In this document: positions 1-64,000 of the stretch, piece after piece | Layout: every line of letters begins with the position of its first letter | Position numbering within the stretch: the stretch's first letter is position 1 | NCBI RefSeq assembly: GCF_011045215.1 | Contig: NZ_CP049201.1 | Length of the DNA: 64,000 nt | Reading direction: 5' to 3' (one strand) | DNA from: Escherichia coli | Lineage (GTDB): Bacteria > Pseudomonadota > Gammaproteobacteria > Enterobacterales > Enterobacteriaceae | Notes under the pieces: model-generated | Database searches by the model: none | Told to the model about the DNA's origin: nothing | Seen by the model: the letters and a program-made list of their open reading frames with translations, nothing else | Made by a program: the position numbers and the translations under genes

Positions 1-2
1 TG

Positions 3-539
3 GTGATGAACGACACCGTACTGGACGGTCGCGATGTCACTAAAACCAACACCACCGACGTAGCGACCTTCAAGTCTGTTAACTACGGTCCTCTGGGTTA
101 CATTCACAACGGTAAGATTGACTACCAACGTACCCCGGCACGTAAGCACACCAGCGACACACCGTTCGATGTCTCTAAGCTGAATGAACTGCCGAAAGTC
201 GGCATTGTTTATAACTACGCTAACGCATCCGATCTTCCGGCTAAAGCACTGGTAGATGCGGGCTATGATGGCATCGTGAGCGCTGGTGTGGGTAACGGCA
301 ACCTGTATAAATCCGTGTTTGACACGCTGGCGACCGCCGCGAAAAACGGTACTGCAGTCGTGCGTTCTTCCCGCGTACCGACGGGCGCTACCACTCAGGA
401 TGCCGAAGTGGATGATGCGAAATACGGCTTCGTCGCCTCTGGCACGCTGAACCCGCAAAAAGCGCGCGTTCTGCTGCAACTGGCTCTGACGCAAACCAAA
501 GATCCGCAGCAGATCCAGCAGATCTTCAATCAGTACTAA
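3..539 (+). CDS. ansB: L-asparaginase II, C-terminal portion (5' end outside window)
   Basis: ORF-track translation matches the periplasmic asparaginase C-terminus (..GTLNPQKARVLLQLALTQTKDPQQIQQIFNQY); runs off the window start. Confidence 0.88.
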   Translation: MMNDTVLDGRDVTKTNTTDVATFKSVNYGPLGYIHNGKIDYQRTPARKHTSDTPFDVSKLNELPKVGIVYNYANASDLPAKALVDAGYDGIVSAGVGNGNLYKSVFDTLATAAKNGTAVVRSSRVPTGATTQDAEVDDAKYGFVASGTLNPQKARVLLQLALTQTKDPQQIQQIFNQY

Positions 540-546
540 TCACCTC

Positions 547-575
547 GCCCCGGTATCGTGCCGGGGCTTATTCAC
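547..575 (+). terminator. Putative rho-independent terminator of ansB
   Basis: GC hairpin gccccgg-tatcgtg-ccggggc followed by T-rich stretch immediately after ansB stop. Confidence 0.5.
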
Positions 576-655
576 TTCAGACTCACGTCCATTGCCAATT
601 GTGATTATGCTAATGATAATCACTGGAGTAAATTATTCCGCGTGAGGGTGTTCCG

Positions 656-1663
656 GTGAAAAAGCAATGGATTGTAGGCACTGCGCTGTTTGTGTTGATG
701 TCTGGTAATGTCTGGGCAGGTGGCGAACCGCCAACTGAAAATATCTTAAAAGATCAATTCAAAAAGCAGTATCACGGCATTCTCAAGCTTGATGCCATCA
801 CCTTAAAAAACCTTGATGCGAAAGGTAATCAGGCCACCTGGTCAGCAGAAGGCGATGTTTCTTCCAGCGATGATCTCTATACCTGGGTCGGTCAGTTGGC
901 AGATTACGAACTGCTGGAACAGACCTGGACGAAAGATAAACCGGTAAAATTCTCGGCGATGTTAACCAGTAAAGGAACGCCCGCGTCTGGCTGGACGGTG
1001 AACTTTTACTCTTTTCAGGCGGCAGCCAGCGATCGTGGTCGGGTGGTCGACGATATCAAAACGAATAATAAATACCTGATCGTGAATAGCGAAGATTTCA
1101 ATTATCGTTTTAGTCAGCTTGAGTCAGCGTTGAATACCCAGAAGAACTCGATTCCTGCGCTGGAGAAGGAAGTGAAAGAGCTTGATAAGAAAATGGCAGC
1201 GGCGCAGAAAGCAGCGGATGCATATTGGGGAAAAGATGCAAACGGCAAGCAAATGACCCGCGAAGACGCCTTTAAAAAAATTCACCAACAGCGTGATGAG
1301 TTTAATAAACAGAACGATAGCGAGGCGTTCGCGGTTAAATATGACAAAGAGGTTTATCAACCGGCGATTGCGGCATGTCATAAACAGAGTGAAGAGTGTT
1401 ATGAAGTGCCGATTCAGCAGAAACGAGATTTCGATATCAACGAACAACGGCGACAGACTTTTCTGCAATCACAAAAACTTAGCCGTAAATTGCAGGATGA
1501 CTGGGTAACGCTCGAAAAAGGGCAATATCCGTTAACGATGAAAGTTTCAGAAATAAACAGTAAAAAAGTCGCGATTTTGATGAAAATTGACGATATCAAC
1601 CAGGCTAATGAACGCTGGAAAAAAGATACCGAACAACTGCGGCGCAATGGGGTGATTAAGTAA
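656..1663 (+). CDS. yggM: Secreted protein of unknown function, YggM-like (GTG start, signal peptide)
   Basis: 335-aa ORF with N-terminal signal peptide (MKKQWIVGTALFVLMSGNVWAG); length and N-terminus match my recollection of YggM; adjacent to ansB. Confidence 0.75.
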   Translation: MKKQWIVGTALFVLMSGNVWAGGEPPTENILKDQFKKQYHGILKLDAITLKNLDAKGNQATWSAEGDVSSSDDLYTWVGQLADYELLEQTWTKDKPVKFSAMLTSKGTPASGWTVNFYSFQAAASDRGRVVDDIKTNNKYLIVNSEDFNYRFSQLESALNTQKNSIPALEKEVKELDKKMAAAQKAADAYWGKDANGKQMTREDAFKKIHQQRDEFNKQNDSEAFAVKYDKEVYQPAIAACHKQSEECYEVPIQQKRDFDINEQRRQTFLQSQKLSRKLQDDWVTLEKGQYPLTMKVSEINSKKVAILMKIDDINQANERWKKDTEQLRRNGVIK

Positions 1664-1678
1664 CTCATGTTAAGTGCC

Positions 1679-1720
1679 TTTGCCGGATAATATAAAAAGT
1701 TATCCGGCAAATTATTTTTC
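1679..1720 (+). terminator. Putative terminator after yggM
   Basis: Hairpin tgccggataa-N10-ttatccggca followed by aattattttt. Confidence 0.5.
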
Positions 1721-3020
1721 ACATTAGCCCTAGTAGCTGTGGAATGAACAAGGATATTTGCGGAATGTAAGTGATCATCATCAACGCTACTAGCAATGCA
1801 GCATAAAATGGCAGCAATGGTTTGATTAAATGTTGAATCTTCACACCCGAGATAGAACAACCAACAAATAACGCACTACCCACCGGCGGTGTTAACAGCC
1901 CAATACAAAGGTTGGCCACCATCATAATACCGAAATGTACAGGGTCCATTCCCAGCTCTTGTGCAATCGGCAAGAAGATCGGTGTAAAGATTAGTACAGC
2001 CGGTGTCATGTCCATAAAGATGCCGACAATTAATAAGACGATATTAATCAGCAGCAATATGATCAGTGGGTTATCAGAAATCCTCATCAATGCGTCGCTG
2101 ATCATATAAGGAATATCAGCATTGGTCATTGCCCAGGACATGCCCACGGAAAAACCGATCAACAGTAATACAATCGAAGTGGTAACAACCGATTCCAGAA
2201 TCAGTTTGGGTAAATCGCGCCATTTCACTTCCCGGTAAATCAGCACCGAGAGAATAAATGTGTAGACAACGGCAATTGCTGACGCTTCAGTTGCGGTAAA
2301 AATGCCGCCCAGAATGCCGCCCATCACAATGAACACCAGAAGCAAACTTGGTAGGGCATCCAGAAACGCTTTACAGGCCTGAGCAAAGGTTGCTCTATCT
2401 GAAAGTGGGTAACCACGGCGTTTAGCAATAATGGCGCAGACAACCATTACCGCGAGCCCCATTAAGATCCCTGGCAAATATCCGGCCATAAATAGCGATG
2501 CTACGGAAACGCCGCCAGCGGTCAGGGAAAACACAATTAACACGTTTGAGGGCGGTATCAGTAATCCAGTAATACAGGATGAGACGTTTACAGCGGTAGA
2601 AAATGCCGGATCATAACCTTCTTTGGTCTGAATGGGATTAAGTGTGCCACCAACGGCAGCAGCTGCCGCAACGGCTGAACCAGAAATGGAACCAAACATC
2701 ATATTCGCCAGGACGTTCACATGACCAAGCGAACCAGGAACGCGGCCAACCATTACCTGGGCGAGGTTAATCAAACGTATCGCAATACCGCCGCTGTTCA
2801 TCAGCGTTCCGGCAAAGATGAAAAAGGGGATTGCCAACAGGGCAAAGTTATCCAGTCCATTAGCCAGTCGTTGCGAAACAGTGATTGCCGCGATATCCCA
2901 GGGAAACATCAAAAGCAATGAAGCTACAGTGGCAATACCGATTGAGAACGAAATGGGCACACCAATAAAGACCAGCACAAAAAAACAGCCAAACAGTGTA
3001 ATCGCGATATAACTATCCAT
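1719..3020 (-). CDS. TRAP transporter large permease subunit (DctM family)
   Basis: 433-aa highly hydrophobic multi-TM protein; tightly coupled to the DctQ-like and DctP-like genes upstream on the same strand; family assignment from sequence character and operon context, no HMM run. Confidence 0.8.
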   Translation of the reverse strand: MDSYIAITLFGCFFVLVFIGVPISFSIGIATVASLLLMFPWDIAAITVSQRLANGLDNFALLAIPFFIFAGTLMNSGGIAIRLINLAQVMVGRVPGSLGHVNVLANMMFGSISGSAVAAAAAVGGTLNPIQTKEGYDPAFSTAVNVSSCITGLLIPPSNVLIVFSLTAGGVSVASLFMAGYLPGILMGLAVMVVCAIIAKRRGYPLSDRATFAQACKAFLDALPSLLLVFIVMGGILGGIFTATEASAIAVVYTFILSVLIYREVKWRDLPKLILESVVTTSIVLLLIGFSVGMSWAMTNADIPYMISDALMRISDNPLIILLLINIVLLIVGIFMDMTPAVLIFTPIFLPIAQELGMDPVHFGIMMVANLCIGLLTPPVGSALFVGCSISGVKIQHLIKPLLPFYAALLVALMMITYIPQISLFIPQLLGLM

Positions 3021-3532
3021 TAACTGGCCTCCTGCTCAGGTTGTTTCAGTTGTTGAATGCTTTGGTTAATAAAACACAAGGCATAAAACATCATCACCAC
3101 TCCACTTAATGGCAGAATGATATATACGTATCCCATCGGTATTTGCATAGCGGCAGATACCTGAGATGTTGCCAGTGTTTTATCAATTAACTTCAGGCCA
3201 CCAGTCACAATGACCGAACCGGCAAAACCTAAAATGAGAACGTTAATGACTATACTAAGAAGTAATTGCTTGCGTTTATTCAAGGCGAGAGCAAATAAAT
3301 CAATAGAGAGATGTCGCTGCGCGCCGACGGTATATGCAGCACCTAATAATCCTACCCAGATCATCAAAAAGCGTGCCAGCTCATCGGTTAATGTACTTGG
3401 CTGGTTAAGTACGTAGCGGCTAAATACTTGCCAGACTACGCATACAACCAGAGCAAGCATGACGGCGACAGAAAACGCGGCAATGACGCGGTCTACCGCA
3501 AGTTTCAGGCGGTTAAATATCATTGTAAGCAT
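3020..3532 (-). CDS. TRAP transporter small permease subunit (DctQ family)
   Basis: 170-aa 4-TM-like protein between SBP and large permease; start/stop overlap with the DctM-like gene. Confidence 0.75.
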   Translation of the reverse strand: MLTMIFNRLKLAVDRVIAAFSVAVMLALVVCVVWQVFSRYVLNQPSTLTDELARFLMIWVGLLGAAYTVGAQRHLSIDLFALALNKRKQLLLSIVINVLILGFAGSVIVTGGLKLIDKTLATSQVSAAMQIPMGYVYIILPLSGVVMMFYALCFINQSIQQLKQPEQEAS

Positions 3533-3567
3533 CTTGGAAAATCAGGGCCAGAGACTGGCCCGGAATA

Positions 3568-4554
3568 TTATTGAGCAGCGTTGTCGAATTTCTCTAACAA
3601 AGCAGCTTGTTTTGGATCTTTTTTGAAGTCGTCAAACAGAGGTTGCACGGCTTTACGGAATGGCGCTTTATCCACTTTTACAATTTCCCCCCCCATAGCT
3701 TTCGCCTGAGCACGTGTGTCAGCGTCAATTTTTTCCCACAATTTTTGTTGATAAGCTTCGGATTTCTTCGCCGCTGTTTCAAGGATTTGTTGCTGTTCCG
3801 GGGTTAATTTATTCCATGTTTTGGTGGAGATAACCAAAAAGTCAGGAATTGAGGCGTGTTCATCTTCAGAAAAGACTTTGGCAATTTCAATATGTCGAGT
3901 CTGCACCCAGGAAGGCACGTTATTTTCTGCGCCATTTACTACACCTTGCTGCATCGCAGTATAAACTTCGCCAAATGAAATTGGAGTGGGTGAACCACCC
4001 ATCAGTTCAATCATTTTGATGGTGGTCGGACTTGGCTGAACACGAATTTTCAGTCCTTTAAGATCTTCTGGCTTTGTAATCGGTTTTTTCGCATAGAAAC
4101 TGCGTGTACCCGCTACATAAGCTGATAAAGCAAAAAAGCCTTTGTCTTTTGTTGAGTCCATAATTTCTTTACCAACTTCACCAAAAACAACTTTGTTGAA
4201 GTGCGCCTGATCTTTAAATAAGAACGGCAAATTATAGATAGCATAAATATTATCAAAAGACTCCAGATCACTGGCGGAACCTTTGGTCATATCCAGTGCG
4301 CCATTTTGCAACAATTCCATAGTTTCTCGCGCATTACCCATCTGGCTGCTGGGATAAATACGGATCACCATATTACCTTTTGACAGCTGTTTTACCTCTT
4401 TCGCCAGCTCTTCAAAACTCTGATGTACAACATGACTTCTTTCCAGGTTGTGTGCTAACTTTAACGTCACTTTTTCTGCGGCGTTTACGCCAGTGCTAAC
4501 CAGAGCCAGCAAGGATGCGCAGACTAATGAGCGGGTAAATGACCTCATCTTCAT
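3568..4554 (-). CDS. TRAP transporter substrate-binding protein (DctP family), secreted
   Basis: 328-aa protein with signal peptide (MKMRSFTRSLVCASLLALVSTGVNAAE); first gene of P-Q-M operon. Confidence 0.8.
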   Translation of the reverse strand: MKMRSFTRSLVCASLLALVSTGVNAAEKVTLKLAHNLERSHVVHQSFEELAKEVKQLSKGNMVIRIYPSSQMGNARETMELLQNGALDMTKGSASDLESFDNIYAIYNLPFLFKDQAHFNKVVFGEVGKEIMDSTKDKGFFALSAYVAGTRSFYAKKPITKPEDLKGLKIRVQPSPTTIKMIELMGGSPTPISFGEVYTAMQQGVVNGAENNVPSWVQTRHIEIAKVFSEDEHASIPDFLVISTKTWNKLTPEQQQILETAAKKSEAYQQKLWEKIDADTRAQAKAMGGEIVKVDKAPFRKAVQPLFDDFKKDPKQAALLEKFDNAAQ

Positions 4555-4840
4555 AAAAAAACTCCCTGTTGAAGGATGGAAATTGGTTGATATCTAATTG
4601 TGCTTATCAGTGCTTTGTGCGACAAATTGGTTAACCTGTCTGACAACTTGTCTATGTTTATCACAACTTGAAATAAAGTCAGGAATTAAATATTAATTTT
4701 GTGCGCCAGGTTGTACATATTTATAATCAATGAATGATTAGTAAATATTCACTAAATATATATAATAAATGTCGTCGATATTTATTCAGTAAGAAATATA
4801 TTTCTGCCGAGGTTAATTAACGGGGGGGATAAAAGAAGTG
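4555..4840 (-). promoter_or_regulatory. AT-rich upstream region of the TRAP operon (promoter and possible regulator/H-NS sites)
   Basis: ~290 bp strongly AT-rich non-coding DNA directly upstream of the DctP-like gene; no ORF of convincing size. Confidence 0.4.
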
Positions 4841-4866
4841 ATTAATGCGCCCGCAGGCGCATTAAT
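4841..4866 (-). terminator. Perfect 11-bp inverted repeat at hemW 3' end (probable hemW terminator)
   Basis: attaatgcgcc-cgca-ggcgcattaat, 2 nt downstream of hemW stop; RC strand continues cacttctttt. Confidence 0.45.
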
Positions 4867-4868
4867 GA

Positions 4869-6005
4869 TTACTCAGCGAGGAATAATTCAAGAAGTGAGT
4901 TTAAGAATAATTTACCATGTTCCGTTATCTGCCAGTAATCCGCACATTCGGTGAGATAACCCTGAGCGATAGCTTCGTCTAACTGTGGGCGAATCACTGC
5001 TTCAGAAAGGCCAGTATACTGACTAAACTCCACGCGCGGCGCAGGTTCCAGCAACCGGAAGCGATTCATAAAGAACTCAAACGGCTTATCTGCGGCTTCT
5101 ACATCACGCTGGCTTTCCAGATACCTTCCTTGCATAAAACCACGCGGATGGCGCGTTTTGGTGGTACGCAGAATGCGCCCATCCGGGAAGGTCACTTTGC
5201 CGTGTGCGCCGCAGCCAATACCGATGTAGTCACCAAAGCGCCAGTAGTTGAGATTGTGCTGGCACTGATAACCGGGTTTGGCGTAAGCGGAGGTTTCATA
5301 TTGCTGATAACCCGCTGCGGTTAATAACTGATGCCCCTGTTCGAATATATCCCACAACGCGTCATCGTCCGGCAGTACAGGAGGGCGCGAGCCAAACAGC
5401 GTATTAGGTTCGATGGTCAGTTGATACCAGGAAAGATGCGGCGGATTCAGTTCAATGGCCTGGCGTAGATCGCCAAGTGCCTCTTCCAGTGATTGATCCG
5501 GCAACCCATGCATCAAATCAAGGTTAAAGCTACGTAACCCTAAACCGCTCGCCAGCTTTGCCGCTCGTTTCGCTTCTTGCGGGCCATGAATACGCCCAAG
5601 TCGTTTCAGCTTTTCTTCGCTAAAACTCTGCACACCAATAGAGATGCGGTTCACACCAGCACGCTGATAATCGACAAAGCGATCGGCTTCTACCGTTCCA
5701 GGGTTCGCTTCCATAGTAATTTCTGCATCCGCTGCCAGCGGCAAACGCGCACGCACGCCGTCCAGCAGCGTTTGCATCGCCGGGCCGGAAAGCAGGCTCG
5801 GCGTACCACCGCCAATAAAGATTGTCTTTACTTCACGGCCCTGAGCGTAAGCCACATCGTTGTCCAGATCGTTAAGCAGATGCTGAACATAATCGTCGTG
5901 CGGCACTTCTCCTTTCAACGCGTGAGAGTTGAAATCGCAGTACGGGCATTTCTGCACGCACCACGGGATGTGAATGTAGAGACTCAGCGGCGGTAATTTA
6001 ACCAT
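4869..6005 (-). CDS. hemW: Radical SAM heme chaperone HemW (YggW)
   Basis: 378 aa; CxxxCxxC radical-SAM motif ([12 protein letters not shown]); conserved position next to rdgB. Confidence 0.9.
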
Positions 6006-6591
6006 TACGTAAAGCGTCCAGCAGCAGTTTCAATGCCTGACCACGGTGGGAAATGGCGCTCTTTTCTTCGCGGGTCAGTTCGGCAGCGGTTTTCCCTTCG
6101 GAAGGTACGAAGAAGATTGGATCATAACCAAAGCCACCAGTGCCCGCCGGTTCACGAGTAATCACGCCCGGCCAGCTGCCGTGGCACACCAGCGGGGTCG
6201 GATCTTCCGCGTGACGCAGATACACCAGCACGCAGTGGAAACGCGCCTGACGTTGGTCGTCCGGTACGTCTTTCAGTGTTTCCAGCAGTTTTTGCAGATT
6301 CTTTTGATCGGTCGCGTCTTCACCGGAATAACGTGCGGAGTAAATACCCGGCGCGCCGCCAAGCACATCTACCGCCAGACCAGAGTCGTCAGCAATTGCA
6401 GGTAAACCGGTCACTTTTGCCGCATGGCGCGCTTTCAGAATCGCGTTTTCAATAAAGGTCAGGCCGGTTTCTTCAGCGGAATCTACGCCGAGATCTGTTT
6501 GGGCCACGATATCAAGACCGAAGTCGCTAAGCAGCGACGCCAGCTCACGCACTTTACCGGCATTGCCGGTTGCGAGGACAACTTTTTGCAT
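5998..6591 (-). CDS. rdgB: dITP/XTP pyrophosphatase (Ham1 family)
   Basis: 197 aa, [16 protein letters not shown].. Ham1-type N-terminus; overlaps hemW start by 8 nt. Confidence 0.9.
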
Positions 6592-6598
6592 AGGATAC

Positions 6599-6889
6599 CT
6601 AATTAATTAACGCCGCGATTTCTGGCGGGATTTGTTGCGGATTAATGATTTTAATTTGTTTGTGGCGGCCAAGTTCGCCTTTTTCAATCACCACCTGGCT
6701 TTTGGCAACCCGGAATTGCTTACCGAGAAACTTCACCAGATGGCTGTTGGCCTGGCCGTCAACCGGCGGCGCGGTTATGGCGACTTTTACCTCGTCGCCA
6801 TGTAAACCGACAATAGAATCACGGCTGGCTTTCGGCTGAATATAAAGCCGTAAAACCAGACCGTCATCGTTAACTGTTACGGCACTCAT
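6599..6889 (-). CDS. yggU: DUF167 family protein YggU
   Basis: ORF track gives 100 aa from an upstream ATG; I prefer the internal start [10 protein letters not shown] (96 aa) that overlaps the yggT stop. Confidence 0.75.
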
Positions 6890-7452
6890 AACGCCATCCA
6901 CAGCCCCGGCAGCAGCATGTTTCCGGTTGCCTGTAATACTTCTGCGACACCCATATTGATGACATACAGCAGCAGAACGAGGATCATCGGCGAGAAATCA
7001 ATCCCACCCATTGCTGGTAGCAAGCGGCGAATCGGGCGCAGCAGCGGATCGGCCAGCTGAATCAGCACGTATTCAATCGGGCTACGGCCCTGGCTTACCC
7101 AGCTCATAATCGCCATCACCAGCAGGACCCAGAAAATCAGCAGGCCGATGGTTTTCAGCAGAATCAGTAAACCGGCAATCCAGATGATTGGCAGGAAGGT
7201 CACCACTTTAAACAGCACGATGGCTTTGATAAAACTGAGAATATAGGCAACCAGCAGCGAGGCGCTGTCAATGGGTCCCATTGCCGGAATAACGCGGCGC
7301 AGTGGCCCGATAATTGGCTGTGTTACCTTCACTACAAACTGTGAGAAGGGGTTGTAAAAATCACAATGAGCCCACTGCATCCAGATGCGTAATAACAGCA
7401 CCATGGTATACAGCTCAATGACCGTTGAAAGCAGGAAAGTCAACGTATTCAT
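6886..7452 (-). CDS. yggT: YggT family inner membrane protein
   Basis: 188 aa, hydrophobic; conserved yggS-yggT-yggU order. Confidence 0.85.
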
Positions 7453-7469
7453 GGCGTTCCTTTAATTCC

Positions 7470-8174
7470 TTATTTTTTAGAGTAATCACGCGCACCAAAA
7501 ATTGCAGTGCCGATACGAACCATCGTGCTACCTGCCGCAATGGCGGCTTCCATATCGTCCGACATTCCCAGAGAGAGCGTGTCGATATGCGGGTAGCGCG
7601 TTTTCAGTCCGGCAAATGCTACAGCCATTTGACGTGCAACTTCAAACTGCCTTACATATTCTGACTCAGGCGCAGGGATTGCCATCAGCCCGCGCAGACG
7701 TAAACGCGGTAGTTCAGCGACCGCAGCTGCCAGCTCGTCCAGTTCTGCCAGTTGAATCCCGGACTTACTGTTTTCATCACTAATATTAATTTGAATCAGT
7801 ACGTTAAGAGGGGGAAGTTCTGCCGGGCGCTGATCGTTGAGGCGGGTAGCAATGCGCAAACGGTCGATGGTATGACACCAGTCGAAATGCTCTGCCACCA
7901 GGCGGCTTTTATTAGACTGCAACGGGCCAATAAAATGCCATTCTAATCCTGTTACGCCCAGTTCCTGAAAGTGGCGAATTTTATCTACCCCTTCCTGAAC
8001 GTAGTTTTCACCAAATTGACGCTGCCCGGCATCAATGGCTTCTGCGATGGCGCTCGCAGGTTTTGTTTTACTGACTGCAAGCAGCGTAATTTCTTCTGGA
8101 GAACGGCCGCAACGCGTTGCAGCCGCTGAGATTTTGTCCCGGACCTGTGCCAGGTTATGCGCAATATCGTTCAT
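7470..8174 (-). CDS. yggS: PLP-binding homeostasis protein (COG0325)
   Basis: 234 aa; conserved K in LLAVSKTKP; matches YggS. Confidence 0.9.
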   Translation of the reverse strand: MNDIAHNLAQVRDKISAAATRCGRSPEEITLLAVSKTKPASAIAEAIDAGQRQFGENYVQEGVDKIRHFQELGVTGLEWHFIGPLQSNKSRLVAEHFDWCHTIDRLRIATRLNDQRPAELPPLNVLIQINISDENSKSGIQLAELDELAAAVAELPRLRLRGLMAIPAPESEYVRQFEVARQMAVAFAGLKTRYPHIDTLSLGMSDDMEAAIAAGSTMVRIGTAIFGARDYSKK

Positions 8175-8191
8175 TTTCCGAGGATCTTAGT

Positions 8192-9172
8192 ATGAATATG
8201 GAAGAAATTGTGGCCCTTAGTGTAAAGCATAACGTCTCGGATCTACACCTGTGCAGCGCCTGGCCCGCACGATGGCGCATTCGCGGCAGAATGGAAGCTG
8301 CGCCGTTTGATGCGCCGGACGTCGAAGAGCTACTGCGGGAGTGGCTGGATGACGATCAGCGGGCAATATTGCTGGAAAATGGCCAGCTGGATTTTGCCGT
8401 GTCGCTGACGGAAAACCAGCGATTGCGTGGCAGCGCATTCGCGCAACGGCATGGCATTTCGCTGGCGTTACGGCTGTTACCTTCGCACTGCCCGCAGCTC
8501 GAACAGCTTGGCGCACCAACGGTATTGCCGGAATTACTCAAGAGCGAGAATGGCCTGATTCTGGTGACGGGGGCTACGGGGAGTGGAAAATCTACCACGC
8601 TGGCGGCGATGGTTGGTTATCTCAATCAACATGCTGATGCGCATATTCTGACGCTGGAAGATCCTGTGGAATATCTCTATGCCAGCCAGCGATGTTTGAT
8701 CCAGCAGCGGGAAATCGGTTTGCATTGTATGACGTTCGCATCGGGATTGCGGGCCGCATTGCGGGAAGATCCTGATGTGATTTTGCTCGGAGAGCTGCGT
8801 GACAGCGAGACAATCCGTCTGGCGCTGACGGCGGCAGAAACCGGGCATCTGGTGCTGGCAACCTTACATACACGTGGTGCCGCGCAGGCAGTTGAGCGAC
8901 TTGTGGATTCATTTCCGGCGCAGGAAAAAGACCCCGTGCGTAATCAACTGGCAGGTAGTTTACGGGCAGTGCTGTCACAAAAGCTGGAAGTGGATAAACA
9001 GGAAGGACGCGTGGCGCTATTTGAATTGCTGATTAACACACCCGCGGTGGGGAATTTGATTCGCGAAGGGAAAACCCACCAGTTACCGCATGTTATTCAA
9101 ACCGGGCAGCAGGTGGGGATGATAACGTTTCAGCAGAGTTATCAGCAGCGGGTGGGGGAAGGGCGTTTGTGA
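8192..9172 (+). CDS. yggR: PilT-like type IV pilus retraction ATPase homologue
   Basis: Walker A GATGSGKST; start chosen at MNMEEIVALS (326 aa) rather than the longer ORF-track start. Confidence 0.85.
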   Translation: MNMEEIVALSVKHNVSDLHLCSAWPARWRIRGRMEAAPFDAPDVEELLREWLDDDQRAILLENGQLDFAVSLTENQRLRGSAFAQRHGISLALRLLPSHCPQLEQLGAPTVLPELLKSENGLILVTGATGSGKSTTLAAMVGYLNQHADAHILTLEDPVEYLYASQRCLIQQREIGLHCMTFASGLRAALREDPDVILLGELRDSETIRLALTAAETGHLVLATLHTRGAAQAVERLVDSFPAQEKDPVRNQLAGSLRAVLSQKLEVDKQEGRVALFELLINTPAVGNLIREGKTHQLPHVIQTGQQVGMITFQQSYQQRVGEGRL

Positions 9173-9189
9173 CGTTGCCATGCCCGATG

Positions 9190-9315
9190 TGCAAGCTTAT
9201 CGGGCCTACAAAGGCAATAAACGTCTGATGCGACGCTTGCGCGTCTTATCAGACCTACAACCGCTGCCACATGTAGGCTGGATAAGGCGTTCATGCCGCA
9301 TCCGGCAATAAGACG
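9190..9315. repeat. REP/BIME palindromic elements
   Basis: gcctgatgcgacgc / gtaggctggataaggcgttcatgccgcatccggca REP-type palindromes between convergent yggR and ruvX. Confidence 0.6.
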
Positions 9316-9355
9316 CGATGATATTATTTACACTCCGCCAGGCTTTTAAATCGCC

Positions 9356-9772
9356 TTAATATCCCTGCTCGAAATAGCTTTCGAGAATAATAACCGCAGA
9401 GGCAGAGTCGACTTTGCCTTTGTTAAGCGCCCGATAGCCGCCCTGTTCAAACAGACCGGAACGGGCTTCCACGGTGCTAAGACGCTCGTCATGGAGCTTT
9501 ACTTCAACACCGAAACGACCATGAATACGGTTGGCAAATTTACGCGCTCTGGCGGTTAACGGCTGTTCGGTACCGTCCATATTCAGCGGCAAACCAACGA
9601 TGATTTCGTCCGGCTGCCACTCTTTCAGTAAACGTTCGATGAGATTCCAGTCCGGCGTACCGTCCTGTGCTTTAATTGCAGGCAATGGGCGAGCGGTGCC
9701 GGTAATGCGTTGGCCGACCGCTACGCCAATGCTTTTGGTACCGAAGTCGAAGGCGAGTAAGGTTCCACTCAT
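9356..9772 (-). CDS. ruvX: Holliday junction resolvase-like / pre-16S rRNA nuclease (YqgF)
   Basis: Internal start [20 protein letters not shown] (138 aa); the ORF track extends upstream into yqgE. Confidence 0.9.
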
Positions 9773-10335
9773 CAGGCGTGTCCTGCCACACCAGGCATGG
9801 TGAGAATATCCACACCAATCAGTTTTGCCGCCTCGCGCCAGCGGTCGGCAATTGGCGTTTTGAACAGAATATTCAGATCTGCCGGGGCGGTTAGCCACGC
9901 GTTATCGAGAATTTCTTGTTCCAGTTGACCTTTCTCCCAGGAGGCATAACCCAGAGCCACCAATACGTCAGACGGTTGTTTATCGGTGCCGAGCGTTTCC
10001 AGCACATCGCGGGAAGTGGTCATTACCGTGTTGTCTGAAATGCGAATGCTGGAAGCAAAATTAGAGGGCGGAGTATGCAAAATAAACCCGCGATCTTCAG
10101 CCAGTGGGCCGCCGAGCATAACCGGTTTATCCAGACGGATTGATTCATCACGCGGCTCCGGCGTGATCTTCAGCTTTTCCAGAATCCCTTCAATTTTGAG
10201 ATTTTCCAGCGGCTTGTTGACGATGATCCCCATTGCACCATTGGTATTATGTTCGCAAATGTAGACCACGGAACGACGGAAAATCGGATCCTGGAGAGCA
10301 GGCATGGCAATAAGAAAGTGATGCTGTAAATTCAT
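9772..10335 (-). CDS. yqgE: UPF0301 family protein YqgE
   Basis: Start at [13 protein letters not shown] (187 aa); stop overlaps ruvX start. Confidence 0.85.
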
Positions 10336-10443
10336 TGTCAGAGGTTCTGTTTCCTGGTTCAAAAAAGCAACAGCGCCCAGTATGCGTGGAAAGAAGGGCG
10401 CTGTCACTCAGAGTCTCAACGAGATCCTTCTCGCTAAGGTGGG

Positions 10444-22369: not shown

Positions 22370-22646
22370 GTTTTTTCTTCCGCACAAGGTCAGGATTATT
22401 CTATAAATGCGCCGTTTGCAGGTGAACCGACGCTCAGTCTCAGTATAAGGAAAAGCGCAGCGGACGGGCGAGTAGATTGCGCAACATGCGAGCATGATCC
22501 AGAGATTTCTGAAGCGGCAAAAGGATGTTCCATGTACATGACGCGCGGCTTGCGGTAAATTGTTGGCAAATTTTCCGGCGTAGCCCAAAACGCGCTGTCG
22601 TCAAGTCGTTAAGGGCGTGCCCTTCATCATCCGATCTGGAGTCAAA

Positions 22647-24638
22647 ATGTCCTCACGTAAAGAGCTTGCCAATGCTATTCGTGCGCTGAGCATGGACGCA
22701 GTACAGAAAGCCAAATCCGGTCACCCGGGTGCCCCTATGGGTATGGCTGACATTGCCGAAGTCCTGTGGCGTGATTTCCTGAAACATAACCCGCAGAATC
22801 CGTCCTGGGCTGACCGTGACCGCTTCGTGCTGTCCAACGGCCACGGCTCCATGCTGATCTACAGCCTGCTGCACCTCACCGGTTACGATCTGCCGATGGA
22901 AGAACTGAAAAACTTCCGTCAGCTGCACTCTAAAACTCCGGGCCACCCGGAAGTGGGTTACACCGCTGGTGTGGAAACCACCACCGGTCCGCTGGGGCAG
23001 GGTATTGCCAACGCAGTAGGTATGGCGATTGCAGAAAAAACGCTGGCGGCGCAGTTTAACCGTCCGGGCCACGACATTGTCGACCACTACACCTACGCCT
23101 TCATGGGCGACGGCTGCATGATGGAAGGCATCTCCCACGAAGTTTGCTCTTTGGCGGGTACGCTGAAGCTGGGTAAACTGATTGCGTTCTACGATGACAA
23201 CGGTATCTCTATTGATGGTCACGTTGAAGGCTGGTTCACCGACGACACCGCAATGCGTTTCGAAGCTTACGGCTGGCACGTTATTCGCGACATCGACGGC
23301 CATGACGCGGCATCTATCAAACGCGCAGTTGAAGAAGCGCGCGCAGTGACTGACAAACCGTCCCTGCTGATGTGCAAAACCATCATCGGTTTCGGTTCCC
23401 CGAACAAAGCCGATACCCACGACTCCCACGGTGCGCCGCTGGGCGACGCTGAAATTGCCCTGACCCGCGAACAGCTGGGCTGGAAATACGCGCCGTTCGA
23501 AATCCCGTCTGAAATCTATGCTCAGTGGGATGCGAAAGAAGCAGGCCAGGCGAAAGAATCTGCATGGAATGAGAAGTTTGCGGCTTACGCGAAAGCTTAT
23601 CCGCAGGAAGCAGCTGAATTTACCCGCCGTATGAAAGGCGAAATGCCGTCTGACTTCGACGCCAAAGCGAAAGAGTTTATCGCTAAACTGCAGGCTAATC
23701 CGGCGAAAATCGCCAGCCGTAAAGCGTCGCAGAATGCTATCGAAGCGTTCGGCCCGCTGTTGCCGGAATTCCTCGGCGGCTCCGCTGACCTGGCACCGTC
23801 TAACCTGACCCTGTGGTCTGGTTCTAAAGCAATCAACGAAGATGCTGCGGGTAACTACATCCACTACGGTGTTCGCGAGTTCGGTATGACCGCGATTGCT
23901 AACGGTATCTCCCTGCACGGTGGCTTCCTGCCGTACACCTCCACCTTCCTGATGTTTGTCGAATACGCACGTAACGCCGTACGTATGGCTGCGCTGATGA
24001 AACAGCGTCAGGTGATGGTTTACACCCACGACTCCATCGGTCTGGGCGAAGACGGCCCGACTCACCAGCCGGTTGAGCAGGTCGCTTCTCTGCGCGTGAC
24101 CCCGAACATGTCTACATGGCGTCCGTGTGACCAGGTTGAATCCGCGGTCGCGTGGAAATACGGTGTTGAGCGTCAGGACGGTCCGACCGCGCTTATCCTC
24201 TCCCGTCAGAACCTGGCGCAGCAGGAACGTACTGAAGAGCAACTGGCAAACATCGCGCGCGGTGGTTATGTGCTGAAAGACTGTGCTGGTCAGCCGGAAC
24301 TGATCTTCATCGCCACCGGTTCTGAAGTTGAACTGGCGGTTGCTGCCTACGAAAAACTGACTGCCGAAGGCGTGAAAGCGCGTGTGGTGTCCATGCCGTC
24401 TACCGACGCATTTGACAAGCAGGATGCGGCTTACCGTGAATCCGTACTGCCGAAAGCGGTTACTGCACGCGTTGCTGTAGAAGCGGGTATTGCTGACTAC
24501 TGGTACAAGTATGTTGGCCTGAACGGTGCTATCGTCGGTATGACCACCTTCGGTGAATCTGCTCCGGCAGAGCAACTCTTTGAAGAGTTCGGCTTCACCG
24601 TTGACAACGTTGTTGCGAAAGCAAAAGAACTGCTGTAA
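22647..24638 (+). CDS. tktA: Transketolase 1
   Basis: Start at [41 protein letters not shown] (663 aa). Confidence 0.95.
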
Positions 24639-24654
24639 TTAGCATTTTGGGTAA

Positions 24655-24681
24655 AAAGGTCGCTTCGGCGACCTTTTTTAT
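24655..24681 (+). terminator. tktA rho-independent terminator
   Basis: aaaggtcgc-ttcg-gcgaccttt followed by ttttatt. Confidence 0.6.
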
Positions 24682-24951
24682 TACCTTGACATGTCCGTTT
24701 TCGGACGAGCAATAGATAAAGCGTGTTGTAGATCACAAATATTTATATGCAATAAATATCAATTATGTAATATGCATCACGATATGCGTGTTGACATTTG
24801 TTGTTATATCTATAACTCAATGTTATATAAGAAATTAATAATTCACTGTTTTCAAAACACCGGTTTCCCTGCTCAATTGCTTTCATTAAACCGCACGAGT
24901 ATTTTATTTTTACCGCCGGACGGTACCCTAAAAATAAAATAAGGATAATTT

Positions 24952-25395
24952 ATGCGGCTTAGTGATTATTTTCCAGAATCATCAATCTCAGTTATACATT
25001 CAGCAAAAGATTGGCAGGAAGCTATCGATTTCTCGATGGTATCATTGCTGGATAAAAACTATATCAGCGAGAATTACATTCAGGCAATTAAAGATTCCAC
25101 CATTAACAATGGCCCTTATTATATTCTCGCACCAGGCGTGGCAATGCCTCATGCGCGACCGGAATGTGGGGCGCTTAAAACCGGGATGTCTTTGACATTA
25201 CTTAAACAAGGCGTTTATTTCCCGGGGGATGACGAACCGATTAAATTACTCATCGGACTTTCTGCTGCCGATGCCGATTCGCACATTGGCGCTATTCAGG
25301 CGTTAAGTGAATTACTGTGCGAAGAAGAAATACTCGAACAACTCTTAATAGCATCATCAGAAAAACAATTAGCGGACATTATCAGCCGCGGATAA
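24952..25395 (+). CDS. cmtB: PTS mannitol-type EIIA component (cryptic)
   Basis: 147 aa; EIIA(Mtl)-family size and conserved His region (GVAMPHARPE); precedes the EIICB gene. Confidence 0.8.
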   Translation: MRLSDYFPESSISVIHSAKDWQEAIDFSMVSLLDKNYISENYIQAIKDSTINNGPYYILAPGVAMPHARPECGALKTGMSLTLLKQGVYFPGDDEPIKLLIGLSAADADSHIGAIQALSELLCEEEILEQLLIASSEKQLADIISRG

Positions 25396-25422
25396 TTACT
25401 CTCTCCTCTACAGGATAATATT

Positions 25423-26811
25423 ATGGAAAACAAGTCTGCTCGTGCAAAGGTCCAGGCTTTTGGGGGCTTTTTGACTGCAATGGTCATCCCCAATATTGGT
25501 GCTTTTATTGCCTGGGGTTTTATTACTGCGTTATTTATTCCCACCGGTTGGCTGCCTAACGAACATTTCGCCAAAATTGTCGGCCCGATGATTACCTATT
25601 TATTGCCCGTGATGATTGGTTCTACCGGTGGTCATCTGGTCGGCGGTAAACGCGGCGCGGTTATGGGCGGAATAGGTACTATTGGTGTGATCGTCGGCGC
25701 AGAGATCCCGATGTTCCTTGGCTCAATGATTATGGGGCCGCTCGGTGGGCTGGTCATAAAATATGTCGATAAGGCACTGGAAAAACGCATACCTGCTGGT
25801 TTTGAGATGGTTATCAATAACTTCTCATTAGGTATCGCGGGGATGCTCCTTTGTCTGCTGGGTTTTGAAGTGATCGGCCCGGCGGTGTTAATTGCCAATA
25901 CTTTCGTCAAAGAGTGTATTGAGGCGCTGGTACATGCGGGTTATCTGCCTCTGCTGTCAGTCATCAATGAACCGGCGAAAGTGCTTTTCCTTAATAATGC
26001 GATCGATCAGGGCGTCTATTATCCGCTGGGAATGCAACAGGCTTCGGTTAACGGTAAATCCATCTTCTTTATGGTGGCCTCTAACCCAGGTCCGGGCCTG
26101 GGGCTGCTGCTGGCGTTTACCTTGTTTGGTAAAGGGATGAGTAAACGTTCTGCGCCCGGGGCGATGATTATTCACTTCCTCGGTGGGATCCACGAACTGT
26201 ATTTCCCATATGTGCTGATGAAGCCGCTGACTATTATTGCCATGATTGCGGGCGGTATGTCTGGCACCTAGATGTTTAACTTACTGGACGGTGGTCTGGT
26301 GGCTGGCCCAAGTCCGGGGTCTATCTTTGCTTACCTGGCGCTGACGCCGAAAGGTTCGTTCCTGGCGACAATTGCCGGTGTTACGGTAGGTACCCTGGTG
26401 TCCTTTGCTATCACTTCGCTGATACTGAAGATGGAAAAAACGGTGGAAACGGAGAGCGAAGATGAGTTTGCTCAGTCAGCCAATGCGGTTAAGGCGATGA
26501 AACAAGAGGGTGCATTCTCGTTAAGCAGGGTTAAGCGTATCGCCTTTGTTTGCGATGCGGGGATGGGCTCCAGTGCGATGGGCGCGACCACCTTCCGTAA
26601 ACGCCTGGAAAAAGCGGGGCTGGCAATTGAAGTAAAACATTACGCCATAGAAAACGTGCCTGCGGATGCGGATATCGTCGTTACTCATGCCAGTCTGGAA
26701 GGGCGCGTGAAACGTGTGACGGATAAACCACTGATATTGATTAATAACTATATTGGCGATCCAAAACTCGACACTTTATTTAATCAATTAACCGCCGAAC
26801 ATAAACACTGA
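25423..26811 (+). pseudogene. cmtA: PTS mannitol-type EIICB component, interrupted by in-frame amber codon
   Basis: ORFs 25423..26271 (282 aa) and 26272..26811 (179 aa) are contiguous in one frame, separated only by TAG at 26269..26271; combined length equals a 462-codon EIICB gene. Confidence 0.7.
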
Positions 26812-26825
26812 TTACAGAGGTAAAA

Positions 26826-28103
26826 ATGAAAACCAAAGTTGCTGCTATTTATGGCAAGCGGGATGTCCGTCTGCGCGAATTTGAACTGCCAGAAATTACC
26901 GATAATGAATTACTGGTGAGTGTGATTTCTGACAGCGTCTGTTTATCCACCTGGAAAGCGGCGTTACTCGGTAGTGAACATAAACGCGTACCCGACGATT
27001 TAGAAAATCATCCGGTCATTACCGGGCATGAATGTGCTGGGGTTATTGTCGAAGTGGGTAAAAATCTCACTGGCAAATATAAAAAAGGCCAGCGTTTTGT
27101 ATTGCAACCGGCGATGGGGTTACCAAGCGGATATTCAGCGGGCTACAGCTACGAATATTTTGGCGGCAATGCCACTTATATGATTATTCCCGAAATCGCC
27201 ATTAATTTGGGCTGCGTATTACCGTATCACGGCTCTTATTTTGCTGCGGCGTCGCTGGCAGAGCCTATGTGCTGCATTATTGGTGCTTATCATGCCAATT
27301 ATCACACCACGCAATATGTTTATGAGCATCGCATGGGCGTCAAACCTGGCGGCAATATTGCACTGCTGGCGTGTGCAGGTCCGATGGGCATTGGCGCTAT
27401 CGATTACGCCATTAACGGCGGCATACAACCGTCGCGGGTGGTGGTGGTCGATATCGACGACAAACGTCTGGCGCAGGTACAGAAGCTGCTGCCGGTGGAA
27501 CTGGCGGCCAGTAAAGGCATTGAGCTGGTGTATGTGAATACCAAAGGGATGAGCGATCCTGTCCAGATGCTGCGGGCGCTGACAGGAGATGCCGGGTTCG
27601 ATGACATTTTTGTTTATGCGGCGGTGCCTGCTGTCGTTGAGATGGCTGATGAATTACTGGCGGAAGATGGCTGTCTGAACTTCTTTGCCGGGCCGACGGA
27701 TAAAAACTTCAAAGTGCCGTTTAATTTCTACAACGTTCATTACAACAGCACGCACGTCGTCGGTACATCCGGCGGTTCAACGGACGACATGAAAGAGGCA
27801 ATTGCCCTTAGCGCCACTGGGCAGTTACAGCCGTCGTTTATGGTGACCCATATCGGTGGCCTGGATGCGGTGCCAGAAACCGTGCTCAATCTGCCGGATA
27901 TCCCTGGCGGTAAAAAACTCATTTATAACGGCGTGACCATGCCGCTCACTGCCATTGCCGATTTTGCCGAAAAAGGCAAAACCGAACCGCTGTTTAAAGA
28001 GTTGGCGCGGCTGGTTGAGGAAACGCACGGCATCTGGAATGAACAGGCCGAGAAATATCTGCTGGCACAATTTGGCGTTGATATCGGGGAGGCCGCGCAA
28101 TGA
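26826..28103 (+). CDS. yggP: Zn-dependent medium-chain dehydrogenase/reductase, YggP-like
   Basis: 425 aa; MDR zinc-site Cys/His (GHECAG) and Rossmann glycine motif (CAGPMGIGA). Confidence 0.8.
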   Translation: MKTKVAAIYGKRDVRLREFELPEITDNELLVSVISDSVCLSTWKAALLGSEHKRVPDDLENHPVITGHECAGVIVEVGKNLTGKYKKGQRFVLQPAMGLPSGYSAGYSYEYFGGNATYMIIPEIAINLGCVLPYHGSYFAAASLAEPMCCIIGAYHANYHTTQYVYEHRMGVKPGGNIALLACAGPMGIGAIDYAINGGIQPSRVVVVDIDDKRLAQVQKLLPVELAASKGIELVYVNTKGMSDPVQMLRALTGDAGFDDIFVYAAVPAVVEMADELLAEDGCLNFFAGPTDKNFKVPFNFYNVHYNSTHVVGTSGGSTDDMKEAIALSATGQLQPSFMVTHIGGLDAVPETVLNLPDIPGGKKLIYNGVTMPLTAIADFAEKGKTEPLFKELARLVEETHGIWNEQAEKYLLAQFGVDIGEAAQ

Positions 28104-29065
28104 TGTCCCTGGCGTGGCCATTATTTCGCGTTACGGAACAGGCAGCATTGGCTGCCTGGCCGCAAACCGGATGTGGCGACAAAAATAAAATTGATGGCCT
28201 GGCGGTCACCGCGATGCGCCAGGCATTAAACGACGTCGCTTTTCGTGGACGAGTGGTTATCGGCGAAGGAGAAATTGACCATGCGCCGATGCTGTGGATT
28301 GGCGAAGAGGTGGGCAAAGGCGATGGGCCAGAAGTCGATATCGCGGTTGATCCCATTGAAGGCACGCGGATGGTGGCGATGGGGCAGAGCAATGCGCTGG
28401 CGGTCATGGCTTTCGCCCCTCGAGATAGCCTGTTACATGCGCCTGATATGTATATGAAAAAGCTGGTTGTTAATCGACTGGCTGCCGGGGCGATTGATCT
28501 GTCTTTGCCTCTGGCGGACAACTTGCGTAACGTGGCGCGGGCGTTAGGTAAACCGCTGGACAAGCTGCGCATGGTTACGCTGGATAAACCGCGTCTGAGT
28601 GCCGCGATTGAGGAAGCAACACAGCTGGGGGTGAAAGTTTTTGCCCTGCCGGATGGCGATGTCGCCGCCAGCGTGCTGACCTGCTGGCAGGATAATCCTT
28701 ACGACGTGATGTACACCATCGGCGGCGCGCCGGAAGGCGTGATTTCTGCCTGTGCAGTCAAAGCGTTAGGCGGAGATATGCAGGCGGAATTAATCGATTT
28801 TTGTCAGGCTAAAGGGGATTACACGGAGAATCGGCAGATTGCAGAGCAGGAACGCAAGCGTTGCAAGGCAATGGGCGTTGACGTTAACCGTGTGTACTCG
28901 CTCGACGAACTGGTGAGGGGGAACGATATCCTCTTTAGCGCTACGGGCGTCACGGGCGGCGAGCTGGTGAACGGTATCCAACAGACGGCGAATGGGGTGC
29001 GGACGCAGACATTACTGATCGGCGGCGCGGACCAAACGTGTAATATAATAGACTCCCTGCATTGA
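28100..29065 (+). CDS. yggF: Class II (GlpX-type) fructose-1,6-bisphosphatase homologue
   Basis: 321 aa; GlpX-like sequence; start overlaps yggP stop. Confidence 0.8.
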   Translation: MMSLAWPLFRVTEQAALAAWPQTGCGDKNKIDGLAVTAMRQALNDVAFRGRVVIGEGEIDHAPMLWIGEEVGKGDGPEVDIAVDPIEGTRMVAMGQSNALAVMAFAPRDSLLHAPDMYMKKLVVNRLAAGAIDLSLPLADNLRNVARALGKPLDKLRMVTLDKPRLSAAIEEATQLGVKVFALPDGDVAASVLTCWQDNPYDVMYTIGGAPEGVISACAVKALGGDMQAELIDFCQAKGDYTENRQIAEQERKRCKAMGVDVNRVYSLDELVRGNDILFSATGVTGGELVNGIQQTANGVRTQTLLIGGADQTCNIIDSLH

Positions 29066-29086
29066 TGGTGATCTATCGGAAGACCA

Positions 29087-29596
29087 ATGGCGACGCTGAC
29101 AGAAGATGATGTGCTTGAGCAACTGGATGCACAGGACAATTTATTTTCATTTATGAAAACTGCGCATTCTATTTTGCTCCAGGGAATACGCCAGTTTCTG
29201 CCGTCGCTGTTTGTCGATAACGATGAAGAGATCGTGGAATATGCAGTGAAGCCGTTACTTGCCCAAAGCGGCCCGCTTGACGATATTGATGTTGCGCTGC
29301 GTTTGATTTATGCGCTGGGGAAAATGGATAAATGGCTGTACGCCGATATCACTCATTTTTCCCAGTTCTGGCATTACCTGAACGAACAGGATGAAGCGCC
29401 CGGATTTGCCGATGACATGACCTGGGATTTTATCAGCAACGTCAATAGCATAACCCGCAATGCGATGCTCTATGACGCGTTAAAAGCGATGAAGTTCGCT
29501 GATTTCGCCGTCTGGTCAGAGGCGCGTTTTAGCGGGATGGTCAAAACGGCGCTGACGCTGGCAGTAACGACCACCTTAAAGGAATTAACGCCGTGA
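29087..29596 (+). CDS. yggD: MtlR-like small protein (YggD/FumE)
   Basis: 169 aa, MATLTEDDVLEQLDAQDNLFSFMKTAHSILLQGIRQF. Confidence 0.7.
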   Translation: MATLTEDDVLEQLDAQDNLFSFMKTAHSILLQGIRQFLPSLFVDNDEEIVEYAVKPLLAQSGPLDDIDVALRLIYALGKMDKWLYADITHFSQFWHYLNEQDEAPGFADDMTWDFISNVNSITRNAMLYDALKAMKFADFAVWSEARFSGMVKTALTLAVTTTLKELTP

Positions 29597-30306
29597 AAAT
29601 TGAATTAACGGTGAATGGGCTGAACGTGCAAGCGCAGTACCATGAGGAAGAGATAAAACGCGTGCATAAACCGTTGCTGCGCATGTTGGCGGCCTTACAG
29701 ACGGTAAATCCGCAGCGGCGAACCGTGGTTTTTCTTTGCGCTCCGCCGGGAACGGGAAAATCGACCCTGACTACCTTCTGGGAATATCTCGCGCAACAAG
29801 ACCCCGAACTGCCCGCTATCCAGACGCTCCCGATGGATGGTTTTCACCATTACAATAGCTGGCTGGATGCGCATCAGCTACGCCCGTACAAAGGCGCGCC
29901 GCAGACATTTGATGTGGCAAAACTGGCAGAAAAATTGCGCCAGGCAGTGCAGGGCGACTGTACGTGGCCGCAGTACGATCGACAAAAACATGATCCGGTA
30001 GAAGATGCGTTGCATGTTACCGCACCAATAATCATCGTCGAAGGAAACTGGCTATTGCTGGATGACGAGAAGTGGCGCCAGCTTGCGCAATTTTGTGATT
30101 TCTCGATCTTTATTAACGCGCCCGCAGCGGCGTTGCGGGAGCGTCTGGTGGGGCGCAAGCTGGCGGGAGGGTTATCGCTGGCAGACGCAGAAGCTTTTTA
30201 TGACCGTACCGACGGGCCGAATGTTCGCCGGGTGCTGGAAGAGAGTCTGCCTGCAAATTTGACCTTAATGATGACCGCTACGGGTGAATATCGTCTGGTG
30301 GATTAA
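29593..30306 (+). CDS. yggC: P-loop nucleoside/pantothenate kinase-like protein YggC
   Basis: 237 aa; Walker A APPGTGKST. Confidence 0.8.
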   Translation: MKIELTVNGLNVQAQYHEEEIKRVHKPLLRMLAALQTVNPQRRTVVFLCAPPGTGKSTLTTFWEYLAQQDPELPAIQTLPMDGFHHYNSWLDAHQLRPYKGAPQTFDVAKLAEKLRQAVQGDCTWPQYDRQKHDPVEDALHVTAPIIIVEGNWLLLDDEKWRQLAQFCDFSIFINAPAAALRERLVGRKLAGGLSLADAEAFYDRTDGPNVRRVLEESLPANLTLMMTATGEYRLVD

Positions 30307-30955
30307 TGTTCCTGATTAGACCATCTTCCAGTCGCACCACACGAGAGAAATGACGCCGGGTAAATGCGGCGTCATGACTGATTGCTACGACGCTCGTGCC
30401 TCGCTGGCGGCACTTCTCCAGCCAGCTTTCAAACACGCTCAACCAATTTTCGTCAAAATCCCGACTCGGCTCGTCCAGCAGCAATAGTGGCGGAGAGAGT
30501 GCTTCCAGGCAGGCGACGGCGACCATCCGTCGCTGCGCACTATGCAGATCCAACGGGTGCGCGCTGGCAGTGTCTGCTAACTGACAACATTGCAGGGCAG
30601 CATGGGTACGTTGAGTGATTTCATCCGCCGGGCATTTTTGCAGTTTCAAACCAAATGCGATCTCGTCAGCGACGGTGCTGTGAAAAAGTTGGTTTTCCGC
30701 TTCCTGAAACAGTACGCCAATCTTTGCCGCGCGCTGGCGGTTTTTCAGGTTTTTCATCGCCTGTTGTTGCCGCATAACCGTACCGGCTGTGGGCGTAAGA
30801 AGACCTGCCATTACTCGTAACAGCGTCGATTTCCCTGCGCCATTGTCACCGGTCAGCGCCAACCATTCACCTTGTTTGAGTTGCAGAGAAATGTCGCAAA
30901 GACAATCCGTTGCCGCGCCAGGCCAGCGATAAGATATCTGATTTAACGTTAACAT
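30278..30955 (-). CDS. ABC-type ATPase (EcfA-like) with degenerate signature motif
   Basis: Walker A GDNGAGKST, Walker B LLLLDEP, but signature region reads LHSAQRRM instead of LSGGQ; start chosen at MLTLNQISYRW; 3' end overlaps yggC 3' end by 29 bp. Confidence 0.7.
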   Translation of the reverse strand: MLTLNQISYRWPGAATDCLCDISLQLKQGEWLALTGDNGAGKSTLLRVMAGLLTPTAGTVMRQQQAMKNLKNRQRAAKIGVLFQEAENQLFHSTVADEIAFGLKLQKCPADEITQRTHAALQCCQLADTASAHPLDLHSAQRRMVAVACLEALSPPLLLLDEPSRDFDENWLSVFESWLEKCRQRGTSVVAISHDAAFTRRHFSRVVRLEDGLIRNINPPDDIHP

Positions 30956-31632
30956 AGTGGCTGGAGCGCTCCGTTTTGCAATTGCCACGCTTGCTGGCAG
31001 TAGTTCAGGAAAGGTGTGCGATGACGTTCAAAAAGAATAATCAGCGAACCACGTTCAAACGCCCAGTGTTGTAATCGCTGCAACAGCATTTCGCTGGCCT
31101 GCGGCGTCAGGCGGCTAAAGGCTTCATCAAGAATTAATAGCTTTGGCTGCATCGCGATGGCGCAGGCGATGACCACGCGCTGTGTCTCTCCACCGGAGAG
31201 TGTTGCTGGGTGACGATGGCGCAACGGCTGGCACTCGGTCAGAGTCAGGGCGGCATCAATCCGCGCCATAATCTCTGCTTCAGCAAGACACAGATTTTCT
31301 GGCCCAAAGGCAACTTCTTCTTCCACGCTAAAGGTACAGCCGGAGAGCTGCAAATAGGGCGATTGCTGGACGAGCTGGATGGTGGCGGATTGTTCATTAA
31401 GCGGGAGATGCCCAATGGGCGTACCGAGGAGCGTCCCCGTGCCTGTTATCTCTCCTGGCAGAAAGTCCGGATACCAGCCCGCCATCAGCTGTGCCAGCGT
31501 ACTTTTGCCACTGCCGTTGTCACCAAAGATGGCGACCATCCCCGGTTTGACATAGTGAAAGTTATAACAGAACGGAGGATGCGTTGAGTGTGTCGGGCAA
31601 TAACGGAACTGTTCTAACGTAACCATATCCAC
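30949..31632 (-). CDS. ABC-type ATPase (EcfA-like), canonical motifs
   Basis: Walker A GDNGSGKST, signature LSGGETQRV, Walker B LLILDEA; start uncertain by a few codons. Confidence 0.75.
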   Translation of the reverse strand: MDMVTLEQFRYCPTHSTHPPFCYNFHYVKPGMVAIFGDNGSGKSTLAQLMAGWYPDFLPGEITGTGTLLGTPIGHLPLNEQSATIQLVQQSPYLQLSGCTFSVEEEVAFGPENLCLAEAEIMARIDAALTLTECQPLRHRHPATLSGGETQRVVIACAIAMQPKLLILDEAFSRLTPQASEMLLQRLQHWAFERGSLIILFERHRTPFLNYCQQAWQLQNGALQPLC

Positions 31633-32321
31633 GCTCCGAATTCTGTCAGCATCAGCAAGATCATGGTGTAACGCGCTACGCGTTGTAGGGTGCTATCGGC
31701 TGGTGCCCACAACGTTGTTCGTCGGTTGTGGATCCGAAATGCCCGCATATCCAGCGCCGCACCGCGGACAGCAAGATCGTTTAGCGCATTGTGTGTTAGC
31801 GGAATAATTAACGCGGGCATCGCACGTAAACGCTGATACCAGCCCTCATCCAGCGGCACGCCGCGGGCACGCTGCGCTTCATGAATAATCGCTAATTGCC
31901 GTTTTAACTGCTCAACGACCAATAACGGACCGGCAAACAGATAAGCGACGCCTGGCGGCAGGCGAGAAGCAAACAGAGCGCGGATAAAACATTGCACGGG
32001 GACGTACTGCATCCACAACTGTGAGGTTGAAACAATCGCCAGAATCCGCAACCAGAGCGTAATAGCATGCGTCCAACGCTCCGGCGAACGCGGCGTGCCG
32101 CTTAGCCATTCTGTTAGCCAGCCACCGTGTACCAGCCACAGCCCGGCTCCCAGCGAGAACATCAGCCAGACGACATATTTTGCCCGCCGCCGCGTGGCCT
32201 TTAGCGCAATAAGGCAGAAAAAGGTCGCCGCGCTATAGACTGGCAGTATTGTCTGTGTGGGCAGGATAAGCGTGGTGCAGGCCGCCAATGCCCATAGTGT
32301 TAATGAGGTAAATGGATGCAT
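31614..32321 (-). CDS. ECF transporter T component (EcfT/CbiQ-like)
   Basis: 235-aa multi-TM protein with two Ala-Arg-Gly-type coupling motifs (EAQRARGVP and DLAVRGAAL) in the C-terminal half; directly upstream of two ABC ATPase genes. Confidence 0.65.
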   Translation of the reverse strand: MHPFTSLTLWALAACTTLILPTQTILPVYSAATFFCLIALKATRRRAKYVVWLMFSLGAGLWLVHGGWLTEWLSGTPRSPERWTHAITLWLRILAIVSTSQLWMQYVPVQCFIRALFASRLPPGVAYLFAGPLLVVEQLKRQLAIIHEAQRARGVPLDEGWYQRLRAMPALIIPLTHNALNDLAVRGAALDMRAFRIHNRRTTLWAPADSTLQRVARYTMILLMLTEFGAWIWLR

Positions 32322-32900
32322 TTAGCGCACGGCAGCCATTGCCGGAAAATGGCGCGTGGTGCGAATCGGCAGCTGGCGCAGTAAAAGCCAGACAATCACC
32401 GCTGTAAGAGTTTTATCGACCAGGTTCGCGCCTATCACTGTAATTGCCACCGACTCCACCAGGTTTTGCCCCATCGAGTGCATCCAGGCAACGAACAAAT
32501 CGGCTCCGCTACCGGTGACACCGCCGAACAGCGCAGTACGCAGCGGTACAGCGACGACCGTTACCGCAAGCGTAATAATCACGCCGCTGACAACGACTTT
32601 TGGCAGGGTGCGGAACCAACCCGCTCGCGCCAGCCAACCAGCGACCAGGCCGATGACCATCGCCACGGGCGCAAATGCGGCGGCGATCGGGTCGGTCAGC
32701 AATCCCCAGAGTAAATTGGTCAGTAAGCCGGTCAGCATCCCGATCACCGGACCAAGCAGTACCGCGCTAATAAGTGTGCCGATGGAGTCGAGAAATATAG
32801 GTAATTTGACCATGCTGGCCAGTTGCCCGCCGATCATATTGATGGCGATAGATATAACGATCAACACCAGTGCCTGACTGGAAAAGTGGCTACGCGCCAT
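32322..32900 (-). CDS. Small integral membrane protein, probable ECF substrate-specific (S) component
   Basis: ~192 aa from MARSHFSSQALVLIVISIAIN (ORF-track upstream extension would overlap the PPC gene); 5-6 predicted TM segments; position directly upstream of T component. Confidence 0.5.
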   Translation of the reverse strand: MARSHFSSQALVLIVISIAINMIGGQLASMVKLPIFLDSIGTLISAVLLGPVIGMLTGLLTNLLWGLLTDPIAAAFAPVAMVIGLVAGWLARAGWFRTLPKVVVSGVIITLAVTVVAVPLRTALFGGVTGSGADLFVAWMHSMGQNLVESVAITVIGANLVDKTLTAVIVWLLLRQLPIRTTRHFPAMAAVR

Positions 32901-32922
32901 AAGAAAACCTCTCTGAAAGTAG

Positions 32923-33354
32923 TTATTTAACGGGGGAAATATGCAACTCGTCGTAACCAGAAAGCGCGCAAGGTTGGCGGCTAAACGCCAGTTCCTCAAG
33001 GCTACCGATCACCAGTTCAAGCGTGGTCCGCACGGTACAGCCGGGCATCATATGACCGCCAAGCATCGTGCCGTGTGGATCGGAAACGCAGAGATGAAGA
33101 TGCTCACCACTCTGTTCCAACGTGCCGTTTAGTGAGATCACTTCGAATGTACCGTTCAGGAGCGTGGTGCCTTCTTGCCCGGCATAGCGCAAGGCGATGT
33201 CAGTCAGGCTACCGGTACAGCCTGCAATCCAGGCGGCATGAAGTTGCTGCTGCTGTGCAAAAGCGTGTAGCTGGGAAAAAACTTCCTGCCCGGGGAGGAG
33301 GCGCAGTGCGTAAAAGCGTGCGGAGGAAGAATATGGGTAGGGCAATGTCATCAT
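32923..33354 (-). CDS. PPC/DUF296-domain protein
   Basis: 143 aa; pattern G.FEV.SLNGTL....HLH......G...GGH...GC.V....E.V resembles the PPC (plants-and-prokaryotes conserved, DUF296) fold; first gene of the operon. Confidence 0.6.
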   Translation of the reverse strand: MMTLPYPYSSSARFYALRLLPGQEVFSQLHAFAQQQQLHAAWIAGCTGSLTDIALRYAGQEGTTLLNGTFEVISLNGTLEQSGEHLHLCVSDPHGTMLGGHMMPGCTVRTTLELVIGSLEELAFSRQPCALSGYDELHISPVK

Positions 33355-33588
33355 TGGAGTACTCCGAAACTCGGACGTATTGCGGATAATATCGACGCTG
33401 CATCAGTCATATTCTGATATAAGTCAGGGTTTGTGACGGCACAACGAAAAGATTTTGCTACGCTTATTCGTGATTCTGCAAAGTGGAATAAATTCCACAG
33501 GGGCGGGGCTGAAAACGTGACGTAAGTCAGATATTTGTTTTCTTTGACTGGACAATCATTCCTTTTATTCCACGTTTCGCTTATCCTA

Positions 33589-33603
33589 GCTGAAGCGTTT
33601 CAG
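33589..33603. promoter_or_regulatory. Candidate Cra (FruR)-type operator upstream of epd
   Basis: gctgaagcgtttcag palindrome (TGAA-N6-TTCA core) ~125 bp upstream of epd start. Confidence 0.35.
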
Positions 33604-33725
33604 TCGATTAAATGTTCGACAATTAACCAATCAGTCGCAGTTTGCGACAGGTAAGGTTTCCCCGGACGATTTGCTGGATTACTCTGTCTGGCAAATTTGC
33701 TCAGGGAAAACCTTGCAGGAGATCT

Positions 33726-34745
33726 ATGACCGTACGCGTAGCGATAAATGGCTTCGGTCGCATCGGGCGTAATGTGGTTCGTGCTTTGTATGAATCCGGA
33801 CGCCGGGCGGAAATTACCGTGGTGGCAATCAACGAACTGGCGGATGCTGCGGGCATGGCGCATTTGTTGAAATATGACACCAGCCATGGCCGTTTTGCAT
33901 GGGAAGTACGACAGGAACGCGATCAACTTTTTGTTGGTGATGACGCCATCCGCGTATTGCATGAACGTTCACTGCAATCGCTCCCCTGGCGTGAACTTGG
34001 CGTTGATGTAGTCCTCGACTGCACCGGCGTATATGGCTCCCGCGAGCATGGCGAAGCGCATATTGCCGCCGGGGCCAAAAAAGTGCTCTTTTCACATCCT
34101 GGCAGTAACGATCTCGACGCGACCGTTGTTTACGGCGTCAATCAGGATCAACTTCGTGCGGAACACCGCATCGTTTCTAACGCTTCCTGTACCACGAATT
34201 GCATAATTCCCGTCATCAAATTGTTAGATGATGCGTACGGTATTGAGTCCGGCACTGTGACCACAATTCACTCCGCCATGCACGATCAACAGGTTATTGA
34301 TGCATACCATCCTGACCTGCGTCGCACCCGGGCAGCCAGCCAGTCGATCATTCCGGTCGATACTAAACTGGCCGCCGGTATCACACGATTTTTTCCGCAA
34401 TTTAACGATCGCTTTGAAGCGATTGCGGTACGTGTGCCAACCATAAATGTGACGGCAATCGATTTAAGCGTGACGGTGAAGAAACCTGTAAAAGCCAATG
34501 AAGTCAACCTGTTGCTGCAAAAAGCAGCACAAGGTGCATTTCATGGTATAGTTGACTATACGGAATTGCCGTTGGTCTCTGTAGATTTTAACCACGATCC
34601 ACACAGTGCCATTGTCGATGGCACCCAAACCCGGGTCAGTGGCGCACACCTGATCAAAACGTTGGTCTGGTGCGATAACGAATGGGGCTTTGCTAACCGA
34701 ATGCTCGACACGACGTTAGCTATGGCTACTGTTGCTTTCAGGTAA
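33726..34745 (+). CDS. epd: D-erythrose-4-phosphate dehydrogenase
   Basis: Start at [27 protein letters not shown] (339 aa); GAPDH family with active-site SNASCTTNC. Confidence 0.93.
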
Positions 34746-34794
34746 GACGCAAGCAGCGTCTGCAAAACTTTTAGAATCAACGAGAGGATTCACC

Positions 34795-35958
34795 ATGTCT
34801 GTAATTAAGATGACCGATCTGGATCTTGCTGGGAAACGTGTATTTATCCGTGCGGATCTGAACGTACCAGTAAAAGACGGGAAAGTAACCAGCGACGCGC
34901 GTATCCGTGCTTCTCTGCCGACCATCGAACTGGCCCTGAAACAAGGCGCAAAAGTGATGGTAACTTCCCACCTGGGTCGTCCTACCGAAGGCGAGTACAA
35001 CGAAGAATTCTCTCTTCTGCCGGTTGTTAACTACCTGAAAGACAAACTGTCTAACCCGGTTCGTCTGGTTAAAGATTACCTCGACGGCGTTGACGTTGCT
35101 GAAGGTGAACTGGTTGTTCTGGAAAACGTTCGCTTCAACAAAGGCGAGAAGAAAGACGACGAAACCCTGTCCAAAAAATACGCTGCACTGTGTGACGTGT
35201 TCGTAATGGACGCATTCGGTACTGCTCACCGCGCGCAGGCTTCTACTCACGGTATCGGTAAATTCGCTGACGTTGCGTGCGCAGGCCCGCTGCTGGCAGC
35301 TGAACTGGACGCGCTGGGTAAAGCACTGAAAGAACCTGCTCGCCCGATGGTGGCTATCGTTGGTGGTTCTAAAGTATCTACCAAACTGACCGTTCTGGAC
35401 TCCCTGTCTAAAATCGCTGACCAGCTGATTGTTGGTGGTGGTATCGCTAACACCTTTATCGCGGCACAAGGCCACGATGTGGGTAAATCCCTGTACGAAG
35501 CTGACCTGGTTGACGAAGCAAAACGTCTGCTGACCACCTGCAACATCCCGGTTCCGTCTGATGTTCGCGTAGCAACCGAGTTCTCTGAAACCGCTCCGGC
35601 TACCCTGAAATCTGTTAACGATGTGAAAGCTGACGAGCAGATCCTGGATATCGGTGATGCTTCCGCTCAGGAACTGGCTGAAATCCTGAAGAATGCGAAA
35701 ACCATTCTGTGGAACGGTCCGGTTGGCGTGTTCGAATTCCCGAACTTCCGCAAAGGTACTGAAATCGTGGCTAACGCTATCGCAGACAGCGAAGCGTTCT
35801 CCATCGCTGGCGGCGGCGACACTCTGGCAGCAATCGACCTGTTCGGCATTGCTGACAAAATCTCCTACATCTCCACTGGCGGCGGCGCATTCCTCGAATT
35901 CGTGGAAGGTAAAGTACTGCCTGCAGTAGCGATGCTCGAAGAGCGCGCTAAGAAGTAA
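34795..35958 (+). CDS. pgk: Phosphoglycerate kinase
   Basis: Start at [25 protein letters not shown] (387 aa). Confidence 0.95.
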
Positions 35959-35966
35959 AAAATCAC

Positions 35967-35993
35967 AGGGCAGGGAAACCTGCCCTTGTTTCA
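35967..35993 (+). terminator. Hairpin in pgk-fbaA intergenic (attenuating terminator candidate)
   Basis: agggcagg-gaaa-cctgccct followed by tgtttcag. Confidence 0.4.
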
Positions 35994-36172
35994 GCGCGCT
36001 TTTAGAGCACGCATTTTTTCATACTCTAAATAATTCGAGTTGCAGGAAGGCGACAAGAGAGTGAATCCCCAGGAGCTTACATAAGTAAGTGACTGGGGTG
36101 AGCGAACGCAGACGCAGCACATGCAACTTGAAGTATGACGAGTATAAGGCCCGACGATACAGGACAAGAGAC

Positions 36173-37252
36173 ATGTCTAAGATTTTTGATTTCGTAAAAC
36201 CTGGCGTAATCACTGGTGATGACGTACAGAAAGTTTTCCAGGTAGCAAAAGAAAACAACTTCGCACTGCCAGCAGTAAACTGCGTCGGTACTGACTCCAT
36301 CAACGCCGTACTGGAAACCGCTGCTAAAGTTAAAGCGCCGGTTATCGTTCAGTTCTCCAACGGTGGTGCTTCCTTTATCGCTGGTAAAGGCGTGAAATCT
36401 GACGTTCCGCAGGGTGCTGCTATCCTGGGCGCGATCTCTGGTGCGCATCACGTTCACCAGATGGCTGAACACTATGGTGTTCCGGTGATCCTGCATACCG
36501 ACCACTGCGCGAAGAAACTGCTGCCGTGGATCGACGGTCTGCTGGACGCGGGTGAAAAACACTTCGCTGCTACCGGTAAGCCGCTGTTCTCTTCTCACAT
36601 GATCGACCTGTCTGAAGAATCTCTGCAAGAGAACATCGAAATCTGCTCTAAATACCTGGAGCGTATGTCCAAAATCGGCATGACTCTGGAAATCGAACTG
36701 GGTTGCACCGGTGGTGAAGAAGACGGCGTGGACAACAGCCACATGGACGCTTCTGCACTGTACACCCAGCCGGAAGACGTTGATTACGCATACACCGAGC
36801 TGAGCAAAATCAGCCCGCGTTTCACCATCGCAGCGTCCTTCGGTAACGTACACGGTGTTTACAAGCCGGGTAACGTTGTTCTGACTCCGACCATCCTGCG
36901 TGATTCTCAGGAATATGTTTCTAAGAAACACAACCTGCCGCACAACAGCCTGAACTTCGTATTCCACGGTGGTTCCGGTTCTACTGCTCAGGAAATCAAA
37001 GACTCCGTAAGCTACGGCGTAGTGAAAATGAACATCGATACCGATACCCAATGGGCAACCTGGGAAGGCGTTCTGAACTACTACAAAGCGAACGAAGCTT
37101 ATCTGCAGGGTCAGCTGGGTAACCCGAAAGGCGAAGATCAGCCGAACAAGAAATACTACGATCCGCGCGTATGGCTGCGTGCCGGTCAGACTTCGATGAT
37201 CGCTCGTCTGGAAAAAGCATTCCAGGAACTGAACGCGATCGACGTTCTGTAA
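36173..37252 (+). CDS. fbaA: Fructose-bisphosphate aldolase class II
   Basis: Start at MSKIFDFVKPGVITGDDVQKVF (359 aa). Confidence 0.95.
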   Translation: MSKIFDFVKPGVITGDDVQKVFQVAKENNFALPAVNCVGTDSINAVLETAAKVKAPVIVQFSNGGASFIAGKGVKSDVPQGAAILGAISGAHHVHQMAEHYGVPVILHTDHCAKKLLPWIDGLLDAGEKHFAATGKPLFSSHMIDLSEESLQENIEICSKYLERMSKIGMTLEIELGCTGGEEDGVDNSHMDASALYTQPEDVDYAYTELSKISPRFTIAASFGNVHGVYKPGNVVLTPTILRDSQEYVSKKHNLPHNSLNFVFHGGSGSTAQEIKDSVSYGVVKMNIDTDTQWATWEGVLNYYKANEAYLQGQLGNPKGEDQPNKKYYDPRVWLRAGQTSMIARLEKAFQELNAIDVL

Positions 37253-37278
37253 GTCATTCCTTTCTGCTTATCTCAAGG

Positions 37279-37301
37279 CCCGCTCTGCGGGTCTTTTTTT
37301 T
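37279..37301 (+). terminator. fbaA rho-independent terminator
   Basis: cccgc-tct-gcggg hairpin followed by tctttttttt. Confidence 0.6.
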
Positions 37302-37317
37302 GCCAAAAGAAAAATTG

Positions 37318-37416
37318 CCTGATGCGCTACGCTTATCAGGCCTACACGTATCCTGCAATATATTGAATTAGCAGGTTTTTGTAGGCCGGATAAGGCGTTC
37401 ACGCCGCATCCGGCAT
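37318..37416. repeat. REP elements (two palindromic units)
   Basis: gcctgatgcgctacgcttatcaggcctac and gtaggccggataaggcgttcacgccgcatccggca. Confidence 0.6.
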
Positions 37417-37445
37417 GACAAAGCGCACATTGATATCTGTCTGAG

Positions 37446-37468
37446 CCCCGCTCTGCGGGTCTTTTTTT
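37446..37468 (+). terminator. Second copy of the fbaA-type terminator hairpin
   Basis: ccccgctctgcgggtcttttttt, near-identical to 37279..37301, on the far side of the REP block. Confidence 0.45.
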
Positions 37469-37610
37469 CGCCAAAAGCAAGGTGATACAGATGAGAAATC
37501 TGTGATCTATTTGGCAAAATTATGCTTTATTGTTTACCCTTGTCAGACTGCCCGTCATAAGGCGGCGGAGTGTATTTCTCCATTTTGAGTCAGTTGAAAA
37601 GGAATATTGA

Positions 37611-38471
<861 letters not shown>

Positions 38472-38479
38472 TCAACGCT

Positions 38480-38520
38480 GAGGCCAGATAATACTCTCTG
38501 GCCTCTCTCTTATTATTTTT
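38480..38520 (+). terminator. Putative mscS terminator
   Basis: gaggccag-ataatactct-ctggcctc followed by T-rich run. Confidence 0.5.
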
Positions 38521-38609
38521 TCTGATTGCCAATTAATATTATCAATTTCCGCTAATAACAATCCCGCGATATAGTCTCTGCATCAGATACTTAATTCGGA
38601 ATACCAAAC

Positions 38610-39245
38610 GTGTTTTCTTATTACTTTCAAGGTCTTGCACTTGGCGCAGCTATGATCCTACCGCTCGGTCCACAAAATGCTTTTGTGATGAATCAGGGCA
38701 TTCGTCGTCAGTACCACATTATGATTGCCTTACTTTGCGCTATCAGCGATTTGGTCCTGATTTGCGCCGGGATTTTTGGTGGCAGCGCGTTATTGATGCA
38801 GTCGCCGTGGTTGCTGGCGCTGGTCACCTGGGGCGGCGTAGCCTTCTTGCTCTGGTATGGTTTTGGCGCTTTTAAAACAGCGATGAGCAGTAATATTGAG
38901 TTAGCCAGTGCCGAAGTCCTGAAGCAAGGAAGATGGAAAATTATCGCCACCATGTTGGCAGTGACCTGGCTGAATCCGCATGTTTACCTGGATACTTTTG
39001 TTGTACTGGGCAGCCTTGGCGGTCAGCTTGACGTCGAACCAAAACGTTGGTTTGCGCTCGGGACAATTAGCGCCTCTTTCCTGTGGTTCTTTGGTCTGGC
39101 TATTCTCGCAGCCTGGCTGGCACCGCGCCTGCGCACGGCAAAATCACAGCGCATTATCAATCTGGTAGTGGGATGTGTCATGTGGTTTATAGCCTTGCAG
39201 CTGGCGAGAGACGGTATTGCTCATGCACAAGCCTTGTTCAGTTAG
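38610..39245 (+). CDS. argO: Arginine exporter (LysE family), GTG start
   Basis: 211 aa, [34 protein letters not shown]. Confidence 0.9.
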
Positions 39246-39337
39246 GCGCTATCTGATGGAAAAATAAAACAGAGGCGCTAAGCTTGCCTCCAGAGGTCCT
39301 GAATTTTGGGCAAGTCAATTAACACGGAGAGACTAAC

Positions 39338-40078
39338 GTGAAGTTCAAAGTTATCGCCCTGGCGGCATTAATGGGTATTAGCGGGATGGCAGCGCAGGCT
39401 AACGAATTGCCGGATGGACCGCATATTGTCACCTCCGGTACGGCAAGTGTGGATGCGGTGCCAGACATTGCCACTCTTGCGATTGAAGTTAACGTGGCCG
39501 CGAAGGATGCCGCTACTGCCAAGAAACAGGCGGATGAGCGCGTCGCACAATACATTTCCTTCCTTGAACTCAATCAGATCGCGAAAAAAGATATCAGCTC
39601 AGCGAACTTACGCACCCAGCCAGATTATGATTATCAGGATGGTAAAAGTATCCTTAAAGGCTACCGCGCTGTGAGAACGGTGGAAGTCACGCTCCGTCAG
39701 TTAGACAAACTGAATTCCTTGCTGGATGGCGCGCTGAAGGCGGGTCTTAACGAAATTCGTTCTGTGTCGCTGGGCGTGGCGCAGCCGGATGCCTATAAAG
39801 ACAAAGCACGTAAGGCAGCGATTGATAACGCGATTCATCAGGCGCAGGAACTGGCGAACGGCTTTCATCGTAAACTGGGGCCGGTATATAGCGTGCGCTA
39901 CCATGTTTCCAACTATCAGCCCAGCCCAATGGTGCGGATGATGAAAGCCGATGCCGCGCCGGTCTCAGCCCAGGAAACTTACGAGCAGGCCGCTATTCAG
40001 TTTGATGATCAGGTCGATGTGGTCTTCCAGTTAGAACCTGTGGATCAACAACCCGCTAAAACACCTGCAGCACAATAA
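39338..40078 (+). CDS. yggE: DUF541 periplasmic protein YggE, GTG start
   Basis: 246 aa with signal peptide MKFKVIALAALMGISGMAAQA. Confidence 0.85.
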   Translation: MKFKVIALAALMGISGMAAQANELPDGPHIVTSGTASVDAVPDIATLAIEVNVAAKDAATAKKQADERVAQYISFLELNQIAKKDISSANLRTQPDYDYQDGKSILKGYRAVRTVEVTLRQLDKLNSLLDGALKAGLNEIRSVSLGVAQPDAYKDKARKAAIDNAIHQAQELANGFHRKLGPVYSVRYHVSNYQPSPMVRMMKADAAPVSAQETYEQAAIQFDDQVDVVFQLEPVDQQPAKTPAAQ

Positions 40079-40244
40079 TACTTGTAGCCCGACGTATTCG
40101 TCGGGCTAATGCCTTTACCCGATATTGCCTCCTTTTTCTGTAATTTTCTGTAAAACCATGACGTAATCACCTATCTTTGCTCGCGGTTTCATCAAGGATA
40201 GGCTGACTGAAACGGTTAAGCGGACAAGGATGCGGGGGAGGGGG

Positions 40245-41141
40245 ATGGACATTTTTATTTCGAAAAAGATGCGCAATTTCATTTTATTAGCGCAAACCAA
40301 TAATATTGCCCGGGCGGCAGAAAAAATCCATATGACGGCTTCGCCATTTGGTAAAAGCATTGCCGCGCTGGAAGAACAAATTGGCTATACGCTATTTACC
40401 CGCAAAGATAATAATATCAGCCTCAATAAAGCCGGACAGGAACTGTGTCAAAAACTGTTCCCGGTTTATCAACGGCTTTCTGCGATTGATAATGAAATCC
40501 ATAACTCAGGGCGTCGTTCACGAGAAATTGTGATTGGCATAGATAATACTTATCCGACAATTATTTTCGATCAGTTGATTAGTCTCGGAGATAAGTATGA
40601 AGGCGTGACCGCCCAGCCAGTTGAGTTCAGCGAAAACGGCGTTATCGATAATCTTTTTGACCGCCAGTTAGATTTTATTATCTCCCCACAGCATGTATCT
40701 GCACGAGTTCAGGAACTGGAAAACCTGACTATCAGTGAACTACCACCGCTGCGATTAGGCTTTCTCGTTTCTCGCCGTTATGAAGAGCGTCAAGAGCAAG
40801 AGCTGCTTCAGGAGCTGCCCTGGCTACAAATGCGCTTTCAGAACCGGGCCAACTTCGAAGCAATGATTGATGCGAATATGCGACCTTGTGGGATCAATCC
40901 AACCATTATTTATCGTCCCTACAGTTTTATGGCCAAAATCAGCGCCGTGGAGCGCGGACATTTTCTGACGGTGATCCCGCATTTTGCCTGGCGACTGGTG
41001 AATCCGGCAACGCTGAAATATTTTGATGCACCGCACAGGCCGATGTATATGCAGGAATATCTTTATTCAATCAGAAATCATCGTTATACCGCCACGATGC
41101 TTCAGCATATTGCTGAAGATCGTGACGGGACAAACCATTAA
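40245..41141 (+). CDS. ygfI: LysR-family transcriptional regulator
   Basis: HTH region ILLAQTNNIARAAEKIHMTASPFGKSIAALEEQIGYTLF; start chosen at MDIFISKK (298 aa). Confidence 0.75.
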   Translation: MDIFISKKMRNFILLAQTNNIARAAEKIHMTASPFGKSIAALEEQIGYTLFTRKDNNISLNKAGQELCQKLFPVYQRLSAIDNEIHNSGRRSREIVIGIDNTYPTIIFDQLISLGDKYEGVTAQPVEFSENGVIDNLFDRQLDFIISPQHVSARVQELENLTISELPPLRLGFLVSRRYEERQEQELLQELPWLQMRFQNRANFEAMIDANMRPCGINPTIIYRPYSFMAKISAVERGHFLTVIPHFAWRLVNPATLKYFDAPHRPMYMQEYLYSIRNHRYTATMLQHIAEDRDGTNH

Positions 41142-42616
41142 CCCAGCATCGAGCCGGTTGCAATTAAATTACGGTGTAAGTCGAAGACGTGGCTAAGATC
41201 GTGGTGAATATGTCCGCCAGGCGCATTTTCCAGATAGCGATGCAGATAATCCCGATACATAGGATGTGCACAATTATCAATGATCGTGCGGGCGCGTTGA
41301 AGCGGGGAAAGACCGCGCAGATCGGCGATCCCTTGTTCGGTGATGATCACTTTGACGCTGTGTTCGCTGTGATCAACATGGCTGCACATTGGCACGACGG
41401 TTGAGATCTTGCCTTCTTTAGCAATCGACGGGGCCATAAAGATCGACAGATACGCGTTGCGTTCAAAATCACCGCTGCCGCCGATGCCGTTCATCAGATC
41501 GACCCCGGCTACGTGCGTTGAGTTGGCATGCCCGTAAATATCAAACTCCAGGCCGACGTTCAGAGCGATGACGCCCAGACGACGGATGATTTCCGGGTTA
41601 TTGGAAATCTCCTGCGGACGCAACACAATGCGGCTGGCAAAGTAATCCATATTGTCGTAAATCTTGCGCAGGGAATCGGCCGAGATTGTCAGGCTGGAGG
41701 CGCTGGCCCCGCTGATTTTGCCGGTTTCCAGTAAATGCACCACCGATTCCTGTAGCACTTCCGAATACATCATAAACGGAGGAATTTCCGGGTTTTCCCC
41801 CAGACGCGCCATTACCGCATTATTGATATTGCCCACGCCACTTTGCAGCGGCAGAAATTCCGGCGGAATACGCCCATGCGCCATTTCCTGCAATAAGAAC
41901 GTGACCACGTTATCGGCAATCTGCTGGCACATGGGATTTTGCTTATCCAGCATATTACCGGCGTCAGGCAAGTTGGTTTCCACGACGGCGACAATCTTTT
42001 TCGGATCGATTTGCACATAGCGGGTACCGACGCGATCCATTGCATGGAAGATCGACACGCTATTGCGCCGTGGTGGCGCGCCAGGAATCACAATATCTGC
42101 CAGTTCTGCAACGCGCGGATCGTGATAGTGATTAAGTTCAATGATCACTTTCTTCGCCCGCAGCAGCCATGTCGGCGCATTACCGATCCCGCTGGTTAAC
42201 CAGACTCGACCATCTGGTGCCAGTGCCGATGCTTCAATGACGGCAACATCAATGTCGCCGAAGAAACCGTAATTGACCATTTGCGCCACTTCGCTCAAAT
42301 GCAGGTCAACGAAACTCACCGCGCCCTGATTGATCTTTTTACGTAAACCGGACGATGTTTGATATGGCGCACGCCAGGAAACAGCATCGGCGTCAGAAAG
42401 TACATCGTCAGCGGCGGCGCTGATTGACGCCCCCGTCAGCAGGCGAATTTGATACGGCTTTTTGGCCTCATGCTGTTCGTTAGCTCTGCGGGCAATCGCG
42501 GTGGGTAGGGCTTTCGGCGAACCCGCCGGGGTAAAGCCGCTAAATGCCACCATGTCGTTATGCTGGATAATTTCTGCCGCTTCATCGGCGGTCATCCTTG
42601 TCCACTGAGTTTCCAT
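41138..42616 (-). CDS. scpC: Propionyl-CoA:succinate CoA-transferase
   Basis: 492 aa, METQWTRMTADEAAEIIQHNDMVAFSGFTPAGSPKALP. Confidence 0.9.
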   Translation of the reverse strand: METQWTRMTADEAAEIIQHNDMVAFSGFTPAGSPKALPTAIARRANEQHEAKKPYQIRLLTGASISAAADDVLSDADAVSWRAPYQTSSGLRKKINQGAVSFVDLHLSEVAQMVNYGFFGDIDVAVIEASALAPDGRVWLTSGIGNAPTWLLRAKKVIIELNHYHDPRVAELADIVIPGAPPRRNSVSIFHAMDRVGTRYVQIDPKKIVAVVETNLPDAGNMLDKQNPMCQQIADNVVTFLLQEMAHGRIPPEFLPLQSGVGNINNAVMARLGENPEIPPFMMYSEVLQESVVHLLETGKISGASASSLTISADSLRKIYDNMDYFASRIVLRPQEISNNPEIIRRLGVIALNVGLEFDIYGHANSTHVAGVDLMNGIGGSGDFERNAYLSIFMAPSIAKEGKISTVVPMCSHVDHSEHSVKVIITEQGIADLRGLSPLQRARTIIDNCAHPMYRDYLHRYLENAPGGHIHHDLSHVFDLHRNLIATGSMLG

Positions 42617-42639
42617 TTTTACTCCTTCGTTCGCAGGGA

Positions 42640-43425
42640 TTAATGACCAACGAAATTAGGTTTACGTTTTTCGAGGAAAGCGTTCATCCCTTCCTGGTAA
42701 TCTTCGCTGTCATAAACCGCGCGGCGCATCCCCTGAATACGTTCAAATTCATCGGAGTTCATGGTGTGTGCTTCGCCCAGTACACGCAGCTCTTCTTTGA
42801 TAACGGCAATGGCTAACGGCGCTTTCTCAGAGATGTGGTGCGCCATTTGTAAGGTGAAATCTTCCAGTTCTTCCACTTCCACAACATGGTTGAGGATGCC
42901 GACAGCCAGCGCGCGCTGGGCGGTGATTGGCGAAGCGGTAAAAATCAGCTCTTTGACAATGTGGAAGCCCGCGTCGCGGGTCAGGTTGTGAATGCCGACC
43001 AGGTTATACGGGACGCCGAGGTTTACAGGCGTCATTGAGAAGGTTGAGGTACTGGCGGCGATGATCAGATCGGAACTCATGATCATTTCAAATGCGCCAC
43101 CCCAAACACTACCTTCCACCATCGAAATGATCGGTTTCGGGAATTTTTGGATCATGCGGGTGATTTGACGCAATGGATCATCATAGGAGAGCGGATCGCG
43201 ACCGCCAGACGGCAGTTCGTGAATATCGTGACCTGCGGAGAAGACTTTGGATCCACTCGGCGCCCGCAAAATGATACAGCGAATTTCCGGCCGGTTGAGA
43301 TCGCTTAACGCCTGCATAAGATCATCAATAAAGACTTTACTTAAGGCATTAAGTTTTCGGCCATAGTTAAACTCAATGACCGCCACTTTGTTGATAGTGG
43401 CAACGTTCACATACTGATAAGACAT
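42640..43425 (-). CDS. scpB: Methylmalonyl-CoA decarboxylase (crotonase fold)
   Basis: Start at MSYQYVNVATINKVAVIEFNYGRKLNAL (261 aa). Confidence 0.9.
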   Translation of the reverse strand: MSYQYVNVATINKVAVIEFNYGRKLNALSKVFIDDLMQALSDLNRPEIRCIILRAPSGSKVFSAGHDIHELPSGGRDPLSYDDPLRQITRMIQKFPKPIISMVEGSVWGGAFEMIMSSDLIIAASTSTFSMTPVNLGVPYNLVGIHNLTRDAGFHIVKELIFTASPITAQRALAVGILNHVVEVEELEDFTLQMAHHISEKAPLAIAVIKEELRVLGEAHTMNSDEFERIQGMRRAVYDSEDYQEGMNAFLEKRKPNFVGH

Positions 43426-43435
43426 AAAAATTCCT

Positions 43436-44431
43436 TTAATCAAAATATTGCGTCTGGATAAATTCACTGAGCTGCCGCAGGCCGGTGCGCGGTGAGAGCG
43501 TATTGTTTTTGACCGCTAAAAGCGTCTGGCGGTAATAGCGATCGAAATCTTCATTCGCGAACAGGTGATTCAGTACTTCTTCTTCGGTCTGCTTACGCAG
43601 CCATTCCACCGATTGTTGTTGCCGCACTTGTTGTAAACGACCACTGGCAGTTAGCGCGGTTTTGAAGTCGATGATGGCGTGCCAGATCTCATCGATTCCA
43701 CGTTTTTCCAGTGCGCTACAAGTCAGAACCCGTGGCTGCCATTCGTCGTATTTACGTCGCAGAATATGCAGGGCACTCTCGTACATATGCCGGGCAATGG
43801 CGATATTGGTATGGTTATCGCCATCGTCTTTGTTGATTACGATCAGATCAGCCACTTCCATCAGCCCTTTTTTAATGCCCTGCAGATCATCGCCGCCACC
43901 GGCAATTTGCAACGAGATAAAACAGTCCACCATGCGGGCGACTTCCGTTTCCGACTGCCCGACGCCAACCGTTTCGACAATCACTACGTCATAACCCGCC
44001 GCTTCGCATAACAGCATTAATTCCCGCGCTCGCTGACTGGCACCGCCCAGATGACCGGAGGATGGTACCGGGCGAATAAACGCCGTCTCGGCACGCGCCA
44101 GGTCATTCATGCGGGTTTTATCCCCGAGAATGCTACCGCCAGTGACTGGACTGCTGGGATCGACCGCAATAACCGCAACCTTTAATCCATCACGAATCAA
44201 CAACATGCCAAAGGCTTCAAGAAAGGTACTTTTCCCCGCGCCGGGTGTGCCGGTAACGCCCAGTCGCAGGGCGTTACCGCAGTACGGCATAATGGCATCA
44301 AGCAGTTGCGTACTTAGCGCCTGATGACGCGGGTGACGGCTTTCCACCAGCGTCATGGCCTGGGCGAGTGTGGCACGCTCACCCTGACGTAAGCGGCGAA
44401 TACTTTCTGCCAGCGTGGCTTCATTAATCAT
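43436..44431 (-). CDS. argK: MeaB/ArgK-type G-protein chaperone of methylmalonyl-CoA mutase
   Basis: 331 aa; P-loop GTPGAGKST. Confidence 0.9.
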
Positions 44432-46568
44432 GATGCTGGCTTATCAGATTCAGTACGTCGCGCACACTGTCGAGCATAGGTGTACCTGGACCATAAATCG
44501 CCGCCACGCCGCGCTCTTGCAGGAAGGCGTAATCCTGCGGTGGAATGACGCCACCGGCGACTACGCAGATATCTTCGCGTCCCCATTTTTTCAGCGCTTC
44601 GACCAGTTCCGGGATCAGCGTTTTATGACCGGCAGCCAGTGAGGATGCGCCCACTACGTGAACGTCATTTTCTACTGCCAGGCGGGCGATCTCTTCAGGT
44701 GTAGAGAACATCGGGCTTAAATCTACGTCGAAACCGAGATCGGAATAGGCGCTGGCGATCACTTTCGCGCCGCGATCGTGCCCATCCTGGCCCATTTTGG
44801 CGATCAGAATGCGCGGGCGACGACCATTGTCGGCAAGGAACTGCTCCGTTTGCGCAACAATGGCATCGAACTCGGAGGCCGATTTCTCAGATTGATGATA
44901 GCTTTGCGCAATCACGCCGGTAACACACTGGCTTGGCACCAGATAACGGTCGAAAGCGGCTTCCAGCGCATCGGAAATTTCACCCAGGGTGGCGCGAACG
45001 CGAGCGGCATTAACAGCGGCAGCCAGCAGGTTTTCGTTATGCTGTGCGGCGTGAGTCAGGGCGTTCAACGCGGCGGTTACGGCGGCATCATCACGGGTGG
45101 CGCGAATGCGTTCCAGCGAAGCAATTTGCTCGTTACGCACCATCACGTTGTCGATCTCAAGTACATCGGTTTCGTCTTCGTGATCCAGTTTGTACTTGTT
45201 GACACCAACGATGACACGCTTGCCCTGGTCGATCAGCGACTGTTCGCGCGCTGAGGCCTCTTCGATCATTCGTTTTGGCAGACCTGCTTCGATCGCTTTC
45301 GCCATGCCACCGGCTTCGTCGATCTGTTGGATAATAGCTCTGGCTTGTTTGACGATTTGATCGGTCAGCGACTCAATGTAATAGGATCCGGCCAGTGGAT
45401 CGACGGTGCGGCAGAGTTCTGATTCTTCCTGGATGATGATCTGGGTGTTGCGGGCAATGCGTGCGGAGAAATCGGTAGGCAAACCAAGCGCTTCGTCAAA
45501 GGCGTTGGTATGCAGTGACTGAGTACCGCCCAGCGTCGCAGCCAGTGCTTCAATGGTGGTGCGGATAACGTTGTTATACGGATCCTGTTCAGTCAGGCTC
45601 CAGCCTGAGGTCTGGCAGTGGGTACGCAGCGCCAGTGATTTCGGGTCCTGTGCGCCAAATCCACTGACCGCTTCGCTCCATAAATAACGTGCCGCACGCA
45701 ACATGGCGACGTTCATAAACAGATCCATACCGATGCCGAAGAAGAACGACAGGCGAGGAGCGAAGTCATCAATTTTCAGTCCGGCAGAGATTGCTGCTTT
45801 GATGTACTCAATCCCATCAGCGAGCGTAAATGCTACCTGCTGCACGCAGTTGGCACCCGCTTCACCCATGTGGTAACCGCTGATACTGATGGTATTAAAT
45901 CGCGGCATGTTGCCGGAACACCAGGCGATGATGTCGGCGATAATGCGCATTGACGGTTTTGGCGGGTAAATATAGGTGTTGCGGCAGAGGTACTCTTTGA
46001 GGATATCGTTCTGAATGGTGCCGGTCAGTTTATCAGGTGTAACACCTTGCTCTTCCGCGGCGACGATATAAAACGCCAGTACTGGTAGCACTGCGCCATT
46101 CATGGTCATCGAAACCGACATTTTATCCAGCGGGATCTGGTCGAACAGGACTTTCATATCTTCCACGGTGTCGATAGCGACGCCCGCTTTGCCGACGTCG
46201 CCCGCCACGCGCGGGTTATCGGAGTCGTAGCCTCGGTGGGTGGCAAGGTCAAACGCAACGGAAAGACCTTTTTGCCCGGCGGCCAGGTTACGGCGATAAA
46301 AAGCGTTGGACTCTTTTGCTGTTGAAAAACCAGCATACTGACGGATGGTCCACGGTTGGGCGGTATACATAGTGGCACGCGGGCCACGAACGTAGGGCGG
46401 CAAACCAGGAAGGGTACCTGTCACCTCCAGATTATCGAGATCGGCTTCGGTATACAGCGGCTTGATGGCGATCCCTTCCGCGGTTTGCTGAACCAGCGAG
46501 TCGACAGTTTTCTCCCGACGGCTCAATTCCTTGTTGGCAAGCTGTTGCCACTCCTGCACGTTAGACAT
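44424..46568 (-). CDS. scpA: Methylmalonyl-CoA mutase (B12-dependent)
   Basis: Start at [25 protein letters not shown] (714 aa). Confidence 0.93.
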
Positions 46569-46737
46569 TATTTGCTCCATAAAACGCAATCAAAATGAGG
46601 GTATTTGCGCCTACGGTGAGCTTTTTACGTGGGTTTGTCGCCAGCAAAAAAAATGCATTCAGACGTCGTTTTTTGCCGCCTGAGATTTGTCTATTTTGTG
46701 ATGTGATTCAAGGAATGCAAAAAGAAGTGAGGACAAC

Positions 46738-46758
46738 GCCTGATATGTGCTATCAGGC
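46738..46758 (-). terminator. Putative argP terminator
   Basis: gcctgata-tgtgc-tatcaggc hairpin downstream of argP stop; U-rich on transcribed strand. Confidence 0.45.
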
Positions 46759-46771
46759 ATTATTTGATGGA

Positions 46772-47665
46772 TTAATCCTGACGAAGGACTTTGTGACCAT
46801 AATCGAGTAACGCATCAGTGACTTTACGCATCATGCGGCTTTCAGGTGCAAAGCGGTGCCAGTAAAGCATTCGGCGTTGAAATAGCCCAGGCGTTAAGTC
46901 AATCAGTTCACCGCTGGCCAGTTCTTTCTCGATTTGCAGGTGCGGGATCATACAGCAGGTGGTGCCCTGGCGAGCAAGTTGCACGAATGCTTCTGAAGAA
47001 TTAACGATATGGCAGGGTACGCTGCCAGGAGGCAGATCGAAGTTTTGCTGCAAAAAGGCCTGGTGCATATCGTCAAGATGGTCAAACGCGACCACTGGCG
47101 CTTTCAATAATGCCGAACGCGTTACGCCGTTAGGGAAATATTTTTCGGCAAAGGGTTTTGAGCTGACGAACAGATAGTCGAGCGCACCAAGTTTATCGAC
47201 AAGACAACTCGGCAGCGCCTGATGTTGAATACTCACCGCGCCGACCACTTCGCCGCGGCGCAGACGTTCCTGAGTGCGGGTTTCATCTTCTACCTGCAAG
47301 TTGAGGCGGATAGGCGAATCAGCCAACACAGGAGCCAGTGCAGGAAGCAACCACGTCGCCAGACTGTCGGCGTTGACCGCCAGTGAAAGCAGCAGCGGAG
47401 TCGAACCGGTTTGTTCATCGCCCAGCCACTCTTCTTCCAGCAACTCCACCTGGCGCAGCAGTGCCAGCAGTTTTTGCCCTTGTTCCGTCGGGCGCGGCGG
47501 TACGGTACGCACCAACAGCGGCTGCCCGAACATATTTTCCAGTTGCTTAATGCGCTGTGAGACGGCTGATTGTGTAATGCACAGCTTTTGTGCCGCGCGC
47601 TCAAATCCTCGTTCACGTATCACCGCATCCAGTGCCTGTAATGTTCTGTAGTCCGGGCGTTTCAT
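46772..47665 (-). CDS. argP: LysR-family regulator ArgP (IciA)
   Basis: Start at [43 protein letters not shown] (297 aa). Confidence 0.9.
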
Positions 47666-47806
47666 TGCTGTTGTCTGCTCCTGGTAAATGCTTTTTCCTG
47701 CACTATGACACAATTTTGTGTCAGGTTGCATATACCGAAGCCGTCGGCGGGTAACATTTGTATTCGTGGTTAAACGCGCAGCTTAAAAGATCAGGGATTT
47801 GCGCTA

Positions 47807-48037
47807 ATGCATTTCGCTCAGCGAGTTCGCGCCCTGGTTGTGTTGAATGGCGTGGCGTTATTGCCTCAATTTGCCTGTAAACAGGGGCTTGCGAACGGTG
47901 AACTGGTGCGCCTGTTTGCACCGTGGAGCGGCATACCCAGATTGTTGCATGCCTTATTTGCGGGGCGAAAGGGGATGCCTGCCATTGCGCGATATTTTAT
48001 GGATGAGTTAACCACGCGGCTTGCCAACGGGGTCTGA
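47807..48037 (+). pseudogene. yqfE: LysR-family regulator C-terminal remnant (yqfE-like)
   Basis: 76-aa ORF resembling only the C-terminal effector domain of a LysR regulator (..GELVRLFAPWSG..ARYFMDEL); no HTH-bearing N-terminus. Confidence 0.45.
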
Positions 48038-48092
48038 ATCGCTTTTTTTGTATATAATGCGTGTGAAATTTCATACCACAGGCGAAACGATC

Positions 48093-48752
48093 ATGACGCA
48101 GGATGAATTGAAAAAAGCAGTAGGATGGGCGGCACTTCAGTATGTTCAGCCCGGCACCATTGTTGGTGTAGGTACAGGTTCCACCGCCGCACACTTTATT
48201 GACGCGCTCGGTACAATGAAAGGCCAGATTGAAGGGGCCGTTTCCAGTTCAGATGCTTCCACTGAAAAACTGAAAAGCCTCGGCATTCACGTTTTTGATC
48301 TCAACGAAGTCGACAGCCTTGGCATCTACGTTGATGGCGCAGATGAAATCAACGGCCACATGCAAATGATCAAAGGCGGCGGCGCGGCGCTGACCCGTGA
48401 AAAAATCATTGCTTCGGTTGCAGAAAAATTTATCTGTATTGCAGACGCTTCCAAGCAGGTTGATATTCTGGGTAAATTCCCGCTGCCAGTAGAAGTTATC
48501 CCGATGGCACGTAGTGCAGTGGCGCGCCAGCTGGTGAAACTGGGCGGTCGTCCGGAATACCGTCAGGGCGTGGTGACCGATAATGGCAACGTGATCCTCG
48601 ACGTCCACGGCATGGAAATCCTTGACCCGATAGCGATGGAAAACGCCATAAATGCGATTCCTGGCGTGGTGACTGTTGGCTTGTTTGCTAACCGTGGCGC
48701 GGACGTTGCGCTGATTGGCACACCTGACGGTGTCAAAACCATTGTGAAATGA
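48093..48752 (+). CDS. rpiA: Ribose-5-phosphate isomerase A
   Basis: Start at [39 protein letters not shown] (219 aa). Confidence 0.95.
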
Positions 48753-49007
48753 TCTGACGGGGGAACCTCCCCCGTTAAAAAAATTCTCTTCATTAAATTT
48801 GGTGACATGTGTCACGTTTTTATCTGGCTATTGTCGATTGCTCTAAATAAATCCTCTAAACCAGCATATTCATCCAAGAGTTACCTTTGCGTGATATTTC
48901 CTCAACATCGCGACGCAAACGTTCATATTGCCGCAATATTATTTTTTGATATGTTGAAAGGCGGACGCAAATCCGCACACAACATTTCAAAAGACAGGAT
49001 TGGGTAA

Positions 49008-50240
49008 ATGGCAAAGGTATCGCTGGAGAAAGACAAGATTAAGTTTCTGCTGGTAGAAGGCGTGCACCAAAAGGCGCTGGAAAGCCTTCGTGCAGCTGGT
49101 TACACCAACATCGAATTTCACAAAGGCGCGCTGGATGATGAACAATTAAAAGAATCCATCCGCGATGCCCACTTCATCGGCCTGCGATCCCGTACCCATC
49201 TGACTGAAGACGTGATCAACGCCGCAGAAAAGCTGGTCGCTATTGGCTGTTTCTGTATAGGAACAAACCAGGTTGATCTGGATGCGGCGGCAAAGCGCGG
49301 GATCCCGGTATTTAACGCACCGTTCTCAAATACGCGCTCTGTTGCGGAGCTGGTGATTGGCGAACTGCTGCTGCTATTGCGCGGCGTGCCGGAAGCCAAT
49401 GCTAAAGCGCACCGTGGCGTGTGGAACAAACTGGCGGCGGGTTCTTTTGAAGCGCGCGGCAAAAAGCTGGGTATCATCGGCTACGGTCATATTGGTACGC
49501 AATTGGGCATTCTGGCTGAATCGCTGGGAATGTATGTTTACTTTTATGATATTGAAAATAAACTGCCGCTGGGCAACGCCACTCAGGTACAGCATCTTTC
49601 TGACCTGCTGAATATGAGCGATGTGGTGAGTCTGCATGTACCAGAGAATCCGTCCACCAAAAATATGATGGGCGCGAAAGAAATTTCACTAATGAAGCCC
49701 GGCTCGCTGCTGATTAATGCTTCGCGCGGTACTGTGGTGGATATTCCGGCGCTGTGTGATGCGCTGGCGAGCAAACATCTGGCGGGGGCGGCAATCGACG
49801 TATTCCCGACGGAACCGGCGACCAATAGCGATCCATTTACCTCTCCGCTGTGTGAATTCGACAACGTCCTTCTGACGCCACACATTGGCGGTTCGACTCA
49901 GGAAGCGCAGGAGAATATTGGCCTGGAAGTTGCGGGTAAATTGATCAAGTATTCTGACAATGGCTCAACGCTCTCTGCGGTGAACTTCCCGGAAGTCTCG
50001 CTGCCACTGCACGGTGGGCGTCGTCTGATGCACATCCACGAAAACCGTCCGGGCGTGCTAACTGCGCTGAACAAAATCTTCGCCGAGCAGGGCGTCAACA
50101 TCGCCGCGCAATATCTACAAACTTCCGCCCAGATGGGTTATGTGGTTATTGATATTGAAGCCGACGAAGACGTTGCCGAAAAAGCGCTGCAGGCAATGAA
50201 AGCTATTCCGGGTACCATTCGCGCCCGTCTGCTGTACTAA
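49008..50240 (+). CDS. serA: D-3-phosphoglycerate dehydrogenase
   Basis: 410 aa, MAKVSLEKDKIKFLLVEGVHQKALESLRAAGYTNIEFHKGALDDEQ. Confidence 0.95.
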   Translation: MAKVSLEKDKIKFLLVEGVHQKALESLRAAGYTNIEFHKGALDDEQLKESIRDAHFIGLRSRTHLTEDVINAAEKLVAIGCFCIGTNQVDLDAAAKRGIPVFNAPFSNTRSVAELVIGELLLLLRGVPEANAKAHRGVWNKLAAGSFEARGKKLGIIGYGHIGTQLGILAESLGMYVYFYDIENKLPLGNATQVQHLSDLLNMSDVVSLHVPENPSTKNMMGAKEISLMKPGSLLINASRGTVVDIPALCDALASKHLAGAAIDVFPTEPATNSDPFTSPLCEFDNVLLTPHIGGSTQEAQENIGLEVAGKLIKYSDNGSTLSAVNFPEVSLPLHGGRRLMHIHENRPGVLTALNKIFAEQGVNIAAQYLQTSAQMGYVVIDIEADEDVAEKALQAMKAIPGTIRARLLY

Positions 50241-50260
50241 TTCCCCTTCTCTGACAATCA

Positions 50261-50290
50261 ACGGGCAAGTTACTGGCTTGCCCGTTTTTT
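50261..50290 (+). terminator. serA rho-independent terminator
   Basis: cgggcaagt-tact-ggcttgcccg followed by ttttttt. Confidence 0.6.
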
Positions 50291-50424
50291 TATCCGTTTT
50301 CCCCACATTTGCAGTGCCGTGCATATGTCTTTGCGAGTCTGCTCGAATAAAGAAATTAAAGTCAGATCAATGCGTTGTCTTTGTATGTGAAGGATTTACG
50401 ATGGCGAGGCAGCATGGGGCTGTA

Positions 50425-50575
50425 ACGGTAAAGCCCTCACCGAAGCGAGGGCTTGAAGGAGAAGGGTTATGATGCGACTTGCCATCATACTGATTGTACT
50501 GTTACTCATAAGTTTCCCAGCTTATTAACAGTCAGTCACAGGGGAGGAGTAATCCTCCCTTACCCTTACTCACTA
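50425..50575 (-). ncRNA. Sib antisense RNA (antitoxin), copy 1, boundaries approximate
   Basis: Inferred from Ibs/Sib architecture (antisense sRNA spanning the toxin ORF); conserved hairpins at 50433..50452 and 50605..50631; ends not determined. Confidence 0.4.
50469..50528 (+). CDS. Ibs-family type I toxin peptide (19 aa)
   Basis: atg atg cga ctt gcc ... MMRLAIILIVLLLISFPAY; aggaga RBS upstream; too short for the ORF track. Confidence 0.7.
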   Translation: MMRLAIILIVLLLISFPAY

Positions 50576-50817
50576 AATTAGGTTAAAGAATCAACGATGT
50601 CAATCAGGGCGATGCGGGATGCATCGCCCTGAACCAATCTTGCTGAAGGCCATCTCATCGCCCGCGTTCATTGCGGTAATAAATCCCGTTTTCCCACAAT
50701 AAATTCATACCTTGCATCAGGTTTTACGAGCGCACTCGAAGAAAAGATTTAAAGTAAGATCAATGCGTTGTGGTTATTAAAAGAGAGTTTACGATGGCGG
50801 GGCAGCATGGGGCTGTA

Positions 50818-50968
50818 ACGGTAAAGCCCTCACCGAAGCGAGGGCTTGAAGGAGAAGGGTTATGATGCGACTTGCCATCATACTGATTGTACTGTTACTG
50901 ATAAGTTTCGGAGCTTATTAACAGTCAGTCACAGGGGAGGAGCAATCCTCCCTTACCCTTACTCACTA
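50818..50968 (-). ncRNA. Sib antisense RNA (antitoxin), copy 2, boundaries approximate
   Basis: By analogy with copy 1. Confidence 0.4.
50862..50921 (+). CDS. Ibs-family type I toxin peptide (19 aa), copy 2
   Basis: MMRLAIILIVLLLISFGAY; same RBS context; differs from copy 1 at one residue (P17G). Confidence 0.7.
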   Translation: MMRLAIILIVLLLISFGAY

Positions 50969-51021
50969 AATTAGGTTAAAGAATCAACGATGTCAATCAG
51001 GGCGATGCTGGTGTGTCGCCC

Positions 51022-51570
51022 TCACCACTCCCAGATTTTCGACGGTGTAACCACCGCAGGCAGTGGGATATCCCACTCTTCAACGGGGAGTTTTTCCACC
51101 AACTGACAATCATGCGCATAACCCACCGGTTGCATTTTATAGTGCTGCCAGTTTTGTAAGGTCCGATCATAAAAACCACCGCCCATTCCCAGGCGCTGGC
51201 CGTACTCATCAAAGGCGACCAGCGGTGTGATCAACACGTCTAATCGGGAAAGGGGTAGCACGTCACGCACATCCAATTTTGGCTCATGGATCTTCAACCT
51301 GTTCATCACCAGTTCGCTTTGCGGATGGTAATTCAGGAACAGCAAATTACCGGCACTAAAGGGATGCAAAACTGGAAGATATACGCGCTTACCGGCGCGC
51401 CAGAGTTGTTCTATGAGTGGCTGGGTGTCGAGTTCGCCATCAAAAGAGAGGAATACAGCGACCGTATGTGCCATCACCACCGGGGGATAAGTCATCATCC
51501 GGGTAGCGGCTTGTTGACCCATTTCCTGCTGTTGTTCCGGCGTTAACGTACGACGACGTTGCCGAATCAT
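51022..51570 (-). CDS. ygfA: 5-formyltetrahydrofolate cyclo-ligase
   Basis: Start chosen at MIRQRRRTLTPEQQQEMGQQ (182 aa), downstream of the 6S RNA 3' end; the ORF-track N-terminal extension runs through ssrS. Confidence 0.8.
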   Translation of the reverse strand: MIRQRRRTLTPEQQQEMGQQAATRMMTYPPVVMAHTVAVFLSFDGELDTQPLIEQLWRAGKRVYLPVLHPFSAGNLLFLNYHPQSELVMNRLKIHEPKLDVRDVLPLSRLDVLITPLVAFDEYGQRLGMGGGFYDRTLQNWQHYKMQPVGYAHDCQLVEKLPVEEWDIPLPAVVTPSKIWEW

Positions 51571-51644
51571 TTTGCGGATTTCTTGTCGGGATAATGTCAG
51601 TGGGAGTTCTGGTAGTTGCGTCATGGCTGGTGCCAGATAAGAAG

Positions 51645-51828
51645 GGAATCTCCGAGATGCCGCCGCAGGCTGTAACCCTTGAACCCTTGGTTCAAGGTGA
51701 ATGTGTCGTCGCAGTTTTAAGGCTTCTCGGACGGACCGAGCATGCTCACCAACCGCGGAGCGCCACATTCTTGTGGTATGAAATATCGGCTCAGGGGACT
51801 GGCCCGCTTGCGAACATCTCAGAGAAAT
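51645..51828 (-). ncRNA. ssrS: 6S RNA
   Basis: Reverse complement reads ATTTCTCTGAGATGTTCGCAAGCGGGCCAGTCCCCTGAGCCGATATTTCATACCACAAGAATGTGGCGCTCCGCGG...GGAGATTCCCT, matching 6S RNA as I recall it; immediately upstream of ygfA. Confidence 0.85.
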
Positions 51829-51869
51829 TTTGTCTTCACGGTTACTCTACCACAGTAAACCGAAAAGTG

Positions 51870-52265
<396 letters not shown>

Positions 52266-52366
52266 CTATAGCTACCCTGATGAGAAGAGACAAGCCCTTT
52301 TCTGGTCCACCAGGGCCCAAAGTGGTAGCATATCATGAATATTCCTCCCTTTGACGACGAATGCTT

Positions 52367-52945
52367 ATGTCTATACAGAACGAAATGCCTGGTTACAACG
52401 AAATGAACCAGTATCTGAACCAACAAGGGACGGGTCTGACCCCTGCTGAGATGCATGGTTTAATCAGTGGGATGATATGTGGCGGTAACGATGACAGCTC
52501 ATGGCTGCCGCTACTTCACGACCTGACGAACGAAGGCATGGCTTTCGGTCATGAGCTGGCACAGGCACTGCGTAAAATGCACTCTGCCACCAGCGATGCC
52601 CTGCAAGATGACGGCTTCCTTTTTCAGCTTTATCTGCCTGATGGCGATGATGTCAGCGTTTTCGATCGGGCTGATGCACTGGCAGGTTGGGTCAATCACT
52701 TCCTGCTTGGTCTTGGCGTTACGCAACCGAAGCTGGACAAAGTGACCGGAGAAACCGGTGAAGCCATCGACGATCTGCGTAACATCGCGCAGCTGGGCTA
52801 CGACGAAGACGAAGATCAGGAAGAGCTTGAAATGTCGCTTGAAGAGATCATCGAATACGTTCGTGTTGCCGCGCTGTTATGCCACGACACCTTTACTCAT
52901 CCGCAACCGACCGCGCCAGAAGTACAAAAACCGACTCTACACTAA
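52367..52945 (+). CDS. ygfB: UPF0149 family protein YgfB
   Basis: Start at [21 protein letters not shown] (192 aa). Confidence 0.85.
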
Positions 52946-52970
52946 AAACAAAAAACGTAAGGAGAGTGTT

Positions 52971-54296
52971 ATGAGTGAGATATCCCGGCAAGAGTTTCAG
53001 CGTCGCCGTCAGGCCCTGGTGGAGCAAATGCAACCCGGCAGCGCCGCGCTGATTTTTGCTGCACCAGAAGTAACACGTAGCGCCGACAGCGAATACCCCT
53101 ATCGTCAGAACAGTGACTTCTGGTACTTCACCGGCTTTAACGAACCGGAAGCGGTGCTGGTGCTGATTAAAAGCGATGACACTCATAACCACAGCGTTCT
53201 GTTTAACCGCGTTCGCGACCTGACGGCGGAGATCTGGTTTGGCCGTCGTTTAGGTCAGGATGCCGCGCCAGAGAAACTGGGCGTTGACCGCGCACTGGCA
53301 TTCAGCGAAATTAATCAGCAACTTTATCAACTACTTAATGGTCTGGATGTGGTTTACCACGCCCAGGGCGAATATGCATATGCTGATGAAATCGTGAACA
53401 GCGCGCTTGAGAAACTGCGTAAAGGTTCGCGGCAAAATCTCACCGCGCCGGCAACGATGATCGACTGGCGTCCCATTGTTCATGAAATGCGCCTGTTCAA
53501 ATCGCCGGAAGAGATTGCCGTACTTCGCCGCGCGGGTGAAATCACCGCCCTGGCGCATACTCGGGCGATGGAAAAATGCCGTCCGGGAATGTTCGAGTAC
53601 CACCTGGAAGGCGAAATTCACCACGAATTTAACCGCCACGGCGCGCGCAATCCTTCCTATAACACCATTGTCGGCAGCGGTGAAAACGGCTGCATTCTGC
53701 ATTACACCGAAAACGAGTGTGAACTGCGCGACGGCGATCTGGTGTTGATTGACGCGGGTTGCGAATACAAAGGTTACGCTGGCGATATTACCCGCACCTT
53801 CCCGGTCAACGGCAAATTCACTCAGGCTCAGCGTGAAATCTACGACATTGTGCTGGAGTCTCTCGAAACCAGCCTGCGCCTGTATCGTCCGGGAACTTCC
53901 ATTCAGGAAGTCACCGGTGAAGTGGTGCGCATCATGGTTAGCGGCCTGGTAAAACTCGGCATCCTGAAAGGTGATGTTGATGAACTGATCGCTCAGAACG
54001 CCCATCGTCCTTTCTTTATGCATGGCCTTAGCCACTGGTTAGGACTGGATGTCCATGACGTGGGTGTTTATGGTCAGGATCGCTCGCGCATTCTGGAACC
54101 GGGCATGGTACTGACCGTAGAGCCAGGGCTGTATATTGCGCCGGATGCAGAAGTGCCAGAACAATATCGCGGTATCGGCATTCGTATTGAAGACGACATT
54201 GTGATTACCGAAACCGGTAACGAAAACCTCACCGCCAGCGTGGTGAAAAAGCCGGAAGAAATCGAAGCGTTGATGGCAGCTGCGAGAAAGCAATGA
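52971..54296 (+). CDS. pepP: Xaa-Pro aminopeptidase (aminopeptidase P II)
   Basis: Start at MSEISRQEFQRRRQALVEQMQPGSAALIFAAPE (441 aa); M24 family. Confidence 0.93.
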   Translation: MSEISRQEFQRRRQALVEQMQPGSAALIFAAPEVTRSADSEYPYRQNSDFWYFTGFNEPEAVLVLIKSDDTHNHSVLFNRVRDLTAEIWFGRRLGQDAAPEKLGVDRALAFSEINQQLYQLLNGLDVVYHAQGEYAYADEIVNSALEKLRKGSRQNLTAPATMIDWRPIVHEMRLFKSPEEIAVLRRAGEITALAHTRAMEKCRPGMFEYHLEGEIHHEFNRHGARNPSYNTIVGSGENGCILHYTENECELRDGDLVLIDAGCEYKGYAGDITRTFPVNGKFTQAQREIYDIVLESLETSLRLYRPGTSIQEVTGEVVRIMVSGLVKLGILKGDVDELIAQNAHRPFFMHGLSHWLGLDVHDVGVYGQDRSRILEPGMVLTVEPGLYIAPDAEVPEQYRGIGIRIEDDIVITETGNENLTASVVKKPEEIEALMAAARKQ

Positions 54297-55471
54297 GCGT
54301 AATCATCGTCGGTGGCGGCATGGCGGGCGCGACGCTGGCGCTGGCTATTTCCCGGTTAAGTCACGGGGCGCTGCCGGTACATTTGATTGAAGCGACCGCG
54401 CCAGAATCACATGCTCATCCGGGCTTTGATGGGCGAGCGATTGCGCTGGCGGCGGGTACCTGTCAGCAACTGGCGCGCATTGGCGTCTGGCAATCTCTGG
54501 CGGATTGCGCAACCGCCATCACTACCGTGCATGTCAGCGATCGTGGTCATGCCGGATTCGTCACCCTCGCCGCAGAAGATTACCAACTGGCGGCGCTGGG
54601 GCAGGTTGTCGAATTGCACAATGTCGGGCAACGGCTGTTTGCATTGCTGCGCAAAGCACCTGGCGTAACGCTGCATTGCCCGGATCGCGTGGCTAACGTT
54701 GCCCGTACTCAGAGTCATGTTGAAGTGACGCTGGAGTGTGGCGAGATGCTGACGGGCCGCGTGCTGGTAGCCGCTGATGGCACCCATTCAGCGTTAGCCA
54801 CTGTGTGCGGCGTTGACTGGCTGCAGGAGCCTTACGAACAACTGGCTGTGATTGCCAACGTTGCGACTTCCGTTGCGCATGAAGGGCGCGCTTTTGAACG
54901 CTTTACGCAACATGGCCCGCTGGCGATGTTGCCGATGTCTGACGGACGCTGTTCGCTGGTCTGGTGTCATCCACTGGAACGGCGCGAAGAGGTGCTGTCG
55001 TGGAGCGATGAGAAGTTTTGCCGTGAACTCCAGTCGGCCTTTGGCTGGCGACTTGGGAAAATTACCCACGCTGGTAAACGCAGTGCTTATCCGCTGGCGT
55101 TAACCCACGCCGCCAGATCTATTACCCATCGTACCGTGCTGGTGGGCAATGCGGCGCAAACCCTGCACCCGATTGCCGGGCAAGGGTTCAACCTCGGTAT
55201 GCGAGATGTCATGAGTCTTGCGGAAACCCTGACTCAGGCGCAGGAGCGCGGAGAAGACATGGGTGATTACGGCGTATTGTGTCGTTATCAGCAGCGTCGA
55301 CAGAGCGATCGCGAAGCAACCATTGGCGTCACGGACAGCCTTGTACATCTTTTTGCCAACCGATGGGCGCCGCTGGTTGTCGGGCGCAACATCGGGCTGA
55401 TGACGATGGAATTATTTACCCCGGCACGCGATGTGCTGGCGCAGCGCACCCTCGGTTGGGTGGCGCGTTGA
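54293..55471 (+). CDS. ubiH: 2-octaprenyl-6-methoxyphenol hydroxylase (FAD monooxygenase)
   Basis: 392 aa; FAD motif MSVIIVGGGMAGATLALA; start overlaps pepP stop. Confidence 0.9.
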   Translation: MSVIIVGGGMAGATLALAISRLSHGALPVHLIEATAPESHAHPGFDGRAIALAAGTCQQLARIGVWQSLADCATAITTVHVSDRGHAGFVTLAAEDYQLAALGQVVELHNVGQRLFALLRKAPGVTLHCPDRVANVARTQSHVEVTLECGEMLTGRVLVAADGTHSALATVCGVDWLQEPYEQLAVIANVATSVAHEGRAFERFTQHGPLAMLPMSDGRCSLVWCHPLERREEVLSWSDEKFCRELQSAFGWRLGKITHAGKRSAYPLALTHAARSITHRTVLVGNAAQTLHPIAGQGFNLGMRDVMSLAETLTQAQERGEDMGDYGVLCRYQQRRQSDREATIGVTDSLVHLFANRWAPLVVGRNIGLMTMELFTPARDVLAQRTLGWVAR

Positions 55472-55493
55472 AGGCGGTTTTAAGGAATAAACA

Positions 55494-56696
55494 ATGCAAA
55501 GTGTTGATGTAGCCATTGTTGGCGGCGGCATGGTGGGGCTGGCGGTTGCCTGCGGCTTACAGGGTAGCGGCTTACGCGTTGCCGTACTGGAGCAGCGCGT
55601 ACCGGAACCTCTGGCGGCGGATGCACCACCACAACTGCGCGTTTCGGCTATCAATGCCGCCAGCGAAAAATTACTCACCCGTCTTGGCGTCTGGCAGGAC
55701 ATTCTCTCTCGTAGGGCCAGTTGCTATCACGGCATGGAAGTGTGGGACAAAGACAGTTTTGGTCACATTTCGTTTGACGATCAAAGCATGGGCTATAGCC
55801 ATCTTGGGCATATCGTTGAAAACTCAGTGATTCACTACGCGCTGTGGAACAAAGCGCATCAGTCGTCAGATATCACTCTGTTGGCCCCCGCAGAATTACA
55901 GCAGGTCGCCTGGGGAGAAAACGAAACCTTCCTGACGCTGAAAGATGGCAGCATGTTAACGGCGCGTCTGGTGATTGGTGCGGATGGCGCTAATTCCTGG
56001 TTGCGCAACAAAGCCGATATTCCGCTGACTTTCTGGGATTATCAGCATCACGCGCTGGTGGCGACCATTCGCACGGAAGAACCGCATGATGCGGTGGCGC
56101 GGCAGGTTTTCCACGGCGAAGGCATTCTGGCCTTTTTGCCGCTTAGCGATCCGCATCTTTGCTCGATTGTCTGGTCACTGTCGCCAGAGGAAGCGCAGCG
56201 GATGCAGCAGGCAAGTGAAGACGAATTTAATCGCGCGTTAAATATCGCTTTTGATAATCGCCTTGGCTTATGCAAGGTTGAGAGCGCGCGTCAGGTGTTC
56301 CCACTGACGGGGCGTTATGCGCGCCAGTTTGCCGCACACCGTCTGGCGCTGGTGGGCGACGCCGCGCATACCATTCACCCACTGGCGGGGCAGGGCGTTA
56401 ATCTCGGCTTTATGGACGCCGCAGAGCTGATTGCTGAACTGAAACGGTTGCATCGTCAGGGTAAAGACATCGGGCAGTACATTTACCTGCGCCGCTATGA
56501 ACGTAGCCGCAAGCACAGCGCGGCGCTGATGCTGGCTGGTATGCAGGGTTTTCGCGATCTCTTTTCCGGCGCTAATCCGGCGAAAAAACTGCTGCGCGAT
56601 ATTGGTCTTAAACTGGCTGATACACTCCCTGGCGTGAAGCCGCAGCTTATTCGTCAGGCAATGGGATTAAACGATTTGCCTGAGTGGCTGCGTTAA
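55494..56696 (+). CDS. ubiI: 2-octaprenylphenol hydroxylase (VisC; FAD monooxygenase)
   Basis: 400 aa; FAD motif VDVAIVGGGMVGLAVACGL; paralogue of ubiH. Confidence 0.88.
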   Translation: MQSVDVAIVGGGMVGLAVACGLQGSGLRVAVLEQRVPEPLAADAPPQLRVSAINAASEKLLTRLGVWQDILSRRASCYHGMEVWDKDSFGHISFDDQSMGYSHLGHIVENSVIHYALWNKAHQSSDITLLAPAELQQVAWGENETFLTLKDGSMLTARLVIGADGANSWLRNKADIPLTFWDYQHHALVATIRTEEPHDAVARQVFHGEGILAFLPLSDPHLCSIVWSLSPEEAQRMQQASEDEFNRALNIAFDNRLGLCKVESARQVFPLTGRYARQFAAHRLALVGDAAHTIHPLAGQGVNLGFMDAAELIAELKRLHRQGKDIGQYIYLRRYERSRKHSAALMLAGMQGFRDLFSGANPAKKLLRDIGLKLADTLPGVKPQLIRQAMGLNDLPEWLR

Positions 56697-56740
56697 AAAT
56701 TTCTCCTCTGTTGTTTATTTGATACCCATCACACTTTCAT

Positions 56741-56770
56741 CTCCCGGTTTTTTCGCCGGGAGATTTTCCT
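56741..56770 (+). terminator. Putative terminator after ubiI
   Basis: ctcccgg-ttttttcg-ccgggag followed by attttcc. Confidence 0.45.
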
Positions 56771-56779
56771 CATTTGAAA

Positions 56780-57120
56780 TAAACTAATTTCACCTCCGTT
56801 TTCGCATTATATTTTCTAATGCCATGATTTTTTGATTTAGTGTTTTTTGACATTTTTTTAGCTCTTAATATTGTCTTATTCAAATTAACTTTCTCATTAC
56901 ATCATCTTTGTATAGAAACTGGTGTATTTTTTGGTTTTTTATTCTGTCGCGATTTTTGCATTTTTTAACCATAAGCTAATGTGATGATCAATTTTACCTT
57001 ATGGTTAACAGTCTGTTTCGGTGGTAAGTTCAGGCAAAAGAGAACGATTGCGTTGGGGACCGGGAGTGGCTCCGATGCTGGGTTTCGTGGTGATAATTTC
57101 ACCATGAAAAGTTGTCAGCC
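56780..57120 (+). promoter_or_regulatory. gcvTHP promoter/regulatory region
   Basis: ~340 bp AT-rich upstream region with ctaat/attag-type half sites typical of GcvA-regulated promoters; individual sites not resolved. Confidence 0.45.
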
Positions 57121-57142
57121 CCGCTTATTCAATGAGGACAAG

Positions 57143-58237
57143 ATGGCACAACAGACTCCTTTGTACGAACAACACACGCTTTGCGGCGCTCGCATGGTGG
57201 ATTTCCACGGCTGGATGATGCCGTTGCATTACGGTTCGCAAATCGACGAACATCATGCGGTACGTACCGATGCCGGAATGTTTGATGTGTCGCATATGAC
57301 CATCGTCGATCTCCGCGGCAGCCGCACCCGGGAGTTTCTGCGTTATCTGCTGGCGAACGATGTGGCGAAGCTCACCAAAAGCGGCAAAGCCCTTTACTCG
57401 GGGATGTTGAATGCCTCTGGCGGTGTGATAGATGATCTCATCGTCTACTACTTTACTGAAGATTTCTTCCGCCTCGTTGTTAACTCCGCCACCCGCGAAA
57501 AAGACCTCTCCTGGATTACCCAACACGCTGAACCTTTCGGCATCGAAATTACCGTTCGTGATGACCTTTCCATGATCGCCGTACAAGGGCCGAATGCGCA
57601 GGCTAAAGCTGCCACACTGTTTAATGACGCCCAGCGTCAGGCGGTGGAAGGGATGAAACCGTTCTTTGGCGTGCAGGCGGGCGATCTGTTTATTGCCACC
57701 ACTGGTTATACCGGTGAAGCGGGCTACGAAATTGCGCTGCCCAATGAAAAAGCGGCGGATTTCTGGCGCGCGCTGGTGGAAGCGGGCGTTAAGCCATGCG
57801 GCCTGGGCGCGCGTGACACGCTGCGTCTGGAAGCGGGTATGAATCTTTATAGTCAGGAGATGGACGAAACCATCTCTCCTTTAGCCGCCAATATGGGCTG
57901 GACTATCGCCTGGGAACCGGCAGATCGTGACTTCATCGGTCGTGAAGCTCTGGAAGCGCAGCGTGAACATGGCACAGAAAAACTGGTTGGTCTGGTGATG
58001 ACCGAAAAAGGCGTGCTGCGTAATGAACTGCCGGTACGTTTTACCGATGCGCAGGGCAACCAGCATGAAGGCATTATCACCAGCGGGACTTTCTCCCCGA
58101 CGCTGGGTTACAGCATTGCGCTGGCGCGCGTGCCGGAAGGTATTGGTGAAACAGCGATTGTGCAAATTCGCAACCGTGAAATGCCGGTTAAAGTGACGAA
58201 ACCTGTTTTTGTGCGTAACGGCAAAGCCGTCGCGTGA
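57143..58237 (+). CDS. gcvT: Glycine cleavage system T protein (aminomethyltransferase)
   Basis: Start at [33 protein letters not shown] (364 aa). Confidence 0.95.
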
Positions 58238-58260
58238 TTTACTTTTTTGGAGATTGATTG

Positions 58261-58650
58261 ATGAGCAACGTACCAGCAGAACTGAAATACAGCAAAGAAC
58301 ACGAATGGCTGCGTAAAGAAGCCGACGGCACTTATACCGTTGGCATCACCGAACACGCTCAGGAGTTGTTGGGCGATATGGTGTTTGTTGACCTGCCGGA
58401 AGTAGGCGCAACGGTTAGCGCGGGCGATGACTGCGCGGTTGCTGAATCAGTAAAAGCGGCGTCAGACATTTATGCGCCAGTAAGCGGTGAAATCGTGGCG
58501 GTAAACGACGCACTGAGCGATTCCCCGGAACTGGTGAACAGCGAACCGTATGCAGGCGGCTGGATCTTTAAAATCAAAGCCAGCGATGAAAGCGAACTGG
58601 AATCACTGCTGGATGCGACCGCATACGAAGCATTGTTAGAAGACGAGTAA
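58261..58650 (+). CDS. gcvH: Glycine cleavage system H protein (lipoyl carrier)
   Basis: 129 aa, [34 protein letters not shown]; lipoyl-Lys region [15 protein letters not shown]. Confidence 0.95.
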
Positions 58651-58768
58651 CGGCTTTATTCCTCTTCTGCGGGAGAGGATCTGGGTGAGGAACATTCACG
58701 CCTCACCCTAACTCTCTTCGTAAGGAGAGAGGTTCACAATTCACTGCACGTTTCAGGAACCATCGCTC

Positions 58769-61642
58769 ATGACACAGACGTTAAGCCAGCTTGAAAATAG
58801 CGGCGCTTTTATTGAACGCCATATCGGACCGGACGCCGCGCAACAGCAAGAAATGCTGAATGCCGTTGGCGCGCAATCGTTAAACGCGCTGACCGGCCAG
58901 ATTGTACCGAAAGATATTCAGCTTGCGACCCCGCCGCAGGTTGGCGCACCGGCGACCGAATACGCCGCGCTGGCGGAACTCAAGGCTATTGCCAGTCGCA
59001 ATAAACGCTTCACGTCTTACATCGGCATGGGTTACACCGCCGTGCAGTTACCGTCGGTTATCCTGCGTAACATGCTGGAAAATCCGGGCTGGTATACCGC
59101 GTATACTCCGTATCAACCTGAAGTCTCGCAGGGCCGCCTTGAGGCACTGCTCAATTTCCAGCAGGTAACGCTGGATTTAACCGGGCTGGATATGGCCTCT
59201 GCTTCTCTTCTTGACGAAGCCACCGCTGCCGCCGAAGCAATGGCGATGGCGAAACGCGTCAGCAAACTGAAAAATGCCAACCGCTTCTTCGTGGCTTCTG
59301 ACGTTCATCCGCAAACGCTGGATGTGGTACGTACTCGTGCTGAAACCTTTGGTTTTGAAGTGATTGTCGATGATGCGCAAAAAGTGCTCGACCATCAGGA
59401 CGTCTTCGGCGTGCTGTTACAGCAGGTCGGTACTACTGGTGAAATTCACGACTACACTGCGCTTATCAGCGAACTGAAATCACGCAAAATTGTGGTCAGC
59501 GTCGCCGCCGATATTATGGCGCTGGTGCTGTTAACTGCGCCGGGTAAACAGGGCGCAGATATTGTCTTTGGTTCGGCGCAACGCTTCGGCGTGCCGATGG
59601 GCTACGGTGGCCCACACGCGGCATTCTTTGCGGCGAAAGATGAATACAAACGCTCAATGCCGGGCCGTATTATCGGTGTATCGAAAGATGCCGCGGGCAA
59701 TACCGCACTGCGCATGGCGATGCAGACTCGCGAGCAACATATTCGTCGTGAGAAAGCGAACTCCAACATTTGTACTTCCCAGGTGCTGCTGGCAAACATC
59801 GCCAGCCTGTATGCCGTTTATCACGGCCCGATTGGCCTGAAACGTATCGCTAACCGCATTCACCGTCTGACCGATATCCTGGCGGCAGGCCTGCAACAAA
59901 AAGGTCTGAAGCTGCGCCATGCGCACTATTTCGACACTCTGTGTGTGGAAGTGGCCGACAAGGCGGGCGTACTGGCGCGCGCCGAAGCGGCTGAAATCAA
60001 CCTGCGTAGCGATATCCTGAACGCGGTTGGGATCACCCTTGATGAAACCACCACGCGCGAAAACGTGATGCAGCTTTTCAGCGTACTACTGGGGGATAAT
60101 CACGGGCTGGACATCGACACGCTGGACAAAGACGTGGCTCACGACAGCCGCTCTATCCAGCCTGCGATGCTGCGCGACGACGAAATCCTCACCCATCCGG
60201 TGTTTAATCGCTACCACAGCGAAACCGAAATGATGCGCTATATGCACTCGCTGGAGTGTAAAGATCTGGCGCTGAATCAGGCGATGATCCCGCTGGGTTC
60301 CTGCACCATGAAACTGAACGCCGCCGCCGAGATGATCCCAATCACCTGGCCGGAATTTGCCGAACTGCATCCGTTCTGCCCGCCGGAGCAGGCCGAAGGT
60401 TATCAGCAGATGATTGCGCAGCTGGCTGACTGGCTGGTGAAACTGACCGGTTACGACGCCGTTTGTATGCAGCCGAACTCTGGCGCACAGGGCGAATACG
60501 CGGGCCTGTTGGCGATTCGTCATTATCATGAAAGCCGCAACGAAGGGCATCGCGATATCTGCCTGATCCCGGCTTCTGCGCACGGCACTAACCCTGCTTC
60601 TGCAAATATGGCAGGAATGCAGGTGGTGGTTGTGGCATGTGATAAAAACGGCAACATCGATCTGGCTGATCTGCGCGCGAAAGCGGAACAGGCGGGCGAT
60701 AACCTCTCCTGTATCATGGTGACCTATCCTTCCACCCACGGCGTGTATGAAGAAACGATCCGTGAAGTGTGTGAAGTCGTGCATCAGTTCGGCGGTCAGG
60801 TTTACCTTGATGGCGCGAACATGAACGCCCAGGTTGGCATCACCTCGCCGGGCTTTATTGGTGCGGACGTTTCACACCTTAACCTACATAAAACTTTCTG
60901 CATTCCGCACGGCGGTGGTGGGCCGGGTATGGGACCGATCGGTGTGAAAGCGCATCTGGCTCCGTTTGTACCGGGTCATAGCGTGGTGCAAATCGAAGGC
61001 ATGTTAACCCGTCAGGGCGCAGTTTCTGCGGCACCGTTCGGTAGCGCCTCTATCCTGCCAATCAGCTGGATGTACATCCGCATGATGGGCGCAGAAGGGC
61101 TGAAAAAAGCAAGCCAGGTGGCAATCCTCAACGCCAACTATATTGCCAGCCGCCTGCAGGATGCCTTCCCGGTGCTGTATACCGGTCGCGACGGTCGCGT
61201 GGCGCACGAATGTATTCTCGATATTCGCCCGCTGAAAGAAGAAACCGGCATCAGCGAGCTGGATATTGCCAAGCGCCTGATCGACTACGGTTTCCACGCG
61301 CCGACGATGTCGTTCCCGGTGGCGGGTACGCTGATGGTTGAACCGACTGAATCTGAAAGCAAAGTGGAACTGGATCGCTTTATCGACGCGATGCTGGCTA
61401 TCCGCGCAGAAATTGACCAGGTGAAAGCCGGTGTCTGGCCGCTGGAAGATAACCCGCTGGTGAACGCGCCGCACATTCAGAGCGAACTGGTCGCCGAGTG
61501 GGCGCATCCGTACAGCCGTGAAGTTGCGGTATTCCCGGCAGGCGTGGCAGACAAATACTGGCCGACAGTGAAACGTCTGGATGATGTTTACGGCGACCGT
61601 AACCTGTTCTGCTCCTGCGTACCGATTAGCGAATACCAGTAA
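58769..61642 (+). CDS. gcvP: Glycine dehydrogenase (decarboxylating), P protein
   Basis: 957 aa, [22 protein letters not shown]. Confidence 0.95.
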
Positions 61643-61664
61643 TTCACTGATTCGACTATCTTCT

Positions 61665-61686
61665 AAAGGCGCTTCGGCGCCTTTTT
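61665..61686 (+). terminator. gcvP rho-independent terminator
   Basis: aaaggcgc-ttcg-gcgccttt followed by ttt. Confidence 0.6.
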
Positions 61687-61765
61687 AGCTTGTTAATAAA
61701 GTGCGCTTTGTGTGTTTCGGCTGAGGCGTAATATAAAATCTTGCGAGCTCAATATATTAAAAGAG

Positions 61766-61797
61766 TGCCAGGCCTGATGAGCGTATCGCATCAGGCA
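61766..61797 (-). terminator. REP-like hairpin / probable bglA terminator
   Basis: gcctgatg-agcgtatcg-catcaggc palindrome downstream of bglA stop; U-rich on transcribed strand. Confidence 0.45.
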
Positions 61798-61807
61798 CAT
61801 CGGCTAA

Positions 61808-63268
<1,461 letters not shown>

Positions 63269-63285
63269 TTACAGGAAATAGTACC

Positions 63286-63597
63286 ATGCAGCCAAACGAC
63301 ATCACTTTTTTTCAACGTTTCCAGGATGACATTCTGGCTGGGCGTAAAACCATCACCATCCGCGACGAGTCTGAATCGCACTTCAAAACGGGTGATGTGC
63401 TTCGTGTCGGGCGTTTTGAAGATGACGGTTATTTTTGCACGATTGAAGTCACCGCAACCTCAACCGTAACGCTGGATACGCTGACGGAAAAACATGCAGA
63501 GCAGGAAAATATGACCCTGACTGAACTGAAAAAGGTCATTGCCGACATCTATCCCGGTCAGACACAGTTTTATGTGATTGAATTTAAATGTCTTTAA
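63286..63597 (+). CDS. yqfB: ASCH-domain protein YqfB
   Basis: 103 aa, [50 protein letters not shown]. Confidence 0.85.
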
Positions 63598-63757
63598 ATT
63601 GAACTCACGCCTGTTAGTTGAAATTTCGCATTTAATTTCATGATTTTTAGGAGATTAGTCTCAAATCAGAATTTATTTTAGCTAACAGGTGTTCACTGGA
63701 ACTATTCTCAGTTACGCTGGAGAGGTATACATGTGCGTGTACGTTTCTCCGGAGTAA

Positions 63758-64000
<243 letters not shown>

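Follow-up and report, generated by a model that had tools for sequence, protein, structure and literature searches.

The window analyzed here is a 64,000-nt stretch of Escherichia coli DNA, in which a 371-bp spacer (33355-33725) separates two divergent operons. [quoted passage not shown] The minus-strand operon (30278..33354) comprises five genes, encoding a PPC/DUF296 protein (LmiA), an ECF S component of the CD3073 family, an ECF T component, and two ATPases. Pfam and NCBIfam matches, RefSeq annotation, and a published study (PMC7667037) identified it as O-island 119 (OI-119) of EHEC (z4267-z4271) and the PPC gene as lmiA. The PPC protein also matched PDB entries 2HX0 and 2NMU (E about 7e-75). 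Among complete E. coli genomes, 5425 of 5426 gave a match and 3329 carried the full spacer. The window was identical to K-12 from about 33556 up to the epd ATG.

This spacer is an already-studied control region, in which Cra and CRP act on epd-pgk-fbaA and PhoP acts on the lmiA-ECF operon, and its Cra box is a genuine, documented site. What this analysis adds is the ancestry of the locus and, for lmiA, a second promoter that enterobacteria conserve. Gene content, coordinates, conservation, promoter geometry, and the lack of an RNA family match were established in this analysis. The original prediction had assigned promoters to both operons within the spacer, and start sites are indeed known on each side; the PPC gene has its own mapped start sites, and read-through from elsewhere is not the case. 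In a simple scan of the spacer for sigma-70 promoters and terminators, no promoter-like site passed, which was uninformative here because the real epd and lmiA promoters both have a poor -35.

Synteny and ancestry of the operon

The operon was located between yggC and epd, or beside epd, in all enterobacterial loci that extended as far as epd, which represent about ten genera. It was found beside epd in Escherichia albertii, E. whittamii, Salmonella enterica, S. bongori, Citrobacter, Klebsiella oxytoca, Kluyvera, Leclercia, Silvania, Atlantibacter, Trabulsiella, and an Enterobacter sp. The GC content of the operon was 0.52-0.59, compared with 0.48-0.57 in the flanks. No tRNA or flanking direct repeat was found at the operon boundaries, and no sign of recent insertion was found at the locus; a deletion remnant was present at one locus. 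The 3' end of K-12 yggC was also considered as an island remnant, which was ruled out, as the yggC alleles were colinear and simply divergent.

A genomic island would be expected to be absent from the same place in related genera, odd in composition, and associated with a tRNA, integrase, or repeats, a profile that this locus did not show. Synteny, normal GC content, and the lack of a tRNA or direct repeat indicate that presence of the operon is the older state and that K-12 carries a loss. The operon and its proximal promoter core (described below) appear ancestral to Enterobacteriaceae and are missing from K-12-type strains. Neither the insertion of an island beside a glycolytic promoter, as originally proposed, nor the horizontal acquisition named in the published paper agrees with this distribution. 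The locus would be better described as an old enterobacterial operon than as an EHEC acquisition, which is of modest practical value for those working on LmiA and OI-119.

The epd promoter with its Cra operator and CRP-like box

The actions of Cra, CRP, and PhoP, as well as the mapped start sites, are those of the literature and not of this analysis. The primary epd start site is located at 33594 on the plus strand, with a -10 element TATCCT at 33582-33587. Published mapping in E. coli K-12 puts it 132 nt ahead of the ATG, and the epd start site of Salmonella SL1344 is at the same distance. The published epd promoter string, which ends in CTAGCTGAA, terminates at 33594, and the window sequence was identical to it.

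The Cra (FruR) operator of epd-pgk-fbaA, GCTGAAGCGTTTCAGT (33589..33604, plus strand), overlaps this start site and spans about -6 to +11 relative to it. The box had been reported as gctgaagcgtttcag at 33589-33603, a location that was exact, with a core TGAA-N6-TTCA that was not; the core is TGAA-GCGT-TTCA, so that an N4 pattern matches and an N6 pattern does not. The operator agreed with the consensus gcTGAAtCGaTTCAgc at 13 of 16 positions, including all high-information ones (TGAA, the central CG, and TTCA). With up to three mismatches allowed, the 16-mer consensus was matched once in the 64 kb, against 0.40 expected. Across 15 enterobacterial sequences, the box was the longest near-invariant block (99.2% conserved). 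It stands above chance because of this conservation and the published binding and start-site data, and not because of sequence statistics alone; on these grounds it is a genuine Cra operator. According to ChIP-exo work (PMC5888115) and earlier work in K-12 (ref. 45 in PMC2759082), Cra sits over the -10 element and start site of epd and represses the gene. Downstream, the epd 5'UTR contained a conserved hairpin (33653..33714, plus strand) with arms AAGGTTTCCCCGGA and TCAGGGAAAACCTT, ending just upstream of the Shine-Dalgarno sequence AGGAG (33717-33721). The hairpin was detected as an inverted repeat, and the consensus fold of 14 sequences showed mostly one-sided changes that keep pairing.

A putative CRP site of epd, the CRP-like box CGTGACGTAAGTCAGA (33516..33531, plus strand), lies further upstream. 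It is centered at 33523.5, or -70.5 from the epd start site, in agreement with class I spacing (near -61.5, -71.5, or -82.5). It matched TGTGA-N6-TCACA at 8 of 10 positions, with the key G and C present; among CRP boxes, conservation is reported to be strongest at these two positions (G of TGA, C of TCA). Matches of this quality were at chance level (26 in the window against 26.8 expected), as CRP and FNR consensus matches across the window were in general at or near chance frequency. The box was 87% conserved in the 15 enterobacterial sequences, and its first half is TGTGA in K-12 and most other species examined, compared with CGTGA in the window. The literature describes CRP as an activator of epd that acts in class I fashion, bound upstream of the core promoter, and epd is a CRP target by genomic-SELEX. 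From the sequence match and these general statements, 33516-33531 is the best candidate for the epd CRP site. On the epd side, transcription thus starts from a sigma-70 promoter at 33594, Cra bound to GCTGAAGCGTTTCAGT covers the -10 element and start site and represses, and CRP acts in the class I manner. Control of epd-pgk-fbaA by Cra and CRP is a standard example of flux-sensing regulation.

The published distal and the proposed proximal promoter of lmiA

The published lmiA start site, 90 nt upstream of the ATG by primer extension in EHEC O157:H7 (PMC7667037), corresponds to 33444 on the minus strand. This distal promoter has a -10 element TAGCAAAAT (33452-33460) and a -35 element TTGCAG (33476-33481). 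Liu et al. (2020; PMC7667037) described PhoP binding by EMSA, DNase I footprinting, and ChIP-qPCR, with a footprint from -82 to -64 relative to the lmiA start. These distances reproduced 33508-33526 on the minus strand exactly, and the footprinted sequence, CTTACGTCACGTTTTCAGC, was identical in the window; the published PhoP box, GACTTACGTCACGTTTT, is at 33512-33528. The box fitted the consensus (T/G)GTTTA-N5-(T/G)GTTTA poorly: GACTTA-CGTCA-CGTTTT agreed at only 8 of 12 positions by our count, compared with the three mismatches counted by the authors (PMC7667037). Support for PhoP binding is purely experimental and comes from a single laboratory. By coordinate mapping, the footprint overlaps the CRP-like box of epd. 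PhoP activates the distal promoter from the -82 to -64 site, physically overlapping this box. The PhoP-LmiA-Ler cascade is a published EHEC virulence circuit. The elements of the distal promoter were diverged in Salmonella, Atlantibacter, Trabulsiella, and the Enterobacter sp.

By homology with Salmonella, a second, proximal lmiA start site would be located at 33378 on the minus strand, giving a 24-nt 5'UTR. Two dRNA-seq datasets of S. Typhimurium SL1344 (PMC3293720, PMC3963941) placed the primary start of STM3071 (SL1344_3047-3051) at 3253990, which gives a UTR of 27 nt, with low read counts (2 and 26, then 3 and 3). The 51-nt promoter strings of E. coli and Salmonella aligned without a gap. 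The sole start-site mapping in E. coli, the primer extension of PMC7667037, gave -90 and counts against the proximal start. The proximal -10 element is TATTAT (33386..33391, minus strand), with no -35-like hexamer. The pattern TATnAT was invariant in 15 of 15 sequences, and the Salmonella equivalent was annotated as a sigma-70 -10 element by the Salmonella study. The comparison across genera argues that the published lmiA promoter is not the only one.

Upstream of this -10 element, a CRP/FNR-type palindrome, CTGATATAAGTCAG (33414..33427), which is CTGATATAAATCAG in most genera, is centered at -42.5 from the proximal start and occupies -49 to -36 of the mapped Salmonella promoter. It was 96% conserved in the 15 sequences, with recognizable versions in Serratia and Buttiauxella. 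Its spacing, identical in E. coli and Salmonella, agrees with that of class II FNR sites (-41.5 +/- 4 nt); 19 of 23 FNR-activated promoters have a site in this range, and those of ydhY and fnrS have it at -42.5. A near-consensus -10 element, no -35 element, and a box at -42.5 would together form the geometry of a class II activator-dependent promoter. Against the FNR consensus TTGAT-N4-ATCAA, the box agreed at 7 of 10 positions in E. coli and at 8 of 10 in most genera. On a weight matrix built from 63 ChIP-supported FNR sites, which cannot separate FNR from CRP, the scores were weak (6.0 and 7.9 bits; training minimum, 11.8), and 32-91 14-mers of the window scored as well. The outer C and G of the box were conserved where FNR prefers T and A, and may point to CRP or another regulator. 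The same outer bases occur in the Cra box, but we discarded a Cra reading of CTGA-N6-TCAG, as none of the four high-information positions at the center (A, C, G, and T of AtCGaT) matched. We tentatively favor FNR as the activator of the proximal promoter, because the Salmonella operon is reported to be anaerobically induced; according to the literature, it is anaerobically activated in SalComMac and groups with FNR-activated genes.

The first 18 nt of the proximal transcript (+1 to +18) correspond to an element, ACGTCCGAGTTTCGGAGT (33361..33378, minus strand), with a palindromic core TCCGA-N3-TCGGA (33363-33375) that includes the Shine-Dalgarno GGAG (33365 to 33362). The element was invariant except at its center in 15 sequences. 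In Serratia and Buttiauxella, about 110 nt separate it from the start codon downstream, and it is therefore not conserved merely as a Shine-Dalgarno sequence. The proximal promoter core (box, -10, and 18-nt element) was kept in these two genera, where epd is not the neighbor. One copy per locus was found in all 20 enterobacterial loci that included the region upstream of the PPC gene, and none in alphaproteobacterial loci; the upstream regions of alphaproteobacterial PPC-ECF operons had no shared palindrome. In the window, the element matched once, against 0.04 expected, and it folds as a 5'-terminal hairpin. A metagenome scan for CGTCCGAGNNTCGGAG, as a sign of a wider regulon, returned 120 stretches, of which only 6 were in the context of a PPC gene and the rest look like chance. 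The 17-bp binding motif published for LmiA, TTAAAGTCGTTTGTTAA, was compared by eye with the +1 element and showed no resemblance. The element may serve as the operator of a repressor, or as a 5'-terminal hairpin affecting mRNA stability or translation. This ECF transporter is widespread, and the conserved box together with the invariant +1 element offers a way to search for its regulator and, through that, perhaps for its substrate.

Regulatory readings and comparison with known systems

Two palindromes had drawn attention to the spacer, each of which was present and slightly misplaced. The perfect 10-bp palindrome GGAGTACTCC at the lmiA ribosome-binding site is at 33356..33365, and not at 33357..33366, and is replaced by GCAGGACTCC or GAGGGACTCC in other genera. 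The palindrome gtggaataaattccac is at 33483..33498 and not at about 33481..33496, with 7-bp arms and a non-palindromic AA center (GTGGAAT-AA-ATTCCAC). Both were exact in E. coli, E. albertii, and E. whittamii, which would suit Escherichia-specific protein-binding sites, such as an IclR/AllR-like operator (TGGAA-N4-TTCCA) by the distal -35 element. The second occupies -39 to -54 of the distal promoter, with the -35 element on one side and the PhoP site on the other, and presumably resembles IclR-family boxes. Outside Escherichia, however, neither was kept as a palindrome. At the ribosome-binding site, only the CTCC/GGAG half was conserved, and it belongs to the invariant 18-nt element, so that a palindromic ribosome-binding site as such is not retained. 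In the 33483 palindrome, only the left half, TGGAATAAA (33484-33492), was conserved and the right arm varied; this half was also kept in E. coli lacking the island and so belongs to the epd upstream region, an older and different element that accounts for its conservation. The same left half forms an inverted repeat with TTTATTCCACGTT at 33564-33576. Nor is the chance expectation small. Two perfect 10-bp palindromes were observed in the spacer against 0.36 per shuffle, and 5% of shuffles reached two; inverted repeats with 7-bp arms and a spacer of at most 4 were expected at 0.12, with at least one in 9.5% of shuffles. Neither palindrome clearly exceeds chance, and both probably arose by chance; an Escherichia-specific role for them seems improbable.

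The long conserved stretch upstream of the PPC gene could also suggest a minus-strand riboswitch or other structured leader RNA controlling the ECF operon, since many ECF (vitamin) transporters of Firmicutes are riboswitch-controlled. An Rfam scan of 33200-33900 on both strands (E <= 10) found no riboswitch and only two sub-threshold chance matches, to a snoRNA (16 bits against a gathering score of 64) and to a thermometer on the epd side. The 105-nt distal lmiA leader folded no better than its shuffles (z = -0.09), and folding of both lmiA leaders showed no excess stability. In addition, the conserved proximal 5'UTR is only 24-27 nt long, and the conserved blocks coincide with promoter elements. 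Control by a leader RNA is accordingly very improbable. A class II site for cAMP-CRP instead of FNR, which would place the ECF operon under catabolite control from its own promoter, deserves more weight, although we still consider it unlikely. The proximal CTGA-N6-TCAG box retains both of the most conserved CRP positions (G of TGA, C of TCA), the epd CRP-like box itself has a TCAG half-site and the same score on the FNR matrix, and class II geometry suits either protein. Both half-sites, however, depart from GTGA/TCAC, and the position at which they deviate is one that distinguishes CRP from FNR; the only expression clue, moreover, is the anaerobic induction in Salmonella.

According to the original prediction, an island inserted next to this promoter could come under carbon-flux regulation; the ECF operon would then share the Cra and CRP elements of epd. 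The operons are divergent and 371 bp apart, the locus is called horizontally acquired in the published paper, and the PhoP site of the distal promoter overlaps the epd CRP-like box, so that CRP and PhoP could compete and give some catabolite input. Against this, the Cra box covers the start site of epd, and the distance from it down to the lmiA starts is about 150 bp (distal) and 216 bp (proximal), which makes coupling to Cra unlikely. By coordinate arithmetic, the CRP-like box is centered at -79.5 relative to the distal lmiA start and at -145.5 relative to the proximal one, neither of which is a standard class I position. Further, the arrangement is common to enterobacterial genera, with normal GC content and without marks of insertion, and the core of the ECF promoter persists where epd is absent. 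Such shared control is doubtful. The overall picture is quite probably one of two largely separate promoter systems that meet at one shared upstream site.

As a tentative joint reading, which we regard as possible and no stronger, the OI-119 operon would be ancestral, and its original control would consist of the class II CRP/FNR-type box and the 18-nt element ACGTCCGAGnnTCGGAGT at +1, recognized by a regulator, to which the distal PhoP promoter was added later. What is proposed here for the 18-nt element, for the activator, and for the activity of the proximal promoter in E. coli is read from sequence and from homology. The regulator of the 18-nt element would be the PPC/DUF296 protein itself or a sensor of the transporter substrate, the PhoP-dependent distal promoter would be a later addition in part of the family, and the change from TGTGA to CGTGA in the CRP-like box (on the other strand, from CACATTTT to CACGTTTT) would have improved a PhoP half-site. 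If this is true, CRP and PhoP would compete at one site common to a glycolytic operon and a virulence regulator. The position of the PhoP site atop the likely CRP site of epd predicts cross-talk between Mg2+ and carbon signals.

Compared with known systems, the epd side is that of K-12, with the same Cra box, consensus match, and placement over the -10 element and start site; the K-12 and island-carrying alleles differ upstream of the Cra box, in the change from TGTGA to CGTGA. The distal lmiA promoter is at the same locus as that of EHEC (PMC7667037), with an identical footprint sequence. The available text of that paper describes only the -90 start and calls the island horizontally acquired, whereas here the locus is syntenic across genera, the published promoter is followed downstream by a second that is better conserved, and the PhoP site shares bases with the CRP-like box of epd. 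The promoter of Salmonella STM3071 belongs to an orthologous operon beside epd and has the same -10 element, box, and +1 element; Salmonella differs in having no distal promoter elements and poorer half-sites of the PhoP box, and use of the corresponding start in E. coli is presumed from it. Finally, like class II FNR- or CRP-dependent promoters such as those of narG, nirB, dmsA, ydhY, and fnrS, the proximal promoter has a TGA-N6-TCA box, here centered at -42.5, a good -10 element, and no -35 element, but its half-sites are CTGAT/ATCAG, and not the TTGAT/ATCAA or GTGA/TCAC of class II FNR and CRP promoters, and the matrix score is weak.

The lmiA-ECF locus and its ancestry

In the RefSeq annotation of identical or near-identical strains, the 371-bp spacer (33355 to 33725) separated a five-gene operon on the minus strand from epd (33726 to 34745), pgk (34795 to 35958), and fbaA (36173 to 37252) on the plus strand. 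The operon comprised lmiA, encoding a PPC/DUF296 protein (PF03479; 32923 to 33354), and genes for a CD3073-type ECF S component (32322 to 32900), the T component (31614 to 32321), and two ABC ATPases (30949 to 31626 and 30278 to 30955); the first two assignments were confirmed by Pfam and NCBIfam. A yggC-type kinase (29593 to 30306) and fumE (29087 to 29596), both on the plus strand, lay beyond it. The operon has already been published as O-island 119 of EHEC O157:H7 (z4267-z4271, 3.12 kb), and that paper describes Z4267 (LmiA) as a DUF296 protein and activator of ler and the LEE (PMC7667037). Within the S-component gene, the segment 32467 to 32484 (plus strand) was homologous to a sigma-54 binding site described inside the Salmonella STM3072 gene (TGGCCCATTGAATGCATC); it reads TGCCCCATCGAGTGCATC in E. 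coli, and the -24 GG is gone.

The original prediction regarded the operon as an inserted island, which the comparison of loci did not bear out. The PPC protein was searched against one genome per species, and contigs of homologues were fetched. The same five genes were found beside epd in E. albertii, E. whittamii, Salmonella enterica, S. bongori, Citrobacter koseri, C. freundii, Klebsiella oxytoca, Kluyvera, Leclercia, Silvania, Atlantibacter, Trabulsiella, and Enterobacter sp., and the opposite flank consisted of yggC and fumE in seven of the loci that extended far enough to reach it, including Citrobacter sp. Cu233. The GC content of the operon was unremarkable, and neither a tRNA at the locus nor a direct repeat at its boundaries was found. 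By parsimony, this synteny, the normal GC content, and the lack of insertion marks argue that presence of the operon is the older state and that the locus is ancestral.

The spacer was matched in 5425 of 5426 complete E. coli genomes, over all 371 bp in 3329; in the remaining matching genomes, homology began only at about 33505 to 33525 and continued onward. Homology in island-less, K-12-type alleles reached leftward to TGGAATAAA (33484 to 33492). The yggC-type kinase and its counterpart in an island-less E. coli locus (L002:2212-2925) were colinear and of equal length, with 82% amino acid identity and divergence mostly in the C-terminal third. This divergent allele marks the island-less state as a distinct haplotype rather than a clean excision; the K-12-type absence may stem from deletion or from import of a diverged haplotype. 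An internal deletion remnant was present in Escherichia sp. E1V33 (L021:4001-4294), in which PPC codons 1 to 27 lead straight into the C-terminal part of the last ATPase gene (residues 149-236), and the entire spacer with both lmiA promoters is retained. Further, in five alphaproteobacterial or proteobacterial loci (L013-L016, L019; Aestuariivirga, Rhizobiales, Paracoccus, and a proteobacterial MAG), a PPC/DUF296 gene was followed by ECF S component and ATPase genes, with the T component where detected, and the PPC protein appears to be linked to this ECF transporter well beyond Enterobacteriaceae.

Elsewhere in the window, a cluster for D-glucosaminate utilisation (dagR, a mannose-family PTS, and dgaE/dagF; 14239 to 21555, between speB and loiP), presumably absent from K-12, contained a perfect CRP consensus (TGTGAAGCAAATCACA, 15052 to 15067) within the dagR coding sequence.

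The epd promoter

A divergent control region with promoters for both operons, as originally predicted, is real and already in the literature. All three predicted motifs were found in the spacer, the Cra-like box exactly where predicted and the other two displaced by 1-2 nt; pattern scans gave the core of the former as TGAA-N4-TTCA instead of TGAA-N6-TTCA. The 16-mer Cra consensus with up to three mismatches was matched once in 64 kb (0.40 expected), while perfect 10-bp palindromes and inverted repeats with 7-bp arms were expected 0.36 and 0.12 times per spacer shuffle, respectively; by sequence statistics alone, none of the three was compelling. Neither the palindrome at 33483 to 33498 nor that at 33356 to 33365 was preserved as such outside Escherichia in the 15-sequence enterobacterial alignment. 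Conservation of the former was limited to its TGGAATAAA half, and of the latter, proposed as a palindromic ribosome-binding site, only the CTCC half was kept, as part of an 18-nt element (33361 to 33378); a functional role for the palindromic form of this ribosome-binding site is not supported.

The Cra-like box is a genuine Cra operator that had been described previously. The K-12 epd start site has been mapped 132 nt upstream of the ATG (promoter string ACATTCCTTTTATTCCACGTTTCGCTTATCCTAGCTGAA), an identical -132 site was found by Salmonella dRNA-seq, and control by Crp and Cra has been reported; the start site corresponds to 33594, within the box. ChIP-exo work placed Cra over the -10 box and start site and CRP upstream in a class I arrangement, with Cra overriding CRP (PMC5888115). 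The window box, GCTGAAGCGTTTCAGT, matched all high-information positions of the published motif (ctgaAtCGaTtcag / gcTGAAtCGaTTCAgc), the window was identical to a K-12-type strain from 33556 to the epd ATG, and the Cra 16-mer was the longest invariant block of the alignment (99.2%). The epd side is established biology. The best CRP-like box, CGTGACGTAAGTCAGA (33516 to 33531), was centred at -70.5 from the epd start site and carries TGTGA in K-12 and most other species examined; since CRP consensus matches of this grade occurred at chance frequency in the window, its assignment to CRP is putative.

An inverted repeat (AAAGTGGAATAAA / TTTATTCCACGTT, 33480 to 33492 and 33564 to 33576, arms 71 nt apart) flanked the CRP/PhoP site. 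Its core, GGAATAAA...TTTATTCC, was invariant in all genera and also present in island-less E. coli, and the 33564 to 33576 arm falls within the epd promoter spacer (-30 to -18); the repeat matches no regulator known to us. The epd 5'UTR contained a conserved hairpin (33653 to 33714; arms AAGGTTTCCCCGGA and TCAGGGAAAACCTT) ending directly 5' of the Shine-Dalgarno sequence, and a small upstream hairpin formed by TCGCAGTTTGCGA (33635 to 33647), with mainly one-sided compensations in a consensus fold of 14 sequences. The epd mRNA is known for poor translation and processing, to which these hairpins may be linked. A further secondary epd start, at -34, was listed in the Salmonella start-site table.

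The distal lmiA promoter and the PhoP site

In PMC7667037, primer extension in EHEC put the start of lmiA transcription 90 nt 5' of the ATG, with -35 TTGCAG, -10 TAGCAAAAT, and a PhoP footprint on CTTACGTCACGTTTTCAGC (-82 to -64). These distances fit the window exactly, placing the start site at 33444 and the footprint at 33508 to 33526, which therefore overlaps the epd CRP-like box; the accessible part of PMC7667037 makes no mention of this overlap. The promoter block (33445 to 33482) was conserved in 10 of the 15 sequences and diverged in Salmonella, Atlantibacter, Trabulsiella, and Enterobacter sp. The CRP half-site is CGTGA instead of TGTGA in E. coli and E. albertii, which on the lmiA strand changes CACATTTT to CACGTTTT, nearer to the PhoP half-site, and this improvement hints that PhoP control may have arisen within Escherichia. 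Competition between CRP and PhoP is also predicted.

The proposed coupling of the operon to carbon flux was not supported, with the Cra box on the epd start site and distant from both lmiA start sites. The CRP-like box was centred at -79.5 from the distal and -145.5 from the proximal lmiA start site, and because of these positions direct control of lmiA by Cra or CRP through these sites is unlikely. The PhoP/CRP overlap is the sole real contact point between epd and lmiA control. No riboswitch was detected: Rfam (33200 to 33900, both strands, E ≤ 10) gave no meaningful match, and the 105-nt distal leader had a z of -0.09 against its shuffles.

A probable proximal lmiA promoter

In the 15-sequence alignment, three conspicuous elements lay on the lmiA side: ACTCCGArACTCGGACGT (33361 to 33378), AT.ATA (TATnAT on the minus strand; 33386 to 33391), and CTGAT.TA.ATCAG (33414 to 33427). 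Besides the EHEC site at -90, a PPC-gene start has been mapped by dRNA-seq in Salmonella SL1344, where STM3071 (operon SL1344_3047-3051) has its primary start at 3253990, with a 27-nt 5'UTR and promoter string ACTGATTTATATCAGAAAGCGCTGTCGCCAGCGTCTATATTATCAGCGCCA; it was repeated in a second dataset (PMC3293720, PMC3963941). The E. coli string CCTGACTTATATCAGAATATGACTGATGCAGCGTCGATATTATCCGCAATA aligned to it without gaps, which places the proximal +1 at 33378, the A of ACGTCCGAG. The -10 then lies at -13 to -8 and the CTGAT palindrome at -49 to -36 (centre -42.5), and no -35-like hexamer was found in this promoter, whose architecture is, judged from sequence, that of a class II activator-dependent promoter. 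The STM3071 start had 2 reads in wild type versus 26 in ppGpp0 (relA spoT) in early stationary phase, and 3 in each in late stationary phase. A ppGpp effect may be at work here, but the counts are very low. A weak secondary epd-strand start in SL1344 (3253938, about 33431, plus strand, 295 nt upstream of epd) adjoins the CTGAT-N4-ATCAG box, divergent from and overlapping the proximal promoter.

The ECF operon does not adjoin epd in Serratia sp. (where its neighbours are arsRBC) or in Buttiauxella noackiae, yet both retained the box, ACGTCCGAGGTTCGGAGT, and a TATGAT or TATTAT hexamer, which argues that this module belongs to the ECF operon and not to epd. In both, the 18-nt element preceded the start codon by about 110 nt, so ribosome binding alone does not explain its conservation. 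Its core, TCCGA-N3-TCGGA, occurred once in each of 20 enterobacterial loci covering the PPC upstream region and once in the window (0.04 expected); the core was absent from all alphaproteobacterial PPC-ECF loci examined, as was the 18-nt element from L013-L016 and L019, and a metagenome scan gave no further recurring context. As RNA, the element folded into a 5'-terminal hairpin, ((.(((((...))))))), that takes in the GGA of the Shine-Dalgarno sequence; as DNA, it is palindromic from +4 to +16, where repressors typically bind. The stem showed no variation, so covariation cannot discriminate between RNA hairpin and DNA operator. This promoter with its candidate regulators, the ancestral status of O-island 119, and the PhoP/CRP overlap are new and of modest interest.

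The box at 33414 to 33427 was scored with an FNR weight matrix derived from 63 ChIP-supported sites (training minimum 11.8 bits). Its E. coli version reached 6.0 bits and that of most genera 7.9 bits, equal to the epd CRP-like box on this matrix, and the box has a conserved outer C and G in place of the T and A preferred by FNR. A Cra site was rejected, with mismatches at all central high-information positions. Given the weak score, the conserved outer bases, and the failed Cra reading, we call it a CRP/FNR-family box; FNR is a tentative candidate, CRP an improbable one, and otherwise something else would bind there. Of the promoters directly activated by FNR, 19 of 23 carry their site at -41.5 ± 4 nt, with ydhY and fnrS at -42.5, and a 2024 paper grouped the five-gene Salmonella ECF operon, anaerobically activated according to SalComMac, with FNR-activated genes.

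Follow-up and report, generated by a model that had tools for sequence, protein, structure and literature searches.

A BIME-1 insert between two copies of the fbaA terminator in Escherichia coli, and palindrome-length repeats at the ends of other BIME-1 elements

Introduction

How REP and BIME sequences colonise new sites has been a question since the 1980s. In the current model, a Y1 transposase integrates them next to existing REPs without duplication of the target, and the mechanism of de novo BIME insertion is described as unknown (PMC3333891); according to a 2026 preprint, it is still unestablished (10.64898/2026.03.23.713779). In the BIME-1 type, which occurs as a single copy, a y and a z1 REP are joined by a long L linker that bears an IHF site (PMC3333891). 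BIME-1 elements are described as located 3' and as present or absent among isolates (PMC3333891; PMC1187871, citing Bachellier 1997). Transposases of the Y1/HUH family of the IS200/IS605 type, which are presumed to mobilise REPs, leave no target duplication (PMC3333891, PMC2817692). Small variable segments flanked by repeats, and deletion between such repeats, are established features of intergenic DNA (PMC2884548).

Here, we analysed the BIME-1 copy that lies between fbaA and mscS in Escherichia coli. Like the BIME-1/RIP elements (also RIB) known from the work of Gilson, Bachellier and Hofnung, Boccard and Prentki, and Oppenheim, it carries an inverted Y and Z REP around an L linker, but unlike the typical element it has no left arm and stands between the two copies of a 37-nt duplication that holds a complete terminator. 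With REPINs (RAYT/TnpA-REP; Bertels and Rainey 2011; Nunvar 2010; Ton-Hoang 2012) it shares the inverted REP doublet, the single-strand hairpin, the non-autonomous character and the intergenic location. Whereas the Y1 single-strand model for REPINs provides for no target duplication and for integration at an existing REP or BIME, the targets found here are REP-free terminator palindromes, and they are duplicated. The repeats measure 37 nt at fbaA and 20-26 nt elsewhere, in contrast to the lack of any duplication that characterises IS200/IS605-like peel-and-paste transposition. Comparison with MITEs (ERIC/IRU, Correia, RUP) reveals defined ends, direct target repeats and an internal IHF-type site (putative in our case) as common traits, together with imperfect terminal inverted repeats of about 15 nt (sAGAyTGwTGACAAA in BIME-1). 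The terminal inverted repeats and defined ends of DDE transposons and MITEs are thus present, but the fixed short duplication is not: MITE duplications span 2-10 bp and are fixed by the transposase, while those of BIME-1 span 20-26 nt (37 at fbaA) and follow the palindrome.

Terminator stem-loops have reportedly been recognised before, by Robart et al. in 2007, as safe landing sites 3' of genes for class C bacterial group II introns. Such introns use RNA-based retrohoming and insert after the terminator without duplicating it, whereas BIME-1 duplicates the terminator. The nearest published remark that we found concerns REP dimers located "within small palindromes" in Thermomicrobium roseum and Halothiobacillus neapolitanus (Di Nocera et al. 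2013, PMC3733652); these dimers are described as interrupting the palindrome, with one half of it on each side, whereas BIME-1 has a complete copy on each side. Neither a statement that BIME-1 insertion duplicates the hairpin of a target terminator nor any mention of target duplications beside BIME-1 was found in the accessible literature, Bachellier et al. 1997 (Genetics) aside, so that priority is uncertain.

Results

The window, that is the whole 64-kb stretch of E. coli DNA that was analysed, contains a 358-nt spacer between the end of fbaA at 37252 and the start of mscS at 37611. The region 37150-37700, used below as a 551-nt query, is 100% identical to E. coli strain 88-3493, and fbaA is 1080 nt long in the RefSeq annotation of identical and orthologous loci. 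The features of the locus are the following, with the evidence for each in brackets.

36173..37252, plus strand: fbaA coding sequence, class II fructose-bisphosphate aldolase (open reading frame list; stop codon 37250-37252)
37276..37312, plus strand: direct repeat 1, the predicted proximal fbaA intrinsic terminator (repeat finder, terminator scan, fold)
37313..37443, plus strand: BIME-1 (RIP/REPIN-type) insert, 131 nt, consensus left arm absent
37317..37345, plus strand: Y-type REP (palindromic unit) GCCTGATGCGCTACGCTTATCAGGCCTAC (inverted repeat I1; BIME-1 consensus alignment)
37346..37380, no strand assigned: L linker of BIME-1, motif GCAATATATTGAATT (Rfam ES036 match)
37381..37414, plus strand: Z-type REP GTAGGCCGGATAAGGCGTTCACGCCGCATCCGGC (inverted repeat I2; partial naRNA4 match)
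37415..37443, plus strand: right arm of BIME-1, ATGACAAAGCGCACATTGATATCTGTCTG, consensus ATGAACAAAGCGCACTTTGTCAACAATCTG (motif match at other loci)
37444..37480, plus strand: direct repeat 2, the predicted distal terminator copy (repeat finder, terminator scan, fold)
37481..37610, plus strand: mscS upstream region, unaltered (same sequence in long and short alleles; conserved in outgroup spacers)
37611..38471, plus strand: mscS coding sequence (open reading frame list; RefSeq annotation of orthologous loci)

Application of a repeat finder to 37200-37620 yielded a single direct-repeat family with one member at 37276-37312 (AGGCCCGCTCTGCGGGTCTTTTTTTTGCCAAAAGAAA) and the other at 37444-37480 (AGCCCCGCTCTGCGGGTCTTTTTTTCGCCAAAAGCAA). 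The repeats are 37 nt long each, identical at 34 of 37 positions (92%) and 168 nt apart from start to start. Both contain the hairpin core CCCGCTCTGCGGG, a T-run and then GCCAAAAG; the core has two sites in the 64-kb window, both within the repeats, while 0.10 are expected from shuffled sequences. Repeat 1, which begins 24 nt past the fbaA stop codon, is composed of a hairpin (37275-37295), a T-run (37294-37301) and GCCAAAAGAAA. Its hairpin has nine pairs in the terminator scan and an RNA fold of -14.1 kcal/mol (z -3.8), followed by U8. The corresponding parts of repeat 2 are the hairpin core at 37447-37459, a T-run at 37462-37468 and CGCCAAAAGCAA, with an RNA fold of -9.9 kcal/mol followed by U7. 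Both copies were scored as intrinsic-terminator-like, which on the basis of sequence predicts two intrinsic terminators, each a G+C-rich hairpin with a U-run, in series on one strand. The first-pass annotation of this DNA had already proposed that the terminator recurs downstream with two REPs in between and forms a tandem pair; the repeat finder and the terminator scan bear out this two-copy layout, while the spacing given there (~165 bp) has to be corrected to 168 nt, and the end that it assigned (37468) falls inside the second copy.

The BIME-1 insert starts directly after repeat 1 and is ordered as Y REP, L linker, Z REP and right arm, the two REPs standing in inverted orientation between the terminator copies. 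The second REP was assigned to the Z class as a whole (z1 or z2). Folding of the insert as a single strand gives one long hairpin with -48.7 kcal/mol (z -4.2). It aligns with 26 other BIME-1 loci, and the linker motif GCAATATATTGAATT, of which the 64-kb window holds one copy, is common to all aligned elements; with its sequence conserved as in BIME-1, the linker is a putative carrier of the IHF site. The linker was also matched by Rfam ES036, the CssrF sRNA family, at 37338-37380 on the minus strand; with 40 bits, the match exceeds the gathering score of the family (37.6). ES036 seems to describe a dispersed repeat and not a single sRNA gene.

In the 27-locus alignment, the BIME-1 consensus turned out to be longer than a REP-linker-REP unit, with arms that read (T)GAGACTGATGACAAACGCAAAAC on the left and ATGAACAAAGCGCACTTTGTCAACAATCTG(AG) on the right. 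Over their outer 15 nt, the two arms constitute imperfect terminal inverted repeats; at 12 of 15 positions, the consensus left end GAGACTGATGACAAA matches the reverse complement of the right end CAGATTGTTGACAAA. Of the two consensus outer arms (left TGAGACTGATGACAAACGC, right TTTGTCAACAATCTG), the right one is present at fbaA and the left one absent; the terminator tail stands where the left arm would be. A canonical left arm at fbaA was found neither in 13 metagenomic copies nor in E. whittamii or Escherichia sp. E1V33. The fbaA copy is a left-truncated BIME-1, and the missing arm does not exclude its membership: it is extragenic, lies at the 3' end of a transcription unit, is present or absent among isolates and occurs as a single copy, with the exception of E1V33, where repeat recombination gave two units. 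The right-arm motif was also found to the right of BIME-1 at ybiT, in E. whittamii and at most of the 27 loci. Captured flanking DNA had been considered as the origin of the 28-nt "non-REP" tail; this was rejected, as the tail is the BIME-1 right arm and has a near-copy, for example, to the right of another REP-linker-REP element downstream of ybiT. The earlier description of the insert as two REPs thus holds for the REPs themselves, but not for just REPs, since the insert is a BIME-1 with an IHF-type linker and a right arm. The RefSeq feature table of MG1655 lists no repeat feature for the fbaA-mscS spacer (NC_000913.3 3069808-3070164), although the MG1655 spacer does contain a clear BIME-1.

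Downstream of repeat 2, the segment 37481..37610 includes a conserved block, TGTGATCTATTTGGCAAAA...TTGTTTACCCTT, that is shared across genera. The part TGTGATC..TTTGGCA(A/T)...TTGTTTACCCTT at 37500-37545, 5' of mscS, is kept in the outgroup spacers of enterobacterial genera and is probably the mscS promoter or operator region; the insertion leaves it intact. A sigma-70-like promoter match at 37519-37546 (minus strand; CTGACA, 16 nt spacer, CATAAT; 10/12) is directed to BIME-1 and not to mscS, with a chance expectation of 0.7 in that scan.

The long arrangement was present in 3,725 of the 5,425 complete E. coli genomes with a match to the 551-nt query. In those of the remaining genomes that were sampled, the spacer is exactly 168 nt shorter and has a single terminator. 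The short allele makes up about 31% of the 5,425 genomes, a share that is derived from the query matches, with the short architecture read in the sampled genomes. In the alignment, a short allele consists of the left flank, one terminator copy and the right flank and is free of REPs; its spacer measures 190 nt in E. coli (Citrobacter: 188-192 nt), and the long allele equals this short spacer plus the 131-nt BIME-1 plus a second copy of the 37-nt target. Two terminator copies without BIME-1 were found in none of the genomes sampled. Outside Escherichia, mscS-anchored loci were compared from Citrobacter, Klebsiella, Raoultella, Enterobacter, Kosakonia, Phytobacter, Leclercia, Pluralibacter, Buttiauxella and others. 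Their spacers span 158-218 nt, mostly 174-194 nt, with one hairpin plus T-run and no REP; Entomohabitans is an exception in length (494 nt), likewise without a REP. The ancestral state was a spacer of about 190 nt with one terminator and no REP. Since all outgroup genera examined have a single terminator and no REP, the long allele is derived by an insertion together with a target duplication, and our confidence that BIME-1 inserted at the fbaA terminator in this way is high. The same had been suggested from the window alone, and the comparison across relatives supports it: a single terminator without REPs exists in about 31% of E. coli and is the sole architecture in the other genera recovered, so that two copies are by no means found in all relatives.

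Contrary to what the first-pass annotation had assumed for the duplication, the insertion is not recent, since in E. whittamii and E1V33 a BIME-1 occupies this very position and likewise lacks the left arm. Each of the seven typical long E. coli alleles that were sampled, among them K-12, O26 and O157, combines a derived repeat 2, GCGGGGATTTTTT, with a T just downstream, and the derived GGGGATTTTTT is common to the K-12-type repeat 2 and E. whittamii. In the latter, the hairpin part of repeat 2 has decayed (GGCCGCCAGGATAGAGGGG, ~1330-1370 of its locus), while the T-run and GCCAAAAGCAA are intact. Neighbour-joining trees of 1.4-kb flanks did not place the indel on a genealogy, the haplotypes being too strongly mosaic and outgroup lengths uneven; allele histories were instead read from diagnostic SNPs beside the repeats. 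At the SNP just downstream, most short alleles have A or G and long alleles T.

Read in this way, the repeats appear to have recombined since the insertion. In strain SC467, a single copy with a hairpin of the repeat-1 type is followed by the T of long alleles and flanked on both sides by long-type SNPs; the short allele of this strain is, judged from these SNPs, a secondary deletion between the repeats. In E1V33, terminator and BIME-1 alternate (terminator, BIME-1, terminator, BIME-1, terminator) within a 527-nt spacer, as a tandem unit with a period of 169 nt, 2.2 copies and a 96% match (997-1370 of its extracted locus); this amplification is, to judge by its structure, the reciprocal of such a deletion. 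The window itself has a long-type left edge (AGCCCC) in repeat 2 (37444-37490), while the remainder and the downstream A are short-type, which marks its allele as an apparent long-by-short recombinant with the junction inside repeat 2. Alleles of the window type were found in 977 genomes at an identity of at least 99%. With moderate confidence, these patterns suggest a single old insertion, inherited or exchanged among Escherichia, followed by recombination of the repeats.

Could all single-copy alleles of E. coli be later deletions from a two-copy BIME-1 form that was ancestral in Escherichia? Deletion between the repeats does occur, as in SC467 with its long-allele SNPs around a single copy, small segments flanked by repeats are often deleted (Touzain et al., PMC2884548), and the long form is present in three Escherichia species. 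Even so, an insertion with duplication would still have been required at some time, as all non-Escherichia genera examined are REP-free with one terminator, and the A or G that most short alleles carry where long alleles have T fits lineages that were never filled, or else very old losses. We consider this explanation unlikely. The reading that we prefer, with a probability of roughly 0.7, is that in an early lineage of Escherichia a single BIME-1 inserted at the intrinsic terminator of fbaA and duplicated this terminator.

The same signature was found at other BIME-1 loci. A scan of metagenome contigs for the linker motif gave 120 stretches, of which 102 copies had usable flanks and fell into 27 flank clusters, taken as loci. 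At many of the 27, a locus-specific G+C hairpin abuts the left arm and a near-identical one abuts the right arm. Left and right flanks were scored by local alignment within each locus, with 702 cross-locus pairs as control (mean 14.1, 99th percentile 22, maximum 26). The highest within-locus scores were as follows.

fbaA: 52
yqjF-yqjG (L169): 35
metE-ysgA (L108): 30
katE-downstream (L112): 30
ymdF-rutG (L104): 29
two further loci: 25 each

Five within-locus scores exceed all 702 cross-locus pairs, and seven are at or above the 99.7th percentile, where about 0.1 loci are expected by chance. On the left, the flank repeat stops about 24 nt short of the Y REP, and on the right it resumes about 30 nt past the Z REP, positions that coincide with the ends of the element. 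Hairpins of -8 kcal/mol or below adjoin 17 of 27 left and 18 of 27 right ends, compared with 7 and 6 of 27 in control windows 100 nt away (Wilcoxon p 0.001 and 0.009).

Three further loci were confirmed to have empty alleles with one palindrome each. At metE-ysgA, the element is absent from nearly all E. coli genomes, whose single palindrome, CCGGGTGGTAATACCACCCGG, is followed by a T-run, while the filled contig reads palindrome, BIME-1, palindrome, T-run. The ymdF-rutG locus is filled in 1,734 genomes, and its empty site is a single CACCGCCGGTTACCCCGGCGGT followed by TTTCTG; yqjF-yqjG is filled in 89 genomes and has a single AAAACGAGGAGCTTCCCCCTCGTTTTTT when empty. Repeat length (20, 20, 22-23, 25, 25-26 and 37 nt by locus) is 20-26 nt and tracks the palindrome within 1-2 nt at six loci, with the 37 nt of fbaA as the exception. 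The flanking palindromes share no sequence between loci, and the ends of the canonical element are near-constant, (T)GAGACTG on the left and CAATCTG(A) on the right, within 1-2 nt. In some hairpin pairs, the stem is retained because the changes are either compensatory (T-A to C-G at metE-ysgA) or confined to the loop (L099), which suggests that both copies are under structural constraint. L099, L198 and L171 likewise belong to the loci with direct palindrome duplications at the element ends.

A recognisable flank repeat was absent from the flank alignments of at least 12 of the 27 loci; target duplication is either not obligatory or decays over time. A fixed orientation of BIME-1 relative to terminator polarity was considered and rejected, the katE and yqjF loci being opposite to fbaA. 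Downstream of katE in E. coli 31B19CPO010B, the transposase gene of IS621 (IS110 family; 1-184 of the extracted locus) lies directly upstream of the break in the match to the BIME-1 locus, a position that would be expected of a REP-targeting IS that interrupts the element.

Discussion

How, then, could insertion of an element duplicate a complete hairpin? Fixed ends, terminal inverted repeats and duplicated targets are typical of transposons, but a duplication length set by the target palindrome is unlike the output of a transposase with fixed geometry, and Y1 transposases of the IS200/IS605 type produce no duplication (PMC3333891, PMC2817692). As a tentative explanation, we propose that BIME-1 insertion may be directed by structure, with an extruded target palindrome cleaved at both of its feet, so that the duplication would have the length of the palindrome. 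The palindrome, typically an intrinsic terminator, would be extruded as a cruciform or as hairpins on single strands, and both strands would be cut, each of them on one and the same side of the hairpin that it forms. Projected on the linear sequence, the two cuts would be offset by the length of the palindrome, and fill-in by repair synthesis after joining would duplicate the whole hairpin. On the distal side, the hairpin would be regenerated next to the T-run. In the canonical outcome, the distal copy would keep the T-run, the proximal hairpin would lose it and the element would join the 3' UTR. The obvious candidate enzyme is the REP-associated Y1 transposase (TnpA-REP/RAYT). The mechanism assumes that stems of 7-10 bp are extruded as cruciforms in vivo, and our confidence in this cruciform-foot cleavage model is low to moderate.

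The fbaA locus is an outlier in this scheme: the element has lost its left arm, and the repeat, 37 nt long, extends over the T-run and GCCAAAAGCAA. The distance from the hairpin to the Y REP is nevertheless 25 nt, as at canonical loci, and there is a near-match between the tail of the target, CAAAAGCAA, and the left arm of BIME-1, CAAACGCAA. Spacing and likeness favour an extra step, which may have been either a short conversion of repeat 1 by repeat 2 or a left junction guided by the homology between CAAAAGCAA and CAAACGCAA. Either event would have swapped the left arm for the terminator tail and would thereby have rebuilt a full terminator directly after fbaA.

Hairpins are known obstacles to replication. 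Instead of transposition, a fork that stalled at the terminator hairpin could have switched template: the nascent strand would have copied a BIME-1 elsewhere via microhomology and returned upstream of the hairpin, which would duplicate the hairpin with no need for a dedicated nuclease. The left junction at fbaA does lie in the 9-nt near-match of CAAAAGCAA and CAAACGCAA, with the arm truncated there, and at L198 the left arm is truncated as well; both truncations lean towards this alternative. At canonical loci, however, element ends are nearly constant while the palindromes are unrelated, which speaks for defined ends and not for microhomology, and we regard template switching as a live but rather unlikely rival. 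Still less credible, and close to negligible in our view, is a two-step origin in which the terminator was first duplicated in tandem and BIME-1 then inserted between the copies without any duplication: it would agree with Y1 transposase chemistry (PMC3333891), but the two-copy intermediate without BIME-1 is carried by none of the genomes sampled, and recurrence of palindrome duplication at the element ends of at least six unrelated loci makes such coincident steps implausible.

We thus return to insertion of a BIME-1 with duplication of its target. Taken as a single locus, the fbaA-mscS spacer is an ordinary BIME-1 insertion polymorphism, present in K-12. It is at the same time the most conspicuous case of a recurrent, palindrome-length duplication at BIME-1 ends, and this recurrence constrains the mechanism of insertion. 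Pairs of filled and empty sites are predicted to show a duplication length equal to the palindrome length and fixed element ends. For fbaA, the insertion leaves two predicted terminators in series, and the 37-nt repeats destabilise the spacer, with deletion, amplification and chimeras all seen, a clear example of intergenic polymorphism that arises from small repeats. If the proposed mode of insertion is true, it would represent a way of target duplication that is not described for any transposable element. It would also amount to a landing strategy that rebuilds the terminator, and would provide a testable handle on the spread of REPs and BIMEs.

Follow-up and report, generated by a model that had tools for sequence, protein, structure and literature searches.

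What is the short ORF that separates argP from rpiA in the Escherichia coli window analysed here (a stretch of 64,000 nucleotides), and from what did it arise? In the ORF list it spans 47807..48037 (+) with 76 codons and a stop, and the closest in-frame stop codon on its 5' side is at 47771..47773. A sequence-only reading of the window had placed a 76-aa ORF between argP and rpiA, a position borne out by the ORF list and by neighbours confirmed with Pfam. With the remnant, the argP-rpiA spacer is 427 bp long. The ORF and its neighbours are:

46772..47665 (-), argP (iciA), an intact LysR-type regulator gene (Pfam HTH_1 and LysR_substrate; RefSeq annotation)
47807..48037 (+), the ORF, yqfE (b2915), 231 bp, a chimeric deletion-junction ORF
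48093..48752 (+), rpiA, ribose-5-phosphate isomerase A (Pfam Rib_5-P_isom_A, E=6e-61; RefSeq annotation)

We consider it very probable that the ORF is the dead gene remnant yqfE, an ordinary deletion leftover of a LysR regulator cassette. In the RefSeq record of K-12 MG1655 (NC_000913.3), a 231-bp feature labelled pseudogene yqfE (b2915) lies at 3,059,381..3,059,611 between rpiA (b2914) and argP (b2916), and the finding is thus already known. The K-12 and window copies share the locus, the 231-bp ORF and the junctions, with six substitutions over the 427-bp argP-rpiA spacer. When 551 bp around the ORF were compared with the 5,426 complete E. coli genomes, 5,425 of them matched with an identity of 95-100% (100% in strain 88-3493). 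Automatic annotation of this same DNA was nevertheless inconsistent between strains, with PGAP labels that vary from hypothetical protein to 'LysR substrate-binding domain-containing protein', 'type 2 periplasmic-binding domain-containing protein' or none. Our literature search on yqfE / b2915 returned no study of the locus and nothing on its expression, and the locus has been lost from a genome-reduced strain (PMC10652928). For biology at large the case carries little weight, being textbook gene decay in a place where the reference E. coli genome already says pseudogene. Its modest value is for annotation: the pseudogene can be traced to a regulator, the probable controller of an operon for redox or quinone-type detoxification that a few percent of strains have kept intact, the ORF owes its start to an accident of a deletion junction, and the locus could serve as a small worked example of the parallel decay of an accessory operon across Escherichia.

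Descent of the reading frame

Profile searches matched Pfam LysR_substrate to residues 15-72 of the ORF at profile positions 151-208 of 209 (E=1.4e-5), with a score of 25 bits that falls under the 28-bit gathering score. NCBIfam PRK14997 also matched the ORF (E=7e-6), and residues 14-72 matched solved LysR effector domains in the PDB (E~1e-5). By themselves, these profile matches would make a weak case for LysR resemblance. Comparison with intact regulators encoded at the same locus in other strains gave 58 of 63 identical residues between positions 14-76 of the ORF and the C-terminus of the MSB1_4I regulator, and 61 of 63 for the regulators of JNE12-007 and 88COLEC. The remnant nucleotides are 93-98% identical to the 3' end of these intact LTTR genes, and codons 14-76 correspond to residues 236-298 of the intact 298-aa regulator. 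On this comparison of sequences, we regard the LysR descent of residues 14-76 as certain. The LysR-derived part is:

47845..48037 (+), 3' remnant of a LysR-family gene, from the third base of codon 13 to the stop after codon 76

The ATG and codons 1-13 of the ORF (MHFAQRVRALVVL) are not LysR-derived but antisense of the 3' end of an azoreductase gene, which is why every profile match starts at residue 14 or 15. The sequence-only reading, which likened the ORF to the extreme C-terminus of a LysR effector domain, therefore holds for residues 14-76 and not for the 13 codons before them.

That the ORF lacks an HTH-bearing N-terminus, as the same reading had claimed, was confirmed: Pfam gave no match to HTH_1 (PF00126) in the ORF, and a permissive tblastn over 47600..48100 and over the whole window found residues 1-228 of the intact regulator in no frame near the ORF. 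Only residues ~229-298 were recovered at the locus, so that the tblastn with full-length LysR proteins proposed to find frameshifted upstream fragments yielded none. A complete effector domain (PF03466, ~200 aa) was likewise absent from the ORF, the matched profile positions being only 151-208 of 209. With no HTH, no linker helix, approximately 30% of the effector domain and no native promoter, the ORF cannot act as a LysR regulator; the target operon is also gone from the window locus, and we infer that the remnant is non-functional. The ORF is thus a member of the LysR family by descent but not by function, for want of the HTH and of a complete effector domain.

The four-gene cassette and the deletion junctions

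In a minority of E. coli strains, argP and rpiA are 3.4-3.5 kb apart, compared with 427 bp here, and enclose a cassette of four genes. Its order from argP is a ferric-reductase-like gene, a DUF1471 gene and an azoreductase gene (all on the minus strand), followed by the divergent LysR regulator gene and then rpiA. The cassette encodes:

argP strand, 'ferredoxin reductase family protein', 441 aa (Pfam Ferric_reduct transmembrane component, FAD_binding_8/6 and NAD_binding_1)
argP strand, DUF1471 / YdgH-BhsA-McbA-like protein, 86 aa
argP strand, FMN-dependent NADH-azoreductase, 209 aa (Pfam Flavodoxin_2)
divergent from the other three, LysR-family regulator, 298 aa (HTH_1 at residues 4-63; LysR_substrate at residues 88-293, profile positions 2-207, 114 bits)

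All four CDS are annotated as intact in E. coli MSB1_4I, JNE12-007, 33F4 and 88COLEC. Cassette DNA was found in 248 of the 5,426 complete E. coli genomes, with at least 80% of it present in 233, and the intact cassettes form three haplotype classes of ~100%, 98% and 95% identity. The gene order scpA-argP-cassette-rpiA-serA is also found in E. whittamii, Escherichia sp. E1V33 and Escherichia sp. MOD1-EC7003, and a Pseudocitrobacter MAG carries the cassette between argP and rpiA without the azoreductase gene. A syntenic intact LysR orthologue is present in 233-248 E. coli genomes, E. whittamii, E1V33 and Pseudocitrobacter, and is frameshifted in MOD1-EC7003. Since a divergent layout is the usual LTTR arrangement, the regulator most likely controlled the azoreductase-DUF1471-ferric-reductase operon. 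This intact regulator (WP_000568124.1 / WP_000568123.1), found with its divergent operon in approximately 4% of E. coli, in E. whittamii and in the other Escherichia lineages examined, shares with the ORF the last 63 codons (58-61 of 63) and the place beside rpiA; missing from the window are its codons 1-~234, which encode the HTH, the linker helix and most of the effector domain, together with its promoter region and the whole target operon.

Cassette coordinates are given on the locus of E. coli strain MSB1_4I (L001). Aligned with it by blastn, the window fell into separate blocks, which define two junctions:

47400..47718 against L001 567..885, 99%, argP and its leader
47784..47844 against L001 2593..2654, 89%, inside the 3' end of the azoreductase gene
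47845..48056 against L001 4001..4211, 93% (E=4e-88), last 63 codons and stop of the LysR gene
48053..48300 against L001 4331..4578, 100%, rpiA

Between argP and the LysR remnant, the spacer therefore contains:

47719..47783, a 65-bp filler replacing ~1.7 kb (L001 ~886..2592)
47766..47844 (-), 3' remnant of a FMN-dependent NADH-azoreductase paralogue, ~26 codons (blastn, tblastn)
47844..47845, junction 2, left by the loss of 1,346 bp (L001 2655..4000), between two adjacent blastn segments

The azoreductase remnant was recovered by tblastn, which placed residues 182-207 of the intact protein on 47843..47766 (77% identity, E=2e-8), and its minus-strand translation was compared with the intact azoreductase C-terminus TQPGRELAEQNALAQTPDLITQVFNHYL*. 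At junction 2, the 1,346-bp deletion took 542 nt from the 5' end of the azoreductase gene (codons 1-~181) and 704 nt from that of the LysR gene (codons 1-~234), along with the 100 bp that separated these divergent genes. The native LysR start codon and promoter went with L001 2655..4000, and from the standard LTTR layout the lost 100-bp region presumably held both promoters and the operator of the regulator. Because these genes diverged, their 3' ends came to lie back to back after the deletion, and an ATG that happens to occur at 47807, antisense to the azoreductase tail, shares its frame with what is left of the LysR gene. The ORF is thus a junction chimera that came into being with the deletion. 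Microhomology at the flanks of junction 2 is short and imperfect (GGTTGGG vs CTTGGTGG), and the junction is identical in all eight remnant alleles examined. On the opposite strand, a 66-aa ORF at 47721..47921 (-) runs through the azoreductase tail and then through the antisense of the LysR remnant; its equivalent is annotated by PGAP as a hypothetical protein in strain 100117 (L004 1452..1652). This minus-strand ORF is another junction artefact.

The other junction, near 47718/47719, is where the filler replaced the ~1.7 kb that carried the ferric-reductase-like and DUF1471 genes. A search for the source of the 65 bp with blastn-short and Smith-Waterman alignment against six intact cassettes, on both strands, gave no score above the shuffled mean. 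One alignment of the filler, to the sequence that follows directly on the azoreductase remnant, was suggestive by its position and scored at chance level, and we did not rely on it. In its right part, the filler probably preserves the last ~9 azoreductase codons in a strongly diverged form. The azoreductase remnant itself is only 89-93% identical to every intact allele.

The direction of change can be read from the short locus, which holds truncated ends of two cassette genes and thus points to an ancestral cassette and not to an insertion. Other Escherichia lineages and Pseudocitrobacter also have the cassette in this position, which leads to the same conclusion, and both junctions are common to the eight aligned remnant alleles, which indicates that the remnant arose once. 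We therefore propose that the ancestral Escherichia chromosome would have carried the four-gene cassette between argP and rpiA, with the LysR regulator transcribed towards rpiA and facing a divergent operon for the azoreductase paralogue, the DUF1471 protein and a membrane ferric-reductase-like FAD/NAD flavoprotein. In the lineage of ~95% of present E. coli, a 1.35-kb deletion would have removed the shared promoter region with the 5' parts of both genes, and a second event would have put the 65-bp filler in place of the ferric-reductase and DUF1471 genes. What is left would be a stretch of 63 LysR codons joined to 26 azoreductase codons read in antisense, which supplied a chance ATG, and this DNA would persist, drifting, as a spacer between the argP and rpiA promoters. 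Of the two origins offered by the sequence-only reading, a decayed paralogue or a rearrangement remnant, the latter is supported by the cassette deletion junctions, whereas a paralogue of argP is at odds with the marginal similarity reported below.

Decay of the cassette is also seen elsewhere in the genus. The ferric-reductase gene has an internal deletion in E. whittamii and frameshifts in Escherichia sp. E1V33, while in MOD1-EC7003 a single deletion cuts into both the ferric-reductase and the DUF1471 gene, in addition to the LysR frameshift. Many of the 248 cassette-bearing E. coli genomes have IS1 or IS5 insertions or partial deletions. Loss of the cassette by many independent routes suggests that selection on the operon as a whole has weakened throughout the genus. 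In strain PK8261, the cassette has undergone an IS1-mediated rearrangement.

Alleles, flanking promoters and competing explanations

We counted alleles over the 5,426 complete E. coli genomes, the class with the 45-bp deletion overlapping both classes of ORF start:

window-type ORF start region, uninterrupted: 4,446 genomes (~82%)
A47807T (ATG to TTG) with C47819T (CAG to TAG, a stop at codon 5): 751 genomes (~14%), O157:H7 included
in-frame loss of 45 bp (15 LysR codons) between GCCT repeats: ~2,070 genomes (~38%)

The reading frame of the ORF is not maintained across strains. Aligning eight remnant alleles gave the following numbers of variable sites:

argP leader: 0 of 53
filler: 8 of 65, the most polymorphic segment
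azoreductase remnant: 5 of 61
LysR remnant: 11 of 193, of which 4 form one private cluster
rpiA leader: 0 of 55

The K-12 LysR remnant and rpiA leader (248 nt) are 100% identical to the intact allele of 88COLEC, which speaks against plain drift. Polarised by the intact alleles, the changes amount to ~1 derived on the K-12 lineage and four clustered on the window lineage. Unlike K-12 yqfE, the window allele has four private substitutions (47942, 47943, 47948 and 47953) that result in P46L and Y48H. These changes, CC to TT, T to C and T to C within the 12 nt of 47942..47953, are private with respect to K-12 and all intact alleles, and the cluster looks like one multi-nucleotide event and not four independent mutations. 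The scant decay of the LysR tail could be explained equally by recent recombination with intact alleles or by a young deletion. Recombination from the rpiA side may have homogenised the LysR tail, the small azoreductase island being unable to recombine.

On both sides, the remnant adjoins the leader of a neighbouring gene:

47666..47718 (-), argP leader and proximal promoter region, 98-100% identical to L001 833..885/888
48038..48092 (+), rpiA leader and promoter region, a putative assignment made from the sequence

The argP leader (47666..47718) is common to remnant and intact-cassette haplotypes, and TGTCATAGT at 47710..47702 (-) is a candidate extended -10 of argP. Upstream of rpiA, a TATAAT at 48053..48058 lies 34 nt before the rpiA ATG and 15 bp past the ORF stop, so that any -35, UP or other upstream element of rpiA would fall inside the LysR remnant. 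A promoter and terminator consensus scan of 47550..48200 returned no site and no sigma-70 -35/-10 pair, and Rfam had no match at E<=1 over 47400..48300. In some strains, both cassette-bearing and remnant-bearing, an ERIC/IRU repeat of ~120 bp stands directly 5' of the rpiA TATAAT (L001 4212..4330, L004 ~1640..1762), with a core that matches the ERIC1R/ERIC2 primer sequences. The insertion point corresponds to 48052/48053, the repeat is found neither in the window nor in K-12, and its insertion replaces all sequence 5' of the rpiA -10 box. Two earlier studies touch on the argP side: the yqfE-argP intergenic region (47666..47806) scored 0.64 in the InvenireSRNA machine-learning screen as a possible CsrB/C-like CsrA-binding RNA (PMC8144298), and argP is reported to show no PhoB binding or regulation, against an older claim for the iciA promoter (PMC10294691).

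Could the ORF nonetheless make a protein? The chimeric 76-aa product might be expressed with a small-protein function of its own, for example by interfering with LysR-type regulators through the C-terminal part of the effector domain, a reading that we find very unlikely. Most strains, K-12 and that of the window among them, have an intact ORF (4,446 genomes with the window-type start region), the K-12 product is unchanged over 63 residues relative to intact alleles, a purine-rich AGGGA 9 nt before the ATG could be a weak Shine-Dalgarno sequence, and PGAP calls a CDS in many genomes. As the LysR part is little decayed, the start region is kept in ~82% of genomes and AGGGA lies upstream, translation of a small protein could occur. 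Against a function stand the codon-5 stop of the 751 genomes that include O157:H7, the ~2,070 genomes lacking 15 internal codons, the two private non-conservative changes of the window allele, a deleted native promoter with no promoter consensus upstream, and the lack of any literature found on yqfE/b2915 expression. Moreover, 63 residues represent less than one third of the two-lobed LTTR effector domain and are unlikely to fold alone. A related scenario, in which the junction would have made a new chimeric gene (13 de novo and 63 LysR codons) that is translated in K-12-like strains and kept unchanged for a LysR-modulating or other small-protein role, seems to us highly improbable.

Any role left to the remnant would be one in cis: it might be kept as DNA that provides upstream elements of the rpiA promoter or that holds the divergent argP and rpiA promoters apart, as a spacer or insulator. 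We judge this cis role unlikely, even though the TATAAT 15 bp past the ORF stop puts any -35 or UP element inside the remnant and the LysR remnant is less polymorphic (11/193 bp) than the filler and azoreductase remnant (13/126 bp). ERIC separates the TATAAT from the remnant in some strains in which rpiA is still intact, which argues that the remnant is dispensable for rpiA expression; the 45-bp deletion within the remnant is common, and the sigma-70 consensus pair was not found. Such a role is in any case compatible with the pseudogene explanation and is not an alternative to it. It is extremely improbable, by contrast, that the short locus is ancestral and that a minority of strains acquired the 3.4-kb cassette as a horizontally transferred insertion, in which case the ORF would be no remnant at all. 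The restriction of the cassette to 4-5% of E. coli genomes and its three haplotype classes would fit a transfer, but an insertion cannot yield truncated 3' ends of two cassette genes in the correct relative orientation, and three further Escherichia lineages and Pseudocitrobacter have the cassette at this very site. Finally, the ORF adjoins argP and both are of the LysR family, as would be expected of a decayed tandem duplicate of argP, an origin that we find barely credible: the ancestral regulator was paired with its own divergent operon, and NCBIfam puts it near PRK14997/YafC/AaeR and not near ArgP/LysG.

Relatives of the ancestral regulator

Although ArgP (IciA) and the ancestral regulator are both of the LysR family and encoded by adjacent genes, their BLASTP match is marginal, covering just 36 residues with E=0.004, and indicates no close kinship. 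Among NCBIfam models, the ancestor matched those of PRK14997, YafC and AaeR best (E 1e-48 to 1e-36, with 1e-48 for PRK14997), and those of ArgP/LysG at E 1e-14 to 1e-16. Its scores are far under the equivalog cut-offs (166 vs 380, 150 vs 470 and 126 vs 425 bits), which makes it an uncharacterised LTTR. The solved structures closest to it are 3szp/3t1b and 3hhg. The ancestor, with HTH_1 and a complete LysR_substrate domain, aligns over its full length with these and with the PRK14997, YafC and AaeR proteins; the window ORF keeps only its tail. By these comparisons, the ancestor lies nearest to YafC/AaeR/AphB-like LysR regulators. Elsewhere in the window, tblastn gave a weak match of the ferric-reductase-like protein (residues 88-136, 31%, E=0.001) at 9814..9960 (-), which could reflect either chance or distant paralogy to a transmembrane ferric-reductase-like protein. 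Another weak tblastn match, of residues 10-82 (HTH region) of the intact LysR protein at 40278..40487 (+) with E=3e-5, indicates a putative further LysR-family gene ~7 kb away.

What the first reader, a model, noticed from the sequence alone, without database searches (positions are those of the whole stretch)
50337..51012. Two tandem Ibs/Sib type I toxin-antitoxin repeats downstream of serA
Two ~300-bp direct repeats each contain a 19-codon ORF for a very hydrophobic peptide (MMRLAIILIVLLLISFPAY and MMRLAIILIVLLLISFGAY) with a good RBS, matching the Ibs toxin family whose expression is repressed by the antisense Sib sRNA. The ORF track misses them because they are below the length cutoff. As I recall, K-12 carries a single copy (sibC/ibsC) in the serA-ygfA interval, so this locus appears duplicated here; the two toxins differ at one residue, suggesting divergence after duplication.
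Basis: partly seen in the sequence, partly recalled or inferred. Interest (0 to 1): 0.5.

Follow-up and report, generated by a model that had tools for sequence, protein, structure and literature searches.

The report
Two tandem SibC/IbsC toxin-antitoxin modules
The spacer between serA and fau in this E. coli window holds two tandem copies of the well-known Sib/Ibs small-RNA/toxic-peptide pair, an arrangement already annotated and present in about a third of complete E. coli genomes, so it is real but ordinary.

Summary
A 300-nt direct repeat (50317-50616 and 50710-51009, period 393) holds two 19-codon ORFs on the + strand: MMRLAIILIVLLLISFPAY and MMRLAIILIVLLLISFGAY. Opposite each ORF is a full-length Rfam SIB_RNA match (137 and 133 bits; gathering score 56). 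By alignment to K-12 sibC, the antisense RNAs are 50427-50567(-) and 50820-50960(-). Each is 141 nt, 96-97% identical to SibC and 66-81% to SibA/B/D/E, with the same predicted fold as SibC.

K-12 does carry one copy here. The two-copy state is nevertheless common: 1,870 of 5,426 complete E. coli genomes (34.5%) have it, including O157:H7 EDL933. RefSeq annotates both peptides in the closest genome, and Fozo et al. 2010 already counted 6 Ibs in EDL933.

What is unusual is only the haplotype. The non-core spacer is 73-87% identical to the common two-copy allele, the specificity patch sits in the reverse copy order, and the exact copy-2 allele occurs in 2 complete genomes.

The copies differ at 4 Sib positions. 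Three lie in target-recognition domain 1, and domain 2 is identical, so I infer mutual cross-repression.

Verdict: already known, low interest.

The parts
49008..50240 (+). serA (phosphoglycerate dehydrogenase), the upstream flanking gene
   Evidence: ORF. Annotated as serA in the 100%-matching RefSeq record.
50260..50286 (+). serA intrinsic terminator-like hairpin followed by a T run
   Evidence: Terminator scan.
50317..50616 (.). Repeat unit 1
   Evidence: the repeat finder family D1.
50375..50402 (+). Putative ibs-1 promoter: -35 TTGTCT, 16-nt spacer, -10 TACGAT
   Evidence: Inferred. The TACGAT and GATCAATGCGTTGT blocks are conserved in all aligned units, including K-12. The position fits a 159-nt ibsC mRNA (Han 2010). 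It falls below the threshold of the consensus scan.
50409..50567 (+). Inferred ibs-1 mRNA (about 159 nt)
   Evidence: By analogy with the 159-nt ibsC transcript used by Han et al. 2010. The ends were not measured here.
50469..50528 (+). ibs-1 ORF, MMRLAIILIVLLLISFPAY (RefSeq WP_001387035.1)
   Evidence: Translation, RefSeq annotation. This core allele is at least 99% identical in 1,514 genomes.
50427..50567 (-). Sib-1 antisense sRNA, 141 nt, SibC type
   Evidence: Rfam RF00113, 137.4 bits. Ends placed by exact match to the K-12 sibC ends. 95.7% identical to SibC. Folds like SibC, z = -4.1.
50575..50603 (-). Sib-1 promoter: -35 TTGACA (50598-50603), 17-nt spacer, -10 TAATTT (50575-50580). The transcription start is at 50567.
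   Evidence: Read. Identical to the K-12 sibC upstream region except for one spacer base. Function is inferred.
50607..50629 (.). 9-bp hairpin (GGGCGATGC / GCATCGCCC) duplicated with the unit
   Evidence: Read. It is paralogous to the hairpin at 51000-51021.
50617..50709 (.). Inter-copy spacer, the most diverged part of the locus
   Evidence: 74% identical to the common two-copy haplotype. A junction query (window 50600-50800) spanning this spacer matches only 2 genomes at 99% or more.
50710..51009 (.). Repeat unit 2
   Evidence: the repeat finder.
50768..50795 (+). Putative ibs-2 promoter: -35 TTGTGG, 16-nt spacer, -10 TACGAT
   Evidence: Inferred by register with unit 1 and with K-12.
50862..50921 (+). 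ibs-2 ORF, MMRLAIILIVLLLISFGAY (RefSeq WP_106121087.1)
   Evidence: Translation, annotation. The exact 111-nt core allele is found in only 2 complete genomes.
50820..50960 (-). Sib-2 antisense sRNA, 141 nt, SibC type
   Evidence: Rfam RF00113, 133.3 bits. Ends. 96.5% identical to SibC. Fold z = -5.4.
50968..50996 (-). Sib-2 promoter: -35 TTGACA (50991-50996), -10 TAATTT (50968-50973). The transcription start is at 50960.
   Evidence: Read, by register with unit 1.
51000..51021 (.). Hairpin directly after the fau stop codon
   Evidence: Read.
51022..51624 (-). fau (ygfA, 5-formyltetrahydrofolate cyclo-ligase), the downstream flanking gene
   Evidence: Annotation of the matching record.

Best explanation
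The serA-fau spacer holds two tandem SibC/IbsC-type type I toxin-antitoxin modules.

How each module works. The + strand gives a short ibs mRNA of about 159 nt that encodes a 19-residue hydrophobic peptide. At high level this peptide depolarises the inner membrane. The - strand gives a 141-nt Sib RNA, expressed from a TTGACA/TAATTT promoter, that is fully complementary to the ibs mRNA.

Sib contacts its target first through two elements. One is its P5 loop (TRD1, +46 to +68), which pairs inside the 3' part of the ORF. The other is the single-stranded J1/7 segment (TRD2, +99 to +115), which pairs over the ribosome-binding region. Pairing then spreads, translation is blocked and the mRNA is degraded.

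What was shown here: the sequence, the family membership, the fold and the synteny. What is taken from K-12 work: the mechanism (Han et al. 2010; Fozo et al. 2008).

My own inference on cross-talk. The two copies differ only at Sib +18, +50, +51 and +61. TRD2 and an 80-nt block (+62 to +141) are identical. I therefore expect each Sib to repress both ibs mRNAs, meaning the pair is partly redundant rather than insulated.

History of the locus. It is an old duplication. The functional core is kept similar by selection and by patchy gene conversion, while the spacers have drifted.
For: Rfam SIB_RNA gives full-length matches (model 1-147) at 137.4 and 133.3 bits against a gathering score of 56.

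Both Sib RNAs have 5' and 3' ends identical to K-12 sibC. They are 95.7% and 96.5% identical to SibC and 66-81% identical to SibA/B/D/E.

Both fold into the same P1/P2/P5/P6/terminator architecture as K-12 SibC, at -54.8 kcal/mol, z = -4.1 and -5.4. The variable trinucleotide lies in the 8-nt P5 loop.

The peptides are 17/19 identical to IbsC. RefSeq names both as Ibs family toxins. The site is the same as sibC/ibsC in K-12.

Core identity between the copies is 96%, against 68% for the unit flank.

The TRD positions, and the finding that either TRD alone suffices for repression, come from Han et al. 2010, PMC2943612. The differences between the copies map to +18, +50, +51 and +61, leaving an 80-nt perfect block that covers TRD2.

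Mosaic combinations of the polymorphic sites occur in the window, B7A, GPEC709, PapM-36-2 and EDL933.
Against: No expression or toxicity data exist for these alleles. The V5A, S17P and S17G substitutions relative to IbsC were not tested, and a review notes that V5 matters for IbsC toxicity.

The consensus scan did not flag the Sib or ibs promoters, because their -10 boxes are weak matches.

The cross-repression claim rests on engineered SibC/SibD chimeras in K-12, not on these natural alleles.
Confidence: 0.93

Rival explanations
1. The two modules are insulated from each other, like the five K-12 pairs. On this reading the 3-nt difference in the TRD1 loop is kept by selection so that each Sib controls only its own ibs, and the two toxins can be released independently.
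For: Three of the four differences between the copies fall in TRD1. Han et al. place the discriminating positions in exactly this trinucleotide, G49-C50-U51. The rest of the core is more alike here (4 differences) than in the common haplotype (8 differences), yet the TRD1 difference persists.
Against: TRD2 is identical in the two copies, and Han et al. found that either TRD alone is sufficient for repression; loss of repression needed both to be changed. In strain GPEC709 both copies carry the same TRD1 patch, so a distinct TRD1 is not obligatory.
Confidence: 0.25
2. One of the two copies is a decaying, non-functional relic of the duplication, either not transcribed or encoding a non-toxic peptide.
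For: The copy-2 allele is rare: its exact core occurs in 2 of 5,426 genomes. The two ibs -35 boxes differ (TTGTCT vs TTGTGG).
Against: In both copies the ORF, Shine-Dalgarno sequence, Sib promoter hexamers, Sib ends, terminator and predicted fold are all intact. The core is 96% conserved between copies while the neighbouring spacer is 68%. Both Rfam scores are more than twice the gathering score.
Confidence: 0.07
3. The repeat is an assembly artefact or a chance similarity, and there is really one copy.
For: None beyond the general risk that tandem repeats carry in assemblies.
Against: The copies differ at 33 of 300 positions. The same 781-bp spacer is present at 100% identity in a complete genome, and the same two-copy structure occurs in 1,870 complete genomes.
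Confidence: 0.01

Closest known systems
sibC/ibsC of E. coli K-12 (b4446/b4665), type I toxin-antitoxin, Rfam RF00113
   Same: Same intergenic site (serA-fau). Same 141-nt Sib with identical ends. 135-136 of 141 nt are identical. Same predicted fold, identical TRD2, and a peptide 17/19 identical.
   Different: There are two copies instead of one. The TRD1 loop trinucleotide is UGG or UCC instead of GCU, so codon 17 is Pro or Gly instead of Ser. Codon 5 is Ala instead of Val.
The common two-copy serA-fau haplotype (for example E. coli B7A and O157:H7 EDL933)
   Same: Same two-module architecture, same 392-393-nt period and same flanking genes. The peptide WP_001387035.1 is shared.
   Different: In that haplotype the Gly17 type is next to serA and the Pro17 type is next to fau. 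In the window the order is reversed, and both copies have Ala5. The window copies differ at 4 Sib positions and have identical TRD2, against 8 positions including +113 in TRD2 for B7A. Non-core spacer identity is only 73-87%.
Tandem sibA-sibB and sibD-sibE loci of K-12
   Same: Tandem pairs of Sib/Ibs modules within one intergenic region.
   Different: They lie at other chromosomal sites and are 66-81% identical to the window Sib RNAs. The paralogs there differ in both TRDs and are reported not to cross-react, except ibsA.

Membership tests
Sib/Ibs type I toxin-antitoxin (Rfam RF00113 SIB_RNA; Ibs toxin family) | Antisense RNA matches the SIB_RNA covariance model above its gathering score | tested here: met
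   137.4 and 133.3 bits against a gathering score of 56, full model length, minus strand.
Sib/Ibs type I toxin-antitoxin (Rfam RF00113 SIB_RNA; Ibs toxin family) | An 18-19-codon ORF for a hydrophobic peptide on the opposite strand, lying wholly inside the Sib-complementary region and carrying the Ibs consensus (MM[KR]..II......SF.AY) | tested here: met
   ORFs at 50469-50528 and 50862-50921 lie inside 50427-50567 and 50820-50960. They align with K-12 IbsA-E. An NCBIfam scan was not possible because the peptides are under 20 aa, but RefSeq/PGAP names both as Ibs family toxins.
Sib/Ibs type I toxin-antitoxin (Rfam RF00113 SIB_RNA; Ibs toxin family) | Sib secondary structure with an exposed P5 loop (TRD1), single-stranded J1/7 (TRD2) and a terminator hairpin | tested here: met
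   The minimum-free-energy folds of both copies share the P1, P2, P5, P6 and terminator helices of the K-12 SibC fold (they differ only in the short helix between P2 and P5). +107 to +113 is unpaired. Domain positions are from Han 2010.
Sib/Ibs type I toxin-antitoxin (Rfam RF00113 SIB_RNA; Ibs toxin family) | Own promoter for each strand | tested here: inconclusive
   The Sib -35/-10 (TTGACA/TAATTT) and the ibs -10 (TACGAT) are conserved with K-12. They fall below the threshold of the generic consensus scan, and no transcript data are available.
Sib/Ibs type I toxin-antitoxin (Rfam RF00113 SIB_RNA; Ibs toxin family) | Peptide is toxic on overexpression and is neutralised by the cognate Sib RNA | not testable with these tools
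   This needs induction and co-transformation experiments.
SibC/IbsC subfamily (orthology with the K-12 sibC locus) | Located between serA and fau, and closest to SibC among the five K-12 paralogs | tested here: met
   Synteny. 95.7% and 96.5% identical to SibC, against at most 81% to the other four.

The most novel reading that the evidence does not exclude
The TRD1 loop / codon-17 patch may behave as a movable specificity cassette. Patchy gene conversion would shuffle it between the tandem copies, and possibly between alleles. Selection would usually keep the two copies different at this patch even when the rest of the core is homogenised. On this reading the window is a rare natural haplotype with the patches in reversed order and TRD2 identical, which would make it a ready-made test of how much mismatch is needed to insulate two cis-antisense toxin-antitoxin pairs.
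Probability: 0.3. Interest if true: 0.3.

Novelty: already known. Interest (0 to 1): 0.1.

Why it matters
It matters little beyond correct annotation. Both modules belong to a textbook type I toxin-antitoxin family, sit at its known locus and are already named in RefSeq. The extra copy relative to K-12 is a common E. coli polymorphism.

There are two small points of value. First, ORF callers with length cut-offs miss these toxins, and in the four RefSeq/PGAP-annotated records opened here the Sib RNAs themselves are not annotated, only the peptides. Second, this rare haplotype, together with the mosaic alleles seen in other strains, offers natural variants for testing the TRD1/TRD2 discrimination rules that were derived from engineered K-12 constructs.

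Tried and rejected
(1) My first translations used coordinates one base off and gave nonsense. They were corrected.

(2) The generic promoter/terminator scan found neither the Sib nor the ibs promoters, and did not find the Sib terminators, which lack a long T run. I therefore placed promoters and RNA ends by homology with K-12 sibC.

(3) Fozo et al. 2008 (PMID 18710431 / PMC2597788) and the 2008 MMBR review (PMC2593563) are not held. Statements about that work are taken from Han 2010, Fozo 2010 and a 2021 review.

(4) An NCBIfam/PHROG scan of the peptides was not possible, because they are 19 aa and the tool needs 20.

(5) I looked for the source of the diverged spacer in other species. None is closer to the window's inter-copy spacer than other E. 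coli. Import from another species is therefore neither supported nor excluded.

(6) I considered whether the window is simply strain PapM-32-1. It is not identical: there are 10 SNPs in 5.8 kb around the locus and structural differences in the first 25 kb.

Full report
**What is there**

Window 50241-51021 is the 781-bp spacer between serA (49008-50240, +) and fau/ygfA (51022-51624, -). ssrS (6S RNA), zapA and ygfB lie beyond fau.

The spacer contains one direct-repeat family: 50317-50616 and 50710-51009, 300 nt, 89% identical, start-to-start spacing 393. The identity is uneven. The first 75 nt of the unit are 68% identical (51/75) and the remaining 225 nt are 96% identical (217/225).

Each unit has a 19-codon ORF on the + strand. 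50469-50528 encodes MMRLAIILIVLLLISFPAY and 50862-50921 encodes MMRLAIILIVLLLISFGAY. Each is preceded by AAGGAG 7 nt upstream of the ATG. My first translations were one base out of register and are void.

**Family assignment**

A scan of the whole window against Rfam 15 gives two full-length matches to SIB_RNA (RF00113) on the minus strand. They are at 50453-50603 (137.4 bits, E = 3e-28) and 50846-50996 (133.3 bits, E = 3e-27), against a gathering score of 56. The Rfam model begins with the Sib promoter (TTGACA and following bases) and stops before the terminator.

I therefore placed the RNA ends by exact match to the annotated ends of K-12 sibC (NC_000913 b4446, 141 nt). This gives Sib-1 = 50427-50567(-) and Sib-2 = 50820-50960(-), both 141 nt.

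- They are 95.7% and 96.5% identical to SibC, and 66-81% identical to SibA, B, D and E.
- Both fold at -54.8 kcal/mol (z = -4.1 and -5.4) into the same main helices as K-12 SibC: closing stem P1, hairpin P2, a long hairpin with an 8-nt loop, hairpin P6, an unpaired +107 to +113 and the terminator hairpin (only the short helix between P2 and P5 differs).
- The peptides are 17/19 identical to IbsC (MMRLVIILIVLLLISFSAY) and share the family pattern with IbsA-E.

**Promoters**

Upstream of each Sib start lie TTGACA, a 17-nt spacer and TAATTT, then 7 nt to the +1. This is identical to K-12 apart from one spacer base.

Upstream of each ibs lies a conserved TACGAT, with a TTGTNN box 16 nt before it. 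A start 7 nt downstream of TACGAT would give the 159-nt mRNA used for ibsC by Han et al..

These promoter assignments are inferences from conservation. The generic scan did not reach its threshold on them.

**How common it is**

K-12 has a single copy here, in a 388-bp spacer.

Against 5,426 complete E. coli genomes, two independent counts agree. The 781-bp spacer gives a second, off-register place in 1,870 genomes (7,294 places in 5,424 genomes). A 201-nt query across the inter-copy junction is covered at 80% or more in exactly 1,870 genomes. So 34.5% of complete genomes have two copies. These include B7A, O157:H7 EDL933, and O103, O111 and O145 strains.

RefSeq annotates both ORFs in the 100%-matching genome, PapM-32-1, as 'type I toxin-antitoxin system Ibs family toxin' (WP_001387035.1 and WP_106121087.1). 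Fozo et al. 2010 (PMC2887945) list 6 Ibs in EDL933 and 7 each in Shigella boydii CDC 3083-94 and E. fergusonii ATCC 35469. They also discuss tandem duplication of ibs-sib loci. K-12 has five Ibs/Sib pairs (Han et al. 2010). The finding is therefore a true positive for something already known.

**What is particular to this window**

- The common two-copy haplotype has V5/G17 next to serA and A5/P17 next to fau. The window has A5/P17 first and A5/G17 second.
- At the nucleotide level, Sib-1 equals the fau-proximal copy of B7A plus G18A. Sib-2 equals that same copy with the three TRD1 positions (+50, +51, +61) of the serA-proximal copy.
- The exact copy-2 core is found in only 2 complete genomes (PapM-32-1 and TB06052), with one more at 99.1%. 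The copy-1 core is at 99% or more in 1,514 genomes.
- Outside the cores, the window's spacer is only 73-87% identical to the common two-copy haplotype. A 6-kb stretch spanning the locus (window 47000-53000) is 95-99% identical in nearly all other complete genomes and up to about 98% in the closest unrelated ones.
- The serA-proximal half is 96.4% identical to a single-copy allele, that of strain RM13752.

Across the window, B7A, GPEC709, PapM-36-2 and EDL933, the variable Sib sites (+17/18, +30, +50/51, +61, +86, +113) occur in different combinations in copy 1 and copy 2. In GPEC709, for example, both copies carry the same TRD1 patch. I read this mosaic as repeated short-tract gene conversion between the tandem copies, on top of an old duplication. 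This is an inference, not a phylogenetic test.

**Mechanism**

The mechanism is taken from K-12 work, not shown here. Ibs peptides are toxic at high level and depolarise the membrane. Sib RNAs repress the cognate ibs mRNA.

Han et al. 2010 mapped two independent target-recognition domains in SibC. TRD1 (+46 to +68, the P5 loop) pairs inside the ORF. TRD2 (+99 to +115, J1/7) pairs over the translation-initiation region. Either one suffices for repression. Specificity switched to ibsD when G49-C50-U51 and C107-C113 were replaced, and repression of ibsC was lost only when both domains were changed.

In the window the two copies differ at +18, +50, +51 and +61. Three of the four differences lie in TRD1. 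TRD2 is identical and sits in an uninterrupted 80-nt block of identity (+62 to +141). I therefore infer that each Sib can repress both ibs mRNAs through TRD2. That would make the two modules less insulated than the K-12 paralogs, and less insulated than the common haplotype, whose copies also differ at +113.

The rival view is that the TRD1 difference alone insulates them. I give that about 0.25.

**Verdict**

The feature is ordinary and already annotated. Only the allele combination is rare.

Noticed in passing
window 1719-4554 (-): Three adjacent ORFs of 433, 170 and 328 aa look like the large permease, small permease and periplasmic binding protein of a TRAP-type transporter (assigned by eye from the translations). 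They lie between yggM and hemW. This ~3.2-kb segment is absent at that junction in the closest complete genome, PapM-32-1.
   Followed up: partly
window 37338-37380 (-): Rfam ES036 (CssrF) sRNA match just above threshold: 40.0 bits against a gathering score of 37.6, E = 1.5e-4. It sits in the fbaA-mscS spacer.
   Followed up: no
window 51645-51828 (-): 6S RNA (ssrS), Rfam 139.8 bits, immediately upstream of fau as in K-12.
   Followed up: yes
window about 30277-33353 (-): A cluster of two ABC ATPases, an ECF transporter T component, an S component and a PPC-domain DNA-binding protein lies just upstream of epd (annotation of PapM-32-1). As I recall it is not part of the K-12 map here. I did not check this.
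   Followed up: no
window 50607-50629 and 51000-51021: A 9-bp GC-rich hairpin lies next to each Sib -35 box. The second follows the fau stop codon directly, so the duplicated unit seems to have carried a copy of the fau-distal hairpin with it.
   Followed up: partly
window 47892-47953: Six of the ten differences between the window and PapM-32-1 in a 5.8-kb comparison cluster in 62 nt. The cluster lies inside a 76-aa ORF annotated as a hypothetical protein, between argP and rpiA.
   Followed up: no
L015 (GPEC709), L016 (PapM-36-2), L017 (EDL933), serA-fau spacers: The variable Sib positions occur in different combinations in the two copies of different strains. In GPEC709 both copies have the same TRD1 patch. 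EDL933 copy 2 encodes MMRLVIILIVLLLISLPAY. This suggests frequent short-tract conversion between the tandem copies.
   Followed up: partly
RefSeq records NZ_CP049204.1, NZ_CP064680.1, NZ_CP035812.1 and NZ_CP116176.1 at this locus: The PGAP annotations list the Ibs peptides but not the Sib RNAs, although Rfam scores them at more than twice the gathering score. Only the curated K-12 MG1655 record carries the sib ncRNA features.
   Followed up: partly
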